Source: Candidatus Altiarchaeota archaeon (GTDB lineage Archaea > Altiarchaeota > Altiarchaeia > IMC4 > QMZM01). From it: 34,343 nucleotides of DNA. The position numbers and the translations under genes are program-made. The DNA lies in NCBI GenBank assembly GCA_016931955.1, contig JAFGDV010000040.1, positions 1 to 34,343 on the forward strand. Direction: 5' to 3'. Of this stretch, positions 1 through 34,343 are shown piece by piece. A model generated the notes under the pieces. It did not search any database, was not told where the DNA came from, and worked only from the letters and a program-made list of their open reading frames with translations. The first letter of the stretch is position 1, and the number at the start of each line of letters is the position of its first letter.

Positions 1-30
1 TACACGCAAGACAAGCGAACACTAACATAG

Positions 31-74
31 TTCGCAATTCCTCCGTGGACTAAAGTCCACGGTACCCTTGCGAA
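31..74. mobile_element. IS200/IS605-family-like subterminal palindrome (probable element end; any transposase/TnpB would lie outside the window)
   Basis: CCGTGGAC-TAAA-GTCCACGG hairpin (43-62) preceded by ATTCCT and enclosed by TTCGCAA (31-37)/TTGCGAA (68-74); resembles IS200/IS605 end hairpins. Confidence 0.55.
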
Positions 75-81
75 AATTGTA

Positions 82-1110
82 ATGGAACTACTCAAGCAGC
101 TCTGTGAAGCAGCCGGAATCTCTGGCTACGAGAAAAATGTCGCAGAGGTAATGAAGAGGGAATTAGCTAAGACTTGCGATAAAGTAGAAATAGACGGCTT
201 TGGTAACATAATAGCGACTAAAGGGAAGGGCAAAACGACGATAATGATTGCAGCACATATGGACGAAATAGGCTTGATGGTGAAGCACATAGATGAAAAG
301 GGCTTTCTAAACTTCATAAAGATTGGTGGAATAGACGACAGGGTGCTAATAGACCAACGGGTAAATATAAGGACAAAGAAGGGTGACATTTGTGGTATAG
401 TAGGCTCTAAGCCACCCCACCTGCAGAAAGAGGAGGAAAAAAAGAAGATCGTAAAACACGATGAATTGTTTATCGACATCGGCGCAAAAGACCAGAGGGA
501 AGCCCAGAAGATGGTCGAAGTAGGTGATCCAGTAATATTCGAGCCGAACTTCGGTCAACTGACGAAGGAAGTCTACTATGGAAAGGCTATAGACAACAGA
601 CTAGGTTGCTATATCCTGCTAAAGGTCATGGAGGGGATACCAAAGAATATCAAATCAAGGATATATGCAGTAGGAACGGTACAGGAGGAGGTTGGGTTGA
701 AGGGGGCAAGAGTATCCGCATTCAAGTTGAACCCAGATTACGCGTTTGCGGTAGATACAACCATAGCAGGGGATACCCCAAACATAAAGAAGACCGAATC
801 CAGTCTGAAGATCGGCCACGGCCCCGCTATAACAATCACCGAAGCCTCAGGTAGGGGGGTGATAACACACCCTAGATTACGGGAGTTCCTAACGAAAACA
901 GCCAAAAAATACAAGATACCCTACCAGGTTGACGTACTAGAGGGCGGGATGACGGATGGGGCTGTGATATACCTCACCCGCGAAGGCATACCAACAGGAG
1001 TGGTATCAATAGCAAGCAGATACATTCATGGAGCCACAGGAGTCTTCAATATGAAAGACGTAGAAAACGCGATAAGGCTTCTAACAAAGGCGCTGATTGA
1101 ATTAAGGTAA
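82..1110 (+). CDS. M42 family (TET/FrvX-like) aminopeptidase
   Basis: Metal-ligand motifs AAHMDEIG, KAIDNRLG, VQEEVGL, AVDTT, RYIHG. Confidence 0.93.
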   Translation: MELLKQLCEAAGISGYEKNVAEVMKRELAKTCDKVEIDGFGNIIATKGKGKTTIMIAAHMDEIGLMVKHIDEKGFLNFIKIGGIDDRVLIDQRVNIRTKKGDICGIVGSKPPHLQKEEEKKKIVKHDELFIDIGAKDQREAQKMVEVGDPVIFEPNFGQLTKEVYYGKAIDNRLGCYILLKVMEGIPKNIKSRIYAVGTVQEEVGLKGARVSAFKLNPDYAFAVDTTIAGDTPNIKKTESSLKIGHGPAITITEASGRGVITHPRLREFLTKTAKKYKIPYQVDVLEGGMTDGAVIYLTREGIPTGVVSIASRYIHGATGVFNMKDVENAIRLLTKALIELR

Positions 1111-1164
1111 GGGGGGACCTTTTTAATTAAGGAAACCCATGTAATATAAAAGGAGAATAAAAAA

Positions 1165-1914
1165 ATGTATCCAACAGGACCAGCAGCATACGACCGAGCA
1201 ATTACTGTGTTCAGCCCAGATGGGAGGCTTTTCCAGGTAGAATATGCGAGGGAGGCGGTTAAGCGGGGGACAACAGCATGTGGTGTGACATACAACGAAG
1301 GCGTTTTGTTGGCGGTAGATAAAAGCATAAGCTCTAAGCTAATCGTCCCAAGATCAATAGAAAAAATATTTCAGATAGATGAACACATAGGAATAGCAAC
1401 CTCGGGATTAGTTGCGGACGCAAGAAGGCTTATAGAGGACGCACGGATAAAGGCACAGAGAAACAAGGTAGCCTACGGCGAACCCATAAGCATCCAAGCC
1501 CTCACCAGAGAAATATGTGACATAAAACAAGCATATACACAGTATGGTGGAGCGCGGCCCTTCGGAACCGCCCTGCTCATAGCAGGGGTGAACGAACAAC
1601 CCTGCCTCTTTGAGACAGATCCCTCTGGGGCATTCACGGAGTACACCGCAACTGCTATAGGAACAGGGAAAACCGATGTAGAGAAGATCTTTGAGAAGGA
1701 TTATAAAACCAACATGACAAAAAAAGAGGCCGTAGAACTTGTACTTAGAGGGCTTGCAAGGGTTGCAGAGAAGAAGCTCAAGGAAGAATACTTGGAGATA
1801 ATAACCATAGACTCAAAGAGAAAGTATCAGGAGATGAAAAAGGAGGAAATAGCCAAATACCTCAAAGACATAGGGGATAAACCAGGCAAAGAAGAAAAAT
1901 CTCCTGAAGAATAA
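1165..1914 (+). CDS. psmA: Proteasome subunit alpha
   Basis: YDRAITVFSPDGRLFQVEYAREAV signature; GARPFGTALL. Confidence 0.98.
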   Translation: MYPTGPAAYDRAITVFSPDGRLFQVEYAREAVKRGTTACGVTYNEGVLLAVDKSISSKLIVPRSIEKIFQIDEHIGIATSGLVADARRLIEDARIKAQRNKVAYGEPISIQALTREICDIKQAYTQYGGARPFGTALLIAGVNEQPCLFETDPSGAFTEYTATAIGTGKTDVEKIFEKDYKTNMTKKEAVELVLRGLARVAEKKLKEEYLEIITIDSKRKYQEMKKEEIAKYLKDIGDKPGKEEKSPEE

Positions 1915-1959
1915 CGCTCAAACTGATTTACTACCTGATTGGATACAAGAAATGAGAAG

Positions 1960-2655
1960 ATGGTCAGTTTAGATGGGGCAGTTATTGCAAGGCTGAAGAC
2001 GCATGGGGAAACCTTTGAGCTTTATGTCGACCCCGACTTAGCGCTCAAATACAGGGAAGGAGAAAACGTGGATTTAAACAATTTGCTGGCAGTCCAGACG
2101 GTATTCAAAAACGTAAGCACCGGAGAAAAGGCATCACAGCAGGCTATGGAGAAGATATTCGAGACAACAGACATCAAAACAATAACGGACAAGATACTGA
2201 AGAAGGGCGAAATCCACCTGACAACTGAACAGAGAAAGAAAAAAGCAGAGGAAAAAAGAAGGCAGATAGTGACAATAATCACAAGAAATGCCATAAATCC
2301 TCAGACAGGAAAACCACATCCTGCGGCGAGAATAGAGAAAGCGTTGGAAGAGGCTAAGGTAAACATAAACATGACGAAAAGCGTAGAAGAGCAGATCGAA
2401 TCAGTGCTGAAGGCGATAAAGCCGATAATCCCCATAAAGTTCACAACCGTAACCTATGCAGTGAGAATACCTGCACAATATGCTGGAAGCTGCTATGGAC
2501 AGTTTAGGGAGTACGGGGAAATAAAAAAGGAGGACTGGGATAAAAACGGGAACCTTTTGTTCCTCATAGAGATGCCTGCTGGATTGCAAGATGAATTTTA
2601 TAGCAGGCTTAATGGATTAACTCATGGAGAAGTCCAGACAAAGATCATAAGATAA
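1960..2655 (+). CDS. Ribosome maturation factor SBDS/Sdo1
   Basis: MVSLDGAVIARLKTHGETFE, NPQTGKPHP motifs; conserved position between psmA and rrp4; ATG at 1960 preferred to TTG at 1939. Confidence 0.96.
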   Translation: MVSLDGAVIARLKTHGETFELYVDPDLALKYREGENVDLNNLLAVQTVFKNVSTGEKASQQAMEKIFETTDIKTITDKILKKGEIHLTTEQRKKKAEEKRRQIVTIITRNAINPQTGKPHPAARIEKALEEAKVNINMTKSVEEQIESVLKAIKPIIPIKFTTVTYAVRIPAQYAGSCYGQFREYGEIKKEDWDKNGNLLFLIEMPAGLQDEFYSRLNGLTHGEVQTKIIR

Positions 2656-2677
2656 AGATTCTTGAGAAGGTGAATAC

Positions 2678-3331
2678 ATGCTGCACATCAAAGACAGGGA
2701 AATAGTAATCCCCGGCCAGCTGATGGGGGATAACATAAGACACGACATAAACTGTTTCCATGAGAAAGACAAGGTCTACTCCTCTGTCCATGGTATGGTT
2801 AGAGTAGAGGACAACTACGTAAAGATCATTCCATCAACAGGGTGGTATATGCCAAAGGAGGGAGACCTGATAATAGGAGTGATAACAGAGGTCTTGACGG
2901 GCTGGTGGGCCGTGGACATAAGAGTGCCGAACATATGCAGCCTTCGTGGGGAAGAAATGACCCGGGATCCGTTGAACGTTGACTTGAGCCAATACTTTAA
3001 TGTGGGCGACGTCATCAGCGCAAAGATCTTGGAAGTGGACGAGGTAAACGCCTGCCATCTGACGAGACCGTGGAAGTTGGAAGGCGGCATCACCGTCAAC
3101 GTAAACCCTAAAAGGGTGCCCAGGGTCGTTGGCAAAAAAAGATCTATGCTGAACATAATAAAGGAAAAAACTGGGAGCAAAATAATCGTCGGACAAAACG
3201 GTTGGATATGGGTGAAGGAAGGAAAAACAGAACTCGCAATCAGGACGATAAGGAAGATAGAGAAGGAGGCTCAGACTCATGGCCTCACCGACAGAATCAC
3301 AGAAATGCTTGAAAGAGAGGTAGGTAAATAA
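2678..3331 (+). CDS. rrp4: Exosome RNA-binding subunit Rrp4
   Basis: S1 domain ([11 protein letters not shown]) plus KH domain ([21 protein letters not shown]); operon context. Confidence 0.95.
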
Positions 3332-3332
3332 A

Positions 3333-4061
3333 ATGGAAAAACCAGATATGGAACTCATCAAAGACGGGAAAAGACTGGACGGTAGAAGACCAGACGAACT
3401 CAGGGAGATAAAGATTGAAGTAGGTGTGCTGAAAAGGGCGACGGGCTCAGCATACGTTGAATGGGGTAAAAATAAGGTCTTAGCAGCCGTATATGGCCCG
3501 AGAGAGCTGCATCCAAAGTTCTTGAGGAACCCAACGAAGGCTGTCCTGAGATGCATATACAACCTTGCGCCATTCTCCGTAGAAGACAGGAAGAGGCCCG
3601 GACCCGACAGGAGGTCCGTTGAAATATCCAAGGTCAGCGCCGAAGCTTTAAGCTCCGTTGTCATGCTTGAGAGATACCCCAACGCAGGCATAGACGTCTA
3701 CATTGAGATACTGCAAGCGGATGCAGGAACAAGGTGCGTAGGTCTAACTGCAGCATCCGTCGCACTAGCAGACGCTGGAATCCCGATGAAAGACATAGTT
3801 GCGGCATGCGCCGCAGGAAAGATTAGCGGAGAAATCGTGCTCGACCTGATGAAAGAAGAAGACAACTACGGAGAAAGCGATCTACCCATTGCGGTGATGT
3901 CAAGGAAAAAAGATGTCGTCTTGTTGCAAATGGACGGAAAACTAACGCGAGAGGAATTCAAAAAAGCCTACGAGCTTGCGGTAAACGGCGCAACACAGGT
4001 CTATGAGATACAGAAGGCAGCTCTATTGAAGAGCGTAAACGATGTCAAGATTGAGGGATAG
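3333..4061 (+). CDS. rrp41: Exosome catalytic subunit Rrp41
   Basis: [38 protein letters not shown]. Confidence 0.98.
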
Positions 4062-4064
4062 AAA

Positions 4065-4844
4065 ATGGACATAGAAGCATACCTAAGAAGGGATTACGTC
4101 ACCAACCTAATCAAGGAAGGTAAGAGACTGGACAACAGAAAATTTGATGAATACCGGAAATTGGAGATCAATAAGGGATACGTTGGCGAGAAAGCCGACG
4201 GATCGGCTTATGTCTCATTAGGCGACACCAAGGTCTTGGTTGGGATAAGCATGGATGTTGGAGAGCCATACCCTGATGCACCCACTTCTGGGGTGATGAC
4301 CGTGAATGCTGAACTGAGACCGATGGCGTCACCACACTTCGAGGCTGGTCCCCCTGGAGAGGAAGCCACCGAGCTTGCTAGAGTGGTGGATCGAGGTATC
4401 CGCGAGTCGGGAGCGATCGACACAGAAAAACTCTTTATAGAGGAAGACAAGGTCTGGGTCGTCTTCGTAGACATCCACGTGTTGGATCACTACGGGAACA
4501 TGATAGATGCTTCTGGGATAGGTGCGATAGCAGCATTACTCGATGCTAAGATCCCAAAATACGAGGACAATAAGATTATTCGGGGAGAACATACCGTAAA
4601 ATTGCCCGTAACCTGCACGCCAATCCCTTGCACCACCGCGAAGATAGCTGACTGCGTAATCGTCGATCCTGACATGGACGAGGAATATGCTATGGACTCC
4701 AGGCTTACTGTAGCGACAACAGACACTATAAACGCGATGCAAAAAGGGGGGCAAGGAACCCTGAGAGAAGAGGAGGTATTAGATGCTATTGACCTCTCAT
4801 TTAAATGCGCCAAGGACATAAGAAGGCTAGTAGAGGGGAACTAG
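4065..4844 (+). CDS. rrp42: Exosome subunit Rrp42
   Basis: RNase PH fold; GSAYVSLGDT, FEAGPPGE, ELARVVDRGIRES. Confidence 0.97.
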   Translation: MDIEAYLRRDYVTNLIKEGKRLDNRKFDEYRKLEINKGYVGEKADGSAYVSLGDTKVLVGISMDVGEPYPDAPTSGVMTVNAELRPMASPHFEAGPPGEEATELARVVDRGIRESGAIDTEKLFIEEDKVWVVFVDIHVLDHYGNMIDASGIGAIAALLDAKIPKYEDNKIIRGEHTVKLPVTCTPIPCTTAKIADCVIVDPDMDEEYAMDSRLTVATTDTINAMQKGGQGTLREEEVLDAIDLSFKCAKDIRRLVEGN

Positions 4845-6124
4845 GTTCTCCTCTCCCATTTCTCAAGCCTTAGAACCTTGGAAAGCGTGCTGCCTTCCCT
4901 TATCTCTTTTCTTATCCTGTTCTCTTTTTCAGATACATCCAATGCCCTGTTAGCGACCTCGACCGCCTTTTCTTGGGGTATTACGATGACTCCGTCCATG
5001 TCGCCGACAATAAAGTCACCGGGTTTTACAGATAAACCACCGCATGTTATTGGAACATTAATCTCACCAAAACCCTTAGGTTCACCCGCAGCAGGCTTCA
5101 CTTCGCGTGCAAATACTTGGAACCCAATTTGTCTTATATCCTCCAGGTCACGAACCGCTCCATCTATAACCACAGCAACAATGCCCTTTATCTTACAGCT
5201 CCACGATGCCAGCTCACCCCACACAGCCTTCCCCGTGCCCCCGGCGTCAATAACCAATATGTCGCCTTTCCCAGCAACATCTATTGCTTCAACAGGCTTC
5301 GCCCAGTCGCCTGGATAGGTTCTCACGGTAACGGCCTTCCCAACAACTCTCCGGGTGCAGGAAAAAGGCATTATACCCTCCATTACGCCCGAACGATGCA
5401 TGGCATCTGCTATGTTAGCAGTCGATACCTTACCAAGTGTCTTTAAAGGATCCATGTATTTCTTATACAACCTGGTCTTTATCGGCTTACCCTCCCTGAC
5501 GGCTTTTCTTATCAGTTCAGTAGCCTTCCGAGCATCCCCTGCCTTGGTTATTGCCCCACCAACTATTATAATGGATGCACCGGCGTTAACCGCTTTGGGA
5601 GCAGTCTCCGAGTTTATTCCGCCCGCGACCGCTAATGGAGTCTTCACTAAGTTAGAGATCTTCCTCAATTCAGAGATCGGATCAACACCCCTCATCTGCT
5701 GGTCAATGCCTACGTGGACACAGATATAATCCACCCCAAACCCTTCCAGTTCTTTAGCCCTTTTTTCCATGTCGTCAACATTCAACATATCCACCATCAG
5801 TTCGCAGCCGTAGTTTCTCGCCGCCTCAGCAGCCTCTTTTATCGTAGAATCGTCTGCAACACCCAGTAAGATGATTACGTCTGCGCCGGCTTTTGCTGCT
5901 GACTCGACCTCTACTCTGCCAACATCCATTGTCTTCATATCCGCTATAATCCTGTGCTTTGGGAACCTCTTCTTCATCTCTCGGACGGCTTTTAAGCCTT
6001 CAGATTTTATCAAGGAAGTACCCACCTCGATCCAGTCAGCTCCACCTTCAACAGACTCTTCGGCGAGCTTTACGGCCCTGTGGAGGTCCAGGAAATCCAA
6101 CGCAACCTGAAGCTTCGCTTTCAT
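4841..6124 (-). CDS. hxlA: 3-hexulose-6-phosphate synthase fused to RraA/HMG-aldolase-like domain
   Basis: MKAKLQVALD, WIEVGTSLIKSEG, ADMKTMDVG, HVGIDQQ (HPS); C-terminal STANIADAM, AVWGELAS, DGAVRD, PGDFIVGDMDGV (RraA-like); true start at ATG 6124, upstream ORF extension overlaps mscS. Confidence 0.92.
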   Translation of the reverse strand: MKAKLQVALDFLDLHRAVKLAEESVEGGADWIEVGTSLIKSEGLKAVREMKKRFPKHRIIADMKTMDVGRVEVESAAKAGADVIILLGVADDSTIKEAAEAARNYGCELMVDMLNVDDMEKRAKELEGFGVDYICVHVGIDQQMRGVDPISELRKISNLVKTPLAVAGGINSETAPKAVNAGASIIIVGGAITKAGDARKATELIRKAVREGKPIKTRLYKKYMDPLKTLGKVSTANIADAMHRSGVMEGIMPFSCTRRVVGKAVTVRTYPGDWAKPVEAIDVAGKGDILVIDAGGTGKAVWGELASWSCKIKGIVAVVIDGAVRDLEDIRQIGFQVFAREVKPAAGEPKGFGEINVPITCGGLSVKPGDFIVGDMDGVIVIPQEKAVEVANRALDVSEKENRIRKEIREGSTLSKVLRLEKWERRT

Positions 6125-6194
6125 CCTATTTGTATATATGTAACCTGAGACAAGAAAAAAGACCATTTTTAAAAGAAAAATCTTATGGGTTAAC

Positions 6195-7289
6195 ATGAAT
6201 GAAACAATAACATTATTCGACACCATCCTAAACCAGGTAGGAATCGAGAAGTCCCAATACAGCGGATACGACTCAATCATAGTCTTCGCAGCCATCGTCG
6301 TCGCCTCACTGATTGCCGCAAAAATAGTATACTGGATCATAGAAAGATACGTGAAAATATTCGCCAAAAAAACAAAATCGGAAATAGACGATCTCATCCT
6401 GAGGATAATACAGAAGCCATTATATTACATAATAATACTCCTCGGCTTCGAGTTTGCAGTTAGGACAATAGAGCTCTCTGCAATCATCCAAGAAACCATC
6501 GCAACCCTCGTCTCAGCAGGTATAATAGCAATAGGTGCTTGGTTCATCGCAGACATAGTTGACGTGATCCTTGTTGGGGTAGTAGGGAAAAAGATTGCGG
6601 CAAAAACGCAGACCACTGCGGACGATGAAGCAATCCCATTCCTCTCAAAGGTTCTACGATTCACAATATACCTGCTGGCTTTCATAATCATCCTGGACCA
6701 GTTCAACATAGAGATAACCCCATTAGTTGCCAGTTTAGGCATAGCAGGATTCGCCATAGGCTTCGCAGCCAAAGACACCATAGGCAATCTACTGGCTGGA
6801 TTCTTCATACTCATGGACCGACCATTCGCCAAAGGGGATAGAATAGAGATCAAAGGCCACGTAGGGGAAGTAGTCGACATAGGGCTTAGAACGACCAGGA
6901 TAGAAACCCTAGACCACACATACGTGATAATCCCAAACGCAGACATCGTCTCCAACGAACTCATAAACTACGCACTACCCGACGTGCAGTTGAAGGTGAA
7001 GATCAACATAGGCGTAGCCTATGGAACAGACACCAAGAAGGTGAAGGAGATCCTACTCAAGATAGCCAAAAACGTAGATGACGTGATGAAAGAACCTACG
7101 CCAGCAGTATTTTTCACTGAATTCGGCGACTCCGCCCTCAACTTCCTGCTGATATTCTGGGTATCAGATTTCAGGAAAAAAATCTTTGCAATAGACGAAA
7201 TAAACACAAAAATGGACGAAGAATTCAAAAAACATGGGATAGAGATACCATACCCATGCAGAAACGTTTACATCCAGAAGGAATCTTAA
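6195..7289 (+). CDS. mscS: Small-conductance mechanosensitive channel (MscS family)
   Basis: Several TM helices; LGIAGFAIGFAAKDTIGNLLAG, PFAKGDRI, GEVVDIGLRTT, FGDSAL, IEIPYP. Confidence 0.95.
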   Translation: MNETITLFDTILNQVGIEKSQYSGYDSIIVFAAIVVASLIAAKIVYWIIERYVKIFAKKTKSEIDDLILRIIQKPLYYIIILLGFEFAVRTIELSAIIQETIATLVSAGIIAIGAWFIADIVDVILVGVVGKKIAAKTQTTADDEAIPFLSKVLRFTIYLLAFIIILDQFNIEITPLVASLGIAGFAIGFAAKDTIGNLLAGFFILMDRPFAKGDRIEIKGHVGEVVDIGLRTTRIETLDHTYVIIPNADIVSNELINYALPDVQLKVKINIGVAYGTDTKKVKEILLKIAKNVDDVMKEPTPAVFFTEFGDSALNFLLIFWVSDFRKKIFAIDEINTKMDEEFKKHGIEIPYPCRNVYIQKES

Positions 7290-7297
7290 GCAACCTA

Positions 7298-7527
7298 TGC
7301 TCTTCTTTTTTCTAAAAAGAAAGGCCGCATCACAGCCTTTTAGGAAAAGGCTGCCAGCAAGACCTATGGTCTTGTCTGAGTCGAAACCCGAAGGTCTCAC
7401 TCATTAGCAGGACGCAGCAGCATCCTGTCTGAGTCGATGCCGAAACCTCGCTCATCAAAGAGAATTTGCCGAAGGCAAATTCCTTTTCTTTTGGTGCAGC
7501 TTTTCTTTTAGAAAAAGAAAAGATGCA
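7298..7527. repeat. Array of palindromic (REP/BIME-like) elements between convergent genes
   Basis: Terminal T/A-tract hairpins 7298-7329 and 7495-7527 (roughly inverted copies); CAGCCTTTT-AGG-AAAAGGCTG 7333-7353; two ~50-bp double-hairpin units 7356-7404 and 7406-7455; GAATTTGCC-GAA-GGCAAATTC 7462-7482. Confidence 0.8.
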
Positions 7528-7536
7528 AAGAAAGGG

Positions 7537-7971
7537 CTATTCGTAGATTCCAGCATATCTTTCTTTTTCTTTTAGGAAGATATTCTTGAAGTATTCTGCC
7601 GCAGACTTCACATCCATGAGATTATCTCTGCTGTCTTCAAGGATACTCGCTTCAAGAATCCATCCTTCGCCGTAGGGATCCTTGTTTATCAGTGAGGGAT
7701 CGTCCAGCAGTGTTTCGTTCACTTGGGAGACCATGCACTTGAATGGGGCGGATACCTCCGTCACAGATTTTATGGTCTCGAATGAAGCCATAGGCTCCAT
7801 GGCATTGAATTCTTCGCCGTTGTCTGGCAGATCCACGTGCACTATTTCTTTGGTGAGGGAGCTTCCTAATGAGGTTAAACCAATCCTGGCAGTCTTATCC
7901 TTTAACCCCACCCACACATGCCCTCTCATATATAAAAGATCATCCGGAAAATCAAAGCCCTCTACTCTCAT
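7537..7971 (-). CDS. gcvH: Glycine cleavage H-protein-like lipoyl carrier
   Basis: FPDDLLY..GHVWV, ARIGLT, lipoyl-Lys motif ETIKSV, INKDPYGEGWI. Confidence 0.92.
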   Translation of the reverse strand: MRVEGFDFPDDLLYMRGHVWVGLKDKTARIGLTSLGSSLTKEIVHVDLPDNGEEFNAMEPMASFETIKSVTEVSAPFKCMVSQVNETLLDDPSLINKDPYGEGWILEASILEDSRDNLMDVKSAAEYFKNIFLKEKERYAGIYE

Positions 7972-8827
7972 CTTGATTACTTCCTAATGTTATCTTGACC
8001 CTCTCCCCCTCCTGCAGCTGCAGCTTCCCGTATTTCTCTGGGAGAAGTCTGACCAGATTTCGACCGAACATGAAGGAGATGCCTGCGAACCTTATGTTAT
8101 TAGCATACACTCCTGCACCATCTGTCTGGAAGACGCTCATGTAGCTTCCAACTCTGTTTATTTTACCTATTCTGATTTCATTAAAAAAAACCCCCTCCCC
8201 CGGATTGAATACTCCAAGAACACCGGCGTATCCTATGACTGTTGCACCGTCAACGAAGGTGTATATATCACCTACGCGAACGACGTTACCAAGATTCAAT
8301 GAAACCACGACGTTCCTCTCCGTTGTTCTCATGACAGTGCCCTCCAGCTCAGACACCTTCTTTTTCCCTGCTTCTTTCCTGAAGCAGGGCTCCAGCTCAA
8401 AGCCGCCTCTGGCGCGAACGTAATCCTGGAGGCTTCTGACTTCAAGGTGCAGGGCAGCATCAACCCAGAACGTGAAGTAGCCGTTCTTTATGAAACAACC
8501 TAATTCATCCCCTACATCAACTTTATCGCCTTCCCTGACTGATGGTTTTATGTGCATTATCTTGGCGACGTGGTTTCCTGCCCGGATCAACGTAAGGTAT
8601 TCTGGGAGGGATTCTCCACAGAGAGAGGGAGACTCGAATTCCATAGTCTCCAGGACAGTTCCATTGATGGGAGACAGCGCAGGGTCTCCGAAATCCCCTC
8701 CTTGGTATAAGTCCATCGCACGAAAATCGCTGTGAGCTGGAAAAGGGCTTCCCAGGAAGGTGTATTCCCAACCCCTCTCCGCATAGACTTCAACGTCTTT
8801 CGCTCTCGCTACCATATCCACTACCAT
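7952..8827 (-). CDS. Uncharacterised M23-peptidase-like (duplicated hybrid motif) protein
   Basis: SPFPAH...AMDLY, SPINGTV, KIMHIKPSVREGDKVDVGDELG, LHLEVR; ATG at 8827 overlaps the upstream stop. Confidence 0.65.
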   Translation of the reverse strand: MVVDMVARAKDVEVYAERGWEYTFLGSPFPAHSDFRAMDLYQGGDFGDPALSPINGTVLETMEFESPSLCGESLPEYLTLIRAGNHVAKIMHIKPSVREGDKVDVGDELGCFIKNGYFTFWVDAALHLEVRSLQDYVRARGGFELEPCFRKEAGKKKVSELEGTVMRTTERNVVVSLNLGNVVRVGDIYTFVDGATVIGYAGVLGVFNPGEGVFFNEIRIGKINRVGSYMSVFQTDGAGVYANNIRFAGISFMFGRNLVRLLPEKYGKLQLQEGERVKITLGSNQDESRGL

Positions 8828-9753
8828 GAGCAACACCTTGACTCGTCTATTTCCTCTATTTCCAGACACAGTTCCTCAGCAGCCTCGTAAGCGCTCTTCG
8901 AAGGAACTGCTATCTTATTCACGCCGGACTTCACAGCCTCCCTATCCAATTCCAGACGATATCTGCCACCAGGACGCACACAGCTCAAGGAGATATTCTT
9001 TTCAGGATACATCAATCGGGCGATAGAGATTATCTTCGAAACATCTTCTATGGACGGGGGATCCACGTTCTCCATCTCTGTTCCCTCTGTTGGTATGAAT
9101 ACTACGATTACTATGTTGTCTGGGTCTATCTCCCTAAGCAGCTCTAATGCTTTAAGCTCTCCCCTGATCTTCCCATTATAAAGGCCCACGATTATGTGAG
9201 GGGATATGTTCTCTACCCCGAAATCCCTTAGATAATGCAGCGTTTTCTGATACTCTTCTGGGCCATAGTCTAGTCCCAATATCTCCTTTATGGTTTTCTT
9301 ATCTCCTATGACATCCGTAAGCGCGGCATCGATGAACCCCGAAACCTCATGAGCGTGTTTCTTATTCAATATGCCTGTGTGGGCGTTTATCTTTAACCCG
9401 GTTTCTCTTCTGATCTTCTTCAATGAGTCCTTGAATTCATATGTTGGAACCGAACCATCTCTCCGGCTGCCTCCGCTGACGACCAAACCCTTCACCTTAG
9501 ACCTCAACAACTCTAGGGCAAGTTTCTCCAATGATTCAGGAGAATCGACCTGGTGCATGTGCTCCAAGTAGTGAGTATTACAATGCTTGCATGAGAGTTC
9601 ACAACGTGTCTTAGTTATCGACACCGGATCGAATGGCCTCTTATAGAAGAGTATCTTGTTCCCCAGATTCTTGATTCTAGTATCAAAAGCAAGCTCCTGC
9701 AGTTTCTCCTTATCCTGTTTGAAGAAAACCTCTGCCTCCTGTAACGCAATCAT
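8821..9753 (-). CDS. lipS1: Radical SAM protein, LipS1-like lipoate synthase component (paralog 2)
   Basis: CELSCKHC cluster motif, VSGGS, PHIIVGL, SLSCVRP and C-terminal CC; GAGGTGG RBS 7 nt before ATG 9753. Confidence 0.8.
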   Translation of the reverse strand: MIALQEAEVFFKQDKEKLQELAFDTRIKNLGNKILFYKRPFDPVSITKTRCELSCKHCNTHYLEHMHQVDSPESLEKLALELLRSKVKGLVVSGGSRRDGSVPTYEFKDSLKKIRRETGLKINAHTGILNKKHAHEVSGFIDAALTDVIGDKKTIKEILGLDYGPEEYQKTLHYLRDFGVENISPHIIVGLYNGKIRGELKALELLREIDPDNIVIVVFIPTEGTEMENVDPPSIEDVSKIISIARLMYPEKNISLSCVRPGGRYRLELDREAVKSGVNKIAVPSKSAYEAAEELCLEIEEIDESRCCSW

Positions 9754-9807
9754 CTTCAATCCACCTCTACGGAATCAAAACATTAATTAAGATTTTCTGC
9801 CCATGAC

Positions 9808-9820
9808 TTAATAAACTTTT
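9808..9820 (-). promoter_or_regulatory. Putative BRE/TATA promoter for the lipS1-like/M23-like/gcvH sub-unit
   Basis: Minus strand AAAAGTTTATTAA about 55 nt upstream of the start codon. Confidence 0.4.
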
Positions 9821-11060
9821 ACTCCGATCTTGATTTATTCAAAGCAAGCCCTTTAATGGTTTCATAGTTCCCGAAATAGAGGCTATTATATGTCCCATAT
9901 CTGCCGTACGTGAGTTTTTTTGCCCCCGAACCCATGAAGCCACCATGCACAGGATAGACAAAGATCATCCCACTCTCCTCAAAGAATCCATCCATTTCCT
10001 CAAGAACTTCATTCTGCTCTGAGGTGCTCAGTCTCTGACTGAACACAGCTAAGGGCGTATCATCTTTACTACTCCAGTCAAGAAAAACGAAAACAGGAAA
10101 ATCTCCACCCATCTTTTCTCTCACCTTAACTATGAGATCGTCCCATTTTTCCCTGTCAAGTACTCTTCTTTCGATTTCTTTTCCTGAAGGAGTCGCAGTC
10201 GCAAAATCCAGATCAGGAGCGGCATGGGAAAACTCCGTAAATGTAACCCAGCTCCCCACATAGATGCGTTTCTGATACTTTGAGTAACCGTATTCGTGTA
10301 TTCTATCGACTAACCTGGATGCTGATTCCATCCATTCCCCCACAAAGGGGTGGTTGGGCTCTATTCTTCCGGCTCTCACCAGTATAGACGGCGGACCGAA
10401 GAATCCATCAATCCAAATAGCATCTGCTCCGCAGTCTATCTGTTTTTTCGCCCAATCCAAAAAAAGCTCCTGGACGTCTTCATTCGTCAGATCGGGATAG
10501 TATCCCTCAAACCTCTGTATCTCCATAAATTGCTCTATTTCTTCAGGGGAAACAGGCAGATCCCATTTAGAGGGATTAAATGCCATCGAATTAAGCTCCT
10601 CTCTGGTGAAGGGTCTGCCTGTTTTAGGATTCATCTCTCCTTCAGTGAGGCGTTGAGCAGGTATGGCGCCGCAAAAAATCACTTCAGGTTTTTCCTTCTT
10701 TATCTCAGTTATGGTTGTTTTAAGATCCTGGTAACTGTAACCATCCTTTGCGCCAGAATCTGGACAAGGCGCCCACTTCCAAAAACCCCTGAATATGAAA
10801 TCGGTGCGAGTCTCCCTAAGCTGAGCGGTAACCTCATCAACACTCCAACCAACAGCAACATAATCAGTCACCCTCTCATAGAGAGAGGCGACTTTGACCT
10901 GAGAAAGCTCTGTTTTTGGGGGTATCATTGTTGTAGTAGTCACTGCTGTAGTTGTTGTAGTCACCACCGTAGTTGTTGTCGACTTAGACCTGAACCTATG
11001 CAAACAACCAGTAAGCAAAACAATAACCAACACCCCTACAATCAAGATTTTCTTGTTCAT
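9819..11060 (-). CDS. Putative lipoprotein with Thr-rich linker and glycoside-hydrolase-like (TIM-barrel-like) domain
   Basis: Signal peptide with lipobox LLTGC; poly-Thr linker; PDLTNEDVQELFLDWAKKQIDCGADAIWID resembles GH-type barrel segments. Confidence 0.6.
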   Translation of the reverse strand: MNKKILIVGVLVIVLLTGCLHRFRSKSTTTTVVTTTTTAVTTTTMIPPKTELSQVKVASLYERVTDYVAVGWSVDEVTAQLRETRTDFIFRGFWKWAPCPDSGAKDGYSYQDLKTTITEIKKEKPEVIFCGAIPAQRLTEGEMNPKTGRPFTREELNSMAFNPSKWDLPVSPEEIEQFMEIQRFEGYYPDLTNEDVQELFLDWAKKQIDCGADAIWIDGFFGPPSILVRAGRIEPNHPFVGEWMESASRLVDRIHEYGYSKYQKRIYVGSWVTFTEFSHAAPDLDFATATPSGKEIERRVLDREKWDDLIVKVREKMGGDFPVFVFLDWSSKDDTPLAVFSQRLSTSEQNEVLEEMDGFFEESGMIFVYPVHGGFMGSGAKKLTYGRYGTYNSLYFGNYETIKGLALNKSRSE

Positions 11061-12037
11061 TTTTTCAGCTGCTCTTTCACTAGTTTGATTTCGTCTCTGG
11101 TGAGAGGTCTGGGAAAATTATAGATCACGCCACCAGGAGACTCAGTCGAATACGGACGATTACAGTCAGGGCAACCCCTCGTCAAAAAAGGCCTCCCAGA
11201 GGATATCGTCTCCTCTAAAACAGAATCCTCAACGCCGAAGTCAACTATCCTATCCTCACTGAACCGCATCCGGTCAAAGCGGGAGAGCCCAGACTCGATG
11301 AGATACGAAGCAAGCTGAATCCTCCTATAATGGCCGATCGACGGAACATCCCCTCGAAGCTGAGAAAAAGGAATAGGAGTGTAGGCGAATAATGCGGAGT
11401 ATATCCCTTTATCAGAAAGCGACTGGATAAGATGTACAGCATCCCTCTCCGTCTCCCCTAAGCCGAGAATAAGGTGGGTTCCAACATTACCTCTATTGAA
11501 GACCTCCAAGGCCTCATCCAAGGCCTTTATATGACCCCCCCAGGTGTAGGGACAGAAAGCTTGCATGCCCTTTATCCCATCGAAAATCGCTTCAGTTACG
11601 GCATCCAATGGGATCACAAGCCTATCTACACCCAAGGCCTTAAGCTCCTCAAAACTATTCTTAGGGAAGGGAAAAATAGAGACAGAGATCGGGATACTTG
11701 AACCCTCCCTTATTTCCTTAACCAGATACACTAGATCATCAAACATGCTCTGGTAGTTCATGGTCTGAATACACGCCCCCCTAAGAAGACCATGCTCGTA
11801 CGCCTTCATAAGCCGAGATACGATCTCCTGAGTATCTCTAGGAGGATACAGGCCGCGGGCTATATGCTCAGCATTCGCAGAAGAATCCCTGGCTTGAGCG
11901 CAGAATCTACAATTCGAAAGACACTTACCAGAGTGATAGGTCTGAAGATACGCCGTAGTTGGGTCTGCCTCAGTCGCTAATATCTCCAACCCCAGCACCC
12001 TCAAAGTGCCCATGGAAACCCTGACCTTCTCCCTCAT
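11057..12037 (-). CDS. lipS2: Radical SAM protein LipS2 (lipoate synthase component)
   Basis: TTAYLQT, CLSNCRFC, THLILGLGETE, diagnostic TRGCPDCNRP motif. Confidence 0.88.
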   Translation of the reverse strand: MREKVRVSMGTLRVLGLEILATEADPTTAYLQTYHSGKCLSNCRFCAQARDSSANAEHIARGLYPPRDTQEIVSRLMKAYEHGLLRGACIQTMNYQSMFDDLVYLVKEIREGSSIPISVSIFPFPKNSFEELKALGVDRLVIPLDAVTEAIFDGIKGMQAFCPYTWGGHIKALDEALEVFNRGNVGTHLILGLGETERDAVHLIQSLSDKGIYSALFAYTPIPFSQLRGDVPSIGHYRRIQLASYLIESGLSRFDRMRFSEDRIVDFGVEDSVLEETISSGRPFLTRGCPDCNRPYSTESPGGVIYNFPRPLTRDEIKLVKEQLKK

Positions 12038-12870
12038 CTTCCGCCCAAATCCTTAAGTTCAGGGCTCACCTCATATGAGCCGGTGGAGCGGGTTCTACCC
12101 CGAGTGTAACGGAAAATCCATTCCTCATCGTAGTACTTCGGCAGCAGCTTTTCTGCTAGCTTTTTCTCCTCCTTAGTCATATTGTCTTCCACCAAGCGGG
12201 TGTTGAAGGTCTTCTCGAAGCCGTATTTCAAAGACTCTTCCACATCGCTGAGTGGGACCTTTCGCCCAAGCTGCCTGTTAAGGTCCGTCAACCTCTCCTC
12301 AATCGACTTAATACCCTTATCAGAGATCTTCTCCAAGGGTATGTTACAGCAGAGAAGCATCTCCTTTATGTTGAAGTCCACCAGCAGGGTGCCATGCTGT
12401 AATAACACACGATTACCCCTGGTCTGAGCGGAACCTGAGATCTTCTTACCATTACATAAGACATCGTTTATGGGCTTGAATTCGCCCCGTAAACCATACT
12501 TCTCCAAGGCGTGGACAACTATGGAACACACCCTTTCATAGGATTCGGTAACATCTAGGGGGATCTCTCCGCTCTCCAAGCTGCCGATGAAGCCATACTG
12601 TACCTGAGAGCTCTCGGATGCGAACGCCATACCACCGCCAGAGATCCTCCTAGTGACATGATAATCCAATTCCCTGCAGCGTTCAAGATTCAACTCCCTC
12701 TCAATCAACTGAGAATAACCCATTATGATAGACTTCACCGGAGTCCAAAGAAATCCAATGCTATCCCCAGTACGGTCAGCTATCCGGAAAAGTGCCTCAT
12801 TCGCCGCCATAATCCTGTAGGGATCAATCAAACCAAAATTCATGAACCTTAATTCATCCATCTCGCTCAC
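12034..12870 (-). CDS. lplA: Lipoate/octanoate-protein ligase catalytic subunit (LplA-N), paralog 2
   Basis: RRISGGGM, FKPINDV, KKISGSAQ, LLQHGTLL. Confidence 0.9.
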   Translation of the reverse strand: MSEMDELRFMNFGLIDPYRIMAANEALFRIADRTGDSIGFLWTPVKSIIMGYSQLIERELNLERCRELDYHVTRRISGGGMAFASESSQVQYGFIGSLESGEIPLDVTESYERVCSIVVHALEKYGLRGEFKPINDVLCNGKKISGSAQTRGNRVLLQHGTLLVDFNIKEMLLCCNIPLEKISDKGIKSIEERLTDLNRQLGRKVPLSDVEESLKYGFEKTFNTRLVEDNMTKEEKKLAEKLLPKYYDEEWIFRYTRGRTRSTGSYEVSPELKDLGGR

Positions 12871-13156
12871 CTATCGCCTTCATTATCGCCTCGGTGAAGT
12901 CCTCAGGATAGGTCTTGGGGGACTGAAAGACGTTGTTATTGAAGAACGCCTTCAGCCGCTCAAGGACCTCCTCTCTCTTAGCCTTCACACCCATCAAGGC
13001 TTTTTCCATCTTATCTATGAAGTGCTCCGGCGTAAGGATGAAATCGCCCGAGATTATGATGTCCTCAATCCTACCGTCTTCAACCCTCACCAGTGCACGA
13101 ATCAAGCCGCTCCTCGCCTTATACAATCCCTCACGCATACCCTCCAGCGTATCCAT
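12854..13156 (-). CDS. lplB: Lipoate-protein ligase accessory subunit (LplB / LplA C-terminal domain)
   Basis: YKARSGLIRALVRVEDGRIEDIIISGDF...MEKALMG; start uncertain (13156 or 13138). Confidence 0.85.
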   Translation of the reverse strand: MDTLEGMREGLYKARSGLIRALVRVEDGRIEDIIISGDFILTPEHFIDKMEKALMGVKAKREEVLERLKAFFNNNVFQSPKTYPEDFTEAIMKAIGERDG

Positions 13157-13170
13157 AACTAAAATTACGT

Positions 13171-13965
13171 TTAGGTTCTTAAATTCCGTTTCCTCCTCCA
13201 CTCCCTCAGATCAGCACGGAAAATCCATTCATCAGTCAAGTATTTATTTCTAAGATTCTCTGCCAGCTCCAACTCATGGTCAGTCAATGCACCCTCATAA
13301 GCTTCACCCAGGATGTGTTCAAAGCCACCGAGTAAGGCCTTCTTGACCTCATCCATCGTGATACCCTCAACCTCCCTTCTCAGACAAGTCATGCCCTCCT
13401 CGGGTTTCCTTATCCCCTCCCTAAGATTCTTGACTGGGTTCTTGAGGAGAAAACACATGGTCTTGAAGTCGAAATCAACGAGTAAACTGCCCGAGGAGTT
13501 GACCACGCCCTTCGAAGTCAGCTGCCCGCTGCCTGAGATCTTTCTTCCGTTAGCGTAGACGCTGAACCTTTCATCATCAATAACGGCGTCGCCTACGCCA
13601 AGGGAATTCAAGGCGGCTATCACTCCGTTCAAGATAAACCTGTAGACCTCTCTGGGACCATAGGGCATTCCATCCCGATCCTCCCGGAAGATTACATTAT
13701 ATATAATCTGGTTTTCATCGCAGAAGCCTGTTCCCCCGCCGAGAACCCTCCTGACTATTGGAATCTCCATACGCTTACAGCGATCAACGTGGAGGTCTTC
13801 ATATGCTTTCTGGTGGTAGCCGATGTAGACTGCAGGCTTAATAGGACGCCAGAAGAGGAGGGTATCGTCCACGAGATCCTGTCTTATGGAATCCATCACA
13901 GCCTCAAAAATCGCTGGACCAAGAACACCATCCACCTTATCCAAGCCGATGAAACGCCACTTCAT
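13171..13965 (-). CDS. lplA: Lipoate/octanoate-protein ligase catalytic subunit (LplA-N), paralog 1
   Basis: VYIGYHQ, RRVLGGGTGF, RKISGSGQ; ATGA overlap with upstream lipS1 stop. Confidence 0.88.
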   Translation of the reverse strand: MKWRFIGLDKVDGVLGPAIFEAVMDSIRQDLVDDTLLFWRPIKPAVYIGYHQKAYEDLHVDRCKRMEIPIVRRVLGGGTGFCDENQIIYNVIFREDRDGMPYGPREVYRFILNGVIAALNSLGVGDAVIDDERFSVYANGRKISGSGQLTSKGVVNSSGSLLVDFDFKTMCFLLKNPVKNLREGIRKPEEGMTCLRREVEGITMDEVKKALLGGFEHILGEAYEGALTDHELELAENLRNKYLTDEWIFRADLREWRRKRNLRT

Positions 13966-14876
13966 TGTAATTGCTCTGGGAGTAACGCACAACATGCGTG
14001 GAACTCCCTGACCCCCAGACCAAATTTCTCCGCCTCCATGTACGCTGTAGGAGTTGGAACGGCGATGCTGTTGACGCCCGCCCGTACAGCAAGCCTGTCT
14101 ATTTCAGCCCTTACATCGCCTTTTCCACGAGCACAGCCCAAAGACACAAAGGATTCTGGGAATCTCAGCCTGGCCTTGCATAAGACTTCAACAACATCTA
14201 TGGCATTAATCCTCACATCCTCCATCTGAGTTCCAATTATGTTAGTCAAACCAATCACGACAATGTTTGAAGGTTTTATCGAAGAGATTATGTCAAGGGC
14301 AGAATACTCATGGAAGAGCCTGCCATGATGCAAGCCAACACAGATATGTGGGGCAATATTTTTTACCCCAGCCCTCTGAAGCGCCTTAAGAGTCCGCCTG
14401 TAGTCTTCAGGATAGAGCTCTATTCCATAGATCTCCTTCGTGGTTTCCTCCGAGCCGACGACGTCGACGCAGACACCATCCAAGCCAGAGTCCTTCAGAT
14501 CCCTAGCTTCCCTGCGGTTAATAACCCCCGTATGGGCGATAACCAGCATGCCAGTCTCATCCTTGATCCTGCGGACAGCATCCAAGAATGGGCTGAGAGG
14601 GACCTTGCCTTCCGGAGTGCATCCTCCAGTCAAGAGGACGCCGGTTGAGCCGTTTCTGTGGAATCTAACACACAGATTCACGAGCTCCTTAGGCGTCAAC
14701 GCAGGAGTGAGCCGCTCAATAAGCCTCCTCCCACAATGTTTACAATTCAGGGCACATGATGAGCTAGTGACGGAGACTGCTGGAAAAAAATCCGATGTAT
14801 AGTAGAAATTAATCCCCCTCCCAAAGTTTTTGTATGAGAGTTCCCTGGATTCCTCAATCAACGCATCCATCAGCAA
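13962..14876 (-). CDS. lipS1: Radical SAM protein LipS1 (lipoate synthase component, paralog 1)
   Basis: CALNCKHC, LLTGGC, PHICVGL, LGCARG and C-terminal ACC motifs. Confidence 0.87.
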   Translation of the reverse strand: MLMDALIEESRELSYKNFGRGINFYYTSDFFPAVSVTSSSCALNCKHCGRRLIERLTPALTPKELVNLCVRFHRNGSTGVLLTGGCTPEGKVPLSPFLDAVRRIKDETGMLVIAHTGVINRREARDLKDSGLDGVCVDVVGSEETTKEIYGIELYPEDYRRTLKALQRAGVKNIAPHICVGLHHGRLFHEYSALDIISSIKPSNIVVIGLTNIIGTQMEDVRINAIDVVEVLCKARLRFPESFVSLGCARGKGDVRAEIDRLAVRAGVNSIAVPTPTAYMEAEKFGLGVREFHACCALLPEQLQ

Positions 14877-14910
14877 ATAATAAAGGGATTAAAAGAAAAA
14901 AGAGGGACTA

Positions 14911-15246
14911 TTAAGCCTTATCATCCAGTTCAAGCTCCACCCCACCAACAGCCTTAGCTATGATGTTATAGAAAAACGCATATATTGCGCCGAACACACC
15001 CGATAGTATCGCATACACGATGGATGCTACAATCACTACTACAATACCTATGACGATCAACATAATGCCGCCCATTGCAGCCTCTTCGCCCCCTTGCATA
15101 AACGCAAACATGGACAAACCCATAAGACCAAAGATTATCGCACATACCAGACCAATAATGAAACCAATAACCAACCCTACAACCGCAAATATCTTAAAAA
15201 CAGAAAGCACGCCAAACCTCTTAACGATTTTTTTCAAAAACACCAC
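14911..15246 (-). CDS. Small two-TM membrane protein (DUF3566-like)
   Basis: Two long hydrophobic segments; VLSVFKI at N-terminus and YNIIAKAVGGVELEL at C-terminus. Confidence 0.65.
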   Translation of the reverse strand: MVFLKKIVKRFGVLSVFKIFAVVGLVIGFIIGLVCAIIFGLMGLSMFAFMQGGEEAAMGGIMLIVIGIVVVIVASIVYAILSGVFGAIYAFFYNIIAKAVGGVELELDDKA

Positions 15247-15321
15247 CCCCCTAGATTTTTAGTATATTAGAGAACAGGGTTTAAATGCCCTTTTCCCTTA
15301 GGGATTCCAATAACCAATACA

Positions 15322-15978
15322 ATGAGGGTTCTTATTACGCTGGGTCCGACTCAGGAGCCAATAGATGAGGTAAGGTACATAACCAATGCCAGCTCAGGAA
15401 AGATGGGCACAGCCTTGGCGAGGGAATCCATCAAAAGGGGATATGAGACAACCATTGTTTCAGGCCCGGTAGACATCAGACTGCCAGGGAAGGCGAAAAT
15501 CCTTAAGATTAGAACAGCCGAAGAGATGACGAAAGCAACATTAAAGGAACTTGATAGGGGGTATGATATTTTCATCTCAACAGCTGCAATAGCAGACTAC
15601 TCACCAGGATCCCATAAAGGAAAGATCAGATCAAGCACAGAGGAATTGACGATAACGCTGAAGGCAAACCCCAAACTCACAAGGAAGGTCAGGGAAAAAT
15701 TCCCGGGATTATTTATTGTAGCGTTCAAGGCAGAATACAATGTTTTGAAGGATTCACTGATTGAGAGTGCTTGGTCGAAGCTGAAAAAAGAGGGCTTAGA
15801 CCTTATAGTGGCAAACGATCTGCAGAAGGTAGGATTTGGCGGCGACAAAACAGAAGTCTATGTGGTAAACAAGAGAAAAAAGATAGATTATATACCACTA
15901 AAGACAAAGAATAATATAGCAAAGGATATATGGGCAGCAATAAATAAAGAGAAAAAAGGTGGCGAAAATAAAAGATAG
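15322..15978 (+). CDS. coaB: Phosphopantothenate-cysteine ligase (stand-alone CoaB domain)
   Basis: VLITLGPTQEPIDEVRYITNASSGKMG, AAIADY, AFKAE, DLIVAND. Confidence 0.9.
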   Translation: MRVLITLGPTQEPIDEVRYITNASSGKMGTALARESIKRGYETTIVSGPVDIRLPGKAKILKIRTAEEMTKATLKELDRGYDIFISTAAIADYSPGSHKGKIRSSTEELTITLKANPKLTRKVREKFPGLFIVAFKAEYNVLKDSLIESAWSKLKKEGLDLIVANDLQKVGFGGDKTEVYVVNKRKKIDYIPLKTKNNIAKDIWAAINKEKKGGENKR

Positions 15979-16495
15979 CTTGGTCTTATTAACCTTGCTC
16001 GTTATGCTCACAGCAGGGTGTACATCCCGCGACGGACAGGATACCACAACTACAACCGTATTAGAGGTATCCAGTACCACTACCACCATAGAGACAACTA
16101 CGACCTCGACAACAACTACGACGACAACGACGACAACATCCACTCCAGTAATCATTACAACAACCACTACGACGACTACGACCATAACCTACATACCGAC
16201 CACAACCATCGCGGATGCGAAATGCTATATGAACTCAGACTGCGGAGAACAGAAGGTCAGTTACTACTGTAAGATAGAGTTGGAGGAAGGACCAGTACAA
16301 CCCACAGTAAGGGGTGAAACAGTCTACAAGGTAACAGAAACACCCATTTGCTTGGACCCGGGAACCATGTGGGCGAAATGCACGAAGGTGAGGAAAGAGA
16401 GAGAGTGGGACGCCTGCAAAGACTACGAATATTGCCTTGAAAACTGTCCCGAATGCGTTCTTAAGGGATCAAGTTGTTGCCCTGGTCTATGCTGA
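15959..16495 (+). CDS. Putative lipoprotein with poly-Thr stalk and Cys-rich C-terminal domain
   Basis: Lipobox TAGC, long Thr tract, 12 Cys in the C-terminal part. Confidence 0.7.
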   Translation: MAKIKDSLVLLTLLVMLTAGCTSRDGQDTTTTTVLEVSSTTTTIETTTTSTTTTTTTTTTSTPVIITTTTTTTTTITYIPTTTIADAKCYMNSDCGEQKVSYYCKIELEEGPVQPTVRGETVYKVTETPICLDPGTMWAKCTKVRKEREWDACKDYEYCLENCPECVLKGSSCCPGLC

Positions 16496-16512
16496 TCCAA
16501 GAGGTGTATACG

Positions 16513-17142
16513 TTGAGGATAACCGGTTTAGGTCATGCGTCTTTTCTGATCGAAGTATCCGGTAAAAAGATTTACATAGACCCATATGCTCTCAGAGAAG
16601 ATACTGAGTCTGCCGACATTATCTTAATAACCCATGACCACTACGACCACTGCGACAGAGAATCTATAAACAGGATAAAGAAACCTGGAACACACATCCT
16701 CGGACCTGAAAGCGTGGCCAAAAAAATCCCTGGCACAGGCATACTGAGAAAAAAGGACATAGTACACATAGATAACACCACTATCATGGCAGTTCCCTCT
16801 TATAACACAGAGAAAGGCTTCCACAAAGCAGACTCAGGGATGGGGTTCGTCATAGAGCACGAAGGTAAAAGAATCTATCATTCAGGAGACACAGACGTAA
16901 TACCCGAGATGAGCAAACTGGAAGACATCACAGTCGCCTTACTCCCAGTAGGTGGCATCTATACAATGAACGCCGACGACGCTGTAGACGCCGTAAAGCT
17001 GATAAAACCCGAAATAGCCATACCAATGCATTACGGAAAAGTCGTTGGTTCAAGGGCTGACGCGGAAAAATTCAGATCCAGGATCGAAAAAGAGACAAAA
17101 ACAAGGGTGGAGATCCTGGAGAACAGATCCCTTAGGATCTAA
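16513..17142 (+). CDS. MBL-fold metallo-hydrolase (UPF0173-like)
   Basis: LGHASF, THDHYDH, YHSGDT, PMHYG; GAGGTG RBS before TTG 16513. Confidence 0.9.
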   Translation: MRITGLGHASFLIEVSGKKIYIDPYALREDTESADIILITHDHYDHCDRESINRIKKPGTHILGPESVAKKIPGTGILRKKDIVHIDNTTIMAVPSYNTEKGFHKADSGMGFVIEHEGKRIYHSGDTDVIPEMSKLEDITVALLPVGGIYTMNADDAVDAVKLIKPEIAIPMHYGKVVGSRADAEKFRSRIEKETKTRVEILENRSLRI

Positions 17143-17166
17143 CCACTCCAAGATTCCATGAAAACA

Positions 17167-17394
17167 TTAATCCTCCCTCTGTATGGCTGCGCCCAACATC
17201 GAAGCTGCAGTTATAAGGCCCGCTGAAAACAGTATCCAGTTAGCTTCCGCCTGACCTGCACCAAGCACTATTTCAGCTGACACCTTAACAATCAACAGGG
17301 TTATGATAAAATAAATAATACCCAAGAAGATCAAAATCACTGACGTCACTATGGTAAGGGGCAACGCAGCAAGTCCTTTCAGTATTTCCATCAA
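17167..17394 (-). CDS. Small hypothetical membrane protein
   Basis: Two hydrophobic helices; GAGGTG RBS upstream. Confidence 0.65.
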   Translation of the reverse strand: MMEILKGLAALPLTIVTSVILIFLGIIYFIITLLIVKVSAEIVLGAGQAEANWILFSAGLITAASMLGAAIQRED

Positions 17395-17438
17395 GACACC
17401 TCAGATTTTATAATTGATTAAGATTAGGGGATATTCGT

Positions 17439-18134
17439 TTATATATACTTTCTCGAACCCCTGACCCCGTACTTGAGAACCAAAACATCTTGGAGATTCT
17501 CCACATCAAGTAATTCAAGCACTGGTGCGTTCTCTATATTAAAGCCAACCCCGTCCACCATCGTAGGTGCATCCCTCCCACCGAAGACCCTCGGACCCAC
17601 TGCAACGTAGATTTCATCAACCAGGTTCTCCCTAAGAAACTCAAAGTTCACTGTTCCGCCGCCTTCAACCATAAGTTTGTTAACACCCATACCAGCGAGA
17701 ATCCTCAGGATTTCTTTAGGATCAACCCAGCCATCGCCCAAAACATGGACCTCGGCCTTCTTTCTCAACTGTTTTATCTTCCGTTTATCCGATTTCATAG
17801 GAGTGAATATGATCTTTCTGCCCCCATAGTTCAGGAATTCAGAATCAAGGGAAAGACGGTCAACTCGACCCACTGCGACCTTCATCGGGTTCTCCGACAG
17901 CCCTCTTTTGATTCTCTCAGCCCTCAATTCCATGGATTTGACATCAAGCTTCGGATCATCCACGACAACAGTATTCATTCCAACAAGGACTGCATCAGAG
18001 TCAGCCCTCAGACGATCAACCCTCTCAAGGTCTCTTGAGTTAGAAATCCTCACCTGCCTCCTCTCATGAGTAGAGATCTTCCCGTCAAGGGTCATGGCGC
18101 AGTTGATGAAGACGAAGGGTTTCTTTATCTCCAT
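17439..18134 (-). CDS. arfC: 2,5-diamino-6-ribosylamino-4(3H)-pyrimidinone 5'-phosphate reductase (RibD C-terminal/ArfC type)
   Basis: PFVFINCAMTLDGKI, DAVLVGMNTV..DDPKL, LMVEGGG, DAPTMVDG. Confidence 0.92.
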   Translation of the reverse strand: MEIKKPFVFINCAMTLDGKISTHERRQVRISNSRDLERVDRLRADSDAVLVGMNTVVVDDPKLDVKSMELRAERIKRGLSENPMKVAVGRVDRLSLDSEFLNYGGRKIIFTPMKSDKRKIKQLRKKAEVHVLGDGWVDPKEILRILAGMGVNKLMVEGGGTVNFEFLRENLVDEIYVAVGPRVFGGRDAPTMVDGVGFNIENAPVLELLDVENLQDVLVLKYGVRGSRKYI

Positions 18135-18140
18135 TTTCCA

Positions 18141-19562
18141 TCAACCCTTAGCGACTCCCAAAGGAACAACCCTGGCAACAGGCTCCGATATCCCGCTCAA
18201 AGAGACGCTCCTTACCACCTCGTCTATGTCTTTATATGCCTCTGAGGCCTCCTCCGCTAGAACCTTGGGATCTGTTGCGCGCACAACCTGCCCCCTCTCC
18301 TCCATCCTCCTCTGTATTTCAGCCCCCCTGAATTTTCTGATTGCACCATGGCGGGACATCAATCTGCCTGCGCCATGACAGGTGCTGCCCCAGGTCTCCT
18401 CAAGTGCCTTCTCCGTTCCAATCAACACATAGCTAGCAGTCCCCATGTCCCCTGGGATAATCACTGGCTGGCCGACTTCCCTGTAGGTCTCAGGTATCTC
18501 CTCCCTGCCTGCAGGGAACGCCCTAGTAGCACCCTTACGGTGGACGCACAACTCCTTTCTTTCCCCATCAACCCTATGTTGCTCGAACTTTGCGATGTTG
18601 TGGCAGACATCATAGACCAATCGGATGTCTAAATCATCACTAAACACCTCCCTAAAAGACTCCCTCACCCAGTAGGTTATTGTCTCACGATTACAGAATG
18701 CATAGTTCACCGCACAATACATCGCAGAAAGGTACCTTTCAGCTTCAGTAGACCTTATTGGAGCACAGGCCAGTTCTTTATCAGGCAGCCTTATCCCATA
18801 CTTCTGGGCTGCCGAAAGCATGACGTTAATGTATTCATCCGCTATCTGATGCCCGAAGCCTCTGCTGCCGGTGTGCACCATCACAGTCACCTGGTCTTCT
18901 GATGTGATCCCGAATCTTTCAGCAATCTTCTTATCATAGATCTTATCGACCTTCTGCACCTCCAAGAAGTGGTTACCAGCTCCGAGGGTTCCGAGCTGTG
19001 GCCTCCCCCTCGCCTTCGCCTTCTTACTCACATTGCTGGGATCAGCACCCTTTATGCAGCCGTTTTCTTCCATGTGCTTCAGATCCTCCTTATAGCCTAG
19101 ATCGTGTTCCACAGCCCATCTCGCGCCATTCAACGCTACTTCATCCAATTCTGATTCAGTGACCCTCAACCTGCTCTTGCTGCCAACACCCGAGGGGATG
19201 TTGGTGAACAGTTTATCGACCAATTGCTTTAATCCAGGCCTTAGATCCTTCTCCATCAGATTGGTCGCCAGAAGCCTGACTCCGCAGTTGATGTCATAGC
19301 CCACACCACCAGGACTGACAACCCCCCGCTCAAGGTCAAAGGCTGCTACCCCGCCGATGGGGAAACCATAGCCATAGTGGCCGTCCGGCATCACCAAGCT
19401 GGCCTTCTGTATTCCTGGAAGCTGGGCGACGTTCGCCGCCTGCTTGAAGACGCCCTCTTCAATCGCCTTAAACAGCCTCTCTGTGGCGTAAATCCTGGCA
19501 GGTACGTTCATTCCAGGATCCTTGAACTCCCAGACTCCCGCCCTGATCTGTTTGGCTTCCAT
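18141..19562 (-). CDS. rtcB: tRNA-splicing ligase RtcB
   Basis: MPDGHYGYGFPIGG, GYDINCG, GNHFLE, HTGSRG, HRKGAT, HGAGR; no intein. Confidence 0.98.
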   Translation of the reverse strand: MEAKQIRAGVWEFKDPGMNVPARIYATERLFKAIEEGVFKQAANVAQLPGIQKASLVMPDGHYGYGFPIGGVAAFDLERGVVSPGGVGYDINCGVRLLATNLMEKDLRPGLKQLVDKLFTNIPSGVGSKSRLRVTESELDEVALNGARWAVEHDLGYKEDLKHMEENGCIKGADPSNVSKKAKARGRPQLGTLGAGNHFLEVQKVDKIYDKKIAERFGITSEDQVTVMVHTGSRGFGHQIADEYINVMLSAAQKYGIRLPDKELACAPIRSTEAERYLSAMYCAVNYAFCNRETITYWVRESFREVFSDDLDIRLVYDVCHNIAKFEQHRVDGERKELCVHRKGATRAFPAGREEIPETYREVGQPVIIPGDMGTASYVLIGTEKALEETWGSTCHGAGRLMSRHGAIRKFRGAEIQRRMEERGQVVRATDPKVLAEEASEAYKDIDEVVRSVSLSGISEPVARVVPLGVAKG

Positions 19563-19588
19563 GGTTATAGTATAGGAGCGGATTCTAA

Positions 19589-20170
19589 TTAAGACAGACT
19601 CCCCCTGAACGCCTTCTCTAACCTACTTAACCTCTTCCTGCCCTTCTCGAACTGCTTGTTTGCCTGCTTCACCAGATATTTGATGTAATCGCTGCCAACC
19701 AGTAGACTGCCATCATGCGCTAATGGAGCGTCTATTCTCTCAGTACAGCAGACTTCGACCATATTCCTCCCATCCTTCACGGCCATTATCCCCGCCCTCT
19801 TGAATCCAGAGTTCCTCGCCGTCCTCAAAATCTTAGCAGCACCTTCAAGTTCCATTGCTACAACATGGAGGATCGCAGGCTCGTATTTAAACCACACAAT
19901 CCCCCTATCCGGTATTTTCTCCAATGCATGAATGACTTCATCGGATTCGACCAGACGATGCCATTTACCCAACCAGCCATTGTCTCTCTTAGAGCCGACA
20001 TCATGAAGCAGAGAAATCCTGCCGAAACAGCTCGACGTCGTATAATAGTCAGAAAGGGAATTCAGGTAATCCAATAGTGGGATAATATCCAAGTCAACCT
20101 CGCCCCTCTCTTTCGCAGACTCAAGCCTCCTCAAAGCATCACCCTTCTGCTGCAAGAACCTTCGCGTCAT
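19589..20170 (-). CDS. taw3: tRNA wyosine-derivative methyltransferase Taw3/TYW3
   Basis: YYTTSSCFGRI, GKWH, EPAILHV, SGFK. Confidence 0.93.
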   Translation of the reverse strand: MTRRFLQQKGDALRRLESAKERGEVDLDIIPLLDYLNSLSDYYTTSSCFGRISLLHDVGSKRDNGWLGKWHRLVESDEVIHALEKIPDRGIVWFKYEPAILHVVAMELEGAAKILRTARNSGFKRAGIMAVKDGRNMVEVCCTERIDAPLAHDGSLLVGSDYIKYLVKQANKQFEKGRKRLSRLEKAFRGSLS

Positions 20171-20202
20171 CTATTTTAAATCTATAGTCCCAATTACTAA
20201 GA

Positions 20203-21135
20203 ATGGCTGGAGAAGAGCCCACCGATGAGACTGAAGAAAAGAAAAAAGAAGGACCTTCAGAGGCTACTGAAGAAAAAAAGACCAGTAAGGCCGTTATCTC
20301 TGTCATATTCCTGCTGGTGGCTATGGCCGCTGTTAGCATATACTCTACGATGCAGCCGGTAGGCTATAAGTACACTTCAACGGTCGCCGGAGTCAGTGTG
20401 CATTCCCAGATCCCATTAGAGGAACTACAGTACAGAGAGAACGTCGCATTATACAATAACTCGGACCCGGCAGCCGTAACCTGCAACTTCGAGTTATCTG
20501 CGATCTCGATCCAGGACCGCCTAGGCTACAAGATCCTGATAGAGCAAGGAGAACAAGGCATATACATCCAAACAGATAAAGCATACATAAGGGGTATGAA
20601 CTACGAGGAAACACTCCAAACCTGTAATATATTCTCCTGCCTGAGGGAGGGCATAGAATGCCCATCCAATCTCTGGAGCATCAGAGACTCCATCCTAAAA
20701 GAGAAAAAGATAAACATAGCCATCGACAATGAACTGAGAGGTTCAGCGGTGCAGGGCTACGGCGACATAATGGGTGCCTTAGGATACATACAGGCAGAAA
20801 ACCAGATGGAAGACATCGACGGAAACGGTAGAATAGAAAACTGGGAGCTAGAAGAAAGCCTGATAAAGATATTCCCCTACATAATGGAGGGAGATGAATG
20901 CAAACTTCAGCCGATCACCACCGGCCTCCAGAAGCTTAACGCAACCAACGAAACATATAACTGTAGGACACTGAGTCCTGCGATAATACTCCAGAAAGCA
21001 GACGAAAACAAGATAGACGTCAACGGTGACCGGATGACCATCATGGGCGATGACGAACACGTAGGATCAGCGGCCATAATAGTAAGGGATGTCATCTCAC
21101 CTGAACTCATACGAAGCCTCTACGGTCTGGATTAA
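20203..21135 (+). CDS. Hypothetical membrane-anchored extracellular protein with EF-hand-like loop
   Basis: Charged N-terminus, single TM helix, several Cys, DIDGNGRIENWE loop. Confidence 0.65.
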   Translation: MAGEEPTDETEEKKKEGPSEATEEKKTSKAVISVIFLLVAMAAVSIYSTMQPVGYKYTSTVAGVSVHSQIPLEELQYRENVALYNNSDPAAVTCNFELSAISIQDRLGYKILIEQGEQGIYIQTDKAYIRGMNYEETLQTCNIFSCLREGIECPSNLWSIRDSILKEKKINIAIDNELRGSAVQGYGDIMGALGYIQAENQMEDIDGNGRIENWELEESLIKIFPYIMEGDECKLQPITTGLQKLNATNETYNCRTLSPAIILQKADENKIDVNGDRMTIMGDDEHVGSAAIIVRDVISPELIRSLYGLD

Positions 21136-22280
21136 TCACTCAATATCTCTGCCTTATCCTTCAACATCAAGTAGACTGCAACTTGCTCCGGCACCTTAGC
21201 AGTTCCTGGAGAGTACTTGAACCTCCGCCCCATTAAATCGAATGCTGGAATCTTTTCCTTGACTTCTAACTTAATTTCCTCATCACCGAATGCGACCGCA
21301 TCCGTCAGAGGACTAAACGAGTCAAGGTCTTTAATCCTCTTAGCTATCAACCCCGAACCCCCATGCAACGTATCAGGCAACCTTATCAGCCTGGAAGTGT
21401 CTATTGTAACCATCTTGTCTGTGTCACCCATAAGACCGACAGCATTCTTCTCGATCACCTTATGCTGCATTCCCACAACAAGCTCACTAAGGCCTTCCCA
21501 TCTCCCCCTCCTCAAAGACCTCACATTGCTCTCCCTTTTATTGGCTATTTCTTCCGCCTTCTTAGGGCCTATTCCCTCGATCTCCTGCAGCCCGGATACG
21601 TCGGAGGATACGAACTTCATCGCCACATCATATATGCGGCCAGCCCATCCAGGGTCTCCTTCCTGAGGGCCTCTAAGCATCTCCGCAGAGCGAGTGTATC
21701 TGCCACTCTTACCCGGGGTGAAGCCTTCAACAGATTCAACCTCCATAAAACACCCCAAGTCAAGTCCCGTGCCTGTAACATAATCAACGATCTCTCTTCG
21801 TTCGTCGCCTCCAAGGGTTCTTATGCACTCATCGAACACCTTAACATGATAGCCTTTACCGCCAGAGAAATTAACTTCCAAGTCCCCCCTCTGGAAGCCA
21901 AAATCTGAGACCAGGAAATCGATGAGGTTCATGGCTTCCTTCTTCACGCCCTCCAGTTTTCCTGAATCAAGGAAGTCCATGTCAAGGTCTAAGTCAAAGA
22001 CAAGATCAGCGCCCAACCAATTCTTCGCCGACATAGGCTGGTTCTCAGGAAACTCAAAATAAGCAGAGGAATAGGATATATAAAATGGTCCCTCCCTCCT
22101 CAAATAATTCTGCAAATCCTTTTCGGTTTGAAAACCCTTATGCCTGACCTTGATCTTCGACTCAAGTGTGCCTACGCCGAACTCCCGCTTCTCCACCTCC
22201 GAAGGCGCTGAAACCTCATTCCGGTAATAGTACTCCTTAAACCTCTTCCGGAGAAAAATCTTCGACTCAGTGTTCACCAA
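21132..22280 (-). CDS. priS: DNA primase small (catalytic) subunit
   Basis: REFG, ADLVFDLD, FSGGKGYH, RREIVDYV, RLIRLPDTLHGGSG. Confidence 0.95.
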   Translation of the reverse strand: MVNTESKIFLRKRFKEYYYRNEVSAPSEVEKREFGVGTLESKIKVRHKGFQTEKDLQNYLRREGPFYISYSSAYFEFPENQPMSAKNWLGADLVFDLDLDMDFLDSGKLEGVKKEAMNLIDFLVSDFGFQRGDLEVNFSGGKGYHVKVFDECIRTLGGDERREIVDYVTGTGLDLGCFMEVESVEGFTPGKSGRYTRSAEMLRGPQEGDPGWAGRIYDVAMKFVSSDVSGLQEIEGIGPKKAEEIANKRESNVRSLRRGRWEGLSELVVGMQHKVIEKNAVGLMGDTDKMVTIDTSRLIRLPDTLHGGSGLIAKRIKDLDSFSPLTDAVAFGDEEIKLEVKEKIPAFDLMGRRFKYSPGTAKVPEQVAVYLMLKDKAEILSD

Positions 22281-22387
22281 AGAGATTAGGAATCAAGGAT
22301 TTTAAACAGACTTGAGGGATAAGAATTAGTCCTCAGGGATAATGGTGTGGATTCTATGGGATAACACATGACGAATGGATTACTTTT

Positions 22388-22698
22388 TTAAGAATCAAAA
22401 AACGCTGTGCAAATTTTTTTGGCTTTTTTCAGGTTTTCTGTTATTTCTTTTTCTGTTAGCCAGGGTTTCATTTCCCCTAGTCTGCTGATTAATTGGCGGT
22501 CGTCTTGGTATGTGTTTTCTTTTTTCAGGAAGGTTAGGGATGCAATGATCTCAATCTTTTTCGTGTCTTTTATGTCATCTACCAACTGGTCTCTGACTTC
22601 TTTTATGGTGGCTGCTTCTTTGGGGGTTGGTTCTGTTCCCTTTTGTTGTTTTTCACTTAGTGCGTAGCCATCTACTGCCAAGGCGCTTGATTAGGGCC
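22388..22698 (-). pseudogene. C-terminal remnant of a GPYS-motif (Panacea/YwgA-like) protein
   Basis: Frame reads GP*SSALAVDGYAL...KKIEIIASLTFL...KPWLTEKEI; TAA where GPYS would have Tyr; no N-terminal half. Confidence 0.45.
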
Positions 22699-23015
22699 CA
22701 TACCATCTCTTTTAGGTCGTCTTCTCTGATGATTTGGAATCCGTTGAATTCGGATATCTTGTTTGTTGGTGGTGTGCATTCTTCTCTTTTTATTTTTATT
22801 CGTTCTTTGTCGGCTTTGTTTTTTATTTTTTCGTAGAATTCGTCTGCTGTCTTTTTGTCTGTGTCGCATATGACTTCGACTTTGCCGTCTCTGCGGTTTT
22901 TTACTTGCCCGATGATGTTTGTTTTGTCGGCTATTTCTTTTATCATCTGCCTTAGGTAGACGCCTTGGACATCCATGTCCGTATTTCCTGCGAAAGTCAT
23001 CCTCCAAACACCCAT
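22653..23015 (-). CDS. Acylphosphatase-like domain protein, probably 3'-truncated
   Basis: VQGVYLRQMIKEIA, IIGQVKNRRDGKVEVIC; ends shortly after REDDLKEMVWAL in sequence overlapping another gene remnant. Confidence 0.65.
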   Translation of the reverse strand: MGVWRMTFAGNTDMDVQGVYLRQMIKEIADKTNIIGQVKNRRDGKVEVICDTDKKTADEFYEKIKNKADKERIKIKREECTPPTNKISEFNGFQIIREDDLKEMVWALIKRLGSRWLRTK

Positions 23016-23138
23016 CTTGTCTCCGCAAACCTGCTTTATAGTTCTTATAAGTATATAGACACAAGCATTAAATAACCGCCCACACCCCCCACAACAAAGA
23101 CAATAATAAACCCTCACACGTAAATATAATATCCAAAG

Positions 23139-23192
23139 ATGACTGAACTGGATTATCAAAAACTGGGCTTCAAGTGTGGTATAGGAATCCAT
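23139..23192 (+). pseudogene. Displaced 5' stub of gatE (MTELDYQKLGFKCGIGIH)
   Basis: 40/54 nt identical to 23257-23310 (MTDINYKTLGFKCGIEIH); frame runs into the palindromes and stops at 23237. Confidence 0.85.
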
Positions 23193-23193
23193 G

Positions 23194-23252
23194 CACAGCC
23201 TTTTAAGAAAAGGCTGGCGAAAAAGGATGCTGTCTGACGACAGCATCAGACA
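23194..23252. repeat. Palindromic element pair upstream of gatE
   Basis: CACAGCCTTTTAAGAAAAGGCTG (23194-23216; 22/23 identical to 7331-7353) and GATGCTGTC-TGAC-GACAGCATC (23226-23247). Confidence 0.85.
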
Positions 23253-23256
23253 AAAG

Positions 23257-25119
23257 ATGACAGACATCAACTATAAAACATTGGGTTTCAAGTGCGGTAT
23301 CGAGATCCATCAGCAGTTGGAGACGCATAAGTTGTTCTGCGAGTGCCCTTCCATCATAAGAGAGGACGAACCCGACATCGTCGTCAGGAGAAAGATGAGG
23401 GCTGTCGCCGGAGAGATCGGAAACGTTGATCCTGCGGCGTTGTATGAATACCTCAGAGACAAGGAGATGATCTATCAAGCATACAGGGATACGACCTGTC
23501 TCGTGGAATTAGACGAAGAACCACCTCATCCGCTGAACGAGGAAGCCTTAGACACGGTCCTAGAGGCCTCGCTGCTCTTGAACGCGAAACCAGTGGATGA
23601 ACTGCAGGTCATGAGGAAGACAGTAATAGACGGCTCAAACACCTCAGGCTTCCAGAGGACCATTCTCGTGGCAATGGACGGCCACCTAGAAACAGAAGAA
23701 GGCAGAGTGAGAATACCGACCATCTGCCTCGAAGAAGACGCCGCAAGAAAAATAGGCGAAGAAAAGGATACGACAGTGTATAGGCTGGACAGACTCAGCA
23801 TACCTTTGATAGAGATAGCCACGACGCCAGACATAAAAAATCCAGGACATGCGAGAGAGGTTGCGGAAAAACTGGGGATGATACTGAGGGCGACAGGTAA
23901 GGTGAGAAGGGGATTAGGGACGATAAGGCAGGACCTGAACGTCTCCATAAGAGAGGGGGAGAGAGTAGAGATCAAAGGCGTACAGGATCTGCGTTTAATA
24001 GAAGACGTCCTCAGAAAAGAAGTGGAGAGACAGCTTATGCTGGTCGAGGTCAAGAAGGAACTGAAAAAAAGAGGGGCTAAAGCAGAAGACTTAGACTATG
24101 GGTTCGTTGACGTGACCCCTCTGTTCAAGAACACGAAGTCGACGATTGTCGCGAAAATGCTGGAGAAAGGCGCCAAGGTTATGGCTGTGAGACTGACGGG
24201 CTTCAAGGGATTGCTTAAGGGCAGGCTTGGACCTGAGCTGGCGCAGTACGCTAAAGCAGGTTCAGGTGTTAAGGGTATATTCCACTCAGACGAGCTCCCA
24301 GACTACGGCATAACTGAGGAGGAGGTTAAGGCCGTCGAGGATCGGCTGAAGATTAAAGATTATAAAGCGTTCGCTTTAGTAGTCGAAGAAAAGGAAACAG
24401 CAGAGAAGGCATTAGCTGAAGTGGTCAACAGATGCAAGACGGCGATAGATGGTGTCCCAGAGGAGACCCGGAAGGCTAAACCGGATGCGACAACAGAGTT
24501 CATGCGCCCACTTCCAGGATCGGCGAGGATGTATCCGGAGACAGACGAAGCACTTCTGGTTATCACCGAGGGGAGAATTGAGAGGATAAAGAGGGATATC
24601 CCTGAACTGCCAGAGGAACGGCTTGAGAGATACTTGAAGAAGGGCCTCAACCAAGAATTAGCTAATCAACTAATCAAGAGTCGTTCATCTGAGACCTTCG
24701 ACGAATTATCAGAGAAGTTCCCAGAGATTAAGGCCTCTACAATAGCGAATACCATACTTTCAATGCCGAAGGAGGTCAGGAAGAGATACAACGTGGACAC
24801 CAGTTCCCTGAGGAAAGAACACTATGAAGGGATCTTCAAGGAGATCATGGGAGGACGAACTACTAAGGAGTTCATACCTGACATTATGGCAGCCCTAGCA
24901 GCTGATCCGGAGAAATCTGTGGAAAAGGTCATCGAAGAAAAAGGCCTGCAGTCTATGACGGAGGAAGGAGTAGAGGAACTAGTAGGTAGGCTGATTTCGG
25001 AGAACAAGGGCATGACCTTCGGCGCCTTGATGGGTAAGACTATGGCAGAACTGAAAGGAAGGGCTGACGCAGAAGCCGTGAAAGAAATCATACACAGAAA
25101 ACTGCAAGCTAAAGGATAA
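23257..25119 (+). CDS. gatE: Glutamyl-tRNA(Gln) amidotransferase subunit E
   Basis: GFKCGIEIHQQL, MRKTVIDGSNTSGFQRT, RGLGTIRQDLNVSI, RPLPGSARMYPETD; ATG at 23257. Confidence 0.98.
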   Translation: MTDINYKTLGFKCGIEIHQQLETHKLFCECPSIIREDEPDIVVRRKMRAVAGEIGNVDPAALYEYLRDKEMIYQAYRDTTCLVELDEEPPHPLNEEALDTVLEASLLLNAKPVDELQVMRKTVIDGSNTSGFQRTILVAMDGHLETEEGRVRIPTICLEEDAARKIGEEKDTTVYRLDRLSIPLIEIATTPDIKNPGHAREVAEKLGMILRATGKVRRGLGTIRQDLNVSIREGERVEIKGVQDLRLIEDVLRKEVERQLMLVEVKKELKKRGAKAEDLDYGFVDVTPLFKNTKSTIVAKMLEKGAKVMAVRLTGFKGLLKGRLGPELAQYAKAGSGVKGIFHSDELPDYGITEEEVKAVEDRLKIKDYKAFALVVEEKETAEKALAEVVNRCKTAIDGVPEETRKAKPDATTEFMRPLPGSARMYPETDEALLVITEGRIERIKRDIPELPEERLERYLKKGLNQELANQLIKSRSSETFDELSEKFPEIKASTIANTILSMPKEVRKRYNVDTSSLRKEHYEGIFKEIMGGRTTKEFIPDIMAALAADPEKSVEKVIEEKGLQSMTEEGVEELVGRLISENKGMTFGALMGKTMAELKGRADAEAVKEIIHRKLQAKG

Positions 25120-25121
25120 CG

Positions 25122-25188
25122 TCAAACAGAAAACCCAAAGGTTTCCTTTCTTTTGATCAACCTTTTCTTTAAGAAAGAAAAGGCTGGA
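25122..25188. repeat. Palindromic element downstream of gatE
   Basis: TCAAACAGAA-hairpin-TTCCTTTCTTTTG-CAACCTTTTCTTT-AAG-AAAGAAAAGGCTG; same architecture as 7455-7527. Confidence 0.8.
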
Positions 25189-25190
25189 CG

Positions 25191-25256
25191 GAACTGAAAG
25201 GAAGGGCTGACGCAGAAGCCGTGAAAGAAATCATACAACAGAAGCTGGGAAAGTGA
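25191..25256 (+). pseudogene. Duplicated 3' stub of gatE (ELKGRADAEAVKEIIQQKLGK*)
   Basis: 47-bp perfect direct repeat of 25048-25094 at 25191-25237, followed by an alternative C-terminus and TGA. Confidence 0.9.
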
Positions 25257-25327
25257 CTTTGACCGTTTTTATTTGTCTACTCCAATATTTAAAACTACAG
25301 TCTATGGTGTAGATTCTGGGGATTACA

Positions 25328-25729
25328 ATGGATTTTAAAGTAGTTATAGGGGACCCTGAAACAGGGAAAAGCTATCAGCAGGAGATGAAAGAAGACAAAA
25401 CCAAAAAGGTTAAGGGGAAAAAGATCGGCGACGAGATAGATGGGGCGGTTTTAGGCCTCACCGGCTACAAACTGGTTATTACCGGCGGAAGCGACAAAGG
25501 CGGATTTCCCATAAAGAAGGGAGTGCATGGACGCGGCGGCGTGAAAGTGCTTATGAAGGGAGGAGTAGGCTACAACAAGAGGTGTGAAATCCGTAAAAGG
25601 AAGAGGGTTAAAGGTGAGGTAATCAGCGAAGACATCGTTCAGGTGAACATGAAGATCACCACCAGAGGGAAGAAGACAGTAGAAGAACTCCTCGGCTTAG
25701 GCGAAAAAGAAGAAGAAAAGAATGAATAA
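25328..25729 (+). CDS. rps6e: 30S ribosomal protein S6e
   Basis: FKVVIGDPETGKSYQ, ITGGSDKGGFP, RKRKRVKG. Confidence 0.96.
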   Translation: MDFKVVIGDPETGKSYQQEMKEDKTKKVKGKKIGDEIDGAVLGLTGYKLVITGGSDKGGFPIKKGVHGRGGVKVLMKGGVGYNKRCEIRKRKRVKGEVISEDIVQVNMKITTRGKKTVEELLGLGEKEEEKNE

Positions 25730-25732
25730 AGA

Positions 25733-26950
25733 ATGCAAGAGCACGTTCAACCTGAAATCAACATAGGCCTCGTAGGACACGTAGACCATGGAAAAACAAC
25801 ACTGACTAAGGCTTTATCTGGCGTATGGACTGACAGACACTCTGAGGAGATAAAGAGGGGAATATCCATACGTCTAGGCTATGCTGACTGCTCATTCTAC
25901 AGGTGCAAGAAATGCGATGACCCTGGATGCTACTGCACACAGGAGAAGTGCCCTCGCTGCGGCTCTGAAACAGAGTTCTTGAGGAAGGTCTCGTTCGTGG
26001 ATTCACCAGGACACGAGACCTTGATGGCTACGATGCTTTCAGGCGCCGCCATAATGGATGGGGCGGTTTTAGTCATCGCCGCCAACGAGAAATGCCCGCA
26101 GCCACAGACTGCAGAACACCTTATGGCGTTAGACATACTAGGCGTTAAGAATATCATCATAGCCCAGAACAAGATAGACTTGGTTACGAAGGAGCGGGCT
26201 GAAGAGAACCACTTAGAGATTAAGGGGTTTGTAAAGGGTACCATGGCCGAGAATTCCCTGATAATACCAATTGCAGCTCACTATAATGCAAACATCGACG
26301 TTCTCATAAAGGCGATACATGAGAGAATCCCAACACCAAAAAGGAATCTGGAGAAGACACCCATAATGCGGGTGGCTAGATCCTTCGACGTCAACCGCCC
26401 AGGCACCAAGATAGAGGACATAAAAGGTGGGATCGTAGGTGGCTCAATAATGCAGGGCAGGTTCAAGGTTGGGGATAAAATAGAGTTCCTCCCAGGTGTC
26501 AAGAAGAAGAATACATATCATCCAATACAGACAGAGATAGTGAGTCTGTCGTTCAGTAATGTCAACCTAGAGGCCGCTCAGCCAGGTGGCTTGATTGCCA
26601 TCGGCACAAAACTCGACCCAGCACTCACGAAGTCGGACAACATGTCAGGTAATGTCGTAGGCTTACCCGGGAAATTATCAGCGTCTAGAGAAAAGTTGAG
26701 TTTGGATATTACGCTGTTGAAGAGGCTCTTCGGAGCCAAGGATGAGGTCATGATAAAGCCCATCGAAAAGAATGAAGCCTTGATGTTGTCTGCTGGCAGC
26801 GCCATAACCGTCGGCTTGGTAACCGACCCAAAGAGGGGCGACCTCAGGCTGAAGCTGCCAGTATGCGTAGAGGAAGGTGATTTGGTAGCCATAAGCAGAC
26901 GATTCGAAGCCCGCTGGCGCCTTATCGGCTACGGGATAGTCAAAGAATGA
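25733..26950 (+). CDS. eif2g: Translation initiation factor 2 gamma subunit
   Basis: [18 protein letters not shown], Zn knuckle, [19 protein letters not shown]. Confidence 0.98.
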
Positions 26951-27342
26951 CGACCATTATCCTGGACACGAATTTCCTATTGCTGCCTTACACTGAGAAG
27001 GTTGATGTGTTCGGAGAGATAGAGCGTCTTGTCGTTGATGAATGCGAACTCTGCACTTTAGCCGGCGTCTTGGAAGAGCTGCTGGGAATACGAGACAACA
27101 GAGAAAGCAAGGGCCGCGACAAGATTGCGGCGAAAATAGCACTACAACTGATAGAGAAAAAAAAAGTCAAGGTTATTGAAAGCCGTGGACGAGTAGATGA
27201 GCAGATAATCGAATACGCAAAAAAAAACAAAGAGACAATGGTGTGTACCAACGACAAAGAACTTAAGAGGAGGTTAATAGGGTTGGGAATCCCAGTAATA
27301 CACATCATGAGTGGGCGCAGGCTTGGACTCTCCAGCCCCTAA
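26947..27342 (+). CDS. PIN-domain protein (Fcf1/Utp24-like)
   Basis: [25 protein letters not shown]; conserved position after eif2g. Confidence 0.9.
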
Positions 27343-27395
27343 TTTAAATTAATTAAAGGCTAATAGTTAATCTCAGTTCATAGAGAGGATAAAAA

Positions 27396-29411
27396 ATGGA
27401 TCTTGGTGTTTTACCGCCAATCTCGGGTATATGTGCACTGGTCTTTGTAGCATTTCTGATAAGGAAGGTGATGAAAGAAGGCTATGGAACAGAAAAGATG
27501 AAGGAGATCTCTGATGCAATACATGAAGGAGCGATGGCGTTCCTGAAGACAGAATATACAGCCATCTTGATATTCGCAATCTTTATGACGATAATACTGG
27601 CAGGATTAATAAATGTGCCGACGGCTGTCGCATATATTGGAGGAGCTATCTGTTCTTCGGCTGCTGGCTTCATAGGGATGAACATAGCAACCAAGGCTAA
27701 TGTTAGAACGGCCGAGGCTGCGAAAAAAGGCCTTGACAATGCATTAAAAGTGGCTTTCTCCGGCGGGGCGGTGATGGGCCTCTCTATAGTAGGCATTGGT
27801 TTACTTGGGATATACATCGCATACATAACCCTCGGAGGTCAGAGCATCCAAGATTATGATGTAATCAACATAATCACCGGCTTCGGTCTCGGCGCAAGCT
27901 CTATTGCATTGTTCGCCAGAGTCGGCGGCGGCATATTTACAAAGGGCGCGGATGTCGGTGCAGACCTCGTGGGGAAGGTCGAAGCAGGAATCCCTGAAGA
28001 CGATCCACGGAATCCTGCAGTAATAGCCGACAATGTCGGAGACAACGTTGGGGACGTTGCAGGGATGGGGGCAGATCTCTTTGAAAGCTACGTTAACGCT
28101 ATAATAGCTGCGATGGTCATAGGGTTGACAGTATATGGCATCACCGGTGTCATATTCCCGATGGCTCTCGCAGGGGCAGGTATCCTGGCATCCATAGTGG
28201 GAACATTCTTTGTTTCAACAAAGGAGGGTGCAAAGACATCAGAACTCCTATTCGCCCTCCGGAAGGGCGTCTACGTTACCGCTATCCTAATCATAATAGC
28301 GACCTATTTCCTGGTTCAGGGAACTGTAGAAGACATAAATGTCTTCTATTCCGCAGTTATTGGCTTGGTGGTTGGTGTCGCCATAGGACTGATAACTGAA
28401 TACTATACTTCAAGCGGCTACGGTCCGACAAAGAGGGTTGCTGAATCGGCCCAGACAGGTGCTGGAACAAACATAATAAGCGGTCTCTCAGTCGGGATGA
28501 AAAGCACAATGATGCCGATACTGCTTATTGCAATAGCGATTGTGGTAGCATACAGCCTCTGTAGTGGCATAAATCCCGAATCGAATTCAGGTATCTATGG
28601 CATTGCTGTGGCTGCCGTTGGAATGCTGTCAACCCTTGGAATGACCATGTCAACTGACGCCTATGGTCCGATAGCAGATAATGCTGGCGGGATAACAGAG
28701 ATGGCAGGCCTCGGGAAGGAGATAAGGAAGAGAACCGATGCCTTAGATGCCTTAGGGAATACGACGGCTGCAACAGGTAAAGGGTTTGCGATAGCCTCGG
28801 CGGCTCTCACCGCACTTGCTCTGCTGTCAGCATACACCACAGCAACAGGTGTTATCGTCATAGATCTCACAAAATCGGAGGTAATAGCAGGAGTCTTCAT
28901 CGGGGGAATGCTACCCTTCCTGTTCTCGTCTTTCACCATGGATGCTGTGGGTAAGGCTGCCTTTGGGATAGTTAACGAGGTTAGAAGACAGTTCAAGGAG
29001 ATCGCTGGTCTGATGGAAGGCAAAGCCAAGGCAGATTATGCTACCTGCGTTAACATAAGCACGAAGACAGCAATCAAGGAGATGATAGTTCCCGGCTTGC
29101 TGGCGGTTACGGCCCCCATCATAATGGGTCTGCTCTTAGGTGCGGAAGCCCTAGGCGGCCTCCTTGCCGGAGCAATAGTTTCAGGCTTCCTCCTGGCTGT
29201 GATGATGGCGAACACCGGAGCGGCATGGGATAACGCCAAAAAATACATTGAGGAAGGGAATCTGGGTGGAAAAGGCTCCAACGCACACAAGGCCGCTGTG
29301 ATAGGAGACACAGTAGGCGATCCCTTCAAAGACACCGCAGGCCCGTCACTAAACATACTTATAAAGTTGATGTCCGTAGTAGCTTTGGTATTTGCACCAC
29401 TATTCATCTAA
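27396..29411 (+). CDS. hppA: Membrane-bound ion-translocating pyrophosphatase, K+-dependent type (possibly Na+-pumping)
   Basis: [35 protein letters not shown] (Ala at the K+-dependence position), [10 protein letters not shown]. Confidence 0.96.
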
Positions 29412-29420
29412 AAAAAGAAA

Positions 29421-30020
29421 ATGTACAAAATACTGACTGTAGAGGATACAGTAAGGGTTCCACCGAGGAGATTCGATGAAAACCTGAAGACTGTGATCAC
29501 TTCAGAGTTCGAGAACACCATCACAGGCAGAATAGATAAAAACGTGGGCATCGTCCTCTCCGTGCTAAAGGTAGTGGACATGGGGGAGGGTAAGATCATA
29601 ATGGGGGACGGAGCAATATACTACAACGTAACCCTAGAGGTGCTGGTATACCAGCCTGTCCTGAATGAGGTCATCGAAGGCTCCGTTTCAGAGATAATAG
29701 AGTTCGGCGCCTTTGTGAACTTCGGTCCAATGGATGGCTTAGCCCATGTATCACAGATAACCGAAGACTACATGAGCTACGACCAGAAGAACTCGATGCT
29801 AGTCGGAAAAGAAACCAAAAAAACATTAAAACTAGGCGACACCATAAGGGCCAGGATCGTCTCAGTGAGCCTGAAACCAAAGTTCTCCAGCTCCAAGATA
29901 GGCTTAACAATGAGGCAACCCTATCTAGGTAAGCTGGATTGGCTAGAAGAGGAGAAGAAAGCCCAAAAGAAGAAAGAGACTAAAGTAGAGAAGAAAGAAA
30001 AACCAAGGGAGAAAAAATGA
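29421..30020 (+). CDS. rpoE1: DNA-directed RNA polymerase subunit Rpo7 (E')
   Basis: DTVRVPP, GDGAIY, FGAFVNFGPMDGLAHVSQI, IGLTMRQPYLG. Confidence 0.97.
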   Translation: MYKILTVEDTVRVPPRRFDENLKTVITSEFENTITGRIDKNVGIVLSVLKVVDMGEGKIIMGDGAIYYNVTLEVLVYQPVLNEVIEGSVSEIIEFGAFVNFGPMDGLAHVSQITEDYMSYDQKNSMLVGKETKKTLKLGDTIRARIVSVSLKPKFSSSKIGLTMRQPYLGKLDWLEEEKKAQKKKETKVEKKEKPREKK

Positions 30021-30193
30021 GGGCCTGCAAGAAATGCCATAAACTAACGGAAGAAGAAACATGTACAGTCTGCGGGACTTCAACGTCCCAGTACTGGAGC
30101 GGCTACCTCGGCATCATAGACCCGGAGAACTCCGAAATCGCAAAAAAGATGGGTATAAAGGTTCCTGGCGAATATGCATTAAAGGTCAGATAA
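30017..30193 (+). CDS. spt4: Transcription elongation factor Spt4 (RpoE'')
   Basis: Not in ORF track; translated by hand: MRACKKCHKLTEEETCTVCG...WSGYLGIIDPENSEIAKKMGIKVPGEYALKVR. Confidence 0.95.
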   Translation: MRACKKCHKLTEEETCTVCGTSTSQYWSGYLGIIDPENSEIAKKMGIKVPGEYALKVR

Positions 30194-30194
30194 C

Positions 30195-30698
30195 ATGGCA
30201 TTTTTGGGTCTGCCCGCACACCTCAGACGAAAGCTGAAGAAACCACTAGGCAATCTGCTGGCAGACGTCAGCGAAGTAGATATAAGATCTGACACCCTAA
30301 TAATATGTGTCGGCGACAAAACAACGGAAGAAATCCTTAAAAGAGGATTCAGACCAAAAATATGTGTCTACGACGGCAAAATAAAGAGAAAAGGAATACA
30401 GATACCAGAGATAATAGAGAAATACGACGCAGAAAAAATAAGACTCAACAATCCCCCTGGGAGTTTAAACATTGAAGTGTTCAATGCAATAGATAACGCA
30501 TTGAAAAGCAAAAAAGGCTTCAAGATAAGGATAGACGGCGAAGAAGACCTTATAACGCTGGCTGCCATCGACAGGGCTCCAATAGACTCATTGGTCTTCT
30601 ATGGACAACCCGGAGAAGGCGTCGTCGCTGTAAGAGTGGACGAGGAAAAGAAAAAAAAGGTAAAAGAGATACTAGAGGCGATGCAGAATGAAAATTGA
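30195..30698 (+). CDS. GTP-dependent dephospho-CoA kinase (DUF359)
   Basis: LKKPLG, VGDKTT, YDGKIKR, NPPG, DGEEDL, YGQPGEG; operon position. Confidence 0.92.
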   Translation: MAFLGLPAHLRRKLKKPLGNLLADVSEVDIRSDTLIICVGDKTTEEILKRGFRPKICVYDGKIKRKGIQIPEIIEKYDAEKIRLNNPPGSLNIEVFNAIDNALKSKKGFKIRIDGEEDLITLAAIDRAPIDSLVFYGQPGEGVVAVRVDEEKKKKVKEILEAMQNEN

Positions 30699-31251
30699 GG
30701 TAACAGATGACCGAACGAACCCCCTCCTCAATAGAAGGGAGATAAGGTTCAAGGTAGTGCATGATGGACCTACCCCAAAAATGCTAGACATCAGGAAGGC
30801 ATTGATAGAGGAATTGAATCTGAATAAGGAGCTGACTATAGTGAACAGCATAAAATTAGAATACGGCGGAAGCATTATAAAAGGCTACGCGAAAGTCTAC
30901 GAAGACAAGGAAAGTATGGAAGTGGAACAAGAGAACAAGATAAAAAAGAACCTCAAACCAAAAGAAGAAAAGATGGCTGAAGGAGAGGCCAAGAAAGCGG
31001 AGACAAAGGAGGAAAGGACCGAACCAGAGGCTGCAGAAGAGAAACCAGTGGAAAAAGTAGAAGACACAGAACCAGCAGAAGAAAAGACCGAACCCAAAAC
31101 TGCAGAAGAGAAAACAGGGAAGAAAGAAAAGAAACCATTGGAGAAGGTAGGAGACAAAGAAACAAAACCAGAGACAACAGAAGAGAAACCAGGGAAGAAA
31201 GAAAAGAAACCTAAAGCTGCGAAAGAGAAACCCAAGGAGGAAAAGAAATGA
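30688..31251 (+). CDS. rps24e: 30S ribosomal protein S24e with long Lys/Glu-rich C-terminal extension
   Basis: [23 protein letters not shown]; then ~90 aa of low-complexity tail. Confidence 0.93.
31103..31211 (+). repeat. 34-bp direct repeat in the rps24e tail (75-bp period)
   Basis: 31103-31136 vs 31178-31211, one mismatch; encodes EEK(T/P)GKKEKKP. Confidence 0.85.
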
Positions 31252-31403
31252 GCAAGAGATGGGAGAGGTATGAAGTCAAGGATGACAAGGTTGTGAGAAA
31301 GAACAGGAGCTGCCCGAAGTGCGGCGAAGGCACCTTCTTAGCCGACCACGAAAACAGGCTATCATGCGGCAAATGCGGGTACACTGAATTCAAGAAAAAG
31401 TGA
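31248..31403 (+). CDS. rps27ae: 30S ribosomal protein S27ae
   Basis: Not in ORF track; [51 protein letters not shown]. Confidence 0.96.
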
Positions 31404-31951
31404 AAGTCGTTGGATTAGACCTCGCCGGAAACCCAAAAAACGACACCGGCTTCTGTATCATGGAGGTCGCAGACGACAGAAAACACGTTTCTACGAGCAT
31501 AGTGCACTCTGATCCGGAAATCATTGAAAAACTCAAGGAGATAAAACCAGAGCTAGTAGCGATAGATGCACCCCTCACCTATAGCGGCACCAACAGGAGA
31601 TGCGACGACGAGCTTAGAGAATACGGTGCACTGCCAGTAACCCTCCGGGGCATGGAGACACTCGCGAAGAGGGGGAGTATGCTGGCAGAAAAACTCAGAG
31701 ACAATGGAATGGAATTCATTGAAGTCTTCTCCACTGCGACAGCAAAGATTCTGGGATTCTATGATAGAAGAGAGATGATGATGCAGAAGAATCTCATCGC
31801 TTCAGGAATCAAAGGCAGCGTGGATGAGAGAATCCTGAGCAAGGATGAACTAGATGCTATATTTGCTGCCATAACAGCCTGCCTGCACCTGAGTGAAAAA
31901 ACAGTGGCAGTCGGCGAAGGAGACAATAGGATAATCACCCCCCAGGTATGA
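31400..31951 (+). CDS. DUF429 family RNase H-fold protein (predicted nuclease)
   Basis: VGLDLAG, VAIDAPL, RRCDDEL, IEVF, DELDAI. Confidence 0.85.
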
Positions 31952-31994
31952 AAGCGATTTATATCCTCGTTACCTAAATATTTAGGCGGCAAAA

Positions 31995-33335
31995 ATGGAG
32001 AGAGAATACGACGTAGTAATAGTTGGCGCTGGTCCGGCAGGGATGTTTGCTGCAAACGAACTGATAGGTAAAGGCTTGAGTGTTCTGATCGTTGACAAGG
32101 GCAGGGACGTAGACAACAGGAACGGTGACATAATGTCTGGGGTTGGAGGCGCTGGAACATTCTCTGACGGCACACTAAACCTGAGACCCGACATAGGGGG
32201 AGACCTCTTCGAGCTGACAAAGAACCCCGATCTGGCATGGAAGCTCGTGGACGAAGTCGACAGAATATTCCTGAAATTCGGCGGACCGAAGAAGCTGTAC
32301 GGGGTGGACATGAAAAAGATAATGGAGCTTAAGAGGAAGGCTGCGACAGCGGACATAAGATTCATCGAAATCCCCCAAAGGCACATTGGAAGCGATAACA
32401 CACCCGCACTCATAAGGAAATTCAAGGACCACCTGGAAAAAAACGGTATAGAATTCCTCTTGGAAGTGAAGGTTGAGGACTTCATAATCGAGGACGGCGT
32501 ATGTAAAGGAGTTAAACTGAAGGATGGACGAGAGATTAAGGCGAAGTACACCATCACCGCTCCAGGCAGGGTTGGTGCCTACTGGATGAACGAAATCTCG
32601 GAAAAACACAACATAACGGCGAAGTTCGGGCCAATTGATGTGGGCGTAAGGGTTGAAGTCTCTTCCATAATAATGGACAAGGTAATAGAGATAAACAGGG
32701 ACCCTAAATTCCACATACAGACGAAGAGGTACGACGACTTCGTGAGGACGTTCTGTACAAACTATAGGGGCTTCGTGGTTGAGGAAAAATATGACGACAT
32801 CGTCGGCGTGAACGGCCACGCCCTCAGAGGAAAGAATTCAGAGAACACAAACTTTGCGTTCCTTGTGAGGATCAATCTGACAGAACCTGTAGAGAACACA
32901 ATCAAATACGGCAAATCGATAGCGAAGCTCGCCACCACCATAGGCGGGAAGAAGCCGATACTCCAGAGGCTTGGAGACCTGCGGAGGGGCAGGAGGTCGC
33001 ATCTGAAGAGCATACTGCAGAACCCAATTCACCCAACACTAAAAGACTACACTCCTGGAGATATCTCCATGGCCTTACCCCACAGGGTCATGATGGACAT
33101 CATTGAAGGCCTTGAGAAGCTGAATGAAGTCATCCCGGGGGTGGCATCGGATTCCACCCTACTATACGCTCCAGAGATAAAATTCTATGCTACACAGATT
33201 CAAGTGAACGAGAACATGGAGTCCAACGTGAAAAACCTGTTCGCTGCAGGAGACGGTGCAGGCCTATCGAGGGGGATAATCCCCGCCGCTGCGACAGGTA
33301 TCTTGGCGGCGAGGGGATTGATGAGGAAAGGATAA
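31995..33335 (+). CDS. NAD(P)/FAD-dependent oxidoreductase (COG2509-like)
   Basis: VGAGPAG, GGAGTFSDG, RHIGSD, RTFC, VNGH, YAPEIKFY, GDGAG. Confidence 0.9.
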   Translation: MEREYDVVIVGAGPAGMFAANELIGKGLSVLIVDKGRDVDNRNGDIMSGVGGAGTFSDGTLNLRPDIGGDLFELTKNPDLAWKLVDEVDRIFLKFGGPKKLYGVDMKKIMELKRKAATADIRFIEIPQRHIGSDNTPALIRKFKDHLEKNGIEFLLEVKVEDFIIEDGVCKGVKLKDGREIKAKYTITAPGRVGAYWMNEISEKHNITAKFGPIDVGVRVEVSSIIMDKVIEINRDPKFHIQTKRYDDFVRTFCTNYRGFVVEEKYDDIVGVNGHALRGKNSENTNFAFLVRINLTEPVENTIKYGKSIAKLATTIGGKKPILQRLGDLRRGRRSHLKSILQNPIHPTLKDYTPGDISMALPHRVMMDIIEGLEKLNEVIPGVASDSTLLYAPEIKFYATQIQVNENMESNVKNLFAAGDGAGLSRGIIPAAATGILAARGLMRKG

Positions 33336-33406
33336 AAGCATTAGCAACCCAACCTTCTTCTCCAGGAAAGAAAGGGATCCTATGGATCCAACAAGATAAG
33401 CTGAAA

Positions 33407-33922
33407 ATGCACATCACCATCCTCCGCCTAGGGCATAGGCATATGCGAGATAAGCGGATCAGCACCCACATCGGATTGGTGGCAAGGGCCTTCGGCGCCG
33501 ACAAACTTGTTTTGGATGTGAGAGACCCTGAAGTAAGGGACAGCATCAAGAAGGTCGACAATGAATGGGGTCCTAGCCTAGAGATTGAGGTTGCTGAAGA
33601 CTGCATGGAGTACATCAAAGACTTCAAAGGCGACCGAATCCATCTCACAATGTATGGAATAAACATCAACGACTGCATCAATGAAATACGAAAAACAGGA
33701 AGAGACAAACTGGTCATCATCGGAGGGAAAAAAGTCCCCTCAGAGGTCTACTCCTTAGTAGACCATAACGTTGCAATAGGGAATCAACCGCACTCCGAGG
33801 TCGCGGCCTTGGCAGTATTCCTCGACCGCCTATTCCAAGGAGCTGAATTGGAGAGAAAATTCGACGGCCGAAAGAAGATTATCCCACAAGAGCGCGGCAA
33901 AAAAGTCATCGAATTTTTTTAG
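33407..33922 (+). CDS. trm56: tRNA (cytidine(56)-2'-O)-methyltransferase
   Basis: [34 protein letters not shown]. Confidence 0.96.
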
Positions 33923-33942
33923 CAGAATACCATAACTTAAAG

Positions 33943-34343
33943 ATGAGCAGAGAAAATGCTGTGCTTGTTTTAGAGGATGGCACCATCATCAGGGGAAGAG
34001 GGTTTGGTGCAGAAGGTTTGAGTGAGGGAGAAGTGATCTTCAACACCTCCATGGGCGGCTACCAGGAAGCCCTAACAGATCCTTCCTATAAGGGCCAGAT
34101 CCTGATGATGACCTATCCATTGATGGGAAACTACGGAATCAATAGAAAAGACTTTGAATCAGATAGGATACAAGCAGAGGGCCTCATAATCAAGGAATTA
34201 TGTGATAAACCCGGCCACAACGAATCAGAGAAAACCTTGGACGAATTCCTCAAAGACTACAGCATCCCAGGTATGGAGGGAGTCGACACACGAGCCCTGA
34301 CAAGAAAAATCAGAGTCCATGGGACATTGAATGGCATCCTAAA
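33943..34343 (+). CDS. carA: Carbamoyl-phosphate synthase small subunit (5' part, runs off the window)
   Basis: [19 protein letters not shown]...[37 protein letters not shown]...[12 protein letters not shown]. Confidence 0.95.

Follow-up and report, generated by a model that had tools for sequence, protein, structure and literature searches.

The stretch of DNA analysed here (the window) is a 34,343 nt contig from a Candidatus Altiarchaeota archaeon, whose genome (G000) is a 46-contig bin of 92% completeness. It carries a complete gatE gene on the forward strand (23257-25119), encoding a 620 amino acid protein that translates without an internal stop. The protein contains the Pfam domains GatB_N (1.9e-57), GAD and GatB_Yqey, and shares 69% identity across residues 1-616 with its homologue in G001, a genome of the same genus. 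Neighbouring genes are priS, two small unknown ORFs, S6e, aIF2-gamma and a gene for a PIN protein. No transposase or integrase is annotated among these neighbours, as an earlier note on this DNA had stated, and neither an Rfam nor a tRNA scan of the window gave a match.

At the 5′ end of gatE, a 58 nt forward-strand sequence occurs twice with 76% identity (direct repeat D1). The inner copy (23253-23310) is the working start of the gene, while the outer copy (23135-23192), the 5′ stub, comprises 4 nt upstream of an ATG plus 18 codons and is joined to the native upstream region. The copies differ at 14 positions, eight of them third codon positions, and five codons are synonymous changes. Between them lies a 60 nt insert (23193-23252, forward strand) made up of a family hairpin on the stub side (23196-23216), an A-run and a unique hairpin on the gene side (23226-23247). 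Positions 2-31 of this insert match six other loci at 90-97%, and the remainder is unique in the genome. The stub ends at a Gln codon immediately ahead of the hairpin. Its open frame of 32 codons (23139-23237, forward strand) reads across the first hairpin and stops 20 nt ahead of the gatE ATG, out of frame with gatE; it may be translated, and the predicted protein matches no Pfam family. A role for the stub as a leader peptide or attenuator was set aside as speculation: 5 of 30 genomes carry the stub, and the one in G007 lacks an ATG.

At the 3′ end, the repeat is exact (D2, 47 nt, 100% identity), with an inner copy inside gatE (25048-25094) and an outer copy (25191-25237) that opens the 3′ stub (25191-25256, forward strand). 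The stub continues from the repeat into an old six-codon tail with its own stop at 25256, and then without a break into the spacer ahead of S6e. The 96 nt insert between the copies (25095-25190, forward strand) supplies the new last eight codons of gatE plus the stop (25095-25119), followed by a unique spacer, a small hairpin (25131-25144), a T-run and, beside the stub, a family hairpin (25158-25186); positions 49-89 alone match other loci. Homology between the new and old tails was considered and dropped, since 3499 of 5000 shuffles matched or beat their similarity score. In G001, the spacer and S6e are syntenic, the gatE tail resembles that of the 3′ stub and there is no insert, while the 5′ stub lies behind a conserved priS-gatE arrangement. 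Both fit the proposal in the earlier note that the stubs are former, displaced gene ends.

Each outer joint lies at the foot of a hairpin of the same family. The 5′ stub remains homologous up to 23192, 3 nt short of the 23196-23216 stem, and the 3′ stub begins at 25191, 4 nt past the 25158-25186 stem. The outer hairpin modules at the two ends form an inverted pair (repeat I1, 22 nt, 77%). With up to three mismatches allowed, 0.01 matches to the hairpin pattern are expected in the window, against the two sites found. Local alignment of gene ends with their flanks scored 46 and 98 for gatE and 14-20 for eight control ends. The observation made in the earlier note, of an intact gatE between hairpins that are themselves enclosed by stubs, with outer breaks 3-4 nt from related hairpin feet, is thus confirmed. 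A hairpin scan found a second array of the same modules between two convergent genes (7289-7537), with no flanking duplication detected.

The layout might be an assembly artefact, with two strains or repeats misjoined in the metagenome bin, but we regard this as extremely unlikely. Two points speak for it: the genome is a bin in 46 contigs, and the 5′ insert junctions come from the assembly, with no cover for them, or for most of gatE, among the Logan pieces listed. At the 3′ end, an independent Logan unitig from run X1 covers 25065-25220 with no differences at a depth of 41.4, equal to that of the adjoining contig (42.1). It contains both 3′-insert junctions at the k-mer level, though with flanks of 30 nt on each side, short of the bridging criterion of 31; the earlier note had called for reads across the junctions. 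Run X1, probably the source sample, is the sole run that holds the region; run X2 contains next to none of its words. Furthermore, the joints at the hairpin feet share no k-mer, and the same layout appears in seven independently assembled genomes.

The hairpin family has 20 copies in G000, none in the same-genus G001 and 12 each in G010 and G024, which is the patchy distribution that a spreading element would show. G010 and G024 also have the same layout of inserts and duplications. A gatE 5′ stub with a family hairpin was found in 5 of 30 evaluable genomes, spanning three families, with stub alignment scores of 19.5-49 in the carriers and at most 11 in the other evaluable genomes. The joint falls at the same codon of a conserved gatE motif in G000, G007, G033 and G028, which could reflect common descent or ordinary homologous transfer as opposed to repeated formation. 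At the gatE joints of G033 and G028, 2-4 nt are common to the hairpin stem and the gene sequence that follows the joint, which may be microhomology. The 3′ stub was seen in G000 only, among the same 30 genomes. Metagenome contigs, scanned both with a protein guide and for exact patterns, held no donor or empty-site allele; the sole return from the genome-contig scan for a donor was a DPANN locus, 43% identical, and the closest relative is just 69% identical in GatE. In a protein atlas, the nearest GatE cluster is tentatively placed in Thermoproteota.

Within G000, at least 25 duplications flank hairpin inserts. tRNAs are the commonest site, with such duplications at 10 of the 14 detected; tRNA 5′ ends are affected as well, tRNA-Phe on C30 has stubs at both ends, and one tRNA on C9 has several stubs stacked. 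Events also occur at the starts (C2, C18) and ends (C4, C17, C37) of protein genes. Insert sizes range from 39 to 200 nt and flanking duplications from 13 to 58 nt, with exact repeats of 47, 55 and 58 nt at gatE 3′, C26 and C37, and at 5′ events the repeats begin 0-7 nt from the start codon. The inserts have no second copy elsewhere in the genome; the repeated portion is the 30-45 nt hairpin part alone, and conservation of the inserts is restricted to one end. Of 132 short-range repeat pairs that stand isolated, 21 enclose a strong hairpin, compared with 107 of 2640 random segments. For 38 of 282 strong hairpins, the flanking repeats exceed the 99th percentile of a mismatched-pair null. The later null for this genome was inflated by modules common to hairpin flanks (99th percentile 29), and an adjacency criterion was therefore used instead. 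By this criterion, a repeat copy no more than 7 nt from a conserved-hairpin stem, G000 scores 9 of 25 cases (control 49 of 588), and G010 and G024 together score 10 of 21 (control 3 of 414). Duplicated gene termini thus adjoin hairpin feet across this genome and its relatives, the association for which the earlier note had suggested a genome scan. A fold-back (snap-back) origin of the inserts was rejected as a general rule, with complementarity between insert and duplication reaching p < 0.05 in just 4 of 15 events.

The earlier note explained the locus as a single swap of a hairpin-bounded gatE cassette, with an HUH enzyme of the IS200/IS605 or RAYT-like kind cutting at both hairpins. The inverted, related hairpins 3-4 nt from both outer joints are what such a swap would leave; no other protein gene in G000 is flanked by the core hairpin at both ends, and the doubly stubbed tRNA-Phe offers a parallel. 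Nevertheless, we consider a one-step swap unlikely. A whole foreign gene should differ from both stubs, whereas identity is 76% for the 5′ repeat and 100% for its 3′ counterpart; the duplication is one-ended in all eight other protein-gene events of the genome; and the 5′ stub is present in five genomes, the 3′ stub in G000 only. Enzyme searches point the same way. The Y1 profile (PF01797) has no match in G000, within its 92% completeness, while the control matched in six genomes. G002 and G022 also lack a match, though both carry the hairpin family. Y1 transposases are present in G004, G010 and G024, yet the hairpins adjoining those of G024 and G010 are G+C-rich and outside the T/A-tract family, and the hairpins nearest the G004 gene are about 1.3 kb away. 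The Y2_Tnp profile gave no matches, but its control likewise matched nowhere, which makes that negative uninformative, and a TnpB-like match on C7 was weak (18 bits) and below the cut-off. HUH insertion is not known to leave a duplication, which counts further against the swap.

The preference for tRNA ends (10 of 14), the stacked stubs at one tRNA and the pattern of an exact core with a replaced tail, which resembles an attachment-site duplication, suggest another origin: the inserts could be scars of site-specific integrative elements, which used a tyrosine integrase and an att site in a tRNA or gene end and have since lost their interior. There is indeed one Phage_integrase (PF00589) match in G000 (C38:51698-52180), but it lies far from any event, and a single integrase gene sits poorly with so many different targets, tRNA 5′ ends among them. 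All inserts are small (39-200 nt), and no kilobase-sized, repeat-flanked element stood out in an overall view of same-contig repeats more than 500 nt apart, most of which looked like paralogue repeats. This origin therefore seems improbable to us.

The differences between stubs and genes are informative about what the stubs once were. In six G000 events, picked after the pattern was seen, 34 of 50 differences fall in the third position of a codon; for a neutrally decaying stub we would expect 43.5%, by a rough estimate of our own (p = 4e-4). Codon differences comprise 25 synonymous and 15 non-synonymous changes, and the stubs retain stop codons. Because of the third-position bias, the stubs resemble displaced functional alleles, not decayed copies. 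The G029 gatE stub, by comparison, has changes at conserved residues, as expected from decay. Several duplications are mosaic (gatE 3′, L034, G033 and G028), with an exact core at the joint and a diverged part towards the gene boundary. In G033 and G028, each gatE copy has its own ATG, and the copies differ by an in-frame length change.

These allele-like differences could also postdate a plain insertion, through homologous exchange with other lineages that overwrote the stub or the gene end. On that account, the inserts would be non-autonomous, MITE- or REP-like double-hairpin elements with long, variable target-site duplications; the stubs would be these duplications, later altered by exchange in tracts that end at the insert. 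We see this as a possible explanation, to be held tentatively. The earlier note had recorded no short target-site duplication, which holds, but stubs of 13-58 nt can be read as long ones. For the exact repeats of 47-58 nt at gatE 3′, C26 and C37, a long target-site duplication with nothing more is just as good a fit. The patchy distribution among relatives is in keeping with it too, and in G010 a repeat unit of about 65 nt has a sharp hairpin end (alignment A1), and the gatE insert of G033 is a member. Precedent exists in IS1549 and IS1634, whose direct repeats span 8-514 bp, without an accepted mechanism (PMC2266710). On the other side, G000 has no match to PF01797, PF01867 (Cas1) or PF00078 (RVT_1). 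RVT_1 is also unmatched in G010, G002 and G024, its only matches being in G022. DDE_Tnp_1 (PF01609) has no match in G000 or G024, despite many events in both, compared with 11 matches in G010 and 4 in G004; this negative is weak because bins often lose IS copies. The greater part of every insert is unique in the genome, those at exact-repeat events included. Repeats that start 0-7 nt from the start codon at 5′ events are unlike the product of random staggered cuts, and the working ATG of both G033 and G028 falls beyond the exact repeat, which would require the insert to have supplied a matching gene start by chance.

The explanation we favour is that gatE was struck twice, independently, by hairpin-ended patches carrying foreign gene ends, a conclusion for which we see about equal grounds for belief and doubt. 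The process behind both would be a common one in this archaeal order. In each event, a short DNA patch would have been joined into a gene end. Its outer side would be a T/A-tract hairpin of the conserved family, its middle a second, more variable hairpin with a spacer, and its inner side another lineage's version of the gene terminus. Homology inside the gene end would make the inner joint, while the outer one would be non-homologous, with 0-5 nt between it and the conserved hairpin's foot. Instead of being lost, the end of the resident gene would be displaced outward and persist as the stub; the gene would thus stay whole and the hairpin element would gain a new site. For gatE 5′, the first 18 working codons would be one allele and the stub the other. 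For gatE 3′, the 96 nt patch would have brought eight new final codons with their stop, together with a T-run and a hairpin that resembles a terminator, and the 47 nt exact duplicate at the joint is as expected if the resident template had been newly copied. We infer that the patches are foreign and that the order of events was invasion by strand pairing, followed by ligation of the hairpin end to the resident strand thus displaced; this would be homology-facilitated illegitimate recombination in one of its forms. The interpretation in the earlier note is therefore partly supported: one joint does look homologous and the other non-homologous, a combination that would leave the gene whole, while its single swap and its HUH enzyme find little place.

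A variant of this explanation, which we find rather doubtful, is a transposase-free, homing-like system in which double-hairpin patches move between lineages, bring their own terminus, pair and are ligated to the displaced strand, the shared gatE joint being a case of site-specific homing. Elements that carry their own terminus copy and pair with the target could settle in essential genes, and if this is correct, homing across three families would be guided by homology and hairpin structure, not by an encoded enzyme.

Small palindromic repeats are common in prokaryotes, their movement is mostly unexplained and they are scarcely described in archaea. The footprint described here, an allele-like duplicated gene end at a hairpin foot, narrows down the mechanism and offers a signature to look for in whatever genome is at issue. 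The recurring pattern at gene and tRNA ends points to an undescribed way to patch DNA without breaking a gene. If patching of this kind occurs, a gene end is replaced by a foreign allele and the old end left as a stub; if the patches are foreign, the ends of essential genes and tRNAs are exchanged among distant relatives via a few dozen bases of homology. For annotation, such stub frames and partial tRNAs should not be taken for pseudogenes of lost paralogues. A literature search of limited range found no paper on archaeal hairpin inserts with duplicated gene ends.

Among known processes, homology-facilitated illegitimate recombination, familiar from bacterial natural transformation, likewise produces one homologous and one non-homologous joint with foreign DNA beside the anchor. 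The incoming sequence there differs from the resident allele, as appears to be so here (34 of 50 differences at third positions, with mosaic copies). The present events differ in their anchors of just 13-58 nt, in a resident segment that is duplicated instead of deleted, in a non-homologous joint that is always at a hairpin foot and in an archaeal host without a known uptake system. IS200/IS605 and REP-RAYT elements insert without target duplication beside a fixed target of 4-5 nt, whereas we see duplications of 13-58 nt and, judging the insert flanks by eye, no common short target. Classical MITEs end in inverted repeats and duplicate a short target stretch whose length is fixed, in contrast to repeats of 13-58 nt and inserts conserved at one end. 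Integrative elements come to be flanked by exact copies of the end of a tRNA or gene, with the incoming copy keeping the gene whole; here no integrase and no element body lie between the repeats, and tiny inserts occupy many targets.

Reportedly close in form are the Allomyces gene hybrids, where the working end of the gene is foreign and the native one persists. Mitochondrial short inverted repeats and double-hairpin elements are small, mobile and built of one or two hairpins, and mobile endonuclease genes make gene hybrids by horizontal transfer (PMC3787672). These belong to another type of genome and the hybrids are endonuclease-driven, while no such gene is present here. REP/BIME and REPIN-RAYT systems are short extragenic palindromes forming mosaic arrays at gene ends in bacterial genomes, with compensatory stem variation and non-autonomous elements, as in our case (PMC3116915, PMC3337134). 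Long gene-end duplications go unmentioned in the abstracts of both papers, and G000 has no RAYT that we found. The IS1634/IS1549 elements, a family found preferentially among Euryarchaeota according to PMC2266710, share with our events long direct repeats of variable length (13-58 nt here), but they are 1.5-2 kb in size and carry a DDE transposase, compared with inserts of 39-200 nt in this archaeon.

The window lies on contig C13 of the archaeal bin G000 (46 contigs, 1.55 Mb, 92% complete). Its gatE gene (23257-25119, plus strand) is complete and encodes 620 residues with GatB_N, GAD and GatB_Yqey domains, 69% identical to the homologue in the same-genus genome G001; the gene order priS-gatE-S6e is common to relatives. 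A repeat finder confirmed the layout claimed in the earlier note, in which gatE is bounded on each side by hairpins and then by a stub, an outer leftover copy of the gene end. The plus-strand 5′ pair (23135-23192 outside, 23253-23310 at the gene start) spans 58 nt at 76% identity; the 3′ pair (25048-25094 in gatE, 25191-25237 outside) is identical over 47 nt, and its outer copy continues to its own stop at 25256. The inserts between stub and working gene end measure 60 nt (5′) and 96 nt (3′). Each carries, on its stub-facing side, a hairpin of a conserved family (23196-23216 and 25158-25186; a stem with a T-run, a 3-nt loop and an A-run), 3 nt from the 5′ stub and 4 nt from the 3′ stub, and on its gene-facing side a second, unique hairpin plus an A or T run. 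The 5′ stub retains its ATG, opening a 32-codon frame that stops 20 nt ahead of the gatE ATG. The 3′ insert supplies a new gatE tail of eight codons and a stop; the old six-codon tail sits inside the 3′ stub and runs on into the spacer and the S6e gene. Alignment with sister genomes showed that this stub tail and spacer resemble those of G001, which is insert-free at both gatE ends. Between priS and gatE lie two small minus-strand ORFs (22388-23064; 97 and 130 aa) without Pfam matches, for which tblastn against the loci of 11 relatives, where the spacer is of similar size, gave no match.

Such inserts recur throughout G000. The hairpin core is present in 26 copies (allowing 0-14 nt between arms), within mosaic arrays of several hairpin modules. 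Strong hairpins separated short-range direct repeats in 21 of 132 isolated pairs, against 107 of 2640 random segments, and 38 of 282 strong hairpins were flanked by repeats scoring beyond the 99th percentile of a null built from mismatched pairs. Read one by one, the events (an insert with its duplicated end) fall into three groups. The first, at protein-gene starts, comprises C2 7370/7497, C2 28880/28966 and C18 8865/8966, two of which separate gene pairs whose stop and start formerly overlapped. The second, at protein-gene ends, comprises C4 8931/9032, C17 30220/30358, C37 25573/25678, C7 31363/31446 and C26 54316/54410; the C26 repeat, just upstream of a start codon, is read as the end of a putative upstream gene. 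The third affects 10 of the 14 tRNAs called by ARAGORN, at both 5′ and 3′ ends, with a stub at each end of tRNA-Phe on C30. Event repeats range from 13 to 58 nt with identities of 76-100%, and inserts measure 39-200 nt. All eight other protein genes with an event at one end show none at the opposite end.

Several further arrangements were observed. On C9 (19128-19600) the 3′ end of tRNA-Pro occurs three times with hairpin modules between the copies, which suggests repeated events at one tRNA. A tRNA-like gene on C31 (~19170-19330), whose anticodon region reads Asn, seems to hold a family hairpin module in an intron-like insert; ARAGORN does not call it, its whole-bin calls numbering 14 only. 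An array of ~250 nt with at least four hairpin modules lies between convergent genes in the window (7289-7537), with no detectable duplication. A 12-nt motif has 21 sites in G000 (≤1 mismatch), often right at gene boundaries, among them C37 22475 and 22581, C23 102080-102462, and C28 26221, 26355, 31529 and 31590. In three of the loci the segment duplicated around a hairpin insert is this motif itself, and in G024, a relative, the motif likewise borders a hairpin (L023); it may serve as a favoured anchor or in regulation. Long internal repeats within large genes (C5 111388-112194; C40 55384-56189 and 61994-62669; C23 8240-8670), some rich in Cys-Gly-Gly-Pro-Cys-like units, probably belong to secreted repeat proteins.

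The inserts follow common rules. One boundary lies at the foot of a hairpin: in the genome scan that the earlier note had proposed, a repeat copy fell within 7 nt of a conserved-family stem for 9 of the 25 G000 cases (control 49/588, inflated by modules shared between hairpins) and for 10 of 21 in the relatives G010 and G024 (control 3/414). Apart from the conserved hairpin portion (30-45 nt), which has further copies in G000, insert sequence is unique in that genome, even in the three exact-repeat events. Repeats of 5′ events start 0-7 nt ahead of the start codon or mature tRNA 5′ end. All four gene-start events with a conserved module (gatE 5′, C18, C2 28880 and gatE of G007) place the conserved hairpin on the stub side and direct the hairpin-plus-T-run unit away from the gene; the C2 7370 insert lacks the module. 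At gene ends, three events out of four have the unit running in the gene's direction, and C7 is the reversed one. This orientation fits selection against a terminator placed ahead of a gene. At C18 (8868-8971) the stub frame reads through the insert to a stop overlapping the working start codon, and at gatE of G033 (L051 316-450) it crosses the insert to a stop directly followed by the working ATG; the reading frames suggest that translational coupling keeps both genes expressed.

We compared gatE ends with their flanks in 32 loci, one of which had too little upstream sequence and two of which were missed by the motif search; one of the latter, G007, was assessed by eye. A 5′ stub with a family hairpin occurs in G000, G007 (same family, other genus), G033 and G029 (another family) and G028 (a third family), with alignment scores of 19.5-49 in the four scored carriers against ≤11 in the other 25. 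In G000, G007, G033 and G028 the stub stops at the same codon of a conserved catalytic motif, right against the hairpin stem. The two copies share an exact stretch of 49 nt in G033 and 33 nt in G028; in both genomes each copy has an ATG and the N-termini differ by an in-frame length change. The G033 insert belongs to a repeat family that is multi-copy in G010. The G029 joint comes 15 nt sooner, its hairpin represents a different subtype, and changes at conserved positions make its stub look like an old copy in decay. No compared locus in the relatives has a 3′ gatE stub. The hairpin family is patchily distributed, with core matches in 18 of 41 genomes: a cross-genome scan gave 20 in G000, none in G001 and 12 each in G010 and G024. 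In G010, locus L040 (C123 1598-2567) is a tandem repeat of a ~155-nt unit with a family hairpin at the end of each. The phenomenon is firm and general across an archaeal order; its mechanism is a proposal.

These comparisons disfavour the earlier view that an HUH enzyme replaced a single hairpin-bounded gatE cassette in one step, at hairpin-adjacent nicks: the two gatE ends differ in identity (76% vs 100%), events elsewhere are one-ended, the 3′ stub is confined to G000 and the enzyme was not found. Searches of G000 (92% complete) for Y1 HUH transposase, Cas1, reverse transcriptase and DDE_Tnp_1 returned none, with one sub-threshold TnpB-like match. Y1 transposases occur in G004, G010 and G024, and none in G002 or G022. 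The IS200-like Y1 genes of G024 (L045, C20 1-2022) and G010 (L046, C40) are flanked by G+C-rich hairpins of a different kind, so the Y1/RAYT gene flanked by family hairpins that had been anticipated was not encountered there or in G000. In G024, ~730 nt from a Y1 gene, a duplicated gene end accompanies a family hairpin. G010 has many DDE transposases and G024 has none. No candidate enzyme tracked the events among the genomes searched, which is weak evidence since bins lose repeats. Scars of integrase-borne elements are less likely still: inserts measure at most 200 nt, targets are many, tRNA 5′ ends are affected too, and the one tyrosine recombinase of G000 is distant from every event.

An assembly artefact is likewise less likely than the cassette swap. 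An independent Logan unitig, from the sole run holding the region (probably the source sample), matches 25065-25220 without difference at a depth of 41.4 (adjoining contig, 42.1). It holds both 3′-insert junctions with 30 nt per side, one short of the tool's bridging rule, and could not reach further because the 47-nt repeat exceeds the k-mer length; the 5′ junctions had no cover among the Logan pieces listed. A systematic artefact is improbable, given that seven genomes, each assembled independently, show this layout.

Stub and gene differ in the manner of two working alleles. Across six G000 events, 24 of 36 differences fall at third codon positions, codon differences are 19 synonymous to 11 non-synonymous, and stop codons are retained in stubs. 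Adding three events from G010 and G024 gives 34 of 50 (p = 6e-7 against one third; p = 4e-4 against 43.5%, our rough estimate for a neutral stub beside a constrained gene), for events picked after the trend was noticed. Some pairs are mosaic, exact by the joint and diverged toward the gene boundary (gatE 3′, locus L034, and gatE 5′ of G033 and G028).

Most likely, each insert is part of a patch made of a hairpin element and, adjacent to it, another lineage's version of that gene's end. Beyond the anatomy, we infer the following steps. A single strand, presumably protected from trimming by the conserved hairpin at its end, would pair with the resident gene end; its inner end would be extended or ligated into the resident strand (the homologous joint), and its hairpin end ligated to the displaced resident strand (the non-homologous joint). 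After replication, one daughter would hold the resident stub, the hairpin patch and the working gene end. Such a patch would account for the boundary at the hairpin foot, for repeats that start at gene boundaries, beyond which lineages cease to be homologous, for the allele-like differences, and for the exact core by the joint, which would have been newly synthesised from the resident template. Diverged DNA would anchor best in highly conserved segments, such as tRNA ends and the catalytic motif at the gatE start, which fits the event hot spots. The process would be a form of homology-facilitated illegitimate recombination, so that the core of the earlier interpretation is kept and its one-step HUH version disfavoured.

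The strongest rival to the patch is plain insertion with long, variable target duplications, in which homologous exchange could later have overwritten the stubs with alleles of other lineages. IS1549 and IS1634 offer a precedent for such duplications (PMC2266710). This rival is countered by the unique inserts, by repeats that begin at gene boundaries and by working ATGs outside the exact repeats.

In the literature searched we came upon no account of archaeal hairpin inserts accompanied by duplicated, allele-like gene ends, and the inserts qualify as members of none of the families compared below. REP/BIME (PMC3116915, PMC3337134) and mitochondrial hairpin elements (PMC3787672) are likewise small, structured, non-autonomous and extragenic. 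In outcome, the inserts resemble attachment-site duplications and the gene hybrids left by mobile endonuclease genes (PMC3787672).
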